Shown: one piece after another, positions 1 through 64,000 of the stretch
How the letters are laid out: each line of letters starts with the position of its first letter
Position numbering within the stretch: the first letter of the stretch is position 1
NCBI RefSeq assembly: GCF_009914755.1
Contig: NC_060931.1
Length of the DNA stretch: 64,000 bases
Direction: 5' to 3' (one strand)
DNA from: the human T2T-CHM13v2.0 reference genome, Homo sapiens
Program-made: the position numbers and the translations under genes
Notes under the pieces: generated by a model
The model's input: only the letters and a program-made list of their open reading frames with translations
Told to the model about the DNA's origin: nothing
Database searches by the model: none

Positions 1-259
1 AGAACGTCACGTGGGAACAGAGGCAGAGCCTGGAGTGATGCTTCTACAGCCAAAGAACAGCAAGGATTGCCAGCAACACTGGGAGCTGAGAAAAAGACCT
101 GGAACACATTCTCCCCTGGAGTCTTCAGAGAGACTGTGGCCTTGCCGACAACTTGATTTCAGATTCCTGGCCTCCAGAACTGTGAGAAAATACAGTTCTG
201 TTGTTTAAAACAACTCAGTGTGTGTGATTTTATCACAGCAGCCCTGGGAAATGAATACA
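1..259 (+). mobile_element. MLT1-type MaLR LTR, 3' part
   Basis: Typical MLT1 3' end: gatttcagattcctggcctccagaactgtgagaaaatac...acagcagccctgggaaatgaataca. Confidence 0.75.
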
Positions 260-656
260 GCATTCGCCCAGTACAGTTTATCAGGATTGAGTCCAACTGA
301 CTGCTTTCCACTTGTCCCATTTTTCTTTTATTTTTTATTTGCAGCCTTCTTTTGGATTAACTACAATTTTTTTCCACTTCATTTATTTGCTCTTCAAGCA
401 TGTGCTCTCCCTCCCCTTACCTCCCTTTGCTTGGCAAAGCCACAACTTTACAAAATGATACACTAGGAATTTCTGCAAGCAAATTTAAAAAGTCTACAGT
501 TAATCATCTTTGTCCTCCTCCCAAATTACATAAAGATATTATAATACTTAAACTTGGATCAGCTCTTTCCTTATATGTTATTGTGACCAGTATTTTAGTT
601 TTATATTTTAAAAAACCTGTAAGTTAGACATTAATGTGATGTTATATGGTCAATGA

Positions 657-1056
<400 letters not shown>

Positions 1057-1465
1057 TGGAATTTTCTTTAGTAAGGATCTGTTGGTGGTAATTTTTCTCA
1101 GCAATTGTTTATTCTTGAAGAATCGTTTTTCAGGGAACAGAATTCTGACCTGGCTGTTATTTCCTCTCATTGAATGTGTTACCACACTATCTTCTGGCCA
1201 GCAGTGGGTGATTTCATATTTCTCACCAGCTACCCTCTAAAGGACCTAGTTCTCACCCATGGCCAGAAGATCAAGGTATATATTGCAAAGCCCAAGGACC
1301 AGGCGAGGGGGTATTGGGAAGATCAGAGGAGTGGGAGCTGAGAGAAACGCCAACTGCTCAGTGGGGGAGGGTGTCCTCTGATTCTTCAGCCTTTGCACAG
1401 AGACTCAGAAACTGGGCTCAGCAATGGGAAAATAAACTAGGACTCCTTTACCACCTTTCATGTTT

Positions 1466-1469
1466 AAAA
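1466..1469 (-). terminator. Pol III T4 terminator of tRNA at 1474-1545
   Basis: aaaa on + (TTTT on -) 5 nt past the discriminator. Confidence 0.6.
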
Positions 1470-1473
1470 TGCT

Positions 1474-1545
1474 AGGGGGCACCCAGATTTGAACTGGGGA
1501 CCTCTTGATCTGCAGTCAAATGCTCTACCCCTGAGCTATACCCCC
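1474..1545 (-). tRNA. TRC-GCA13-1: tRNA-Cys (GCA), intact
   Basis: Reverse complement GGGGGTATAGCTCAGGGGTAGAGCATTTGACTGCAGATCAAGAGGTCCCCAGTTCAAATCTGGGTGCCCCCT; 72 nt, full cloverleaf, A and B boxes, U73. Symbol recalled, not verified. Confidence 0.97.
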
Positions 1546-1907
1546 AGTTACATTAGTAAGGTCCAATTAACAACCTTTCCCTGTGCAGCCACACCCAGAC
1601 CTGCTGTCCTAGATTCCGCTTCAGGATGGGTTTCTGAGTTACAAGGCCTGACTTGCTGCCAACTCAACACCGTGTCTTAGAGGAAGCAACCAGTTCCTTC
1701 TCCCACAGCTCTGCCACCTCTCCACTCTCAGTTCCTGAGTAAGTGCAGGGATCTGGGGAGCAGTCCCCCGACAGCTGGAAGGCTCTCTAGTGACACCTAT
1801 GTTGTGGGTTTTGTGCCGGGGCCTGCAAACAGAGACTCAAAATGCCCAATGGTTTGGCCAAGCCTGCAACACTTCAAAGATAGAACCCACATTTTCTGGA
1901 TACTGGA

Positions 1908-2078
1908 TTTGCCAGCTTTTCAGCTAAGATCACTTTTTAATAACCGCCCCCCACCCCCCACCGCCACCCACCGTGTGAAACCAGGACGACCTCCCTGAAT
2001 TCTCCTTCAAATTCCACATTTGTTTAAGGCAGTTGAACTTTAAAACAGTATTTTAGCTTTTTTGCCTCATATATCGTG
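1908..2078 (+). repeat. Local direct duplication, copy 1 (partner 2804-2951)
   Basis: tttgccagcttttcag...ttttttgcctcatatatcgtg occurs twice, ~0.9 kb apart. Confidence 0.9.
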
Positions 2079-2456
2079 GTGCTTTGTTAGGGCAGCCCTA
2101 GAAAACTAAAACATTCCTCCACAATTATGTTGAATTCTCTCTGCTAAAGTAACTGGTGCAGTTTTTGTCTCAGAACTGGACCCTGAATGATACAGAAATA
2201 GCTACCAGTGGGGCACTAGGAAACATACCTTCAAGGAGGGTATTGGGATGGACTTGGTCTTGTCCTTGGTCTCTAAGGCAGTGCTGAGCACCTGGTTGGA
2301 TCCTGAATTGTAGGGGATGGCCATAGGAAGAAGGTCATAAAGGCACTGTTTCATAAGCTCATCAGCTTCCTTCTATGAGTGGACTGCACTATGGTCTCTA
2401 CTCAAGTAAAACTCGATTTTGTCAGTTCGGCTCAAGGAGGAAAATGAATTCTTTAA

Positions 2457-2528
2457 AGGGGGCACCCAGAGTTGATCCAGGGACCTCTTGATCTACAGTT
2501 AAATGCTCTACCACTGAGCTATAATTGA
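2457..2528 (-). pseudogene. TRY-GTA11-1: tRNA-Cys-derived pseudogene with GTA (Tyr) anticodon
   Basis: Reverse complement TCAATTATAGCTCAGTGGTAGAGCATTTAACTGTAGATCAAGAGGTCCCTGGATCAACTCTGGGTGCCCCCT; Cys body, 5' acceptor strand replaced by TCAAT, B box mutated. Symbol recalled, not verified. Confidence 0.88.
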
Positions 2529-2803
2529 GAATAGTATATAATTTATACTTATAGTTCCATACATACATACAGGTGCTCATGCTGACTCAACAGAGTTGCT
2601 GGTCCTGTTCAACTGTAAGTGGATCTCCTTATGCCATAACTATCTTCCTTTTCCAAAAAGAAACGAACATTTCTTGACATCAGCTTGGATGTCCACTGGA
2701 GGTTCTGCATGAGACAACAAAGTCTGTACCTGGCTTGGTATACAGGCAGAAGATGAAGCCCAGAGGGAAGGTGCTGCTTACAGAGCCAAGGATTCGAACT
2801 TTC

Positions 2804-2951
2804 TTTGCCAGCTTTTCAGTTGAGATCACTTTCTAATAACCCCCAGTGTGAGACCAAGATGACCTCCCTGAATTCTCCTTCAAATTCTACATTTGTTTAA
2901 GGCAGTTGAACATTAAAACAGTATTTTAGCTTTTTTGCCTCATATATCGTG
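2804..2951 (+). repeat. Local direct duplication, copy 2 (partner 1908-2078)
   Basis: Same segment lacking the C-rich tract. Confidence 0.9.
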
Positions 2952-3016
2952 CCCCTTACAAAGCAGGTTCACTGTGCACTGGTTACCACTTCGGCCCACT
3001 GCATCTCAGGCTGCAC

Positions 3017-5097
3017 CCTTACAGAATCCCTGGGGTGTTGCTTTGCCAGCCAGAAACCTCTATGACCAGTGGTGCCTTTGCCTGAGTTTTGCTCTGGCCT
3101 TCTGGGCTTGTTCTACCCACTCAGCCTGTCAGACAGTGCCCAGCTCACACTACTGGCCTGGATCCCACACTTGCCAAGGGCAAGCCAGGCATGAAGTGGC
3201 AAGGGGTCCGTGAGTGAGTGTGGGGTCTGGCCACTGTCCATAGCCAGACACACTGGCTGTGGTGGGGCGGGCAGTTCCAGGCACTGGCATGGATGCCAGC
3301 TCCCTGCAAGGCTGGAGCTGGACCAAGCATACCATAAGCAGCTTCCACAGCTCACACCAGAAAATGCGGTGGTGCCTGGAAGCTCGGAGATGCCAGGAAC
3401 CACAGAGCCCTAAAGGGGGTGTCACAGCCCTGGCTCAGGGAGCTCCTAGGTCTGTGGCTACAGCTCCTCTCTCCTTCTCTCTTCTCTTTTTCTTGTCACC
3501 CACAACGTGGTGAGCAAGGGACATGTTTCAGCCCTGTTTGTGTTACAGCTCTTTTAGCAACCCCATTTGGTGGGTACTGAGTTCTTGTCCTGTGTCCAGG
3601 AAGAATGAGGTACACAGACAAGTGGAGGGTGAGCAAGACGGAGAGGAGCTTTATTGAACAATAGAACAGCTCAGAGGAAACCCACAGTCGGTAGCTCCTC
3701 TACATAGCCATGGTGTCCCGATGAGTGTTCAGCTTTCAGCAGAGAGGGTAGCTCCTCTCTGCAGGCAGGTTGTCCCATCATCTCTTGAGCTCTCAGCAGA
3801 GAGGGTAGCTCCCTTCTGCAGCTGGTTGTCCCGTCATCTCTTCTGGTGTGGCTGAGTCCAGGGTTTTTTATGGGCCTTAGAGGGGAGAAAGTGCATGCCG
3901 ATGGGTCCATGGGTGGCCATGGGCAGGCCCAGAAAAAGCACTGTAAGTACCCACTCTGGTCCATGGGACTGGCAGCTTGGTTCCCAGGCTTCAGGCCTTC
4001 CCCAGCTTGAAGGTGGGGCTTCACTGGGGACCTGCCCCTTTCTGCCCAGGAACCTGTCTGCCTCTTGCCACTGTTCGTAGTGCCCAGGCTCTTTATGCTG
4101 AAGGGTACCTGCAGGCCAGCACCGAGCTGCCCTCAGCCCCTCTTCAGCCTCCCTCCTGTGCTTGTTGGTGCCCAAAGTCCAGAGGGGGCCAAGTGGGCAG
4201 GGGGCTGGTGTGTCACCGCTGTCCCGAGTGTGCACATACTCAGCCAGGTTATGACAGTGCTTGGGCTCGGCCTCAGCTTTGCTGTGTGATTGGAGTAGGT
4301 GTTGACAGCAGAGAGAAGCCAGACAGTGGGATCAGGCACTTCCAAGCCTACTGGAGACAGGGGGGACCCTTCCTGGGTCCCTGAGAGTGCAGAGATGCCT
4401 AGGTCTGCAGCTGCAGCTTGGGCAGCTGCAGCTGTGCCCAGGAGGGTGGGGCCGTTGCCTGCTTCTGGCCCCCGAGAGCTTAGGGATGCCCAGGTCTGCA
4501 GCCACAGCTTGGGTGGCTGCATTTGCCCTTGGGGAGCTCCTGCCAGCTCTGTGGAGTGCAGCACCATCCCAGGCCCCACTCCACCTCAGGGTCTGTCTCT
4601 GCCCACCCCTCTGTTCATGGCTGCACTACTCTCCCACTGATAGGTGACTCAGCCTGGCACCATTGTGCCAGCTCCCAGGGCAGCAGGCTCCGGGGGGCTC
4701 CCAGGGGTGGGCTTTGGGGACTGCTCACCTCCTCTCTGCACTTTCCCTGCAGTGATGGTGGATGAGGTGCCCTGGCCAACCCCACATGAATAAACTCCAT
4801 GCTTTTGGGGCTGGTCCCATGAGTCCTGGCTGCACCTTTGGCTGGGTGTTTGCAGGCTCCCAAGATGCACTGGGGAGTGAGGTTGAGGCTACAGTGGAGG
4901 CTCTGGGCCTGGGAGCAGGTCTTGCCTGGCCATGTGAGGACGGGGGTGGTGCAGTCGGCTGCCTCAGGAACACAGGACACAGGGGCCGCACTGCCACCAC
5001 TGCTGCTCCCACAGCCTCCTGCCACCACAGCCCACACCTCCCCACTGCAGCCAGCATGATGCAAGTGGCCACTCTTCATGGCCTGCTGCTGCCATCA
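3017..5097 (-). mobile_element. MER52-family ERV1 solo LTR (long form), inserted in an older LTR (approx. 2955-3016 and 5098-5510)
   Basis: Begins ttacagaatccctggggtgttgctttgccagccagaaacctc, ends gcctgctgctgccatca (rc TGATGGCAGC); GC-rich; homologous to 50161-51366. Confidence 0.8.
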
Positions 5098-5741
5098 CTC
5101 TACTTGCCTGACTTCAATGAGACAGAGCACTCCCAAACACGTGAGCACCATGAAATGGGTTTATTACTTACACATAGGCAGCAAGGAACAGCAGAAGCCT
5201 AGGATTTGTGACAAACCAGCCCCCCAAAGCTCAGAAAATCGGCCCAGAATAAATGAAGTCTCGTCTGTGCATGCCTCACTTGCCCCACAGCTCAGGGACC
5301 CTGGTAAGCAGCCCACCCTGGGTTTTATACGCCAGAGTCTCATGACTTGCTAGGATAAAGCCTTGATGGACATCCTGTTTCTAGGAGGGACTGGAACAGC
5401 ACCTGGGATGTTTTGGCCCCTTCTTCCATATTTCAGGATGTTGCATTCCCAGCATGTTCTACAGTTATTCCTCAGAACTACAAGCAAGAAAGTGTGGAGA
5501 ACTTGGTTCATCCAAGGCCACCTAGAGAGCTGTCCTGCATTCCTCATTGCTCAGTTCTCCTTTTTGTGTTCCCTTTAACCCCTCCTCCCATCCAGGATGA
5601 CATCAATCTTCTAATTTTTTTGATTCTTTAGGCTTTGTCATCTCCAGATCATTGTCTTTTTTGTACCTTCCCAGTGTGGTCCGAGGCCTGGCTGATCCTA
5701 GGAGAGATGTGTCAGTGCTAATGGGAGGGGGACTCTGATTA

Positions 5742-8300
5742 CAGGAATACCTTGTTTTATTGAATTTCACTTTATTTTGCTTTGCAGATACTGGTGGGGT
5801 TTTTTGTTTGTTTGTTTGTTTGTTTATGCATTGAAGTTTTGTGGCAACCCTGCATCCAACAAGTCTATTGGCACCATTTTTCCAACAAGTGCCCACTTCA
5901 TGATTCCATGTGAGCTTTGGTAAGGCTCACATTATTTCAAACTTTTTCAGATAAGCAACAAGGGAAAGCAGAAGCCTAGGATTTGTGACAAACCAGCCCC
6001 ACCCACCCACCCACTGCCCCAGAGCTCGGAAAAGCTGCCCAGGTGCAAGGAGTAATTCTCACATTGTTTCAGACTTTTGAAAATTATTATATCTGTTATG
6101 GTGATCTGTGATCAGTGATCTTTGATGTTACTATTGTATTGTTTTGGGGTGCCATGAACCAAACCCATATAAGAAAGTGGACTTAATCGATAAATGTTGT
6201 GTATGTTCTGACTGCTCCACCAACCAGCCATTCTCCTGTCTCTCCCTCCTCGGGCCTCCCTAACAACTAAAACACAGCAAGATTGAAATTAGGCCAATTA
6301 ACCCTTCACTGGCCTCTAATTAGGGTTCACATAAAAGGAGGAGTTGCACATCTCTCACTTTAAATCAAAAGCTAAGCATGATTGAATTTAGTATGGAAAG
6401 CATGTCAAAAGCTGAGACAGGCTGAAAGCTAGGCCTTTTGCACCAGTTAGCCAAGTTGTGAATGCAAAGGAAAAGTTCTTGAAGGATATTAAAAGTGATA
6501 CTTGAGTGAACACACAAACGTTAAGAAAGCAAAACAGCCATATTGCTGATATGGAGAAAGTTTGAGTGGTCTGGATAGAAGATCAAACCAGCCATAAGAT
6601 TCTCTTAAGCCAAAGTTTAATCCAGAGCAAGGCCCGAACTCCCTTCAATTCTATAAAAGCTGAGAGTGGTGAGGAAGCTTCAGAAGAAAAGCTTGAGGCT
6701 ACGTAAATTGGTTCATGAGGTTTAAGGAACATAAGAAGACAAAGTGAAGCAGCAAGTGCTGGTGGAGAAGCTGCAGCAAGTTATCCAGAAGATCTAGCTG
6801 AGATTACTGATGAAGGTGGCTGCATAAACAACAGATTTTCAATGTAGATGAAACACTCTTCTATTAGAAGAAGATGCTATCTAGGACTTTCATAGCTAGA
6901 GAGGAGAAGTCAATGCCTGGCTTAAAAGCTTCAAAGGACAACCTGACTCTCTTGTTAGGGGCTGATGCAGTTGGTGATTTAAGATGAAGCCAATGCTCAT
7001 TTACCATTCTGAAAGTCCTAGAGCTCTTAAGAATTATGCTCAATATAATCTGCCTGTACTCTAGAAATGGAATAACAAAGCCTAGATAAGAGTACATCTG
7101 TTTACAGCATGCCTTATTGAATATTTAAAGCTCACTGTTGACATCTACTACTCAGATAGATTCCTTTTAAAATATTACCGCTCATTGATAATGTGTCTGG
7201 TGATCCATGAGCTCTGATGGAGATGAACAAGAAGATGAATGTTATTTTCATGCCTGTGAAGAAAACATCCATTCTGCAGCCCATGGATCAAGAAATAATT
7301 TTGACTTTGAAGTTGTATTACTTAAGAAACACATTTTATAAGGCTGTAGCTGTGATAGATAATGTGGTCCCTCTGACAGATCCGGACAAAGTAAATTGAA
7401 AACTTTCTGGAAAGGATTTACCATTTTAGGTGCCATTAAGACAATTCATGATTCTTGGGAGGAGGTCAAAATGGCAACAATAACAGTAGTTTGGAATTTG
7501 AGTCCAACCCTCATGGATGACTTTGAAGGGTTCAAGACTTCAGTAAAGGAAGTCGCTGCAGATGTGGTGGAAATAGCAGGAGAACTAGAATTAGGAGGGG
7601 AGCCTGAAGATGTGACTGAATTGTTACAATCTCATGATCAAAGTTGAATGGATGAAAAGTTGCTTCTTACAGATGAGCAAAGAAAGTGATTTCTTGAGAT
7701 AGAATCTGCTCCTGGTGACAACGCTGTGAACACTGTTGAAATGACAACAACAGACATAGAATATTTCTTAAACTTTGTTGATAAAGCAGCAGCAGGGCTT
7801 GAGAGAATTGACTCCAATTTTGAAAGAAGTTCTACCATTGGTCAAACTCTATCAAACAGCATCACGTGTTACAGAGGAATCTTTCATAAAAGGAAGAGTA
7901 AATTGATGTGGCAAACTTCATTGTTTTATTTTAAGAAATTGTCACGGCCACTCCAAACTTCAGCAACCATCATGCTGATCTGTCAGCAGCCATCAATATC
8001 AAGGCAAGACCCTCTACCAGTAAAAAAAGATTACAACTGAAGGCTCAGATGATCATTAGCATTTTTTAGGAATAGAGTACTTTTAAATTAAGGTATGCAA
8101 TGTACCTTGCATACCTTAATGTAAGCAATGTACATTGCTTTTTTAGACATAATGTTATTGCACACTTAATAGACTACAGTATAAACATAACTTTTATATG
8201 CACTAGGTAATAAGAAATTCCATGTGACTCACTCTATTGCAATATTCACTTTACAGTGGTAGTCTAGAACTGAACCTGCAGTATCTCCAAGGTATGTCTA
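5742..8300 (+). mobile_element. Tigger1 DNA transposon, near full length, decayed transposase
   Basis: TA + caggaatacctt...aaggtatgtcta TIRs; ORF fragments 7217-7399, 7396-7647, 7726-8040 with pogo/Tigger DDE-domain motifs ([19 protein letters not shown]). Confidence 0.93.
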
Positions 8301-8870
8301 CACTTATATATTGCTGCATAACAAAATCACCCCAAACTTAGCAGCTTAAAACAATAAACATTTATTGTTTTATATCATGCAGTCTTGGAGGTTCAGAAAT
8401 CTGGGAATGACTTAGCTGTGTGGCTGTGATTCAGGGTCTCCTATTAGATTGCAGATAAGATGTCAGCTGGGGCTGCAGTCATCTGAAAGTTTGACTGGGG
8501 CTAGAGGAACCACTCTAAGCTGACTCACTCACATGGCTATTGGAAAGAGGACTCAGTTCCTTAATGCATGTTGGCAGGAGACCTCAATTCCTTGCCATGT
8601 GAGCCTCTTACAGGGCTGTTTGATGTGTCCTTATGACATGACAACTGGCTTCCCTGAGTTTTTATCCAAGAGAGAGCAAGGTAGAGCCACAGTGTATTTT
8701 ATGACTTCATTTCAGAAGTGACACATTGTCATTTCCACCATATTCTATTCATTACAAGTGTGTTACTAAACTCAGTAACACTAAACATAGTGTCTTACTA
8801 AGCACATGGAAGATAATTAAGCTTCACATCTCCAAGGGAGAAATGTTAACATACTTTAAAACTACCAAAG
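8301..8870 (-). mobile_element. MLT1-type MaLR LTR
   Basis: attgctgcataacaaaatcaccccaaacttagcagcttaaaacaataaacatttatt... typical reverse MLT1. Confidence 0.7.
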
Positions 8871-8882
8871 TCAGCTCAAAGT

Positions 8883-9162
8883 AGAAGGAATATAAAGTTG
8901 GATCAGGCTGAATGTATTTAAATGGGCTCACTGAGCTGAGATTTTCCAGATTTAGTGTGTTAGCTCCACGGACTGGGAATGACTCTGAAAGGATATCTTC
9001 AAAGGGGACAGCTGGATTTGAACCAGAGACTTCTTTAATTTGCAGTCAAATGCAGACTATATCCACATTCTGCTAGTGTGGCTGACTGAAAAACAGGCCC
9101 AAAGGTAGCCTACACCAAATGAACTTGAAATGCCAGAGCTTCCTTGGTATGTTGTAGTGGAA
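8883..9162 (+). mobile_element. ERV-L gag remnant interrupted by a tRNA-Cys relic
   Basis: Translates RRNIKLDQAECI*MGSLS...FSVLA...[insert]...VWLTEKQAQR*PTPNELEMPELPWYVV, matching the HERV-L gag motif series. Confidence 0.7.
9003..9066 (-). pseudogene. tRNA-Cys relic, D-arm/A-box deleted, B box intact
   Basis: Reverse complement GTGGATATAGTCTGCATTTGACTGCAAATTAAAGAAGTCTCTGGTTCAAATCCAGCTGTCCCCT. Confidence 0.82.
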
Positions 9163-9291
9163 GATGTGGTAGGTAGAGCTGTAAGACGGCCCCCACAATT
9201 CCTGTACCCTAATATCCATATGTTTGTGTAGTTGCTTCCCCATGAGTGTGGATGGGATGTGTAACTTTTTTCTAATCAACAACATATAGCA

Positions 9292-9606
<315 letters not shown>

Positions 9607-10223
9607 CATATATATAGCAAAGGTGATGGGATGTCGTTTCAGCAATTATGTTACTTATCTGGCAAAGATGAAAGGATTTTGCAAATGGAATAAACCTAAT
9701 CAGCTGACTATAAATTAATCTAAAGGGAGATTATCCTGGATGTGCCTGACTCAATTGTAAGAGGACTTAAGACTTCCTTGAGAGAGTGAGACCTCAAACA
9801 GCCACTAGGTCTGCAATTCCTCTATTCTCTCTACATCCTTCTGCCTTTTGCCTGTGAACAACAAGCTTAAGCTTATGTCTACAGGGTTCCAAAAATCCAA
9901 GCTTGTCATTTTCCTCCTGAAAGAGGTCAAGTGCACTCAGAAGAATCAATCCCATATTATAGTTCTTGCAGCCATCATTAAAACAGCAGCCACTTGGGCT
10001 CCCAAGACATCTACTTCATTTAACACTTAACACAATCAACCACAGTGATAGCTTGATTGGTTGTGATGCCAGTGTATGCCATGGACTACTAGCATCCCAT
10101 TATTTCTCATTGGCAAGGGGCTCCACATTGCACTCAAGCCAAGAATACAAACAAACCAATTCCCCAAACCCATGGTGTGAAGCTATCTACTGATTGCTAC
10201 CACCTTGCCTCTGGTATCAATTC

Positions 10224-11025
10224 TGTACCAATCAGGATCCAATAGGAAGACAGAAACCACATGGTAACTTAACTAGGAAAAGGTTAGTATACAGAAATAG
10301 TAACTCTAGCAGAGGATTGGAATAGTGAGGGACATTGACTAGTGAGGGGCAAAGAGAACTCTAAAGAATATAGGAAGAGCAGATATAGGGAGTAAACCCT
10401 ATCCTAGGGCTGAGAAAGGGCACCCAAGGAAGGAACAGATCTGGAAAAACCCCACCTCCACTGCAGGCTGAGATTTAAGCTTTATTGAAAAGGCTGTGGT
10501 CATGGCTTACAGAGTGGAGAAATTCACTAAGATGCCACAGCAGCTGAGTTCAAGGGGAATCCACCCCTTAGGGTGTTGGGGGTAACGACCCACAGGGAGA
10601 TGTTGCACCTGCAGCAGTCACTGGGAAACTTTATGGGAGTTCTTGGGGAAACCAACCATGAGAAAGTGCTGCCCTCAGAAGTTGCTGCAAAGCTGCCTGA
10701 AAGGTGCTGAGGAAGCCATTCACAAGGAGGTGCCATGCAGCAACACTCCAGAGAAAGCAGACACATGCTGCTGGCTCAGTGTACTGTGCGAGCCCAGAGC
10801 TGCAGATGCTGCACACGCTGCAGGAGCCTCCAGGCAGAGTGCACCACAACCAGGAATACAAACCCTTTCCTTCCCCAGCATCCCTCTTGCACCTTCTACT
10901 GACAAAGCATAACGTTGTGCCACTGACTAGGGAGAAATAGTTACAGGGTCCCACTCCATTATCACAGAGCAGGCAATGAGGGATGCATTTGGAGTCAAGA
11001 GACAATACTTTGATAACTGGCACAG
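10224..11025 (-). mobile_element. Old ERVL-class LTR with adjoining internal sequence (approx. 9950-10223)
   Basis: tgtaccaatcaggatccaataggaagacagaaaccac start, preceded by PBS-side ctggtatcaattc; subfamily uncertain. Confidence 0.5.
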
Positions 11026-11609
11026 GAGACATACTAACAGAGGTTTTCAGCCCTCATCCTAGGGCAGGGCAACAGTTCTACCTGTCCCAGGGCCTCAAAC
11101 CAGCAGGTTGGCCCAGCTGGAGTTGCTGGGGCTGGACACTAAGTCTAGGTTCCCCAGAAACAAAGCTTGAACAAACAAGGGCTTCTGTGTTGGGACCAGA
11201 GACCCCTCCTCTGCAGGTCAATCCCAGGCCCTGAATGGGCAACTTTCCCTGAGGTAGGCTCACCTGCAGTGTGTCTGCTTGCTGGCCCTTCTGTGTGCCT
11301 ATGCTCCCCACCTGGATATCCATCAAGCCACCAAAGTTACTCCCCCACCTTTCAAAAATACTTTTTATTTTATAGAAAACTACATAGAATAATTTAAGAA
11401 TCACCAATATACTTAACACCCAGAAGTGGTAACTGCTATCATGTTAGAACTGGCCCATCATTTTAAGGTAGTGAAACATCACCAACACAGCTATGTCCCC
11501 TGCAACATCCTCCTTCCCAATCCACTCCCATTCCTCCCCTCCCTAAAGACAACTATTATCATGAATTTAGGCTGCATCCTTCCACTTTCCACTTGGTTTT
11601 TATTTTTCA

Positions 11610-12630
11610 ACTTTTTGAGATAACTGAAGTACTTTTCAGCTAATTTTCTCCAATAATATAATTTTGAATAACTAGTGTACAATAGCACCACCAGGAAACT
11701 GACATTGATACAAGCCCCACCAATCTTATTCAGATGTCATTAGATTTACATGCACCTGTGTGTGTGTGTTTAGTTCTTTGCAATGTTATAACTGATGTAG
11801 ACTTATGTGGCCACCACCACAGTCAACCTATAGAACAGTTTCCTCACAAGGGTCCCTCATGCCACCTTTTTATAGCCACAGCTACTTTCCCTCCTCATCC
11901 CTCTCTAATCCTGGCAACCACTAATCCATTTCCCACATCTATAATTTTATGATTTCAAGATTGTTTTGTGCATGAAGCCATACAATATGTAACCTTCTGA
12001 GATTGGCTTTCTTTCACTCAGCATAAATCCCTAGAGATCTATCGAAGTTTTTGTGTGTATCAATGGTCTACTCCTTTTTATTGCTGAGTAGTATTTCATC
12101 ATACAGATGAACAATAGTTTGCTAAACCTCATTCACATATTGAAGGATGTTTGGGTTGTTTCCAGCTTTTGGCCATTATGAATAAAACTTCTATGAACAC
12201 TTGGGTACAGATTTTTCTGAGAAAAAAAAATTTTGCTTCTTCGGGATAATGCACAAGAGTGCAATTATTGGGTCCTACAGTTAGCACATGTTTGGCTTGG
12301 TCAGAACCTGCCAAACTCTTTTGTAGAGTGACAGTACCATTTTACGTTTCTACCAGTAATGTATGAGTAATCCAGTTTTTCTGCATCCTCAACAGCATTT
12401 GATAATATCACTTTTCTATTTTAGTTATGCTGATGGGAGAGTAGTGATATCCTATTGTAGCTTTATTAGCATTTTCCTAATGGCCGATGATGTTGACATC
12501 TTTTCATGTGCTTATTTGCCAACTGAATATCCTCTTCAGCGAAATGTCTTTAAATATTTTGCTCATTTTTGAAATAGACTTTTTTTGTTAAATTTTGACA
12601 ACTTTATGTATTCTGGATACAAGTCCCATT
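11610..12630 (-). mobile_element. L1MC-type LINE 3' fragment
   Basis: L1 3'UTR/ORF2-end sequence; ORF 12129-12314(-) has CTQVFIEVLFIMAKSWKQPK. Confidence 0.75.
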
Positions 12631-14204
12631 TTAAAAATACTTTTATATTTATATATGGGTATACAGAAACAATATTCCATATTTTCTGTGTATGTTTAAA
12701 CAACCCAAATGAGATAATGCTAAACATATAGTTCTGTATCTTAAATTCCTTGCACATGACACTGTTCTTTTTGAGAGCTATCTGGTCACTTTTGCAGCTG
12801 TTGAATGTGGAGCACTCATGAGGTGATAATAAAAGCAATTCCATTTTTGCTCCTCACTGCCCCTTTTAAACTTTCTCAGTGAAATGGTTTTTTCTTGTCA
12901 AAGAGGCTTTAATGATTACTCTTAGGTAGCAGAAAGTCCCATAGCTGCAATCTTAATTCAGTCATTAAAATGTTCAGTCCCATGGAATAACTGATACTCT
13001 GAAATCGACTGGAGCATCTATCTTCCGCTAGAAGTGGAAGAATTGAGTCATGGTCCCTCCTTTCCCTGTCCCCATCTAGCATTCATCCCTAGCATCTAGG
13101 GTGGGGAGAGGGGGAAGAGGGGAGGAGAGGAAAAGGAGAATGAGAAAGTTCTTACTTGCCTGGCACTGTAATAAGATAGGTTTGTTTTTTCTGGGCTTGG
13201 CAAGTGTTTAAAATGACTCCCTGGATATTTCCATGGGATTCTTCAAAGGGCTTCATTGGGAACATCTGACTGCCTCTGTGACCTGGCACACACCTCTCTT
13301 AGGCTGACATTTCTACCTGCACCTCTGGCTTTCTGGGTTCCATGTCACACAGATTCTCTCTGTTGGGGTCCATGACTCATCCTCTTGGGCAGAGTTTAAC
13401 ATAGCTCCTGAGTAGCTTTCTCTCTTGTGTGGCCTGCAGGGAACACCCCTGTGCCTTTGGTCCCCAGCCCATGCTGGTGATGCAGGCCCATTTCCAAGAG
13501 CTGCATCACACTCCCACCTGCAGGGCAGCCACCCCTGCTTAGCTTTGTGCCCTCCTTTGTGCTGGACTCTGCTCCATCGCAAACCCCGACTCCAGGGCAT
13601 GTGGACCAAGTTCTGTGAGCTGAGACTCCTTGAAGCTCCTTTACTAGGCTTGAGTTAGGGGAAACCCCCCACTCAACTCTTTCCCCTTGAGAAGAGCAGG
13701 AAAATGTATTCCTCACCAACACTCTAATCTCCAACAAACTGACCCTCTTATACCCTCCTGGTAGGAAGCCATCTGGTTATCAGACATGACTTTGAAATTT
13801 CCACATGGTGCTCTCTCATGCCTACTTTTGGTATCTGATACCTATTTTATCTTGCACCCTCAGCTTAAACTTTCTTTAAACTGCATAATTTAAAAAATTA
13901 CATTATAAGAGTCCAGAAAGTGTTATTTATCTATTCCACTATAAAGGGACATACTCAGGACATTTCTTTTTTGTTTGTTTTCAAATTAACAATAGTGCTG
14001 CAAAGAACATTTGTGCACATCTCCTGAGAAACTTATGCTAGAGTTTCTCAGATGTACCAAGAAGTGAAATTCCTGAATTTTATGCATACTTTTAAGTATA
14101 CTCTTATAGGTCTATATGATTTATATACTTATTTTGCTGTTTTTATTGCCAAAATTTTCTCCATAGTGAGTGTACCAATTTAGCAATTTTATACTATCAG
14201 ATAT

Positions 14205-15723
<1,519 letters not shown>

Positions 15724-15820
15724 ATATATATGTATGTGTGTGTGTGTGTGTTTGTGCATGTGTGTGTGTGTGTATTCTGTATATTCTACCAAAAGTTTGA
15801 GTTCATATTTAGGTCTTTAA

Positions 15821-16168
<348 letters not shown>

Positions 16169-16293
16169 TAGGGATCACATTGTGATTTTGTTTAGAAGAC
16201 AATTATTCAAGCACCATTTATTGTATAGTCCACCCTTTCCCCACTGATTGGTGACACCATCCCGGTCTTATATTCTGAGACCACACTTCATCT

Positions 16294-16520
16294 AGAGCAA
16301 CACTGTCCAATAGAAATATAATGCAAGCTGCAAATGTGAGCCATATATGTAATTTCATAGTTTCTAGTAGACACATTAATACATAAAAACAAATCATTGA
16401 AATTTATTTTAATGCAATATTCCATTTAACCCAAATATCTAAAATATTATTATTGCAACATGTAATTAAGCTAACAAGATATTTTACATTCTTTTTGTAC
16501 TGTATTCAAAAATCTGATGT
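16294..16520. mobile_element. MER33/MER3-like hAT-Charlie MITE
   Basis: ctgtccaatagaaatataatgcaagc...tatgtaatttcatagtttctagtagacacatt. Confidence 0.6.
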
Positions 16521-18040
16521 GTTTGTGAGGGACATTTTCATATTTTCTGACGGTGCAGAATCTTTGAGTGCACTAGCTGTACGTGGGGAATGTCTTCCTT
16601 ATAAGACCAGCAACCTCAAAATAGAAGCTAGAAAACTTGTTCTCCAGGCCCCTTTGAGTTTATGGAATGGGCCTGGGCTCCAGTGATGGGATGTACCCTT
16701 TTAAGGCCTGAAGAGGGAAGAGGGAGGGGCAGGGTCCATTTGGCTTGCAAGGATGGTGTTGTTGTTTTCCAGTTTTGAGGGCTTGAGTTTCTGGTAGAGA
16801 AGTGGTATGAGTTGTGGTGTCTGGAATGTAGACTGTGTCATCTGGTGCAAGGTGGCAACTGCATTTTTGTTTCTTCAGTGGGCCAGTTCTGCAGGGTGGT
16901 TTGGGGCATTTTTTCTGAAAGGTTAGACTGGAGACTCATTTTCCACAACTCTACCTTGTGAGAGAGATGCTTTTAATAAACTTTTACTGCTCAATCTAGG
17001 TTCTGTTGCTGGTCCCTAAGGGCCCTGATGAACACAGTGAGTGAAATCTTGAAGTGCCAGCTGCTCCACACTAAAGAGTTCTCAGAAATGAATCTCCAGG
17101 AGGGGTGAATTAAAGCCATGCTTTTCAATCTATCTGTGGTGAAAACCCAGCTTTATTTTTATTTCCTTAAAATCTGTCATGAATCAACACTGGTCCATCA
17201 GACTTGCAGACTTTGAGACCCACCACACCACCAGAACTGGCCAATGGAAGATTGTTATAGACTTTCTCAGCATTTACTCTCAATTTCTGAATTTCTCCCA
17301 TCACAGACCTGTAACAAAGAGTTCATGGACTGGCCTCAGGTCATGGACCACAATGAGTAGCACTGAGCTGAAAGACATGCTAACCATGAATTCCTCTGGC
17401 ATCCAGGGATGACTTTACCACTCTGTTAAGTTAGTTATGCAAGCCCTTTGTAGAACTGCCTTTTCCAAACTAGTGGAAGAATCATGCACCAGCAGTTAGA
17501 AGCTGCATTCAGCTGCTAGTAACCAACTGGAAATGAGAGTGACTACTGTGCTAAGGGGTACAGGCTCACTCACTACAGCATACCTTGCATTTCTAACACA
17601 AAGACAAGAAGTTCCTGGGGGAACTTGTAGGCAGACAAGCAGCAAAAGTGTATGGTTCCCTGCGTTCTCCTTATCATGTAGAGATGTAGACTTGGGCCAG
17701 GCAGAGCTGGGTGCACCATGGGATGTGGAACAATAGAAGGACTTTCCTCCTACACTACTCTGTATCATTAGAGGGAAGCTGAGAAAGCTGTGGGAACACT
17801 TAGTTGACTCTGTAACAATGAAAGTTTCCTGGTCAACTCTCAACAATGAGAATTTCTACCAAGGAAATTGCCTTGGTAGAAAAACCTTTTTCATGACTAA
17901 CTCAGACCTACTGAGGTAGGTGCTTGGTAGGCTGTCAATGGAGAAAGTGGATGAACTTTCAGAATCGTGTGGATTTGTCTGTCCTTGGAGGTTTCAACAA
18001 GATAGCAATTTATATATTTTTCATAAAGGATGTATGGAGG

Positions 18041-20424
18041 TGTATTAGTCTGTTCTTACACTGCTATAAAGACTTACCCTGAGACCGGGTAATTTATGAA
18101 GAAAAGAGGTTTAATTGACTCACAGTTCCACAAGTTGTATAGAAATTATGGCTGAGAAGGCCTCAGGAAACTTACAATCATGGCAGAAGGTGAAGGGGAA
18201 GCAGGCACATCTTCACATGGCCAGAGCAGGAGGAAGAGAGTGAAGAAGGAAGTGCTACATGCTTGTAAACAACCAGATCTCATGAGAAGGTATTCACTTT
18301 CATGAGAATAGCAAGGCGGAAGACCACACGCATGATCCAATCACCTCCCACCAGGCCCCTCTTCCAACATTAAGGCTTACAATTTGACATGAGATTTGGG
18401 TGGGGACACAGAATCAAACACATCATTCCACCCCTGGCCCCTCCCAAATTTCATCCTTCTCACATTTCAAAACACAGGCATGCCTTTCCAATAGTCCCCC
18501 AAAGTCTTAACTCATTTCAGCATTAACTCAAAAGTTCAAGTTCAAAGTCTCACCCGAGACAAGGCAAGTTCCTTCCACTGATGAGACTGTAAAATTAAAA
18601 AAAAAAAAAGTTATTTCCAAGATACAATGGGAGTACAGGCATCGGGTAAATGCTCCTGTTCCAAAAGGGATAAACTGGCCAAAATAAAGGGACTACAGGC
18701 CCCATGCAAGACCAAAATCCAGCAGGGCAGTCATTAAATCTTAAAGCTCCAGAATTATCTTTTTGACTCCATGTCTCACATCCAGTTTACATTGATGCAA
18801 GGAGTGGGCCAAGGCAGCTCTGCCCCTGTGACTCTGTAGGGTACAGACCCCATGGCTGCTTTCATGGATGGGTATTGAGTGCCTGAGGCTTTTCCAGGCA
18901 TATGGTGCAAGCTGTTGATGGGTCTACAATTCCAGGGACTGGAAGGGTGGTAGCCCTCTTCTCACAGCTTCACTAGGCAGTGCCCCAGTGGGGACTCTAT
19001 GTGGGGGCTCCAACCTCACATTTACCCTTAGCACTGCCCTAGTAGAAGTTCTCTATGAAGGCTCCACCCTTGCAGCAGACTTCTGCCTGGACATCCAGGT
19101 GTTTCCATACAACCTCTGAAATCCAGGTGGAGGCTTCCAAGCCTCAACTCTTGCCCTCTGCACACCCGCAGGCTTAACACCATGTGAAAGCCACCAAGAC
19201 TTCTTATGGCTTGCACCCTCTGGAGCAGCAACCTGAGATGTATCTGAGGCCCTTTTAGTTACAGCTGGAGCTGGAGCAGCTGGGAAGCAAGTGCCATGTC
19301 CTGAGACTGCACAGAGCAGCAGGGCCCTGGGCCTGGTCCATGATACCATTTTTCCCTCCTAGGCTTCTGGGCCTATGATGGGAAGGACTGCCATGAAGTT
19401 CTCTGGATTGCCTTGGAGGCATTTTCCTCATTGTCTTGATTATTAACACTTGGCTCTTCTTTACTTATTCAAATTTCTGCAGCTGGCTTCAATCCCGCCA
19501 CAGATAATGAGTTTTTCTTTTCTACCACATGATCAGGCTGCAAATTTTCCAAACTTTTATGCTTTGCTTCCCTTTTGAATATAAGTTCCAATTTCAGACC
19601 ATCTCTTTGTGAACATATATGATATGCTGTTAGAACCAGCCAGGTCACATCTTGATGCTTTCCTGCTTAGAAATTTCTTCTGCCAGGTACCCTAAATCAT
19701 CTCTCTCAAGTTCAAAGTTCCACAGATCCCTAGAGCAGAGGCACAATGCCACAGTCTCTTTGCTAAAGAAAAGCAAGAGCGACCTTTACTCCAGTTCTCA
19801 ATAAGTTCCTCATCTCCATCTGAGATCACCTAAGCCTGGACTTCACTGTTCATATCACTATCAGCATTTTGGTCACAACCATTCAACAAGTCTCTAGGAA
19901 GCTCCAAACTTTCCCTCATCTTCCTGTCTTCTTCTGAGCCCTCCAAACTGTTCCAGCCTCTGCCCATTACACAGTTCTGAAGTCGCCTCCACATTTTCAG
20001 GTATCTTTACAGCAATGCCCCACTTCTCTGGTACCAATTTGCTGTATTAGTCTGTTTTCACACTGCTATAAAGACATACCTGAGACTGGGTAATTTATGA
20101 AGAAAAGAGGTTTAGTTGGCTCACAGTTCCACAGACTGTACAGGAAACGTGGCTGGGGAGGCTTCAGAAAACTTACAATCATGGCAGAAGTTGAAGGGGA
20201 AGCAGGAACATCTTCACACTGCCGGAAGAGGAGGAAGAGAGAGGGAGGAAGTGCTACACACTTTTAAACAACCAGATCTCATGAGATCTCTCTCACTGTC
20301 ATGAGAACAACAGGGGGAAGTCTGCCCCCATGATCCAGTCACTTCCCAGTAGGCCCCTTCTCCAACATTGGGGATTACAATTTGACATGAGATTTGGGTG
20401 GTGGCATAGATCCAAACCATATCA
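18041..20424 (-). mobile_element. Complete MST (MSTA-like) MaLR provirus: LTR 18041-18425, internal region, LTR 20043-20424
   Basis: Two homologous LTRs (tgtattagtctg...atca) around MST-int sequence; perfect 5-bp TSD GGAGG at 18036-18040 and 20425-20429. Confidence 0.92.
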
Positions 20425-21495
20425 GGAGGTGAGCAGACCAGAGCTGGCATGGTAACTCGAGGGTGTCTTTAGAGACACAGGCTCCTTTTATCTCTCTGGT
20501 CAGCCTTCCTTAAAATGTGGATCCCATCCTCAAAGTTGACTCATGGTCTAAGTTGATAGCTTGTGCCCCAGCCATCACATCTATGTTATAAGTAGGAAGC
20601 AGAAGTAAAGGCAAAAGAAGCACATGACATGTTTGTCCTTCTCTTAAAATTTCCCAGAAGTCTTAACTGTTCCTTATCCCTCATGTGTATGCCACCCCTG
20701 GCCAAAGACGGCCTAGGAGTGTGGTCTTTTAGCTGAGAACATAACTGCTCAGTATGAAATCTGAGTTTCTATTACTACAGAAGAGAAAAGAATGAATATT
20801 GGGTACTTAACTAGTAGCCTCCTTTGAGACACACACACATACACACACACGTGTGGCACTGTTTCTACAATTTTTAAAAAGTGGATAAAATACAGCAAAT
20901 ATTCAGGGTCGCTGTGTTGCATCATTCCAGGGTGCTGTGTAATTGGTAAAGTTATAAAATGTGCAACCTGTGTGTCTGCACATGGTTGCCCTGGCAACCA
21001 CCATCATCTCTCCAGTGTTTCATGTATTAAGACCTATCATATTAATGTCTGCTGCTCTTTGAGCTAATAACATATTTTTAACGATTGGTGAATTGGTCTG
21101 TTTTCCCTCTGCATGATTACTAGGAGCTATGAGATGTTTTGAATTCCACAGTAAGAGCTTCTCCTAACCTAGGATCTTTGGAATAATTATTTGCTACCTC
21201 TCCTAGACATTTGGCTCTGGCATTTTAATACTCGTTTTACCAGTTAGAGTTTTATTGTGTCTTTTATTGTAAGTTGCCTTGGATTCTTTTTTTAAAGCAA
21301 GCTTGGTGTAAACAAATAAAATCTTGGTGGTAATAATTAGGTACAAGGGAAACAGAAAAAATCTAGGGCAGCTTTCCTCTACCCCTCCAGGAAATGATTA
21401 TGGCTGAGGAGGTAAAAATGAAATATGTGAAAAATGTCACAAGAGAAACACTTCAGTCTTTGCCATTGGTTGGAAAATTTGGTTCCTTGAGGCTG

Positions 21496-21908
21496 GCCTA
21501 CCAGATAACAAGGAGCTATACTATAATTGCCCAGTGTAAAATGGTAGTGACAAAGGGGGCACCTGGATTTGAACCAGGGACCTCTTGATCTGCAGTCAAA
21601 TGCTCTACCCCTGAACTATACCCCCCAAGGTACTCATCTTCTTTCAATAAAGATATATTAATAATCACAGTCATTCACAAGCTACGCTCTGGCCACTCTG
21701 TCTCCAGAGTGTGGAGTTATGTAATGCACAACAGAGCAGCTCTTCTGTACAACCCCCTCCACACCTGCCGGCACCTGGCCAATTAAGCTGCAGCCTTAGC
21801 TTTTTGGGAAAAGGAGAGTGGTGGGGTTAAATCCAGATATAGACATAGCTTGAGGGCCTGGGTTCGGGCCCTGGGCCTGATTGTTCTGGAGTGCAAGGAG
21901 CCCCTACT
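21496..21908 (+). repeat. tRNA-containing duplicated unit, probable donor (partner 23245-23677)
   Basis: gcctaccagataacaagg...gagcccctact repeated 1.75 kb downstream with few substitutions. Confidence 0.95.
21554..21625 (-). tRNA. TRC-GCA18-1: tRNA-Cys (GCA), D-stem C11U variant
   Basis: GGGGGTATAGTTCAGGGGTAGAGCATTTGACTGCAGATCAAGAGGTCCCTGGTTCAAATCCAGGTGCCCCCT; T4 terminator at 21538-21541. Symbol recalled, not verified. Confidence 0.94.
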
Positions 21909-22363
21909 TGATAGTAATTGATGTTCCAATATTGAGCCATCAGTGCATTTCTGTTTTAAGTCTTTCTTGGTTATGTGGGATTGTACTATTGGATAAGGTT
22001 TTCTACTATTTTGTCTAGATTACTCTGAAATGAGATTGGCCTATAGCTTTCTTTGTGGTATATGCTCTTGTAATTTATTTTTTATATCAGGATTATGTGA
22101 ATTTTCTAGAATGATTTGGAGAGATTTAAAGCGTTCTACGCTGGAACATTATATATAACATAAAATTACATATTCTTAACTAAAGATTAGCAGAAACTTG
22201 CTTGTAAGCCTCTGGGTGGGGTGCCTTTTGTGAGGAAGAGCTCCTTAATGATCTTTTAATGAATTCTGTCATTATTGGTCTATTTAAGTGCTCTGCTTCA
22301 TCTTAGGTCACTTTTAGTAATTCATTTTCACTTAGAAAATATAATAAAGTTGTACATAGTATT

Positions 22364-22695
22364 TGCTTTTCTTTCCTTCCTTTCTTCCTCCCTTCCCTTC
22401 CCTTCCTTCTTTTCTTTTCTTAGATGGAGTTTTGTTCTTGTTGCCTAGGCTGGAGTGCAATCTTGGCTCACTGCAACCTCCACTTTCTGGGTTCAAGCAA
22501 TTTTCCTTCCTCAGCCCCCTGAGTAGCTGGGATTACAGGCACCCACTACCATGCCCAGCTAATTTTTGTATTTTTGGTAGAGATAGTGTTTTGCCATGTT
22601 GGTCAGGCTGGTCTCGAACTCCTGACCTCAGGTGATCCACCTGCCTTGGTCTCCCAAACTGCAGAGATTACAGGTGTGAGCCACTGTGCTCGGCC
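22364..22695 (-). mobile_element. Alu (AluS) with CT-rich tail
   Basis: Reverse Alu preceded by (CTTC)n/(CTTT)n. Confidence 0.92.
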
Positions 22696-23140
22696 CATAG
22701 TATTCTCTTATAATCTGAAATTTTATTTAGCTATGTTCTATTTTTTTTTCATTATGTTGTTCATTTGTCTTTTTTGGCTTAGACAACATGAAGATTCGTT
22801 TATTTTTTGAGGTAAAAATTCAGATCCAACTTCAGTTACCAACAGTTGATCAGTTGATCTCAGTAGTTGTTGCCTCTTGTATTTTGAAGCTCTGTTAATA
22901 GATGCATACACACTTAAGACTGTTATGTCCTATTGATGAACTGATCTTTTTATCATTATGAAATATTCCTCTTCAATTCAGTAATTTTCCTTGTTCTGGT
23001 CTATTTAGTCTGTTATAAAATACACTTTTCATCTTTCTTTTGGTTAGTATTTGTTTGGCATATACTTTTTCCACTCTCTTAAATTATTCATCTTATTATA
23101 TTTAAAGTGGCATTCTTATAGATAGCTTATAGATTTCTTT

Positions 23141-23770
23141 GTTCAAGTGATCCTCCCGTGTCAGCCTCCCAAGTAGCTAGGACTACAGGTGTGAGTCACC
23201 ATGCCCAGCTAATTTTTTTAAAAATTATTTTTCGTAGAGACAGAGCCTACCAGATAACAAGGAGCTATTCTATAATTGCCCAGTGTAAAAGGATAGTGAC
23301 AAAGGGGGGGCACCTGGATTTGAACCAGGGACCTCTTGATCTGCAGTCAAATGCTCTACCCCTGAGCTATACCCCCAAGGTACTCATCTTCTTTCAATAA
23401 AGATGTATTAATAATCACAGTCATTCACAAGCTACGCTCTGGCCACCCTGTCTCCTGTAGCTCTCCAGGAGCTACAGGTGTGGAGTTATGTAATGCACAA
23501 CAGAGCAGCTCTTCTGTACAACCCCCTCCACACCTGCCAGCATCCGGCCAATTAAGCTGCAGCCTTAGCTTTTTGGGAAAAGGAGAATGGTGGGATTAAA
23601 TCCAGATGTAGACATAGCTTGAGGGCCTGGGTTTGGACCCTGGGCCTGATTGTTCTGGAGTGCAAAGAGCCCCTACTAGCCTCAAACTCCTGGCCTCAGG
23701 TGTTCCTGCGGCCTCAGCCTCCCAAAGTGCTGAGCCAAACTCCCAAAGTGCTAAGCCAGTGTGCCCAGCC
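23141..23770 (-). mobile_element. AluJ-like element split in two (23141-23244, 23678-23770) by the tRNA duplication unit
   Basis: ...gtagagacaga | insert | tagcctcaaactcctggcctcagg...cccagcc are consecutive Alu segments. Confidence 0.85.
23305..23376 (-). tRNA. TRC-GCA10-1: tRNA-Cys (GCA), C73 discriminator variant
   Basis: GGGGGTATAGCTCAGGGGTAGAGCATTTGACTGCAGATCAAGAGGTCCCTGGTTCAAATCCAGGTGCCCCCC; T4 terminator at 23287-23290. Symbol recalled, not verified. Confidence 0.95.
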
Positions 23771-24139
23771 ACATTTGGTTTTATTTGTTCCAAATACTAG
23801 ATTTTGTTCTTGTTTTCCTGACTTCATTGGGATTTCATTTTTTTAATGATCTCCTTTTGTCTCCACCATGAGCTTATTAGCTATTCCTCTTTGTTTTATA
23901 TTTTTTAGGGTTCCTCTAGAGATCACAGTATCATCTTTAACTTATCACATTTTACCTTCAGATAATGTTTTGCTACTTCTCTGATAGTGTAAGAATCTTA
24001 CAACAGATTTCCATTCCCCTCATTTTGTCCTTTGTGTTATTATTGTCATAGATTTTACTTCTATGTATATTATAAACCCAGTATATTTATATTATTTTTG
24101 CATTACTTATCTCTTTTTTTGTTGTTTTTAATTTTTTAA

Positions 24140-24268
<129 letters not shown>

Positions 24269-24820
24269 TAATTATCCTTTAAAGAGATTTTAAAATGAGG
24301 CAAAATTATATTAATCTACATATGTACCATTTCTGACACTTTTTATTACTTTGAGCAAATCCAGATTTTCATCTGGTATCATTTTTCTCTTTCCCTGAAG
24401 AAGCCTACTCTACTTCCTATAAAGTAGGTCTATGGGTAACGAATTCTTTCAGCTTTTGTTGGTCTGAAAAAATGTTTACCGTCATTGATGAAAGATATTT
24501 TCACTGGGTGTAGAACTCATTGAATATAGAATTAGTAGTATTTTTAAAAAGATATTCCTTTTCCCCCTTTCTAGACTGCATGATTTTTGATAAGAAGTCT
24601 GCTTTCATTCCTCTATGTTGGCTGTCTTTAATATTTTTTCTTTATCATTAGCTTTCAGCAACTTTATCATGATGTGCTTTGGTTTGGTTTTCTTTATGAT
24701 ACTTATGCTTGGCGTTTGTTGAGATGATCTGTGGATTTCCAATTTTCATCAAATTTGAAAACTTTTGGACCACTTATTAAAATTTTTTTCTGTATTTCTC
24801 TCTGTTCTTTTCTTCAGAGA

Positions 24821-24821
<1 letters not shown>

Positions 24822-24855
<34 letters not shown>

Positions 24856-24866
24856 ACACCACACCA
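24822..24866. repeat. (CA)n microsatellite
   Basis: Direct reading. Confidence 0.95.
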
Positions 24867-24886
24867 CGCTTTTTTTAAAAAAAAAA

Positions 24887-25163
24887 CAGGTCTTGCTCTG
24901 TCACCCATGCTGGAATGCAGTGGCATGATCATAGCTCACTGTAACCTCAAACTCGTGGGCTCAAGCGATCCTCTCATCTCAGCCTCCTGAGTAGCTGGGA
25001 CTATAGGCACACACCACCACACCCGGCTAATTAAAAAAAATTTTTGTAGACACAGGGTTTTGCTTATTACATAGGCTTGTCTTGAACTCCTGGCTTCAAG
25101 CAATCCTCCCACCTTGGCCTCCCAAAGTGTTGGGATTACAGGCGTGAGCCACCATGCCTGGCC
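24887..25163 (-). mobile_element. AluJ
   Basis: gatcatagctcactgtaacctcaaactc...gggctcaagcgatcctc (J diagnostics). Confidence 0.9.
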
Positions 25164-25781
25164 AAATATATATGTATTAAACTGCTTGATATTGTCTCAC
25201 AGCTCACTAAATCTATGCTTATTGTTTTCTGTCTTCTTCCTCTGTGTACTTCATTTTGGTAGCTTATATTGCTATGTCTTTAAGTTTAATAATCTTTCCT
25301 TCTAAAACATCTAACCCAGTTACTTTTCATTTCAGATATTGTATTTTTATCTATAGAATTATATTTGGGCCTTTTTAATATTTTTTATTTCTTTCCTCAT
25401 TATGTCCTTGTCTTCCTTTGCATATTTCAGCACATTTATAAGATTTATAATAGCTGTTTTAAAGTGATTTTCTGCTAACTTCATCATCTCTTTCCTTTCT
25501 GCATCTGTTTTTCCTCTGATTATGGCTCATATCTTCCTTTGTCTTTGCATTTTTGTTAGTACGTTGGACATTGTGAATTTTATGTTGTGAATGTAAAATT
25601 GGATGCTATGTTTGGTTATATTCCTTTAAAGAGTGCTGAATACTAGATTTAGTTGTATTCCTTTAAAGAGTATTGAATTTTGTTTTGGGATGCAATTAAG
25701 TAACTTGGCTGTCAACCTACTCCATTTGAAGCTTGCTTTTACATTTTGTTAGAGTGAGTCCAGAGTAGCCTTTATTCTGTA

Positions 25782-26137
25782 CATTAGTCCTCCTTTATCT
25801 AATAGTTTCATTTTTCAAGGTATCAGTTACCTGTGGTCAACCTTGGTCTGAAAATAGGTGATATAGTACAATAAAATATTTTGAGAGACAGTGAGAGAAA
25901 GGGAGACCACATTCATATAACTTTTATTAAAGTATACAGTTATTATTATTCTATTTTATTATTGATTATTGTTGTTAATCTCTTACTGTGCCACACTTAT
26001 AAATTAAATTATTATTTTTATTATAGGCACGTATGTATAAGAAAAAACAGTATAATTAGGATTTGGTATTATCTGTGGTTTCAGGCATCCACTGGGGATT
26101 TTGGGATATATCCCCTGCAGCCAAGAGAAACTGCAGT
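25782..26137. mobile_element. MER44-like (Tigger7-derived) MITE
   Basis: cattagtcctcctttatc...tcagttacctgtggtcaacc...tttcaggcatccactgggg. Confidence 0.65.
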
Positions 26138-26349
26138 ATAATTTACCTTCACTCCTATGGCAAGAACCTTCTGATAACTTTGCTCAGTGCCTTAGGTATT
26201 ATGAGATCTCTCCACTGTCTTTGATTTGGAACATGAATTCTTTCTGGTCCTGTGTGAACTCTAGGAGTTGTTTGCCTTGCTGTCTACTGGTGTATTTTTG
26301 GCGTTTTTGTTTTTTTTTTTTCATTTTGGACTTAAGGATTTTCCTGTTG

Positions 26350-27600
26350 TCTAGGCAGAATTTTAAGATACCTCCCAGCTCCCACCAAGATTCCTACCCC
26401 CTGGGATATATGCACCATATAATCCTCTTCCTTTCCTTGTGGGCAAAACTTATGAATATGATGGGATTTCACTCTCATGATTAGGTTACACTATATCATA
26501 AAGGTAAAGGCATTTTGCAGGTTAAGGTCTCTAATAAGTTGACTTTGATTCATCAAAAGGGAAATTATCCTAGGCAGGTATGACCTAATCAGAGGAGCCC
26601 TTTAAAAGAAGGTCCTGGTCTTTCTTGAAGAGAGAGATCCTTCTTCTAGCTTTGAAAAGGTGGGTTGCCATTTTCTGGAAGGACCATGTGGCTAGGACCT
26701 GAGGGCAACCCCTAGGTGCCTGGCCAACAGCCAGCAGGCAATAGGGACCTCAATCATATGGCCACAGAGAAATGAATTCTGCCCAAACCAGTGAGCTTGG
26801 AAAAGAGCCCTGAGCCTGAGCCTGGCTGCATCTAGATTTCAGCCTTATAAGGGCCTGAGGAGATGACCAGCTAAGATATTTCTGAACTCCTGACTGTCTC
26901 ACTTGCACCTGTGAGATTTTAATTTATGGAGGAGACTGAGAGACAACACAGAGACCAATGCCATTGAAAGAAGATGTTTATTACTTATATTATCCAACAG
27001 AAGGAGGCATGCCCCACCATGCAGAGCCACATGGGTGAAGCACCAGTTTTGGTCAGAAGACAGAAGTGACAGGAAAGCATGGGCCAGAACCTTTATTGGG
27101 GTTTCCATGGAAAAGGCACGGCAAAGCAGGGCCACCAGTTTAGGACTGGCTGGTTTGAATAATCCTGGCAAACCTTAGGGGCATAGAGGCTGTCCCCAGT
27201 TGTCTTGATGCCTGGCCCTGGAGTAATTTAGAGTAGGGGAATATTGCCATCGTGTGTTAGAGTTTGATAAGGAGATGGTTTGAAGGATGGGCTCTGGGTT
27301 GGTTAGTTTGCATATAGAAGGTGTGCTCCCAGGTGAGCCCTTTGCTGTCTCTAAGAATTGGCTAACCTTGAGAGGGGCAGTCTCTACCCAGTCAGTGAAG
27401 CCACAAATGCCGGAGCATCAAGAATACAGAACATAAGAAAATACAGTTAACGTAATTGGCCCTGTAATGAATGGAGGCCAGAGAGACAAAGAATCTAAGA
27501 AAGCACAGAACACCAACCCACAGAAACTGTGCGATAATAAATTTGTGCTGTTGAGGCCTCTAAGGCTGTTTGTCATGAACCAATAGAAAATGAGAACAGT
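26350..27600 (+). mobile_element. MLT1 LTR interrupted by a second LTR (MER21-like, approx. 26910-27465, reverse)
   Basis: MLT1 hallmarks (ggatttcactctcatgattaggttac; cccacagaaactgtgcgataataaatttgtg) on both sides of an LTR with a reverse polyA signal. Confidence 0.55.
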
Positions 27601-30209
27601 CCTCCAGGCACACTCATCCTCGTCCTGGGACCTCTCCGCAGTTTCCCAGAACTTTTCATGCAGCTTCCTTCTCTCTGGTACTTTTACCTGCAAATTCTAG
27701 CTTCCCTGACCTCCTTGAAGTCTTATTTTTGCTTCTTCAACTCAATGAGACCCCTGGAGTCTGTGTTGATTCCCTGTCCCTTCACTGCAGACCACAGGCA
27801 CTAAGCTGGGGCATTGCAGGGCTTGGTCACTGTAGGGCCATTGTTTTCCTTCTCACTGCTCTCCTCTGCTTATTGTTCAGTGCCTGAAAACCATTGTTTT
27901 ATATATTTTGCCCAGTTATCTCATTACTTATGGCAAGGAGGCAATTCCCATAGTAGTTAGTTTTTCATGGGTGGATGCAGAAATCCATGAACCCAAAAAC
28001 CATTTAACAGTCAATATCGCTACTCCTGAGCCATACAGACAAAGGATAACAATAGAATGTTACTTCCAACTGGCATGTTGTCACTTGTGTATATGTTTGT
28101 ATTCTTTGGTAGCAGCCCACAGAAATTAACTCTGGATAATTCAAGCAAAAAGAAATGTATAGTGTAGCTAATGGGTAACTCAGAGAGTGGCTGGTAGGCT
28201 GGAGAGCTAGCTGGCAGGAAGCAGAGTAGCTTGGTCATCTGGGTAGCAGAGAGCTTGGCACTCTCTAGTAGCTGCCACCACCAAACACTCCACCTCTGCT
28301 AGTTTTTTCATCCATCCTTGGGTTGCCCTGCTCAAGACTGCGGGTCCCCAAGGAAAGTGTTTGGCCTATCATGGGACAACTGTCTGACCTGGGCCAGGGT
28401 AAGGGGGTGTACCTTGCTCTACTATCCCACAAAAAGACACCCAAAGGGAAAGAGGAGATTCTCCCAAGAGAAGCTTAGGTTCTGATAGGAAGTGGGAAAG
28501 GATGTTGGATGGCCATGAAGAGACAAATGCCACTAGAGCCTTGAGGACGCACAACCGCCAATGATGTCTGACATTCTGCACATCCCAGGAGCTGGCAAAC
28601 TTCCTCCCTTGAAAACTGCTTCCCTTCCTGCCAAGATCCCCTCCTCACCGTCTGGCCCCCGGATGCCCCACAGCCATCTGGCTGCCCTTTCCAAGTCTGT
28701 GGCTAAAAATGTTGACTCCTACAACCAGAAAGGACTTCAGGATAACCTTTTCTGTGCCCTTCTGAGTTGGAGACAGCTGATCAATAACACAGTCAGGCAG
28801 CACCATGTGGGGTCTAGAGGCTGCATGTCTTGTCCTAAGTCACGGCCAGTCACGCCCAGTGTGTAGCAAGCGCTGATGACAGGCCAGGCTCTGAGCTGGA
28901 CACTGTCCACGCATCCCTTACACAACCCACCCAGCCATCGTAAGTGGTAATTTCTCTTTTCGGTGCTTACAGATGAAGATGCTGGGGCTTGGAGAGGTTA
29001 GATAACTTGTTTAAGGCTGCCAGCTAATAAATGGAGAGTCTGCCTTGGAGCCTGGGGCCCTGCAAAGTCAAGGCCAGTGATCTTAACCACCAAGTAATAC
29101 TGCACTGAATACAGAGGACATTTTCCCCTCTTCGCTTGGTGCAAATAAGGACACAGGAGGGGTGGCCCCAGAGTCTTGAGGAAATGGTGACCACCCTCCC
29201 AGAGAGGGAGCAGTGAAGATTCACCATCATCTGTCTAGCACATGCTTTTGTAAAGGTGTTCATCCTGGGAGAACGTTTGCCTGTGTGCTGCTGAGAGGAG
29301 AGTTGAATGTGGTTGAAAGACCCCCACTGCAAGGAATGGGCCTGCTCCGCCCCTCAGTGGTTTGTGCCTCAACAAAGCTGCAGGATATTCCCAAGTCTTG
29401 GCTTTCTCATCTGGAAAATGAGAGAAGGAAAGACCTTCTTATCCCCTGTATGAGTTCTCTTCCATGTGTTGCAGGGAGTCTGTCCTACTTGCGAAAATTG
29501 TCTGTGCTCATGGGGAGGGGTGAAAGTGGGGCCAGGTGTAAGCTCATGTGTGGGGGTTGAAGATGAGGGTAGGGGCTTGGTAGTAAACTTCTGTGTGAAG
29601 GAGTGATGAAGACAGGGTGGGATGAGGTAATAACCCCTAACTACACTTCCCAGCACTGACCAGGGCACGTGTGCACATCTGGGGCCCCTTGTGCTGTGGC
29701 ATCCAGAGAGGCAGACTCCACAGTGAGGCTTGGAGCTCTCCAGGCCACCCCATAGTCCCATAAATGACCCCCAAGTCCATCCAGCTCCTTTGGTCCAATC
29801 CTGAATTTGGCTTTGCTAAGCCACTCCCAGATTCTCTCAACACGGACCCTGCTCCCTGCCTCATAGTTCACAGAGACTCTAGAAGCTCTGTCTTTGACTT
29901 TCCCAACTTCCCACTCTTCCCAGGGTCACTCTGTCCTCACCTATCCAAACCCTGAGCTTTCCATGGCCCAATTGTATCAATGATCCTCTTCTTGGTGTGT
30001 GTCCAGTCAATGGTGAAAATATGCTGAAGCACCCCTTCTGTAATGACTGACAGATAAATGTACAATGTCTTGGACCTTTCTTTTAATTCTCCCAAATCTA
30101 GCCAGACATACATGGCTTCTTCTCTTTCTTCCCATTCTTAAATGATGTATACACAAAAATTTTTTAAAAAATTGTTCTGTATCAAAACAATTTGTGTGGC
30201 TTAAAAAGT

Positions 30210-30590
30210 TTGTGGAATATTACTCAGCTTTGAAAGGGAAGGACAGTCTGACACATGCTACAACATGGATGAACTTTGAGGGCATTATGCTAAGTGGAAT
30301 AAGCCAAATACTGGATGATTCCACTCATATGAGATGCCCAGTCAAATTCACAGAGACCAAATGTAGAATGTAGGTTGCCAGGGCTGTGGGGGGAGGTTAA
30401 AATGGGGAGTTAGTGTTTAATACAGACAGTGTCTGTTTGGGAAAATGAAAAATGTCTAGAGATGGATGGTGGTGTTGGTTGCATGACGATGTGAATGTGC
30501 TTAACACAACTGAACCATACACTTAAAAATAGTTAAAATAATCAATTTTATGTTATGTATATTTCACCACAATAACAAAAGAAAAAAGCT
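30210..30590 (+). mobile_element. L1MB-type 3' end
   Basis: catgctacaacatggatgaactttgagggcattatgctaagt...ggtggtgttggttgcatgacgatgtgaatgtgc. Confidence 0.8.
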
Positions 30591-30606
30591 CATAAAGCTT
30601 ATAACA

Positions 30607-31040
<434 letters not shown>

Positions 31041-31786
31041 TTATACTGTTATTTCTTCATTTTTTCAGTTTGAAATTTTATCTAACTTCCTCTGATGGAA
31101 GACAATAATTTAACTCTTGTATAAGCCTCTTTCTTTCCCACAATCTACACACACACCCACATACACAAACACACACGTGTGCACACACTCACACATATAC
31201 AAACACACATGCATGCACACACGCACACATTTTCTCTCCCTCTAGTCTCTCAACTCAATATTCAGTATTTATATTAGTATGATCATACAAATATTTTTTT
31301 AACAGCTGGGCTTTATAGTGTCCTCTGATTAGATTTTCTCTCATACAGCTCTTTGTTTTCCTGGGAATTTATGGTGACCTTTTTGCTAAGTTTTCTGCAA
31401 ACTTCATTAATCATCCCGATATTTCTGAAAGAGGAATGAATCTCTATTTACTGGTGGAGTGTTTTTTTTTTTTTTTTTTTTTCTCGGAGACATGCCTCCC
31501 TAATCGCTCTGAATTGTTCCATGCACTCTGGGCCTGCTGCCAGCTACTACTTGGGGACCTCTCTTCCCCACCAGCCTGGGAAGTCACCAGTCCTCCCTGC
31601 CTTTGATGGTCTGTTGCATTCTTTTGATGAAGTGCATCCTCCAGCAGCTTCCCCGGACTTTAGGTTTCTGAAAGCACCTTCTTCTAACATCATACTCAGT
31701 TGGTCGTTAGTCTGGGAATTTCATTCCCACAGTTGGTAATAATTTTTCTGCACAATATTCAAAAGCTTTGCCCCCTTGTTTCGTAA

Positions 31787-32786
<1,000 letters not shown>

Positions 32787-32797
32787 ATTTTTTGTAT

Positions 32798-33095
32798 TTT
32801 TTTTTTTTCTTTTGAGACGGAGTTTCGCTCTGTTACCCAGGCTGGAGAGCAGTGGTGCTATCTAGGCTCACTGCAAGCTCCGCCTCCCAGGTTCATGCCA
32901 TTCTCCTGCCTCAGCCTTCTAAGTAGCTGGGACTACAGGAACCCCCGCCACCACGCCCAGCCAATTTTTGTATTTTTAGTAGAGACGGGGTTTCACCGTG
33001 TTAGCCAGGATGGTCTCGATCTCCTGACCTCGTGATCCGCCCGCCTCAGCCTCCCAAAGTGCTGGGATTACAGGCGTGAGCCACCACGCCCAGCC
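32798..33095 (-). mobile_element. AluY-like
   Basis: gcaagctccgcctcc, ttagccaggatggtctcgatctcc. Confidence 0.93.
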
Positions 33096-33611
33096 CCTAA
33101 CTTTCAATGTTACTGTTGAGAATTCCAATGCGATTTTAATTCCCTATGCTTCGACCCTGTCCTACCCCTGCCACGCCCCACCTCCACAGGAAGCCATGAA
33201 AAGCCTGCAATTTCACAATGTAGTCCCTTGGTGAGAGTCTTGGTGTTGGGCGCTTGATGGGCCCTCTCTGTCTATAAACTCACTGCTTTTGCTCTGGGAA
33301 ATTTTCTCCTCTCTGTCTTCTGAATTCTTCCTTCTTGGACATTGAAAGTTGGACTTTCTAAATCAATCCTCCAACAGATTTTTAAATCTGTTTTCTCCTA
33401 TTGTCTTTATCACTATCTTTTTTATTCTACTGTCAGGATGAGTTTTCTTTCAATCCTTCTACTGAATTTTTAATTTCTTGGATCATATTTTGAATATTCA
33501 GGCCCTTTTTCTTATTCTTTGAAGTTCTTTTTGGTTTTATACTGTGTTCCCTTTTCGTGCATGCAAAACTGTCCTTTTCTCCCTAAGGATAGCAATGACA
33601 CACACATATAG

Positions 33612-33872
<261 letters not shown>

Positions 33873-34284
33873 TTTTAAGTTTTCTTCTGCTCCTGGTATT
33901 GTCTCTTTTTCTTTTTCTGTTTGCTTTCATCTATGTTTTTTATGTTAGAGATGTTGCCTCCAAAGTCTGTGGATCTTTAATTACTCATTTGTAAATCAAG
34001 AGTGAGGTGACTGATGCTGATTGGGTTCTCTGAGTATGGGTGGCGCTTGTTGGCTGATGGCTTCATAGTAGGGAGATCCAGAAAAATTTGATTTTGCAGA
34101 TCACATGCAAAGGGTAAGGACTCCAAATGGTATCGCTCATCTCCAGCCAGAAAGTGTAATTGGCTACGAGTGAGCTGGGGTCACAGAACAGGGGAAAGGG
34201 ATGGAGAAAGCCTCACAGTTTAGCATGTAGGCTTCTCCTTAGTCCTCTCTAGAATGGGCAGGGACTTTGTCTTGTCTGGCACTG

Positions 34285-35333
<1,049 letters not shown>

Positions 35334-36331
35334 CTAACATAGTTTAAAATATATAGATAATTACAACACACAGCAACATTACATAAGGTGAGAATAAATG
35401 GACTTAAAGTGTTTTAAGGTTCTTGCAGTTTCATGGAGAGAGGGTCAATGTACCATCAGTATTAAATTTTGACATGCTCAGCATGCATGCTATGCTCTCT
35501 AGGATAACTATTAAAAAAGAGGAGTAACAAAAATGAACTAGGAAGCAAAGTACAATAGAGGAGATCAATGAAGCCAAAAGTTGGTTCCCTGAAAAGATCC
35601 ATGAAGGACAGAAATCTCTGGCAAGACTTTTAAGACGAAGAAAATAGAATGCAAAAATACCTACTACTAGGAATTTAAAAGGGAACATTACTAGAGGTAA
35701 CACAGATCAGATGGAAATTCAAAGTTAAAATGTGATAAACAACTTTACACTAAAAAATTGAAAATGTAGATAAAATGGTAAATTATAGAAAAACAAATTT
35801 ACAAAACTTACATATGCAGAAATAGAAAGCTGGAATTCTCCTATGACTATTAAAGGAATTAAATCCATAATTTAAAACCTTTCCCAAAGAAAACTCTAGA
35901 CTCAGATGGCTTCACCCATGAATCTAACCAAACATTTTAGAAGAAACAATGCCTCTGTTATACATAGCCTTTCAAAGAATACGAATAAAGGGAGAATTTC
36001 TCAACTTAGTTTATGAGGCTAACATAACCTTAATAACCTAAATCTGACCAGAGCATTGTAAAAAAGGATAATTACAGGCCAATATCACTTATGAATGTAG
36101 ATGAAAAAATTCTCAAAAAGTACTAGCAATTCAGCAAATCATAAACAAGATAATACATTCTGATCAATTGAGTTTACTCCAGAAATGTTGACTTAACATT
36201 TGTAAATCTATCAAGGTAATGTTCACCCCACCACATTAACAGAGTAAAGAAAAAAAATCATATGATAATCTCAGTAGATACAGAAGAAAGCCTTGATAAT
36301 ATTCAACATCTATTTATGATTTTTAAAATCA

Positions 36332-36930
<599 letters not shown>

Positions 36931-37870
36931 TGCTCACTTTCTCTCTGAGTTTGAGAATAGACAAGCATGATTCCTATCAACACTTCTATTCACATTTTTA
37001 TGAAATTCATAATAACTGAAATAAGACAAGTAAAATAAAAGTATATGTATTATAAAGTAAGAAATTAATCTGTTCTTATTCACAGCAGGTGTGCCAGAGT
37101 TCCTAGACAATCCAAAAGGATATACAGATAAATCATTAGAATTGATATATGAGTTTAGCAAGTTTGTGACTTATAAGTAGTGGGAAAATGAAGTCTTTAA
37201 AAATAACAGCATCAAAAATACCAAATACCTAGGGATAAATCTAATGAATATATTTACAGAGAAAATAATACTCTCTCTACACAGAAAGTGATAAAATATT
37301 ACAGAGATAAATTTCTGAGAGAAATAAATAAATGAAGGAATATATCATCTTCATGGACTAGAACACCCACAGCATAAAGATACTAATGTGTATATAGATT
37401 CAACTCAATCTAAATCAAAATTACTGCAGTTTTTCATGGTGGATGGAGAGAAGAGATTAACAAGCCGATTCTAACATTAACATTGAAAATGCAAAAGGCC
37501 AGGAATAGCCAAGCTAATGTTCAAGAACAAAATAAGATGAATTGCTCTTACATATAAAGATATTGTTAAAAAACATTGTTAGCAAGTTATCGTGATTAAG
37601 ATGATATATTTGCACAAGGAAGAACAAGCAAACTAAGGGAACTGAAATCCAAAGGAATCCAGAAATCGACTCACACACTTATAGATTCTTGATTTATGAC
37701 AAAAGTGGCAGTGGTGTTCCCGAGCAGCTCAGAAAGGATGGCTTTGTCAATAAAGCTTCTGAGTCCATTAGACATCACTATAGAAAAAATGAAAGACCCC
37801 TATCTTGTACCAAACACAAAATCAATTCTGGGTGAATTACAGATCCAAAGAGAAAAGGTGAAATAATTAA

Positions 37871-38228
<358 letters not shown>

Positions 38229-38339
38229 AAGATTTCTTAAGCAGACCTTAAGAAGAACCACAAAAGAAAAAGACTAATAAGACTATATTAAAATTAGAAA
38301 TGCTTGTTTATGAAAAGTTGCCATTAAAAAGTTGAAAGG

Positions 38340-38638
38340 GGCCAGGTGTGGTGGCTCATGCCTATAATCCCAGCACTTTGAGAGGCTGAAGCATGAGGAT
38401 TGCTTAAATCCAGGCATTGCAGACCAGCTTGTGCAACACGGCAAGACCTCATCTCTATACAAAATTTAAAAAATTAGCTGGGCATGGTGGCATGTGCCTG
38501 TGTTACTTGAGATGCTGAGGTGGAAGGTTCACTTGAGCCCAGGAGGTGGAGGCTGCAGTGAGCCATGATAACACCACTGCATTCCAGCCTGGGCAACAGA
38601 GTGAGATGCTCTCTTAAAAACAAACAAACAAACAAAAA
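38340..38638 (+). mobile_element. AluJ
   Basis: J diagnostics; TSD aaaaagttgaaagg. Confidence 0.9.
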
Positions 38639-39262
38639 GTTGAAAGGCAAGTTATAGAGAAGGAGAAGATATTTGCACACATATAACTGACAAGAGATTT
38701 TATTCAGAATGTATAAAGAAATCCTATGAACCCAGTACAAAAATGGGCAATAGACCTCAACAAGATTATGCAAAGAAAGGTTATTAACAAACACATGACA
38801 AATGGTCCAATCTAGTCATAATTAGCAAAATGCAAAATAAAATCACAAGATACCCTACACACCCACTGGGATGCCTAAATTAAAATAGAAAAATACTAAC
38901 AATAATTGTGTTGGTAACCAGATGGTGTAATGGAAAAACATACACTGCTGATGTGAGTGTAAACTTGCACAACAACTTTATCCACTAAAGTTGACATTAT
39001 CCACTAGAGTTGAAGATACAGACACCATATGAATGAGAAAATCCTCCCCTAGGTATATGCTCAAAAGAAATGTGCACTGAAAGACACATACATGAATATT
39101 CATAGCAGCTTCATTCATAATAGATTCAAATGGAAAATAACCCAAATGTTTATAAAGAATAGAATGGATAAATACATTGTACTATTAGCCCAAGATAATC
39201 TTATGCAGCATTAAAATGAATGTGCTATAGCTTCATGCAATAACATGAATGAATCTCACTCT

Positions 39263-39604
39263 CTTAGTCCATTCCAGCCCCTATAACAAAATACCATAAA
39301 CTGGAGAGTTTATAAACAATAGAAATTTATTTCTCACAGCTCTGGAAGCTGGGAAGTCCAACATCAAGGCAGATGCAATAACTGGTTAGAGCTCTATATC
39401 TGGCTCATAGATGGTGCATTCTTGCTGTATGCTCACAGAGTGGAAGGGGTGAGGGTTCTCTCTCCAGCCACTTTTATAGGGACACTAATTCCATTCATAA
39501 GGGCTTCACCCTCGTGACCTAATCACTTTCCAAAGGCCTCACCTTCTAATACCATCACTGTGGGGATTAGAATTTGGGGGAACACAGACATTTACACCAT
39601 AGCA
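39263..39604 (-). mobile_element. MLT1A-like LTR
   Basis: tcttagtccatt...ctataacaaaataccataaactgg...acagacatttacaccatagca. Confidence 0.75.
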
Positions 39605-40015
39605 CTCACAAATAGAATATTGAGAGAAAAAAGCTAGACAAAGAGGAACATATATTTTATGGTTCCATTTAAACAAAGTACATGAACAGGCAAAATTAAT
39701 GCATGGCAAGAGAAGTCAGAATAGTTTGGTTCTTTTGGGGAGGAGAGGCCAATGCTTAGGAGGGTCCTGCAGGTGGTTTCTGAGTTTCTGCTGTGTTATT
39801 TTCTCAGCTGGTGCAGTGGTTACCAGGCATGTTCGCTTTGTTTTAATTCATTGAGCTGTACATGAGGCTTTGTGCACTCTTCTCTGTGTTATGCTTTAAT
39901 TTTCCAAAGTAAGAGGAAAAAACTAGCCATGAAAAGAAACCATCAGGGTCAGAGACTGTAGCAATGACTGTGACCTCATCAGCTGAATCGTCCTGCTGTG
40001 GGCCTGTGGTGGTGG

Positions 40016-40260
40016 CAGGTACTGCCCAGGTGCTATCCAGGTGCCACCAGGTCCTGTCCGGGTACTGCCAGATCCTGTCAGTTGCTACCCAGATGCTGCC
40101 CAGGTTCTGCCCAGGTATTGCCCAGGTGCCGCCAGATCCTGCCCAGGTGCTGCCAGGTCCTGCCCAGGTGCTGCCAGATCTTGCCCAGATGCTGCCCAGG
40201 TCCTGACCAGGTGCTGCCAGATCCTGTCCAGGCACTTCCAGGTCCTGCTCAGGCACTGCA
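40016..40260. repeat. GC-rich minisatellite, 10/11-bp subunits forming ~21-bp units (ccaggtgctgccagatcctgc)
   Basis: Direct reading; periodic peptides in ORFs 39964+, 39998+, 40041+, 39843-. Confidence 0.93.
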
Positions 40261-40877
40261 ACAGCAGCACAGGATCTTGGGGGCCAAAGCATCCCTGAAG
40301 CTGCTGCTAGGACCCCACCTCTCTGGAAGGCAGTATTCCCAGGGCCATATCTTATACTTTCAGTTAAAATAAATAAAACAGTTTATAAGGAAAAAAGTTA
40401 AAACCCCACCCCCAACCTCACAAACAGCAGCAACAGCAGCGTCAACAATACAACAAACATTAGTAAGTCGCCCTCGTCTCCCCACTCTTCCCACATGGCC
40501 TCTGCCTGCTGACACCATCTGCTTGCAAAACAAATACAAACCTGTGGTTCCTTTGCTTCAAATCCTCAGTGAACTCCAAGATGTCGAAAATGTCAAAGCT
40601 TCCAAGCACAGTCGATATACAAGGCTCCCCACAACCTGTATCGATCTACTTTTCCATCGTGATCACCTCTCTCTCCCACCCCTCCCTGTTCCTTGCTCCC
40701 TGTCCTCATCCTCCATACCACCACCCCACAGACCCTCACAGGCAAACATGCGCCCTCCGGCCACCGAGTGCTCTCTGTGGTCTAGCACGTCTTCTAATGT
40801 GCCATCCAACGCACTTCCCAACCCCACTGTCTGGACAAGCATTCATCTCTCGCTGTAGAGGTGACCTATCAGCTGGG

Positions 40878-41182
<305 letters not shown>

Positions 41183-41670
41183 GTATGTTTTTTGAAGACT
41201 TTTCTCCCTTTCACTGGCCCCGGATTGAGTTGCTTTTTCTCTTTTCTGTTTTTTTTTTTTTCCTTAATTTAAGATTTTGTTTGCAATTCTAGCACGTATT
41301 ACTACGTTGTCATTATTTCCATCTGGCTCTGAGCATGTCTTAGGCAGGAGGAATGTTCAAATATTCCTCATCTGCATATGTCTGGAGCCTTGGCACTCAA
41401 TAGATGCTCAAAAAAAATGTCAGTTGAGTTTAACCAAGGAGGGTTGATTGGCCTTTCCATTCTTAAATTTCAACAAGGCTATTTATGCATGTTTTGCCTT
41501 GGGACTGAGGAAGCATAGGCAGAAATGTTGTGAAGACAAGAAAGGGATGGTTCATGGCAGTAAGGAAGACCACTATTTAGAATTGGTGTTGCCAGCTCCT
41601 GAAAGCAAGCTTGAAGTCCTAGGCATGTCCTTACAAGTGAAAGGTGGCAGTTGTGAAGTCACAGCAGGTC

Positions 41671-41742
41671 AAAAGGATGGCCCGGAGGTAGAGCATTTGA
41701 CTGAAGGTCAGAAAGTACTTGATACAAAGAGAGGAACAAAAG
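41671..41742 (+). pseudogene. Highly decayed tRNA-Cys relic (anticodon GAA), only plus-strand copy
   Basis: Ungapped 72-nt alignment to tRNA-Cys; core ggtagagcatttgactgaaggtca 22/24 identical; acceptor and T arms destroyed. Confidence 0.7.
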
Positions 41743-41744
41743 AC

Positions 41745-42145
41745 CATGGAAGTGACAGTGTGTGACTTTTGAAGCTAGACAATAAAAGCATGGCAGCTTC
41801 CACCTTGGTCTTTTAGATTTATCACTCTTAGGGGAAGCCAACCTCCATGCTGTGAGGATGCTCAAGCAACCCTGTGGAGGCTGATGTGGAGAGGGACTGA
41901 GGCCCTCAGCTCATAATCTGCATCATCTTGCCAGCCATGGGAGAGAGCCACCTTGAAAGTAGGCCCTCCAGCCCCAGTCAAGCCTTCAGATGACACAGCT
42001 CCAGCTGACATACAACTATAACTGCAAGGAGAGACCTCTAAATGAGAACTGCTCAGTAGTGTCCATCTTGAATTTCTGGCCAATAGAAACTATGGAAGTA
42101 AGACATGTTTAGTGTTGTTTGAAGCTCTAAGATTTGCTGTGATTT
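41745..42145 (+). mobile_element. MLT1 LTR (MLT1F-like)
   Basis: gaagtgacagtgtgtgactt...gccccagtcaagccttcagatgac...gcagcattaactaa. Confidence 0.75.
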
Positions 42146-42608
42146 GTTTTGCAGCATTAACTAATCAAAATACCAGGTGAAGAAGACGAGTAGGGAAGGG
42201 CATTTGAGGTAGAGGATGCAGTATAAACAAAGGCTGGGCAAGGAATCACATGTGTCAGGGGAGCAGTGAGAAGGGTAGTGTGGGCCATGGGAGGCATTGA
42301 GGGCATGATGGCTGGAGAAGGCAGCAAAGTCTAAATTGCCATGGGCCATGAGTTCCATGGGATGAAGTTTATATTTTGTCCTGTGAACACTGAGGATCCA
42401 CAAACGGTTTTATTCAGGAGATGAAAATAATCTGCTCAGATTGTTCAGGAATCTCACAGTGTGATCACATTGGACAGGAGAATCCAGTGGAAGGAGTTAC
42501 AGGGATGTGACTTTAGAGTCACAGTGATTCAGGCAAGAGTACATGAAGCTGTGGCAGTTTGGGTAGAGACAGTGGACGAAAATTTGGAATAAAAATCTAT
42601 AAGATTTG

Positions 42609-42878
42609 GGCTGGGTGCAGTGGCTCATGCCTGCAATCCCAGCACTTTGGAAGGCCGAAGTGGAAGGCTCACTTTAGCCCAGGAGTTCAAGACCAGGCTG
42701 GGGCATCGTAGTGAGACCCCATCTCCACAGAAAATTTAAAAATCAGCCTGGCATAGTGGTACACACCTGTAGTCTCAGCTGCTCAGGAGGCTGAGTTGGA
42801 AGTATTACTTGAGCCTAAGAGTTTGAGGCTGCAATGAGCTATAATCAGGCCTGTGCACTCCAGTCTGGGCAACAGAGT
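42609..42878 (+). mobile_element. AluJ within L2-like sequence
   Basis: Alu dimer with J diagnostics. Confidence 0.88.
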
Positions 42879-44095
42879 GGATTTGGTAACTTTTTGGACT
42901 GAAAGGTGAGGTGAGTTGGAAGCAGGGAGGTGAAATACACAGAGGACCCCAGCTTGGAAGCCTTGAGGGCTTGCAATGTTCTTACTATTAATAATTTTTA
43001 TTTTTATTTTTAAAATTTATTTTAAGAAATAAATTATTTCATGATTATTATTCTATGTAGTCAGTCTTCTTCCCACCAAAGACAAAAAGTTAGATATGCC
43101 TGGAAGTTAGAAATTTAAATAGATCCCAGCTGCAGATGAAATTGGGATCAGAAAATGAGGGGAATGGGAAGAAAAGAAATATGACTTTGCGCTAGAGATG
43201 ATTTTGTACCAGTGATTGCCCTGAGGAGTTTGCACTGATATCTGGAGGAAGGCTTTTGCTAGTGGAGTGGGACTATCTCTCCACGATGCACCGATTTGCC
43301 TCCACCCATGTACATATGGAATACAAAGTTCCAGGCTCCCCCTCCTCTCTCTTCCCCTCTCTCTGGAGGATGCTGGATGAGGGGTGGTGGGGGTGGGCTG
43401 CACAGAGTGTGGGAAAGGATGTGGGAGTCTCTGGCCAGTCACCGCAGGAGCCAGGAGTCTGGGTTGGCTATTTGTTCCCCTTAGGTCATTGTGTCCAGGG
43501 GGAAGGGAGGCTTTCTGGAAAGAATGTGTTTAGTTTGTATCAGGGGCGGTGAGAGCCGCATTTCCACATTGGGACGTTTCCTGGATGCATTGCCCTCTGT
43601 CCACAAGCAGAAATGGAAGTAGCCAAGGCAGGCGGGTGGGGCCCAGGCAGCAACCAGAGTGGCAAGTGAGAGGCCAGAGGGAGCAGATGGAGCAAGTCCC
43701 GCTTATAAGTTGGGTGGAGTCCTCGGCGATGTTGCAGCACAAACCAGCCGGAGTTGAGCTCCTGGGCATAACGTACAGGTTTGTCCACACGTGGTCTCCT
43801 TGCCGGGACCCCAGTTGTCCTGGTTGTGAGGATTCTGAGACTCAGTGACTTGCTAACAATGACACAGATGGCAGGAGGCAGAATCAGGATTCAAACCTAC
43901 TCAAACGTACCACAGGGTTTCTGCAGAAACAGAGAGAACCTGCTAGAAAAGTCATTGTGAGGCTAGCAAAGCTTGTCTGCTGCATTCTATTTCTTTGTCA
44001 CAGACAAATAAGACATTACAGCCTTACAGGCTGGCTTTTGAGGGGTGGGAGAGGAAGAAAACAAAATACTCTTGCTGGATAAAAACGTAAACCAT

Positions 44096-44167
44096 AGGAG
44101 ACACCTGGACTTGAAGCAGGAACCTCTTGGCGTGTAGGCAGAGGCTCTTCCACCAAGCTATACCCTC
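44096..44167 (-). pseudogene. Decayed tRNA-Cys (anticodon ACA)
   Basis: Reverse complement GAGGGTATAGCTTGGTGGAAGAGCCTCTGCCTACACGCCAAGAGGTTCCTGCTTCAAGTCCAGGTGTCTCCT; ungapped 72 nt, anticodon stem broken; T5 at 44081-44085. Confidence 0.8.
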
Positions 44168-44687
44168 TACAGTGGCAGGCTCCTCTCATTAGCGCCTTTC
44201 AAGGCTGCAGTCCCACGCCTCTTCTGATCTCTGGCTGTTCCCGGGCTCTCACTTTCGGGGAACTGGTGCTGGCGCCCCACCGCCACGACTCACTCACGGA
44301 TTCACTCCTACACGTCACCAGCATCACCCTCCTGCCCAGGTGCCGCTCCCTTTTATGGAGTGTCTCTCCGGGTCCACCTCCCTCCAGCTGCTGCTTTGCT
44401 GTCCCTGGGGCGAGGGCTGTGAGAGCGAGGCCTGCAGAGCTCCCCGTAACCATAGCTCTCACCTTGCCTCAGGCCCGGGACACTGGCCAGGGAGCTCAAG
44501 GCCTCGTCCTGCCTCCTCTGGGATCGAGTAGGACTGCAAGAAGAACCTGTCCGGGACACCCGTTCTCCTCCCTTCCCTCACCGGCCTGACCGTCTTCTCT
44601 CTGCAGTTGCTGTTGTCCTGCTATTAGCACTCCCTGCCCCTCCTCTACTCGGATTCTTACTCCCTGATTCCCATACGGAAAATCGTG

Positions 44688-44896
44688 GGACTTGCCAGCC
44701 TCCATAATTTCATGAATCAACTCCTTAAAATTAATCTCCATATAGATAGATGATAGATAGATGATAGAGCTATCTTTCTCTGTCTACCGATACAGATCTA
44801 TCTATCTGTATCAATCAATCTATATCTATCTATCTACCCATATATCCACCCACATCCTATTGGTCCTGTTTCTCTGAAGAACCCTGACTACGATAC
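44688..44896 (+). mobile_element. MLT2 LTR 3' end with (GATA)/(TATC) microsatellite
   Basis: ggacttgccagcctccataatt...tcctattggtcctgtttctctgaagaaccctgacta. Confidence 0.8.
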
Positions 44897-44986
44897 CAGC
44901 TAAACCCCTGTTCAATAACAATGAAAAGATGAGAACCTTTCACTGATAAAAACTGAGAGAATTTGCCATCAGCAAACTCTCACTAA

Positions 44987-45387
<401 letters not shown>

Positions 45388-45552
45388 TGATAGGAAATAA
45401 GAGAATTAGAAAAGAAATTTAAGAATCTGGCTAATGTAACAAACATTAATTGAGCAGAAGACTAATAATACAATAATTATTTATTTTTAAATTGATAATC
45501 ATGCAGGTATTTGGGCATTAACAAAACAAGGTGAAGCCAAATACTTGCTTTA

Positions 45553-45863
<311 letters not shown>

Positions 45864-47374
45864 AATAATGAATGCACATTTTTCAAGCACAAATAGAACA
45901 TTTATAGAAATTGACCATATTACAAGTCTAATTTTAGCACATTATAAAGAATTAGTATAATACAAACCTCATTCTCTGACAAAATGTAGTAAAGGCAGAA
46001 ATTTGTAACAAATAACTTCTAAATAATCATGTATGCTTTGACAACAGTTGAAAGACTTCTGAATTAACCATGGGTCAAAGAAAAAATTGCAATGAAAAAT
46101 GAAAATACCTGGAAGCAAACAATAATAAATGTTATCATCAAAACCTGTGAAATGGCTCCAGAGAGGGACGTCCCCAGGATTGACTCCTAAAAGTGAAAAT
46201 GGAGCTCAGCAGAGTGGCTCACAACAGTGATTCTCAACAGTAACTCCATCTCCAGTGCTTCCGATAGGCTCTCTGCCTCTCCTTCCCCACCGAGGTACAT
46301 GCTGGGTTACAGCAGTCAATCTCCTCCTTACTGGAGTGCTAATAATTGGCTTCAGAAAGGCGTCCAGAAACCCTGGACTGGCAGAACCTCAATGCGGTTG
46401 AAGGTATGGAGCCTGGGCCTCAGATGTGCATCACCAGACCCCTGAACTTGTAGATGCAACCTAATTTGACCAGGTTCTCAAGGTAGCCCTAATTAGACTC
46501 TCAAAGACTGATACATAATAAGCCAGAATGTTCTTCAGGTTACCTGGGAAACTAAGAGCCATCAGAAGGTTGCTTAGTGAGGCTGCAATCAGAGCAAATG
46601 GAATTGAAAGCTCTTGAGGGGATTTTCTCAGGTCATAGAAAATTATCATGAGTGATTCTTGTTCCGAAGTATTGTCCCCTCTCTAGAGGCCAAAATCTCA
46701 CATCCACGGAACTGAGACCCTCACTGACTCCTTGCTCATCCTTGGCAGGTCACTGAGTCCTGTCATTCAGTCCCCTGGACCTGGACACCCGTCGTCACTG
46801 CTAGTGTCTTGGCTCTGTGATCTACTATGTGTGTCCAAATCTCAGTCCACAAATTGAGGAGTAGAGGACTGTGACTTTACTCTTTTACAGAACAGCTTGA
46901 TTTCTATTTTGTGTCCTGTCCTGCTGGGCGACAGAAATTTAATGACTCACCTATAAATCCCCCCAATATTTCCCCCGTGTTGCCCCTAAATTCGGCAGTG
47001 GCTTTAGGAGTGCCACAGCACTGGAGGTGGGGTTAGGGGTTTGCTTCTTCACATCATCTTGACCACATGTGAGTGTGGGATATTCTGGTTTCCTGCTGCC
47101 TTGGGGTCCTTGCTGTTCCCCACTGTGCCTTCTCCTGCCAGCCTTGCCCATATGGCTCTGCCATGCGGGGACAGTGCTACTTCTGTGCCAATCTTTATTG
47201 CCTGAGTCCCCCAGCACCCAGACTGCTGAAATTAAAAGATGAGCACCGACAATTTGCATTCTATGGCGTCATTCCTTCCCTGTGGTGTGAAAGGCACAAG
47301 GCCTACCTGTCTGGATGAGAGAGCAGGTGGCGACAGCAGCCACAGGTGGCGACAGCAGCCACAGGGGACAGAAA

Positions 47375-47691
<317 letters not shown>

Positions 47692-48349
47692 TGAAACCTC
47701 GCTTCTTATCTCCCATTATGAAGACCCAGCTTCTCAAATGTTCTCTGTCTTCCCTCCACCTCCCTATGACTCTCCATCCTTCCCAGAACAGGTCTTATGG
47801 GGGCTTTCATATGACCGGCCGCTACATGCTTTCCATTAATTGCCTCCTTTTGTCTTCACAACGAGATAGGTATTGTTATTATCCCCAATTTACAAACAAA
47901 GAAACCAAAGCTTAGAGACATTCAGTAACCTAGACAGTCTAACATCAGAACCAAAGTTCATGATCATATTACAAGAATTCTTTCTAAAACAAGGTTACAA
48001 AGGGTCTTTGCCTACCTGGCATTGGGAGATAAAACATCTGCCACTTCCTTATTGTCTGATTTCCCTTCTTGGATATTTGGGAAATAACAGCTCACCACCC
48101 GTGACTTTAGGCTGTGAGGTTATGAAACAGTTAATTAGACTGCCGTTTCATTTATTTTATTTTGTGTATTTTTTTCTTGGATGTGGGCAAATCTCATTTT
48201 AATTGCAAAAGACTTCCTTTACATCACATTCAATAATGAACCAACAGGAGAACTGCTGACTTTGGAATGTATGAATATATAAAAATCCCTTGTAATACAG
48301 GTAGTCAAGATAATAAGTGCATGCAAGGAAAGCAATCCTCCTCATTTTT

Positions 48350-49029
48350 CTGAAAACTGTTTTACATTTTAAAAGGTGGCTAGGCATACTTGGAAGTTCA
48401 AAGCAGTAGGATGCACCGCGCAGGGAAACAAAGAGGAAAGCCCTTTTCCATGTTGTTAGGCAAATATATATCAAATATACCCCACTTCCACTTAATAAAG
48501 TCAGTTGGATGAGTTCTTTGAACCAGGCTAGGGCAGAATACTCAGTAAAACTGGGCGCTGGGTGGGGATGCGAATCCAGGAGAAGAGGAGCACCAGATCC
48601 CATCCGTTCCCCTCTCTAACACAGACGAGGCACGCTGCCCCTTGTCCCTGGACATAGGACGCACCAGCACAGTCCTCAGATAGTTACTGCACCCACTGCC
48701 TGGTGCTTTCCAACGGTCTTAATTTACGCCATGGAGAAAATCCTTTACCACCAAACACAAACTGTCATTGAACTTAAGTCATAAAGGATGTTATGGGGGA
48801 AATTCTTGTTTGAAGAAGAATTTCTTCGTCAGTTTGAAGAAGTCACTTTGGTTGTTCCTTCACATGAACACTTCTCTCTGGGTCACTTCTGCTGACCTCA
48901 GTCCCACCCAGTGCGACTGGAAACAACATGGAAAAGGGCTTTCCTCTTTCTTTCCCTGCACGGTGCATCCTACTGCTTTGAACTTCCAAGTACGCCTAGT
49001 CACCTTTTAAAATGTAAAACGGTTTTCAG
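48350..49029. repeat. 108-bp inverted repeat pair (48350-48457 / 48922-49029), 464-bp spacer
   Basis: ctgaaaactgttttac...ccatgttgtt and its reverse complement; 5 mismatches counted. Confidence 0.93.
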
Positions 49030-49856
49030 CTAGAAGCGATTCTAGCTTCACGCTCATGGGCTGATGTTATATTCAAGTGACTTTATCTTCAGGTTCCAGG
49101 AGTATCACCATCCCAGAACAAAAGTGGGAGGGTCCTTGGAGAAACTGGAGGTAAGCACTTTTCTGCTTTAAAAATCTCTGGGCAAGATGAACCAGGAAGC
49201 CCATCCCTGAGGCAGGAACCTACCTGCAGAGCAGCTAAGGTTTCTAAGGACGTTTGCCACCTAGCCTTGTGTTGCTAGTGACGCTAGTGAACCGGGAACC
49301 AAGGTGACTGGTTCTGAGTGTGCCTTCTTTTTTTTGTTTCTCCTTGTTTTTCAGCAAAGTTCCTATTGGAAATGTCAGCCTGTCTCCATGGTGCTAAGAA
49401 AAGTAAGGAAAGAAAGTTTTCTCCAGACACACCAATATGAACTCCATTAACATGAGATAGAAAACTAACTCAGAAACTTAAAATCAGAACCTTAAAATCA
49501 GATCCTCATTATGGAAAATTTCAAATATACACAAAAACAGTAGTCTCTTCCATCTAGATCCAGCAGTCCTGGTGGGTGTGACCTGATTTAATTAGATTTA
49601 TTTTAAAATTTAAAATGTATATTTTAGGCTGGGCACAGTGGCTCATGCCTGTTATCTAAGAACTTTGGGAGGCTGAGGTGGGAGGATTACTTGAAGCCGC
49701 CAGGAGTTTCAGACCAGCCCGGGCAACAAAACAAGACCCCAGTCTCTACAAAAAAATTTTTTTTTAAAAATTAGCTGGGTGTGGTGGCAGTAGCTGTGGT
49801 GCCAGATACTGGACAAGCTGAGGCAGAGGGTCCCTTGAGCCCAGGACTTTGAGGTG

Positions 49857-50176
49857 GCAGTGAGCCCTGATCGCGCTGTCACAGGATGCTTCGCAGTGAG
49901 CCCTGACCTCACTGTCATGGGATCCTTCGCAGTGAGCCCCGATCCTGCTGTCACAGGATCCTTTGCAGTCAACCCTGACCTCACTGTCACAGGATCCTTC
50001 GCAGTGAGCCCTGACCGCGCTGTCACTGGATCCTTTGTAGTGAGCCCTCATCACAGTCACAGGATCCTTCACAGTGAGCCCCGATTGTGCTGTCACTGGA
50101 TCCTTCGCAGTGAGCCCTGACCATGCTGTCACTGGATCCTTTGTAGTGAGCCCTCATCACAGTCACAGGATCCTTC
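49857..50176. repeat. 36-bp minisatellite, 9 units (two of 34 bp)
   Basis: Consensus gcagtgagccctgaycNYRctgtcacaggatccttc. Confidence 0.95.
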
Positions 50177-51366
50177 AGTGTTGACTTTGGTATCGCTTCG
50201 CCAGTGGGAAACTTCTGTGGCCAGTGGCATCTCTGCTTGAGTTTTGCTCGTGGCCGCTGAGCTCCTTCCACCTACTTGGTCTGGCAGGCTGTGCTTAGTT
50301 CACGCTACCAGCCCAGATCCCCCACCTGCCATGGGCAAGCCAAGTGCGGAGCAGAGAGGGGTGTGTGAGTGTGCAGGTGTGGGGTCTGGCCAGTGCACGT
50401 AGCCAGGCACACCAGCTGCTATGGTGGGGTGGGCAGCTCCGGGCACGGGCACAGGTGCCAGCTCTGTGTGAAGCTGCAGCTGGACCTTCCACCACAGGCA
50501 CCAGCAACTGGACGAGGGGAACGCATTGGTGCCCAAAAGCTTGGAGATGCCAGGAACCGCAGAGCCCCAAAGGGTGTTACAGCATGTCACGGTCTTGGCT
50601 TGGGGAGGCCCACAGCTCTTCTCTCCTTCTCATCACTTGCAGTGTGGCAAGTGGGGTTGGGGGTGTTTTGGGGTAGTATTTCAGCCAGTTTGTGTCACAG
50701 TTCTTTCAGTCCCACCGCCCCGCTCTGGCCTGAAGCTCCTAGGCTAGTCTGGCCCTGCCTCCTGTCACTGCTGACAGAGGGCGGGAGGGCTATAGTGTTA
50801 CAGCTCTGGCTTGGGGAATCCCAAGGTCTGGGCCTCAGAAAGGTTACCACTCTTAACTCCCACAGTCCAGACGCGTATCACTGCCCACAGCCTGGTGAGC
50901 CAGCCAGCGAAGTGTTACAGCTCCTTTTGCTTCCACTGTGTGGTGGGTCCCAAGTTCCTGTCCTGTGTCCAGGAAGAATGAGGCTACTCAGACAACTGGA
51001 GGGTGAGCAAGGCAGAGAAGAGCTTTATTGGGTGACTGAACAGCTCTCAGCAGAGAGGAGACCCAAAGTGGGTAGCTCCTATCCACAGGCAGGTAATCCC
51101 AGAGTGTATGAGTCTGGCTGAGTCCAGGGATTTTTATGGGCTCAGAATGGAGGAAGTTCATGCTAATTGGTCCATGGTGGGCCTGGAAGAAGCACCACTT
51201 GATTGGCTGAAAGGCATCAAGGAAGTTTTTTCACTCCGGGTAGCGGACTTCACTGGGACCTGGCAGCCTGGCCTCCAGGCTTCAGTCCATCCTTGGCTTG
51301 AAGGTGGGGTTTCATCTGGGACCCGTCCTTTCCTACCCAGAAACCTGTCTGCCTCCTGCCACCATC
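50161..51366 (-). mobile_element. MER52-family solo LTR (short form, MER52C-like)
   Basis: Termini gtcacaggatcctt... and ...ctgtctgcctcctgccaccatca; homologous to 3017-4070. Confidence 0.8.
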
Positions 51367-51855
51367 AACACCATTGCACTCCAGCCTGGGCAACAGAGCG
51401 GAGGCCTCATCTCTTAAAAAAAAAGAATAAATAAAATAAAAACAAATAAAAAATGTATATTTTAAAAATAAATACCGAATTCATAGAACTCACACAATAC
51501 AATATTCTAAAGGAACGAAAAAGTAGGCAGTGAAAATTCTCCCTCTTGTTTATCTACCAAGACTCCACTCACTGGGGGAAGCCCATGTCTTGTGTTTCTT
51601 ACATATTCTTCCATAGATAATTTGTACGTGTGAGGAGTTATTAGTGCATATTTTCTCCTACCTTTTCTGTAAACACAAATGATAGCACAGCATATACATC
51701 TTGGTTTTTTTCTACCTCATTTAATTTTATAGTCTCCAGATGCCTTTAGTGGTGTCATAGGGGTAAGTTTTCCAGCTGAAATTTGTAGTAACATTAATGG
51801 GAGGGGGAACGTTACCACAAAACCCGATAGCGGAAAGGGAAGGAAACTTGGGAAT

Positions 51856-51927
51856 AGAGGGCACCCATATTTGAACCAGGGACCACTTGATCTGCAGCCA
51901 AATGGTTTACTCCTCAGCTATACCCCC
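51856..51927 (-). pseudogene. Degenerate tRNA-Cys (GCA)
   Basis: Reverse complement GGGGGTATAGCTGAGGAGTAAACCATTTGGCTGCAGATCAAGTGGTCCCTGGTTCAAATATGGGTGCCCTCT; D and T stems broken. Confidence 0.88.
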
Positions 51928-52182
51928 TTGCCTGAGGGACATTCCTTCTTAGCACATTTCACCTGTGTAGCCACACCCAAGACACTACATTTACTATAAT
52001 ACCTAATGTTTTTGTGCAATTATTTTGTTCTAAATAAATTGTAAGAGCTTCATATATATAATTTAAAAAATTATTTGTGGTAGTACTATCACTACTACCA
52101 CCATCATCATTGATGACAATGACATATGGAATTGAAGCAAATTGCCCCAAATCAGTGTTAAGTGACAGAATCAAGAACTAAA

Positions 52183-52301
52183 GGCAGGGCGTGGAGAATC
52201 ATGCCTGTAATCCCAGCACTTTGGGAGGCTGAGGCAGATGGCTTGCTTGAGCCCAGGAATTTGAAACCAGCCTGGGCAACATGGTGAAAACCCATCTCTA
52301 C

Positions 52302-52356
<55 letters not shown>

Positions 52357-52497
52357 TATATATATATAAAATAGCTGGGCATGGTGGTGCACACCTGTAG
52401 TCCCAGCTACTCAGGAGGCTGAGGCAGGAGGACTGCTTGAGCCCAGAAAGTCAAGGCTGCAGTGAGCCAGCCTGGGTGACAGTGCAAGACCTTAAAA

Positions 52498-52544
<47 letters not shown>

Positions 52545-52545
52545 A
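52183..52545 (+). mobile_element. AluJ with (TA)n middle and (TAAA)n tail
   Basis: Alu segments plus microsatellites 52317-52367 and 52495-52545. Confidence 0.9.
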
Positions 52546-52781
52546 GCTAAACAGCCACTACATTATCCAGCCTCCACTAGGCTGCTCTTTATTTTGGGTT
52601 GGGTCTGCAGGGCTCTGCTGCCTCCCAGTGGACCCCTCTCCCTGCTCTGTTACAACCTCATCCCCCGCCTCCTCCCTGCCAGCCCTCCCTGCTTTTATAT
52701 AATGGGGTTGCCCAGAGAAGGCCATTTAACCCAAGTGCCCTGAGAGGGCCCAACATTGGCTTCTGGAAGTCAGAACATTTA

Positions 52782-54024
52782 TTTATTTATTTTTGCCAGT
52801 GGTAATTAATTTTATCGCAAGTTATATACATTTGCAATTTGCTAAAATTCTTGTTATTCTTACAAATTGCCAATAAATGTTCTCAATTTCATTGAAGAAA
52901 ACCAAATTAATAAATTAGAATTATTTCTGGTCAAAATACTTTCAGAAAGGAATCGCTTAGGAGGCTATACACCACAGAAACAGCGACATTTGTCAGAATT
53001 ATTTATTGTGATAAACTACTTACAGACCTCTTATGTAACAGAATATTTTTAATAAAAGTTTATATTTTAATAGCAGCTAAATGGAGACATAATAACCTTT
53101 TTAAAAATGAGCTATAATTTATACATCATATACTTCACCCTTTTAAAGTATATAATTCAGTGGTTTTGGGTATATTCACAGATTGTGTAACTATCACCAC
53201 TATCAAATTTCAGAACATTTTCATCACCCCGGAAAGATACCCCAAACCCATCAGCAGACATCACTCCAATCCCACCTCCCCCAGCCCCTGGCAATGAGAC
53301 ACGTTAGCCTTCGAGTAGAGCTGGCTATTTTGCAAAATCACAGGGGTGGGGGAAGCCTCAAGAAATCATCTAGTTCATTTCCTACCCTTAAGAGCCTCTG
53401 AAGGGAGATCCACCATCTTCTATGGAAGCTACTGTGTACTCTAAAAATTAATATAAGGGAAGCAGCCAAATGATATCTATATTATCCTAGGTAAAATGGT
53501 TTCTATATTCAGAAGAGCTTGCTTAACTTATTTTACAGCTATATTTTCAATTTGGGATCAAACCTTAATAGTGTTAGATATTAATACATCAGAAATTACT
53601 CTCAGATTCACCACATTATTTGATAATTTTTCTACTATTTGGTTGCTTTACTTTTAATGTGAGCATTAGGTTTCCTTTTTTTTTTTTTTTTTTCTTAAAT
53701 CCCTACAGACAGCATTAGGTTTTCTGTTGTGCCCCCTGAATCTTACTGTATACAAAAGTAAGTCGAGCCACTTTAAGGAAGTCAACAGGCCTTTGGCTGT
53801 TACTTTGTTGTCATAGATTTTATTGGAAAAAGACAGTGGCACCTAGATGTCTCACCAAGATGTATAATGCATGTTCAAAAGCAGACCCTAGCTTTTTTTT
53901 CCCCTCAAAAACAGATCTGAAGAGTCTCAGTCAGAGACACAGAATGATTCTGTAAATGTAAGCTACAAATTGTCTAGGGTAATAAAAGAAAAATCTTGCC
54001 CTGCCTCCAAATCTGGTAACTATT
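52782..54024 (-). other. Putative L1 3'-transduced segment with its own poly(A)
   Basis: Lies between the L1PB1 tail and the second copy of the 15-bp TSD aagtcagaacattta. Confidence 0.65.
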
Positions 54025-55078
54025 TTTTTTTAGAATTTTTTTATTTCTATAGGTTATTGGGGAACAGGTGGTGTTTGGCTACATAAGTAGGTTCTTTAGT
54101 GGTGATTTGTGAGATTTTGGTGCACCCATCACCCGAGCAGTATACACTGTACCCAATTAGTGAACTTTTATCCCTCAGCCCCTTCCCACCCTTTCCCCCG
54201 AGTCCCCAAAGTCCACTGTGTCATTCTTACGCCTTTGCATCCTCATAGCTTAGCTCCCACTTATGAATGAGAACATACGATGCTTGGTTTTCCATTCCTG
54301 AGTTACTTCCCTTAGAATAATAGTCTCCAGTCTTATCCAGGTTGCTGTGAATGCCATTAATTCATTATTTTTTATGGCTGAGTAGTATTCCATTGTATAT
54401 GTATACCACAGTTTCTTTATCCACTCATTGATTCATGGGCATTTAGTTTGTTTCCACATGTTTGGAATTGCCAATTTTGCTGCTATAAACATGCATCTGC
54501 AAGTATCTTTTTCGTATAATGACTTCTTTTCCTCCGGGCAGATACCCAGCGGTGGGATTGCTAGGTCAAATGATAGTTCTATTTTTTGTTATTTAAGGAA
54601 TCTCCACACTGTTTTCCGTAGTGGTTGTACTAGTTTACATTCCCTCCAGCAGTGTAGAAGTGTTCCCTTTTCACCGCATCTAACCAACATCTATTATTTT
54701 TGATTTTTTTGATTCTGGCCATTCTTGCAGGAGTAAGGTGGTATCACATTGTGGTTTTGATTTGCATTTCCCTGATCATTAGTGATGTTGAGCATTTTTT
54801 CATATGTTTGGTGCCCATTTGTATATCTTCTTTTGAGAATTGTCTATTCATGACCTTAGCCCAATTTCTGATGGGATTATTTATTTTTTTCTTGCTAATT
54901 TGTTTGAGTTCCTCATAGATTCTGGATATTAATAATCTTTGTATAGATTACAAAGATTTTCTCCCACTCTATGGGTTGTCTGTTTACTCTGCTAACTGTT
55001 TGTTTTGCCATGCAAAAGCTGTTTAGTTTAATTAAGTCCCGGCTATTTATCTTTGTTTTTATCGCATTTGCTTTTGGG
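54025..55078 (-). mobile_element. 5'-truncated L1PB1
   Basis: Diagnostic 3' end ataggttattggggaacaggtggtgtttgg...gattttggtgcacccatcacccgagcag. Confidence 0.88.
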
Positions 55079-55430
55079 AAAGTCAGAACATTTAAACTGA
55101 GGTTTTCTAAATGTGTGAATTAGTTAGCTTTTGTATGAGTAACGACTTCACGTGGCTCAGAGTTTAAAATGTACAAGATGGCATACAGAGAAAAATTAAG
55201 ACTCCATTCCATCCTTGTCACCTGGCCAGCATGTAACCTCTTTGCTGGTTTCTTGTACACTTTCAAAAGAGAAACATTTCTCTTAGAGCCCCAGAGTTAA
55301 TTTTATTTTAGTTTATTTCTTAGTTTATTTAGTTTAGTTCTTAGATCTGTATACACATATGTACACAAAACTACATACAAATGCCCTGTACTTAACAGTT
55401 TTATACGGCTATAAAAACAAAATAATTTTA

Positions 55431-55747
<317 letters not shown>

Positions 55748-56431
55748 TCATTACAAATGAAATCATAAATCAAATAACACTCAAATAATTAGTTTCATTC
55801 AGAGGAAACTAACTCGCTAGAACTAACAGGCTCTGTGTAATATGTTTGTGAGGCTGTCCCTCACAAGCCTGTGAAGACCCGCTGGGCCCCAGCACGTCTG
55901 GGAAACCGCCTCTGTGAGCACAACTCTCACTTCCCTCTCTTGTGGACTTAGTTGAGCTTCTGTTCTTTTGCCACCACAGGTATTAAAGCACCACATGGTG
56001 ACAAGTGAATCACAAACACACGCGTACAGGCACACCCAAGCACACAGTGCCTAGAAACAGCTTTTTGTTGTAAAGTGTCCACCCAAACAAGTCCTAGAAT
56101 GCCCATATTAAAAATGCTAAGATTGTGATTAAAATTTGAATAGAAAAATTCTTCGGAGAGTTCAGGGACTGCTGGAAAACACGGATCTAGCTGCCTCCTC
56201 CATGCCACCCACCTGGAAAGAGACTCAGAGGCCTGCCTGTGTCTGATTGGGCTGTTGACAATGGTCAGGGCTATGACTCCAAGCTGGGCGCAGTTGCTCA
56301 GGCCTGTAATCCCGGCACTTTGGGAGGTGGTGGCAGGGGGACTGCTTGAACCCAGGAGTTTGAGACCAGCCCAGGCAACAAAGCAAGACCCTGTATCTAC
56401 AAAACATACAAATCACCTGGGTATTTTTTTG

Positions 56432-59565
<3,134 letters not shown>

Positions 59566-59582
59566 AATCGCCTGTAGTTTCA

Positions 59583-59717
<135 letters not shown>

Positions 59718-59939
59718 CTATGACTCCAAGGTTTTGATTTCTGCTCCAGAATCTCAATCTCACACCTCAGGAGGAGCATGGACCACCCTACTTTGACTTT
59801 CTCCTCCTTCCAGTGCACCCTCCCCACCAGCCAATGGAGATAAACCTTTCTGAGGAAAACATTATCCTGGGGAATAATGAGTTGGTAAGCTGGTGATTAA
59901 TGAAGTTGAGAAACTACAAAGCCATTATTAAAAAGGTGA

Positions 59940-60310
59940 ACATCAGTCTGTTATTGAGGACAATCCCCTTTCAGGTCTGTAGTCCTGGCATCTAATTAAT
60001 GGAACCAAAGCTTTTGGAAGTTCACTTTATAAAAGATGAAACAGTTGCCATTATTGTGAATGCTGGTGTACTCCGTTTAAAAGTGCAATATTGAAGGTAG
60101 AACTCTTTGTGCAGCAACGATACAAGGGTGCGATTTGGGGAGCACAGCACTGTGATAAAAACAATGTTCTTGGCAAGGAAGTCTTTAGTAAATCCTAAGA
60201 AGATTCAGCAGGATGTCGTTGGAACCGGATGTGGTGTACACACAACTCACAAGTCCATCCAAACAGGCTGGGATAGTCTACCAATTCAGATAAAGTGTGA
60301 GGTGTTTTTT
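59940..60310 (+). mobile_element. Ancient hAT (Tip100-like) transposase remnant
   Basis: Frameshifted translation KLLEVHFIKDETVAIIVNA...FGGAQHCDKNNVL...VGTGCGVHTTHKSIQTGWDSLPI resembles the hAT CxxH region. Confidence 0.5.
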
Positions 60311-60967
60311 TAGGTGGTATATATGCAAATAAACTAAATTATTTTTTTGTAACAGCTGATTTAGTATAATAAAATATTTAGTTATGGTAGTATGTATGCA
60401 CTTTCTGCAAGTGTTTTTGAAAATAGCTGTTGAGCACTTTCTGCGAGTGTTTTTGAAAATAGCTATTGAATAGAATCGCTATTCAATATTTGGTCTACCA
60501 AAATACTAAAACAAATCATACTCAGAATTATACTCCTCTCCAAATCATCCTTACTTGAACAATATATGTGGCTGGGAACCTGACTGTGGCTCCAGGGGCG
60601 CAGGTGTGTGAGATGCGAGGTACTGCTGAAGCCCGGAAACCCGCGGGGCTTTTCTACACCTTTCCAGGAGCAGCCGCTGGAGATCCTGCCTCTCCAAGAG
60701 AACCTGGCTAACCCCCACACTTAGGTCAGAAGAAACGTGTGATGGGAAACCAGCCCTCTCTGGGAGTGTGAAGGTAAAGACGGTCCTATATTTCAGTTCC
60801 AGTGGGGCTGCAGGGTCTTTTGCTATCGGTGTGCTATGTATGCAGGTCTTGCTAGAGACTGAGAACCTCTAAAAGTCATTGCGCAGAGGGAACGCGGATT
60901 TACCCGGCATAGTCTTTGGAAATCAGTGTGCTGTGGAAGCAAGTCTTGCTAGAGCCAAGAAACCTCT

Positions 60968-60971
60968 AAAA
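60968..60971 (-). terminator. Pol III T4 terminator (duplicated at 60871-60874)
   Basis: TTTT about 10 nt past the 3' end of tRNA 60982-61053. Confidence 0.65.

Positions 60972-64000: not shown

What the first reader, a model, noticed from the sequence alone, without database searches (positions are those of the whole stretch)
1566..1600. Positionally fixed upstream element (-20 to -52) shared by tRNA copies up to 60 kb apart
Seen: cctgtgcagccacaccca (1580-1597) and cctgtgtagccacaccca (51962-51979) match 17/18, and both start exactly 35 nt upstream of their tRNA 5' ends. The decayed copy at 44167 has aggctgcagtcccacgcc at the same offset (44202). The gene at 61053 has cagccgcacgca at -39. Adjacent blocks also align: ttaacaacctttc, ttagcacatttc, ttagcgcctttc. 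Positions -1 to -20 are unrelated. Established: TFIIIB contacts roughly this upstream region, and CCACACCC is a KLF/SP GT box. Inference: this is a cluster-specific upstream Pol III element, or at least proof that these copies arose as DNA with 5' flank, not from mature tRNA.
Basis: partly seen in the sequence, partly recalled or inferred. Interest (0 to 1): 0.7.

Follow-up and report, generated by a model that had tools for sequence, protein, structure and literature searches.

The report
Shared old flank of tRNA-Cys genes
A 40-base stretch sitting 19-58 bases upstream of many cysteine-tRNA genes in the human chromosome 7 cluster is real and shared, but it looks mostly like a leftover of the DNA that was copied along with the gene, not a proven control element.

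Summary
All seven quoted strings are at the stated coordinates. The 17-mer occurs twice in the window against 0.2 expected.

A profile of the -58..-19 block finds it in 21 of 27 chr7q36 tRNA-Cys copies. It finds none in the other 6 chr7 copies, which include window genes 21625, 23376 and 61053, and none in 14 tRNA-Cys copies on other chromosomes. Its distance to the tRNA is fixed at 48-52 nt.

The copies clearly spread as DNA. Recent paralogues share 400-1800 bp of flank, and older lineages still align out to about -160.

Evidence for a selected Pol III element is weak:
- Within recent families the block changes as fast as the distal flank (34 observed vs 35.4 expected).
- It is kept equally well next to degenerate and intact tRNAs (rho -0.21).
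- The exact GT box survives in only 6 of 21 copies.
- In families B and C the "unrelated" -1..-18 stretch evolves 2.7 times faster than the distal flank, as published transcription-associated mutagenesis predicts.

A trend remains: intact families keep the block better than degenerate ones (P = 0.086).

Verdict: an inherited flank, possibly under weak TFIIIB-related constraint. Low interest.

The parts
1474..1545 (-). TRC-GCA13-1, intact tRNA-Cys(GCA) gene
   Evidence: ARAGORN; Rfam tRNA 67.9 bits
1546..1563 (-). Inner 5' flank (-1..-18). It has no detectable similarity between lineages.
   Evidence: 1 of 66 lineage pairs with z > 3. Mean pairwise identity 0.27 at -10..-1 and 0.39 at -20..-11. 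Within families B and C there are 19 changes against 7.0 expected.
1564..1603 (-). Shared upstream block (-19..-58): GGGTGTGG at -51..-44, CACA at -40..-37, GAAAGG at -34..-29, TTAATT at -25..-20
   Evidence: Sequence. Block profile hit at 1604..1561, E = 1e-6; this copy is one of the profile's 12 training sequences. Alignment of 21 copies.
51856..51927 (-). Unannotated degenerate tRNA-Cys copy, 87% identical to the 1545 gene
   Evidence: BLAST; ARAGORN; Rfam 29.7 bits against a gathering score of 29
51948..51982 (-). Same block upstream of the degenerate copy, at the same offset. Its closest relatives are chr7:150777189 and 150846743.
   Evidence: Profile E = 2.9e-6. BLAST homology -74..+58 to the 150777189 copy at 85% identity.
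44096..44167 (-).
   Evidence: Global alignment to the 1545 unit
44185..44217 (-). Weak vestige of the block (ttgaaaggcgctaatgag)
   Evidence: Profile E = 0.49, score 7.7; alignment. Not significant on its own.
41612..41653 (+). Weak vestige of the block upstream of another decayed tRNA-Cys relic at about 41671-41742 on the + strand
   Evidence: Profile E = 0.32. A 17-nt exact tRNA match at 41687-41703. Alignment.
9003..9066 (-). Decayed tRNA-Cys-like relic with a D-arm deletion. A possible block vestige (ttggtgtaggctac) lies about 40-55 nt upstream, seen by eye only.
   Evidence: Rfam tRNA 29.1 bits; alignment
21554..21625 (-). TRC-GCA18-1, an intact cluster gene without the block. It shares a different flank with 23376.
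   Evidence: No profile hit. 91% identity over -283..+129 with the 23376 copy.
23305..23376 (-). TRC-GCA10-1, an intact cluster gene without the block
60982..61053 (-). TRC-GCA11-1, an intact cluster gene in a GC-rich flank. The block is not detectable.
   Evidence: No profile hit at E <= 100. Flank z = 0.3 and 1.0.

Best explanation
The element is the best-preserved stretch of an old 5' flank that was copied together with the tRNA-Cys gene each time the chr7q36 cluster grew by tandem or segmental DNA duplication. The ancestral unit reached at least about 160 nt upstream and a few tens of nt downstream.

It looks like an isolated, positionally fixed island for two reasons. First, the 18 nt next to the gene have been scrambled by substitutions at an elevated rate, which is transcription-associated mutagenesis at the unwound start region; this changes bases but not length, so the offset stays at 48-52 nt. 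Second, the more distal flank has decayed and picked up indels.

Shown: common descent, the extent of homology, the fixed offset, the fast inner flank, and the absence of measurable constraint in recent paralogues.

Inferred: that no sequence-specific factor binding is needed to explain the pattern.
For: (1) The block is in 21 of 27 chr7 copies. It is in 0 of the 6 other chr7 copies and 0 of 14 copies on chr1, 3, 4, 8, 14, 15 and 17. The profile was built from 12 of the 21; the other 9 are their close paralogues.

(2) Recent paralogues share long flanks on both sides: -603..+1184 at 93.5%, -508..+120 at 85.7%, -283..+129 at 91%.

(3) Old lineages keep homology beyond the block. The -160..-59 stretch gives z > 3 in 12 of 66 pairs, and 7 of those 12 lie within 7 nt of register (9 within 16 nt). 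In those 12 pairs local identity is about 70% distally and about 75% in the block (my sums).

(4) Within six recent block-bearing families, the block shows 34 changes against 35.4 expected from each family's own -300..-61 rate (O/E 0.96). The tRNA body shows 38 against 63.6 (O/E 0.60, P = 0.0004).

(5) The inner flank -18..-1 shows 19 changes against 7.0 expected in families B and C (2.7-fold, P = 1e-4). This matches the published roughly 4-fold excess divergence of the 20 nt upstream of human tRNA genes (PMC6130373, passages read).

(6) Block identity to a leave-lineage-out consensus does not rise with tRNA intactness: rho = -0.21, P = 0.36. The degenerate family F scores 0.76, while intact genes score 0.47-0.82.

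(7) The 200 nt upstream of the 1545 gene match nothing else in the genome (1 candidate, itself), so the block is not a dispersed repeat.
Against: Among 12 old lineages the block is the best-conserved upstream stretch. Mean pairwise identity is 0.47-0.60 at -50..-21, against 0.05-0.47 in the other 22 upstream deciles. It is detectable in 29 of 66 pairs, against 12 of 66 for a distal segment 2.5 times as long.

Families with largely intact tRNAs (A2, B, C, D) show O/E 0.78 in the block, and degenerate families (E, F) show 1.34. The contrast gives P = 0.086 for the block as defined beforehand, and P = 0.019 for a core at -47..-28 that I chose after looking.

The published average is 1.5-fold excess divergence at -21..-40, so a flank-level rate there could itself hide some constraint.

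The block lies where TFIIIB/TBP sits.

Alignment quality may also inflate apparent decay in the distal flank.
Confidence: 0.6

Rival explanations
1. The block is a weakly selected upstream promoter element of this tRNA-Cys lineage. An A-rich core (consensus aAAAGGT, with variants AAATAT and TTATAG) lies about 28-35 nt before the mature 5' end and would act as a TATA-like box that helps TBP-Brf1 (TFIIIB) settle. A GT-rich part near -50 would act as an accessory site. This layout resembles 7SL, 4.5SH and 4.5SI genes.
For: The block is the best-conserved upstream stretch among 12 lineages, and the highest column frequencies are at CTGGGTG, CACA and AAA.GGT. Spacing is fixed at 48-52 nt. Intact families show O/E 0.78 against 1.34 in degenerate ones (P = 0.086), and 0.58 against 1.79 in the post hoc core (P = 0.019). 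In non-tRNA type-2 genes a TATA-like box at -31/-24 from the start site and a CRE or C/EBP site near -50 affect transcription (PMC7279448, abstract and section 17). TBP binds about 25 nt upstream of tRNA genes, where variability dips (PMC6130373).
Against: There is no overall rate reduction in recent paralogues (O/E 0.96). The block is kept as well beside degenerate tRNAs as beside intact ones. The intact cluster genes 21625, 23376, 61053 and chr7:150491964 lack it. The exact GT box is in only 6 of 21 copies. The CAGGTG and TTAATT sub-motifs are not shared across lineages (by eye). The transcription start site is unknown, so the TATA-like register is a guess.
Confidence: 0.3
2. Gene conversion between cluster members, seeded in the nearly identical tRNA bodies, repeatedly homogenised the gene together with some tens of bases of flank. 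The proximal flank would then look younger than the distal flank.
For: Similarity falls with distance from the gene on both sides. tRNA bodies remain 0.8-0.92 identical across lineages.
Against: Conversion tracts running from the gene would also homogenise -1..-18, which is the least similar stretch. By eye, block variants and T-stem variants group the copies in similar ways, for example 1545 with families D and F, and family A with 150873167, which gives no sign of mosaicism. No formal recombination test was run.
Confidence: 0.06
3. The GGGTGTGG (CCACACCC) part is a working KLF/SP GT box that recruits a Pol II-type activator to the cluster.
For: An exact 8-mer lies at -49..-51 in 6 copies, including 1545 and 51927. 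That CCACACCC is a KLF/SP core is recalled knowledge and was not tested here.
Against: The exact 8-mer is in only 6 of 21 block-bearing copies, in 3 of 12 lineages. One of the six is the degenerate copy 51927, and a second (chr7:150777189) has a damaged 3' end, its tRNA match stopping at position 60 of 72. PMC7279448 (section 17) states that tRNA genes were left out of its survey because they lack Sp1/CREB sites, and that Sp1 sites contribute at most about 28% in 4.5SH.
Confidence: 0.04

Closest known systems
Anticodon-family-specific upstream motifs of animal tRNA genes (Zhang, Lukoszek, Mueller-Roeber & Ignatova, NAR 2011, PMC3082873)
   Same: These are short motifs found within 100 nt upstream and shared by genes of one tRNA family; one example there centres at -40 to -30. 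Single-anticodon families, which include Cys in their supplementary table, are said to share one to three motifs (section 12 read; supplement file 2 searched).
   Different: That paper argues the motifs do not come from simple duplication. Here the homology runs well beyond the motif and tracks duplication families, so shared descent is sufficient. Their Cys motif would be in Supplementary Figure S4B, which I could not see, so I cannot say whether this exact block is already in print.
Transcription-associated mutagenesis at tRNA loci (Thornlow et al., PNAS 2018, PMC6130373)
   Same: The 20 nt upstream of the gene diverge several-fold faster than the background. This explains why -1..-18 is 'unrelated' while the sequence beyond it still aligns. 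Here the excess is 2.7-fold in families B and C.
   Different: That paper reports averages over all human tRNA genes compared between species. Here the pattern is seen between paralogues of one cluster, and only families B and C show it clearly.
Upstream elements of non-tRNA type-2 Pol III genes: 7SL, 4.5SH, 4.5SI, EBER (Tatosyan et al., IJMS 2020, PMC7279448)
   Same: The layout is a TATA-like box about 30 nt upstream plus a factor site near -50, sometimes with Sp1 sites. The block has an A-rich core near -30 and a GT-rich part near -50.
   Different: Those elements were shown by mutation to affect transcription, and nothing of that kind is shown here. Those positions are counted from the start site, which is unknown for these tRNA genes. 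The paper excludes tRNA genes as lacking such sites.

Membership tests
DNA-level tandem or segmental duplicates of a tRNA gene unit | Homology extends beyond the transcribed region, upstream of the start site | tested here: met
   The block at -19..-58 is in 21 of 27 copies. Distal homology reaches about -160 in 12 of 66 lineage pairs, of which 7 lie within 7 nt of register.
DNA-level tandem or segmental duplicates of a tRNA gene unit | Recent copies share long flanks on both sides | tested here: met
   -603..+1184 at 93.5%, -1182..+138 at 94.2%, -508..+120 at 85.7% and -283..+129 at 91%
Anticodon-family-specific upstream tRNA motif (PMC3082873) | A motif within 100 nt upstream shared by genes with the same anticodon | tested here: met
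   21 of 27 chr7 tRNA-Cys copies have it, at a fixed offset. 0 of 14 tRNA-Cys copies on other chromosomes have it, so it is specific to the cluster and not to the anticodon.
Anticodon-family-specific upstream tRNA motif (PMC3082873) | Not explained by simple duplication of the genes, as that paper claims | tested here: not met
   Homology continues outside the motif and follows the duplication families.
TATA-like box of type-2 Pol III promoters | An A/T-rich heptamer at -31/-24 from the transcription start site | tested here: inconclusive
   The consensus is aAAAGGT at about -34..-28 from the mature 5' end, with variants AAATAT and TTATAG. The start site is unknown, so the register cannot be fixed.
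TATA-like box of type-2 Pol III promoters | Mutation lowers transcription or shifts the start site | not testable with these tools
   Needs a reporter or in vitro transcription assay.
KLF/SP GT box | The CCACACCC core is conserved across the copies that carry the element | tested here: not met
   The exact 8-mer is in 6 of 21 copies and 3 of 12 lineages.
KLF/SP GT box | Factor occupancy | not testable with these tools
   No ChIP data are available here.
Sequence under purifying selection | A lower substitution rate than the neighbouring neutral flank | tested here: inconclusive
   Recent families: O/E 0.96 overall, 0.78 in intact families (P = 0.17), 1.34 in degenerate families. Old lineages: the block is the best-conserved upstream stretch.
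Transcription-associated mutagenesis pattern (PMC6130373) | The inner 5' flank diverges faster than the outer flank and background | tested here: met
   Families B and C: 19 changes against 7.0 expected, P = 1e-4. All six families: 22 against 15.9, P = 0.086.

The most novel reading that the evidence does not exclude
The block is a working, lineage-specific upstream promoter module of the chr7q36 tRNA-Cys cluster. It would consist of a TATA-like core near -30 plus a GT-rich site near -50 at a fixed distance from the gene, giving this subset of cysteine tRNA genes a shared regulation that the block-less cluster genes and the tRNA-Cys genes on other chromosomes lack. That would make it a rare example of a sequence-specific upstream element at mammalian tRNA genes.
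Probability: 0.25. Interest if true: 0.5.

Novelty: new member of a known kind. Interest (0 to 1): 0.2.

Why it matters
If the block were functional, it would give a handle on why some members of a large and fast-evolving tRNA gene family are used and others are not. It would also be a concrete upstream element to mutate at mammalian tRNA genes, where such elements are generally thought absent.

As it stands, the main value is as a worked example. A positionally fixed "motif" upstream of clustered tRNA genes can arise from shared descent plus a mutation hotspot next to the gene, without selection. Motif searches on tRNA flanks need to control for paralogy.

Tried and rejected
- **Dispersed repeat.** Rejected. 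The 200 nt upstream of the 1545 gene match only themselves in the genome. Genome-wide, the 17-mer with up to 1 mismatch gives 78 places against 6 for the reversed control. Only 3 of the 78 lie next to a tRNA-Cys, and 13 are one chr17 tandem array.
- **Pan-tRNA-Cys element.** Rejected. 0 of 14 copies outside chr7 have the block. The five tested pairings of the chr14-type flank with chr7 flanks give z from -1.3 to 0.4.
- **Element at gene 61053.** Not supported.
- **E-box (CAGGTG) or TTAATT as the conserved core.** By eye, neither is shared across lineages.
- **Whole-cluster download.** I fetched about 0.4-0.8 kb around each copy instead, so flanks beyond about -500/+200 could not be compared for 13 chr7 copies.
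- **Cross-species conservation, ChIP and polymorphism data.** No tool held them.
- **Literature.** Searches for the chr7 tRNA-Cys cluster returned nothing that describes its upstream flanks; I judged this from the listings, and the single one search hit (PMC6779403) was not opened. The preprint 10.1101/2025.06.09.658696 has no mention of Cys or chr7.

Full report
**What is there**

The window is T2T chr7:150536001-150600000, inside the 7q36 tRNA-Cys cluster. ARAGORN finds five tRNA-Cys(GCA) genes on the minus strand, with 5' ends at 1545, 21625/6, 23376, 51927/8 and 61053. Rfam adds weak tRNA hits at 2463-2523 and 9003-9066.

On the tRNA strand, GGGTGTGGCTGCACAGG occupies -35..-51 of TRC-GCA13-1. 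GGGTGTGGCTACACAGG occupies the same positions upstream of an unannotated, degenerate copy at 51856-51927.

This is not chance:
- The 17-mer with up to 3 mismatches gives 2 matches in the window against 0.20 expected, and 0 of 100 shuffles reach 2.
- The two 100-nt flanks score z = 9.3 against 500 shuffles.

**How far the element reaches**

The window's genome could be searched. A 27-nt tRNA-Cys core with up to 3 mismatches hits 37 places, 22 of them on chr7. Five more degenerate chr7 copies came, giving 27 chr7 copies between 150.49 and 150.89 Mb. I extracted their flanks, plus 14 tRNA-Cys copies from chr1, 3, 4, 8, 14, 15 and 17 as controls.

I built a profile of the block from one representative of each of 12 lineages. 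It gave these results:
- 21 of 27 chr7 copies hit at E <= 0.004. Twelve are the training sequences and nine are their close paralogues.
- 0 of the other 6 chr7 copies hit. These are 150491964, the pseudogene at window 2528, window 21625, 23376 and 61053, and 150817937.
- 0 of the 14 copies on other chromosomes hit.

The aligned column at -51 lies 48-52 nt from tRNA position 1 in all 21 copies.

In the window the profile finds the two strong copies. It also finds two weak vestiges, at 41612-41653 on the + strand (E = 0.32) and at 44185-44217 on the - strand (E = 0.49). Each lies next to a decayed tRNA-Cys relic. The claim for gene 61053 is not supported.

The consensus is ctGGGTGtggctaCACAggt-aAAAGGTgttaattag.

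**Origin**

Recent paralogues share long flanks on both sides:
- -603..+1184 at 93.5%
- -1182..+138 at 94.2%
- -508..+120 at 85.7%
- -283..+129 at 91%

By their coordinates, families B (+), C (-) and F (+) recur with a period of roughly 24-34 kb, and the D-E gene pair recurs 41 kb away. This is segmental duplication.

Older lineages still align beyond the block. The -160..-59 segment gives z > 3 in 12 of 66 lineage pairs. Seven of those 12 lie within 7 nt of register, two more within 16 nt, and three are clearly out of register. A second, lower conservation peak lies at -120..-101.

The 200 nt upstream of the 1545 gene match nothing else in the genome. The copies therefore spread as DNA in a unit of at least about 230 bp.

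**Is the block selected?**

Evidence that it stands out, among the 12 lineages:

| Region | Mean pairwise identity | Pairs with z > 3 |
|---|---|---|
| -50..-21 (within the block) | 0.47-0.60 | 29 of 66 (tested as -58..-19) |
| other 22 upstream deciles | 0.05-0.47 | 12 of 66 (tested as -160..-59) |
| -10..-1 | 0.27 | 1 of 66 (tested as -18..-1) |
| tRNA body | 0.80-0.92 | not tested |
| downstream +73..+172 | 0.01-0.40 (deciles +81..+190) | 3 of 66 |

Evidence that the difference is small: in the 12 pairs where the distal flank aligns, local identity is about 70% distally and about 75% in the block (my sums).

The cleanest test uses recent families, where neutral flank is still alignable. I counted parsimony changes per site in six block-bearing families and compared them with each family's own rate at -300..-61:

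| Region | Observed | Expected | O/E | P |
|---|---|---|---|---|
| Block -58..-19 | 34 | 35.4 | 0.96 | not significant |
| -100..-59 | 36 | 37.2 | 0.97 | not significant |
| tRNA body | 38 | 63.6 | 0.60 | 0.0004 |
| Inner flank -18..-1, all six families | 22 | 15.9 | 1.38 | 0.086 |
| Inner flank -18..-1, families B and C | 19 | 7.0 | 2.72 | 1e-4 |

Splitting the families gives O/E 0.78 in the block for those with largely intact tRNAs (19 against 24.2, P = 0.17). The degenerate families E and F give 1.34 (15 against 11.2). The contrast has P = 0.086 for the block defined beforehand, and P = 0.019 for a core at -47..-28 that I picked after seeing the data.

Pointing the other way, block identity to a leave-lineage-out consensus does not rise with tRNA intactness (rho = -0.21, P = 0.36). 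The degenerate family F scores 0.76. The exact GT box GGGTGTGG survives in only 6 of 21 copies, in 3 of 12 lineages.

**Mechanism I think most likely (about 0.6)**

This is an inherited flank. The 18 nt next to the gene lost all similarity through the elevated substitution rate that Thornlow et al. describe for the 20 nt upstream of human tRNA genes: about 4-fold excess divergence, about 1.5-fold at -21..-40, and a dip where TBP sits near -25 (PMC6130373, passages read). Substitutions do not change length, so the offset stays fixed. The distal flank decays at the ordinary rate and accumulates indels. What remains is an apparent island at -19..-58.

**Main rival (about 0.3)**

The A-rich core near -30 and the GT-rich part near -50 are weakly selected because they help TFIIIB placement. 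This would be analogous to the TATA-like box at -31/-24 and the site near -50 shown by mutation in 4.5SH, 4.5SI and 7SL genes (PMC7279448, abstract and section 17). The trend in intact against degenerate families and the among-lineage peak favour this reading. The flat overall rate, the block-less intact genes and the well-kept blocks beside pseudogenes speak against it.

Gene conversion (about 0.06) would not leave -1..-18 as the least similar stretch. A working KLF/SP site (about 0.04) is contradicted by the poor conservation of the 8-mer.

**Comparison with what is known**

Family-specific upstream motifs of animal tRNA genes are in print (PMC3082873, section 12 read). Cys is listed there as a single-anticodon family, and its motifs would be in Supplementary Figure S4B, which I could not see (file 1 was not searchable). 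That paper argues against a duplication origin. Here duplication suffices.

My searches for the chr7 tRNA-Cys cluster returned nothing that describes its flanks; I judged this from the listings, and the single one search hit (PMC6779403) was not opened. Thornlow et al. 2020 note only that tRNA-Cys genes evolve fast and lack a core eutherian orthologue (PMC6961574, one passage).

**Verdict**

The DNA-duplication inference is supported. The promoter-element inference is not supported, though it is not excluded. This is a new instance of a known kind of pattern and of low interest.

Noticed in passing
window 2453-2528 (-): The pseudogene annotated TRY-GTA11-1 (tRNA-Tyr) is by sequence a tRNA-Cys-derived copy. 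It is 89.6% identical to the 1545 gene over 67 nt, and its anticodon reads GTA where the Cys genes have GCA. The 5' end of its acceptor stem is replaced, and it lacks the upstream block.
   Followed up: partly
window 51856-51927 (-), 9003-9066 (-), about 41671-41742 (+), about 44096-44167 (-): Four tRNA-Cys relics are not in the supplied gene table. One is degenerate but still scored as tRNA by ARAGORN and Rfam (29.7 bits). One has a D-arm deletion (Rfam 29.1 bits). Two are strongly decayed and face each other across about 2.4 kb.
   Followed up: partly
L005 (chr14:67168288-67168659); chr15:77607682, chr17:39696887, chr1:93362101, chr3:17702206: Five tRNA-Cys copies on five different chromosomes share their 5' flank at 91-96% identity: four over about 285 nt and the chr3 copy over 181 nt. 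In the four longer copies the first 114 nt or so are a high-copy repeat (1871 first-look candidates), probably Alu. This is a young, dispersed duplication family with a flank unrelated to the chr7 block. The means of dispersal is unknown.
   Followed up: partly
chr7:150766630-150828916 (loci L002, L004, L040, L044-L047, L049): Families B (+ strand), C (- strand) and F (+ strand) of tRNA-Cys copies recur with a period of roughly 24-34 kb. The D-E gene pair, 1.3 kb apart, recurs 41 kb away. This indicates multi-gene segmental duplications inside the cluster (coordinates; identities).
   Followed up: partly
families B and C against A2, D, E and G: The excess of changes in the 18 nt next to the gene is confined to families B and C (8 and 11 changes in 18 sites). 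Pairs D, E and G show 0 changes there, and A2 (not printed separately) also comes out at 0 by subtraction. If this excess marks germline transcription, only some cluster genes may be active. The numbers are small.
   Followed up: no
window 47573-47689 (-): An Rfam Metazoa_SRP hit of 76.4 bits lies inside a stretch masked as repeat. It is most likely an Alu fragment and not an SRP RNA gene.
   Followed up: no
chr17:83092870-83093474 (-): A tandem array carries 13 copies of GGGTGTGTCTGCACAGG at spacings of about 34-60 nt. It turned up among the one-mismatch matches to the motif and is unrelated to tRNA genes.
   Followed up: no

What the first reader, a model, noticed from the sequence alone, without database searches (positions are those of the whole stretch)
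23245..23677. Birth of a tRNA gene: 433-bp unit copied from 1.75 kb away into the middle of an Alu
Seen: 21496-21908 (terminator, tRNA and ~280 bp of 5' flank) recurs at 23245-23677. The second copy interrupts an Alu between ...gtagagacaga and ...agcctcaaactcctggcctc, replacing about 20 nt of Alu consensus, with no TSD or poly(A). Inference: this fixes direction (21.5 kb donor, 23.3 kb recipient), age (after AluJ, so primate-specific) and mechanism (DNA-templated repair, not retroposition or unequal crossover).
Basis: partly seen in the sequence, partly recalled or inferred. Interest (0 to 1): 0.72.

Follow-up and report, generated by a model that had tools for sequence, protein, structure and literature searches.

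The report
tRNA-Cys gene copied into an Alu
A 413-base piece carrying a cysteine tRNA gene and its flanks was copied 1.75 kb downstream into an old Alu repeat before humans and macaques split, but both genes look silent, so it is a clean but ordinary example of break-repair duplication.

Summary
21496-21908 recurs at 23245-23677 (17 substitutions in 412 aligned bases plus three indels), and the 283-nt 5' flank has only these two copies in the genome. The second copy splits one old, collinear Alu, from which 21-23 nt are missing, and it has no poly(A). One sub-claim fails: the pentamer AGCCT flanks the insert on both sides, so "no TSD" is not strictly true.

Published ortholog tables (Thornlow 2020) support the direction and refine the age. 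The 21.5-kb gene has orthologs in cow, horse and armadillo. The 23.3-kb gene has orthologs only in human, chimp and macaque, so the copy predates the human-macaque split.

The mechanism is most likely a local templated insertion at a break, joined through microhomology. An RNA patch or a captured fragment cannot be excluded.

Functionally this is modest. Both genes are listed as inactive. On the human lineage the donor gained C11>T, and the copy gained a CC insertion that replaces the discriminator U73, a major cysteine identity element, with C73.

It is a new, well-documented member of a known kind. Interest is about 0.3.

The parts
21496..21908 (-). Donor unit (copy A): 58-nt 3' trailer, tRNA gene and 283-nt 5' flank
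   Evidence: Its flanks 21000-21495 are unique in the genome. 21909-22330 has only three weak partial matches elsewhere.
21554..21625 (-). TRC-GCA18-1, tRNA-Cys(GCA), the donor gene. It keeps U73, carries C11>T, and has an extra G at -1.
   Evidence: Rfam tRNA 64.9 bits; ARAGORN anticodon gca; comparison with other Cys loci. Orthologs in cow, armadillo, horse, gorilla, macaque and chimp.
23245..23677 (-). Inserted copy (copy B) of the donor unit
   Evidence: The 283-nt flank has only these 2 copies in the whole assembly.
23305..23376 (-). TRC-GCA10-1, tRNA-Cys(GCA), the new gene. Positions 1-72 are identical to four other Cys loci, but the discriminator is C.
   Evidence: Rfam 68.5 bits. Orthologs only in macaque and chimp. 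Listed as inactive.
23304..23305 (-). 2-nt insertion (GG on the + strand, CC in the tRNA sense) that puts C at discriminator position 73
   Evidence: Alignment gap and flank comparison. Distance to TTTT is 14 in human against 12 in chimp and 13 in macaque.
23130..23244 (-). Host Alu: part of the right monomer plus the A-rich linker. Its 3' end (about 85 nt and the tail) is absent.
   Evidence: MAFFT with 12 window Alus. 26 of 104 mismatches to their majority.
23678..23770 (-). Host Alu: left monomer, collinear with 23130-23244
   Evidence: 23 of 85 mismatches to the majority.
23244..23248 (+). AGCCT, left copy of the junction direct repeat. Its last four bases are shared with the donor's start (GCCT).
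23678..23682 (+). AGCCT, right copy of the junction direct repeat, at the point where the Alu resumes
23454..23478 (.). Perfect 10+5+10 palindrome found only in copy B. It accounts for the 19-20-nt indel against copy A.
22800..23129 (.). Old interspersed repeat that hosts the Alu, left side
   Evidence: 793 first-look candidates, of which 40 were scored, at about 70-74% identity. Collinear with the right side in L007, L010 and L011.
23771..24110 (.). Old interspersed repeat that hosts the Alu, right side
   Evidence: 265 first-look candidates, of which 40 were scored

Best explanation
A resident, eutherian-old tRNA-Cys(GCA) locus at 21.5 kb served as the template for a 413-nt patch. The patch comprised the tRNA gene, its Pol III terminator and 283 nt of upstream flank. 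It was inserted in direct orientation 1.75 kb downstream, at a break inside an already old Alu.

Joining used a few bases of microhomology. GCCT is shared by the donor's start and the Alu. The join left AGCCT on both sides of the insert and 21-23 nt of Alu missing. This happened after the Alu inserted and before the human-macaque split.

Shown here or in published tables: the two-copy unit, the split Alu, the junction letters, the direction, and the minimum age.

Inferred: that the template was local DNA (synthesis-dependent repair, replication template switch, or capture of a DNA fragment) rather than RNA.

The result is a second complete Pol III gene. Both copies sit in inactive chromatin according to the published table. 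On the human lineage each acquired a lesion: C11>T in the donor, and a CC insertion giving C73 in the copy.
For: Repeat and boundaries.

Only two copies of the flank exist in the assembly.

The Alu halves are collinear in one orientation, with 21 and 22 nt missing on the two Alus where this could be measured. They are similarly diverged, at 26/104 and 23/85 mismatches.

The donor's flanks are unique or nearly so.

Ortholog table S12 of PMC6961574: the donor row holds Bos, Dasypus, Equus, Gorilla, Homo, Macaca and Pan. The copy row holds Homo, Macaca and Pan only. Spacing between the two genes is 1733 nt in macaque, 1768 in chimp, and 1751 in human hg38 and in this window.

In macaque the two orthologs are named Cys-GCA-6-3 and 6-4, that is, one mature sequence. 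Both score 77.2 bits.

There is no poly(A). The unit extends beyond any Pol III transcript on both sides.

AGCCT lies at both junctions.

Proximity and direct orientation fit a local template (inference).
Against: A-B divergence is 17/412 = 4.1%. That is on the low side for a duplication older than the human-macaque split. From recalled divergence figures I would expect about 6%. My own, uncalled, estimate of the Poisson 95% range for 17 events is about 2.4-6.6%. Later gene conversion, or a date close to the split, must therefore be allowed.

The empty site was not seen in any outgroup, because no primate genomes are held here.

Gorilla lacks the copy in the table and orangutan lacks both genes, so absences in that table are not reliable.

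A 5-nt flanking repeat is also a feature of endonuclease-type insertion. Nothing here distinguishes a DNA template from an RNA template.
Confidence: 0.75

Rival explanations
1. RNA-templated patch. A read-through transcript covering the tRNA locus was reverse-transcribed and used to fill a break. This would be a class 2 templated sequence insertion, or endonuclease-independent LINE-1 activity.
For: The TSIP review (PMC5110952, passages read) describes patches with microdeletion and microhomology and without poly(A), and argues that they derive from RNA. The junctions here have those features.
Against: No transcript is annotated over 21496-21908 in the gene table supplied. The donor lies only 1.75 kb away in the same orientation, whereas the review describes such patches as templated from distant genomic regions. 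The unit contains a Pol III terminator. These points are inference, not tests.
Confidence: 0.1
2. Tandem duplication of the whole 1749-nt segment (21496-23244), followed by a deletion that removed all of the second copy except its first 433 nt, together with about 22 nt of Alu.
For: The left junction (23244|23245) is exactly what a tandem duplication of 21496-23244 would create. The boundary letters show a weak resemblance, GAGACAG against GAGGCTG.
Against: It needs two events. The deletion's right end would have to fall within about 22 nt of the duplication breakpoint by chance. It also does not explain AGCCT on both sides.
Confidence: 0.05
3. The two Alu parts are separate insertions, or the 23.3-kb copy is the older one.
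For: The Alu has no tail or target duplication of its own that would prove unity, because its 3' end is missing.
Against: The parts are collinear in one orientation, with adjacent consensus positions only 21-22 nt apart, and similarly diverged. The homology between the copies ends exactly at the Alu junctions, so a B-to-A copy would have to stop at both junctions by chance. The published ortholog sets place the 21.5-kb gene in non-primates and the 23.3-kb gene only in catarrhines.
Confidence: 0.02

Closest known systems
Templated sequence insertions at double-strand breaks (class 2 TSIPs; NUMT-type and filler-DNA repair patches)
   Same: A few hundred bases copied from elsewhere while the donor is retained. 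No poly(A). A microdeletion at the target. Microhomology at a junction. Compare with the description read in PMC5110952.
   Different: The donor is 1.75 kb away on the same strand, not a distant locus. A 5-nt direct repeat flanks the insert, which the review lists as a class 1 feature. The event is fixed and at least as old as the human-macaque ancestor, so it is not a polymorphism.
Local duplication and turnover of tRNA genes in primate tRNA clusters
   Same: tRNA genes proliferate locally and then decay (passages of PMC4981973). Thornlow 2020 notes that tRNA-Cys has no core primate ortholog set and the most distinct sequences of any isotype.
   Different: In this cluster, 8 other flank-sharing pairs share 628-2644 aligned columns, with windows capped at +-1300 nt. 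This pair shares only 434 and has unrelated sequence on both sides. It is therefore a much smaller, insertional event rather than a segmental duplication.
   Same: A short direct-orientation copy of nearby sequence, minimal microhomology, and an extra small palindromic block inside the copy of the kind that error-prone template switching can leave.
   Different: No further template-switch segments or inversions are seen. Whether the palindrome arose in the same event is unknown.

Membership tests
tRNA-Cys(GCA) gene (Pol III type 2) | Cloverleaf scoring above the Rfam tRNA gathering score, with anticodon GCA | tested here: met
   68.5 bits (copy) and 64.9 bits (donor) against a gathering score of 29. 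ARAGORN reports anticodon gca.
tRNA-Cys(GCA) gene (Pol III type 2) | Discriminator U73, a major cysteine identity determinant | tested here: not met
   The copy at 23305-23376 has C73 and the donor has U73. 21 of 23 registered Cys loci have T (one further locus, L029, fell out of register and was dropped). Only this copy and C7:150873095-150873166 have C. The rule comes from PMC9976931, Table 1 and the 'Cysteine identity' section. Aminoacylation itself was not tested.
tRNA-Cys(GCA) gene (Pol III type 2) | T-run terminator shortly downstream | tested here: met
   TTTT lies within 12-14 nt of the 3' end in both copies.
tRNA-Cys(GCA) gene (Pol III type 2) | Transcribed, or in active chromatin | not testable with these tools
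   Published table S3 of PMC6961574 lists both as predicted inactive (-0.82 and -0.84) and experimentally inactive.
Dimeric Alu SINE (host element) | Left and right monomers collinear with an A-rich linker | tested here: met
   Alignment with 12 window Alus.
Dimeric Alu SINE (host element) | 3' poly(A) tail and target-site duplication | tested here: not met
   The element stops at 23130, about 85 nt short of its 3' end. About 64-116 nt of the host repeat are missing as well, which fits a later deletion.
Dimeric Alu SINE (host element) | Subfamily AluJ | not tested
   No repeat library is on hand. The element is the most diverged of those compared, at 25-27% against 6-14%. That measure is biased, because the 12 reference Alus define the majority.
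LINE-1-mediated retrocopy / class 1 TSIP | Target duplication of 5 nt or more | tested here: inconclusive
   AGCCT lies on both sides, but four of its five bases are also donor sequence.
LINE-1-mediated retrocopy / class 1 TSIP | Poly(A) tract, and insertion at a T-rich/A endonuclease site | tested here: not met
   There is no A-run or T-run at either end, and the target reads GACAG/AGCCT.
Class 2 templated insertion (break-repair patch) | Donor retained; microdeletion and/or microhomology at the junctions; no poly(A) | tested here: met
Class 2 templated insertion (break-repair patch) | No target-site duplication | tested here: inconclusive
   The AGCCT repeat.
Unequal crossover / NAHR tandem duplication | Homologous repeats at the breakpoints, and duplication of the whole period | tested here: not met
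   Only 413 of the 1749 nt are repeated, and there is no shared repeat at the boundaries.

The most novel reading that the evidence does not exclude
The patch was not copied from the chromosome in a single pass. Instead it came from a small circular or nascent-strand DNA shed from the tRNA locus, for example at a fork stalled by the Pol III gene. Slightly more than one unit length was copied, which would explain why the same five bases (AGCCT, including a base that matches neither the donor nor the window Alus) sit at both ends. If this is general, tRNA genes would seed their own short-range copies through break repair. That would be a second mode of cluster growth beside segmental duplication.
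Probability: 0.1. Interest if true: 0.55.

Novelty: new member of a known kind. Interest (0 to 1): 0.3.

Why it matters
The locus is an unusually legible record of how a complete Pol III gene, with promoter context and terminator, can be duplicated by a sub-kilobase repair patch. The split Alu gives polarity, published ortholog sets give an age bracket, and both junctions can be read.

It also shows the fate of such copies. Both paralogs are silent, and each picked up a lesion on the human lineage. One of these removes the discriminator base that cysteinyl-tRNA synthetase relies on.

It does not change current understanding of tRNA gene evolution. It is a good teaching case, and a test locus for primate T2T and pangenome data.

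Tried and rejected
- Other tRNA-Cys genes as sources. Within the window they share only the 72-nt body. Genome-wide, the 283-nt flank has no third copy.
- Priming from a near-identity at the junctions. The donor's left boundary and the Alu at its right junction are nearly identical over 10 nt: AGGCTG+GCCT against the window Alus' AGGCTG+GTCT. I could not build a priming or crossover scheme that uses this and still gives the observed order of parts, so I treat only GCCT as microhomology.
- The 19-20-nt block in copy B as a patch from the neighbouring Alu. It shares CTACAGGTGTG with 23183-23193, but the perfect 10-nt arms fit a snap-back equally well. This is left unexplained.
- Gene-conversion tracts between the copies. 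The 17 differences are spread evenly, so there is no sign of one.
- Literature. A search for the two gene names found 1 paper, and it reports only a rare anticodon variant. A broad search on the chr7 tRNA-Cys cluster returned nothing relevant among the 25 papers listed. No paper describing this insertion was found in those two searches.

Full report
**1. Observation**

The window holds two copies of one unit.
- blastn aligns 21496-21908 with 23245-23677 at 91.0% over 434 columns, E 5e-178.
- The repeat finder reports four in-register blocks of 64, 71, 84 and 200 nt at 95-99% identity.
- A global alignment gives 17 substitutions in 412 ungapped columns: 14 transitions and 3 transversions, with 3 at CpG. 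There are three indels: 2 nt extra in the second copy, 1 nt extra in the first, and 19 nt extra in the second. The Jukes-Cantor distance is 0.042.
- Outside these limits the two loci are unrelated.

Each unit carries a tRNA-Cys(GCA) gene on the minus strand. ARAGORN finds both. Rfam tRNA scores are 64.9 bits at 21554-21625 and 68.5 bits at 23305-23376. Each unit also has 58 nt of trailer with a T4 run and 283 nt of 5' flank.

The other tRNA-Cys genes of the window share only the tRNA body. In the whole assembly the 283-nt flank has just these two copies; 2 of 2 candidates were scored.

hg38 coordinates in a published table give the same 1751-nt spacing between the two genes, so this is not an assembly artefact.

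**2. The Alu**

I aligned 23100-23244 and 23678-23800 as separate rows with 12 full-length Alus of the window.
- The left part covers the right monomer from 23130 and the A-rich linker, and stops at GTAGAGACAGA.
- The right part resumes at AGCCTCAAACTCC and runs through the left monomer to 23770.
- Both parts are in the same (minus) orientation.

On the two window Alus whose BLAST alignments reach both junctions, the missing stretch is 21 nt and 22 nt.

The parts show 26/104 and 23/85 mismatches to the 12-Alu majority, against 6-14% for the 12 themselves. That comparison is biased, because the 12 define the majority. Equal and high divergence fits one old element.

The Alu lacks about 85 nt of its 3' end and its tail. 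It sits in an old interspersed repeat, which I read as LINE-1-like from recall; no tool named it. That repeat has hundreds of copies at about 70% identity. In three copies where both sides could be placed, about 64-116 nt of the host repeat are missing here. A later deletion probably removed the Alu's 3' end together with adjacent host sequence.

I could not test the subfamily label AluJ.

**3. Junctions**

There is no A-run or T-run at either end of the unit on either strand.

AGCCT occurs at 23244-23248 (one base outside the unit plus its first four, GCCT) and again at 23678-23682, where the Alu resumes. A match in that register occurs at 104 of 63537 window positions, and in any of six registers at 572 of 63537.

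The first A matches neither the donor, which has G at 21495, nor the window Alus, which have G at that point. The two pentamers therefore look like copies of one another.

Either reading fits end-joining or template-switch repair:
- a 5-nt target duplication with 4 nt of donor-target microhomology, or
- copying slightly past one unit length.

**4. Direction and age**

Internal evidence:
- The homology stops exactly at the Alu on both sides of the second copy.
- The first copy's left flank is unique in the genome.
- Its right flank has only three weak partial matches elsewhere.

External evidence comes from Thornlow et al. 2020 (PMC6961574; I read passages of the main text and searched supplementary tables S3, S8 and S12).
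- Ortholog table S12, row 546, places the 21.5-kb gene (hg38 chr7:149375758-149375830) with genes in cow, armadillo, horse, gorilla, macaque and chimp.
- Row 2692 places the 23.3-kb gene (chr7:149377509-149377581) with macaque and chimp only. These lie 1733 and 1768 nt from the donor's orthologs.

So the donor is eutherian-old, and the copy arose after the Alu inserted but before the human-macaque split. I recall that split as about 25-30 million years ago.

Caveats:
- Absences in the table are weak evidence. Gorilla lacks the copy, and orangutan, night monkey and mouse lemur lack both genes. The upper age bound therefore rests on the Alu alone.
- The 4.1% divergence is somewhat low for that age. 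Gene conversion, or a date near the split, cannot be excluded.

**5. The genes**

I compared 24 Cys sequences in tRNA orientation. One (L029) fell out of register and was dropped, leaving 23.
- Positions 1-72 of the copy's tRNA are identical to four other loci.
- The donor differs by C11>T and has a G at -1.
- The discriminator is T in 21 of the 23, and C only in the copy and in C7:150873095-150873166.
- The copy's C73 results from a CC insertion between C72 and the original T.

U73 is listed as a major cysteine identity determinant in Bacteria, Eukarya and Archaea (PMC9976931, Table 1 and the 'Cysteine identity' section).

Table S8 lists the macaque orthologs as Cys-GCA-6-3 and 6-4, that is, one mature sequence. 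Both score 77.2 bits. Both chimp orthologs and the gorilla donor ortholog also score 77.2. The human genes score 71.8 and 74.9. Both human lesions therefore arose after the human-chimp split. This is an inference from scores and names; I did not see the sequences.

All of these genes are predicted inactive, and the two human genes are also inactive in the epigenomic data.

**6. Mechanism**

- A Pol III retrocopy is excluded by the unit's extent and the lack of a tail.
- Unequal crossover is excluded by the lack of boundary repeats, and because only 413 of the 1749 nt are repeated.
- The remaining reading is a repair patch at a break in the Alu. A nearby donor in direct orientation favours a local DNA template: synthesis-dependent repair, a replication template switch, or capture of a fragment.
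- The review of templated sequence insertions (PMC5110952, passages) argues that similar patches derive from RNA. I cannot exclude that.
- A tandem duplication followed by a deletion needs two events and a coincidence.

**7. Context and novelty**

I compared 23 chromosome-7 Cys loci with +-1300 nt of flank.
- 238 pairs have an alignment that spans the tRNA, and 215 of these share the body only.
- 8 other pairs share 628-2644 columns.
- One further long hit, w1474 with w2455, is an artefact of overlapping windows.
- This pair, at 434 columns, is the shortest flank-sharing pair.

Local proliferation and decay of tRNA genes in primates is established (PMC4981973, passages; PMC6961574).

I found no description of this particular insertion. 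The gene-name search gave 1 paper, on an unrelated point. The broad cluster search gave nothing relevant among the 25 papers listed.

**Verdict.** It is a well-documented new member of a known kind with little functional weight.

Noticed in passing
window 23454-23478: A perfect palindrome (10-nt arms, 5-nt loop) is present only in the copy. Its right arm plus the following bases share CTACAGGTGTG with the neighbouring Alu part at 23183-23193. Its origin is unresolved: snap-back synthesis, a short Alu-templated patch, or a deletion in the donor.
   Followed up: partly
window 23129/23130, with 22800-23129 and 23771-24110: The host Alu lacks about 85 nt of its 3' end and its tail, and about 64-116 nt of the surrounding old interspersed repeat are missing at the same point. 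This looks like one later deletion.
   Followed up: partly
window 23719-23758: A tandem duplication of about 20 nt lies inside the Alu's left monomer. The stretch ctcccaaagtgct[g/a]agcca occurs twice in a row.
   Followed up: no
window 51856-51927 and 9003-9066: Two degenerate tRNA-like sequences on the minus strand sit just above the Rfam gathering score (29.7 and 29.1 bits). The first is called tRNA-Cys by ARAGORN. Neither is in the gene table supplied.
   Followed up: no
G000:C7:150873095-150873166 (L032): Among the loci compared, this is the only other tRNA-Cys gene with C instead of T at the discriminator. It also has G5>A.
   Followed up: no
chromosome 7 Cys cluster, loci L040-L055: Eight pairs of cluster members share 628-2644 aligned columns of flank at 85-94% identity, with windows capped at +-1300 nt. 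These are larger segmental duplications. Three genes (150770978, 150794968 and 150828846) share at least 1300 nt of 5' flank but only 5-18 nt of 3' flank.
   Followed up: partly
window 2453-2528 (TRY-GTA11-1): This gene matches the Cys tRNA body at 88-89%. PMC4981973 describes a Cys(GCA)-to-Tyr(GTA) remolding older than the human-rhesus ancestor. Whether that is this locus was not checked.
   Followed up: no
window 21626-21908 and 23377-23677: The published average phyloP of the 5' flanks is about -2.0 to -2.2 for both genes and their primate orthologs. This could reflect fast evolution or paralogous misalignment.
   Followed up: no
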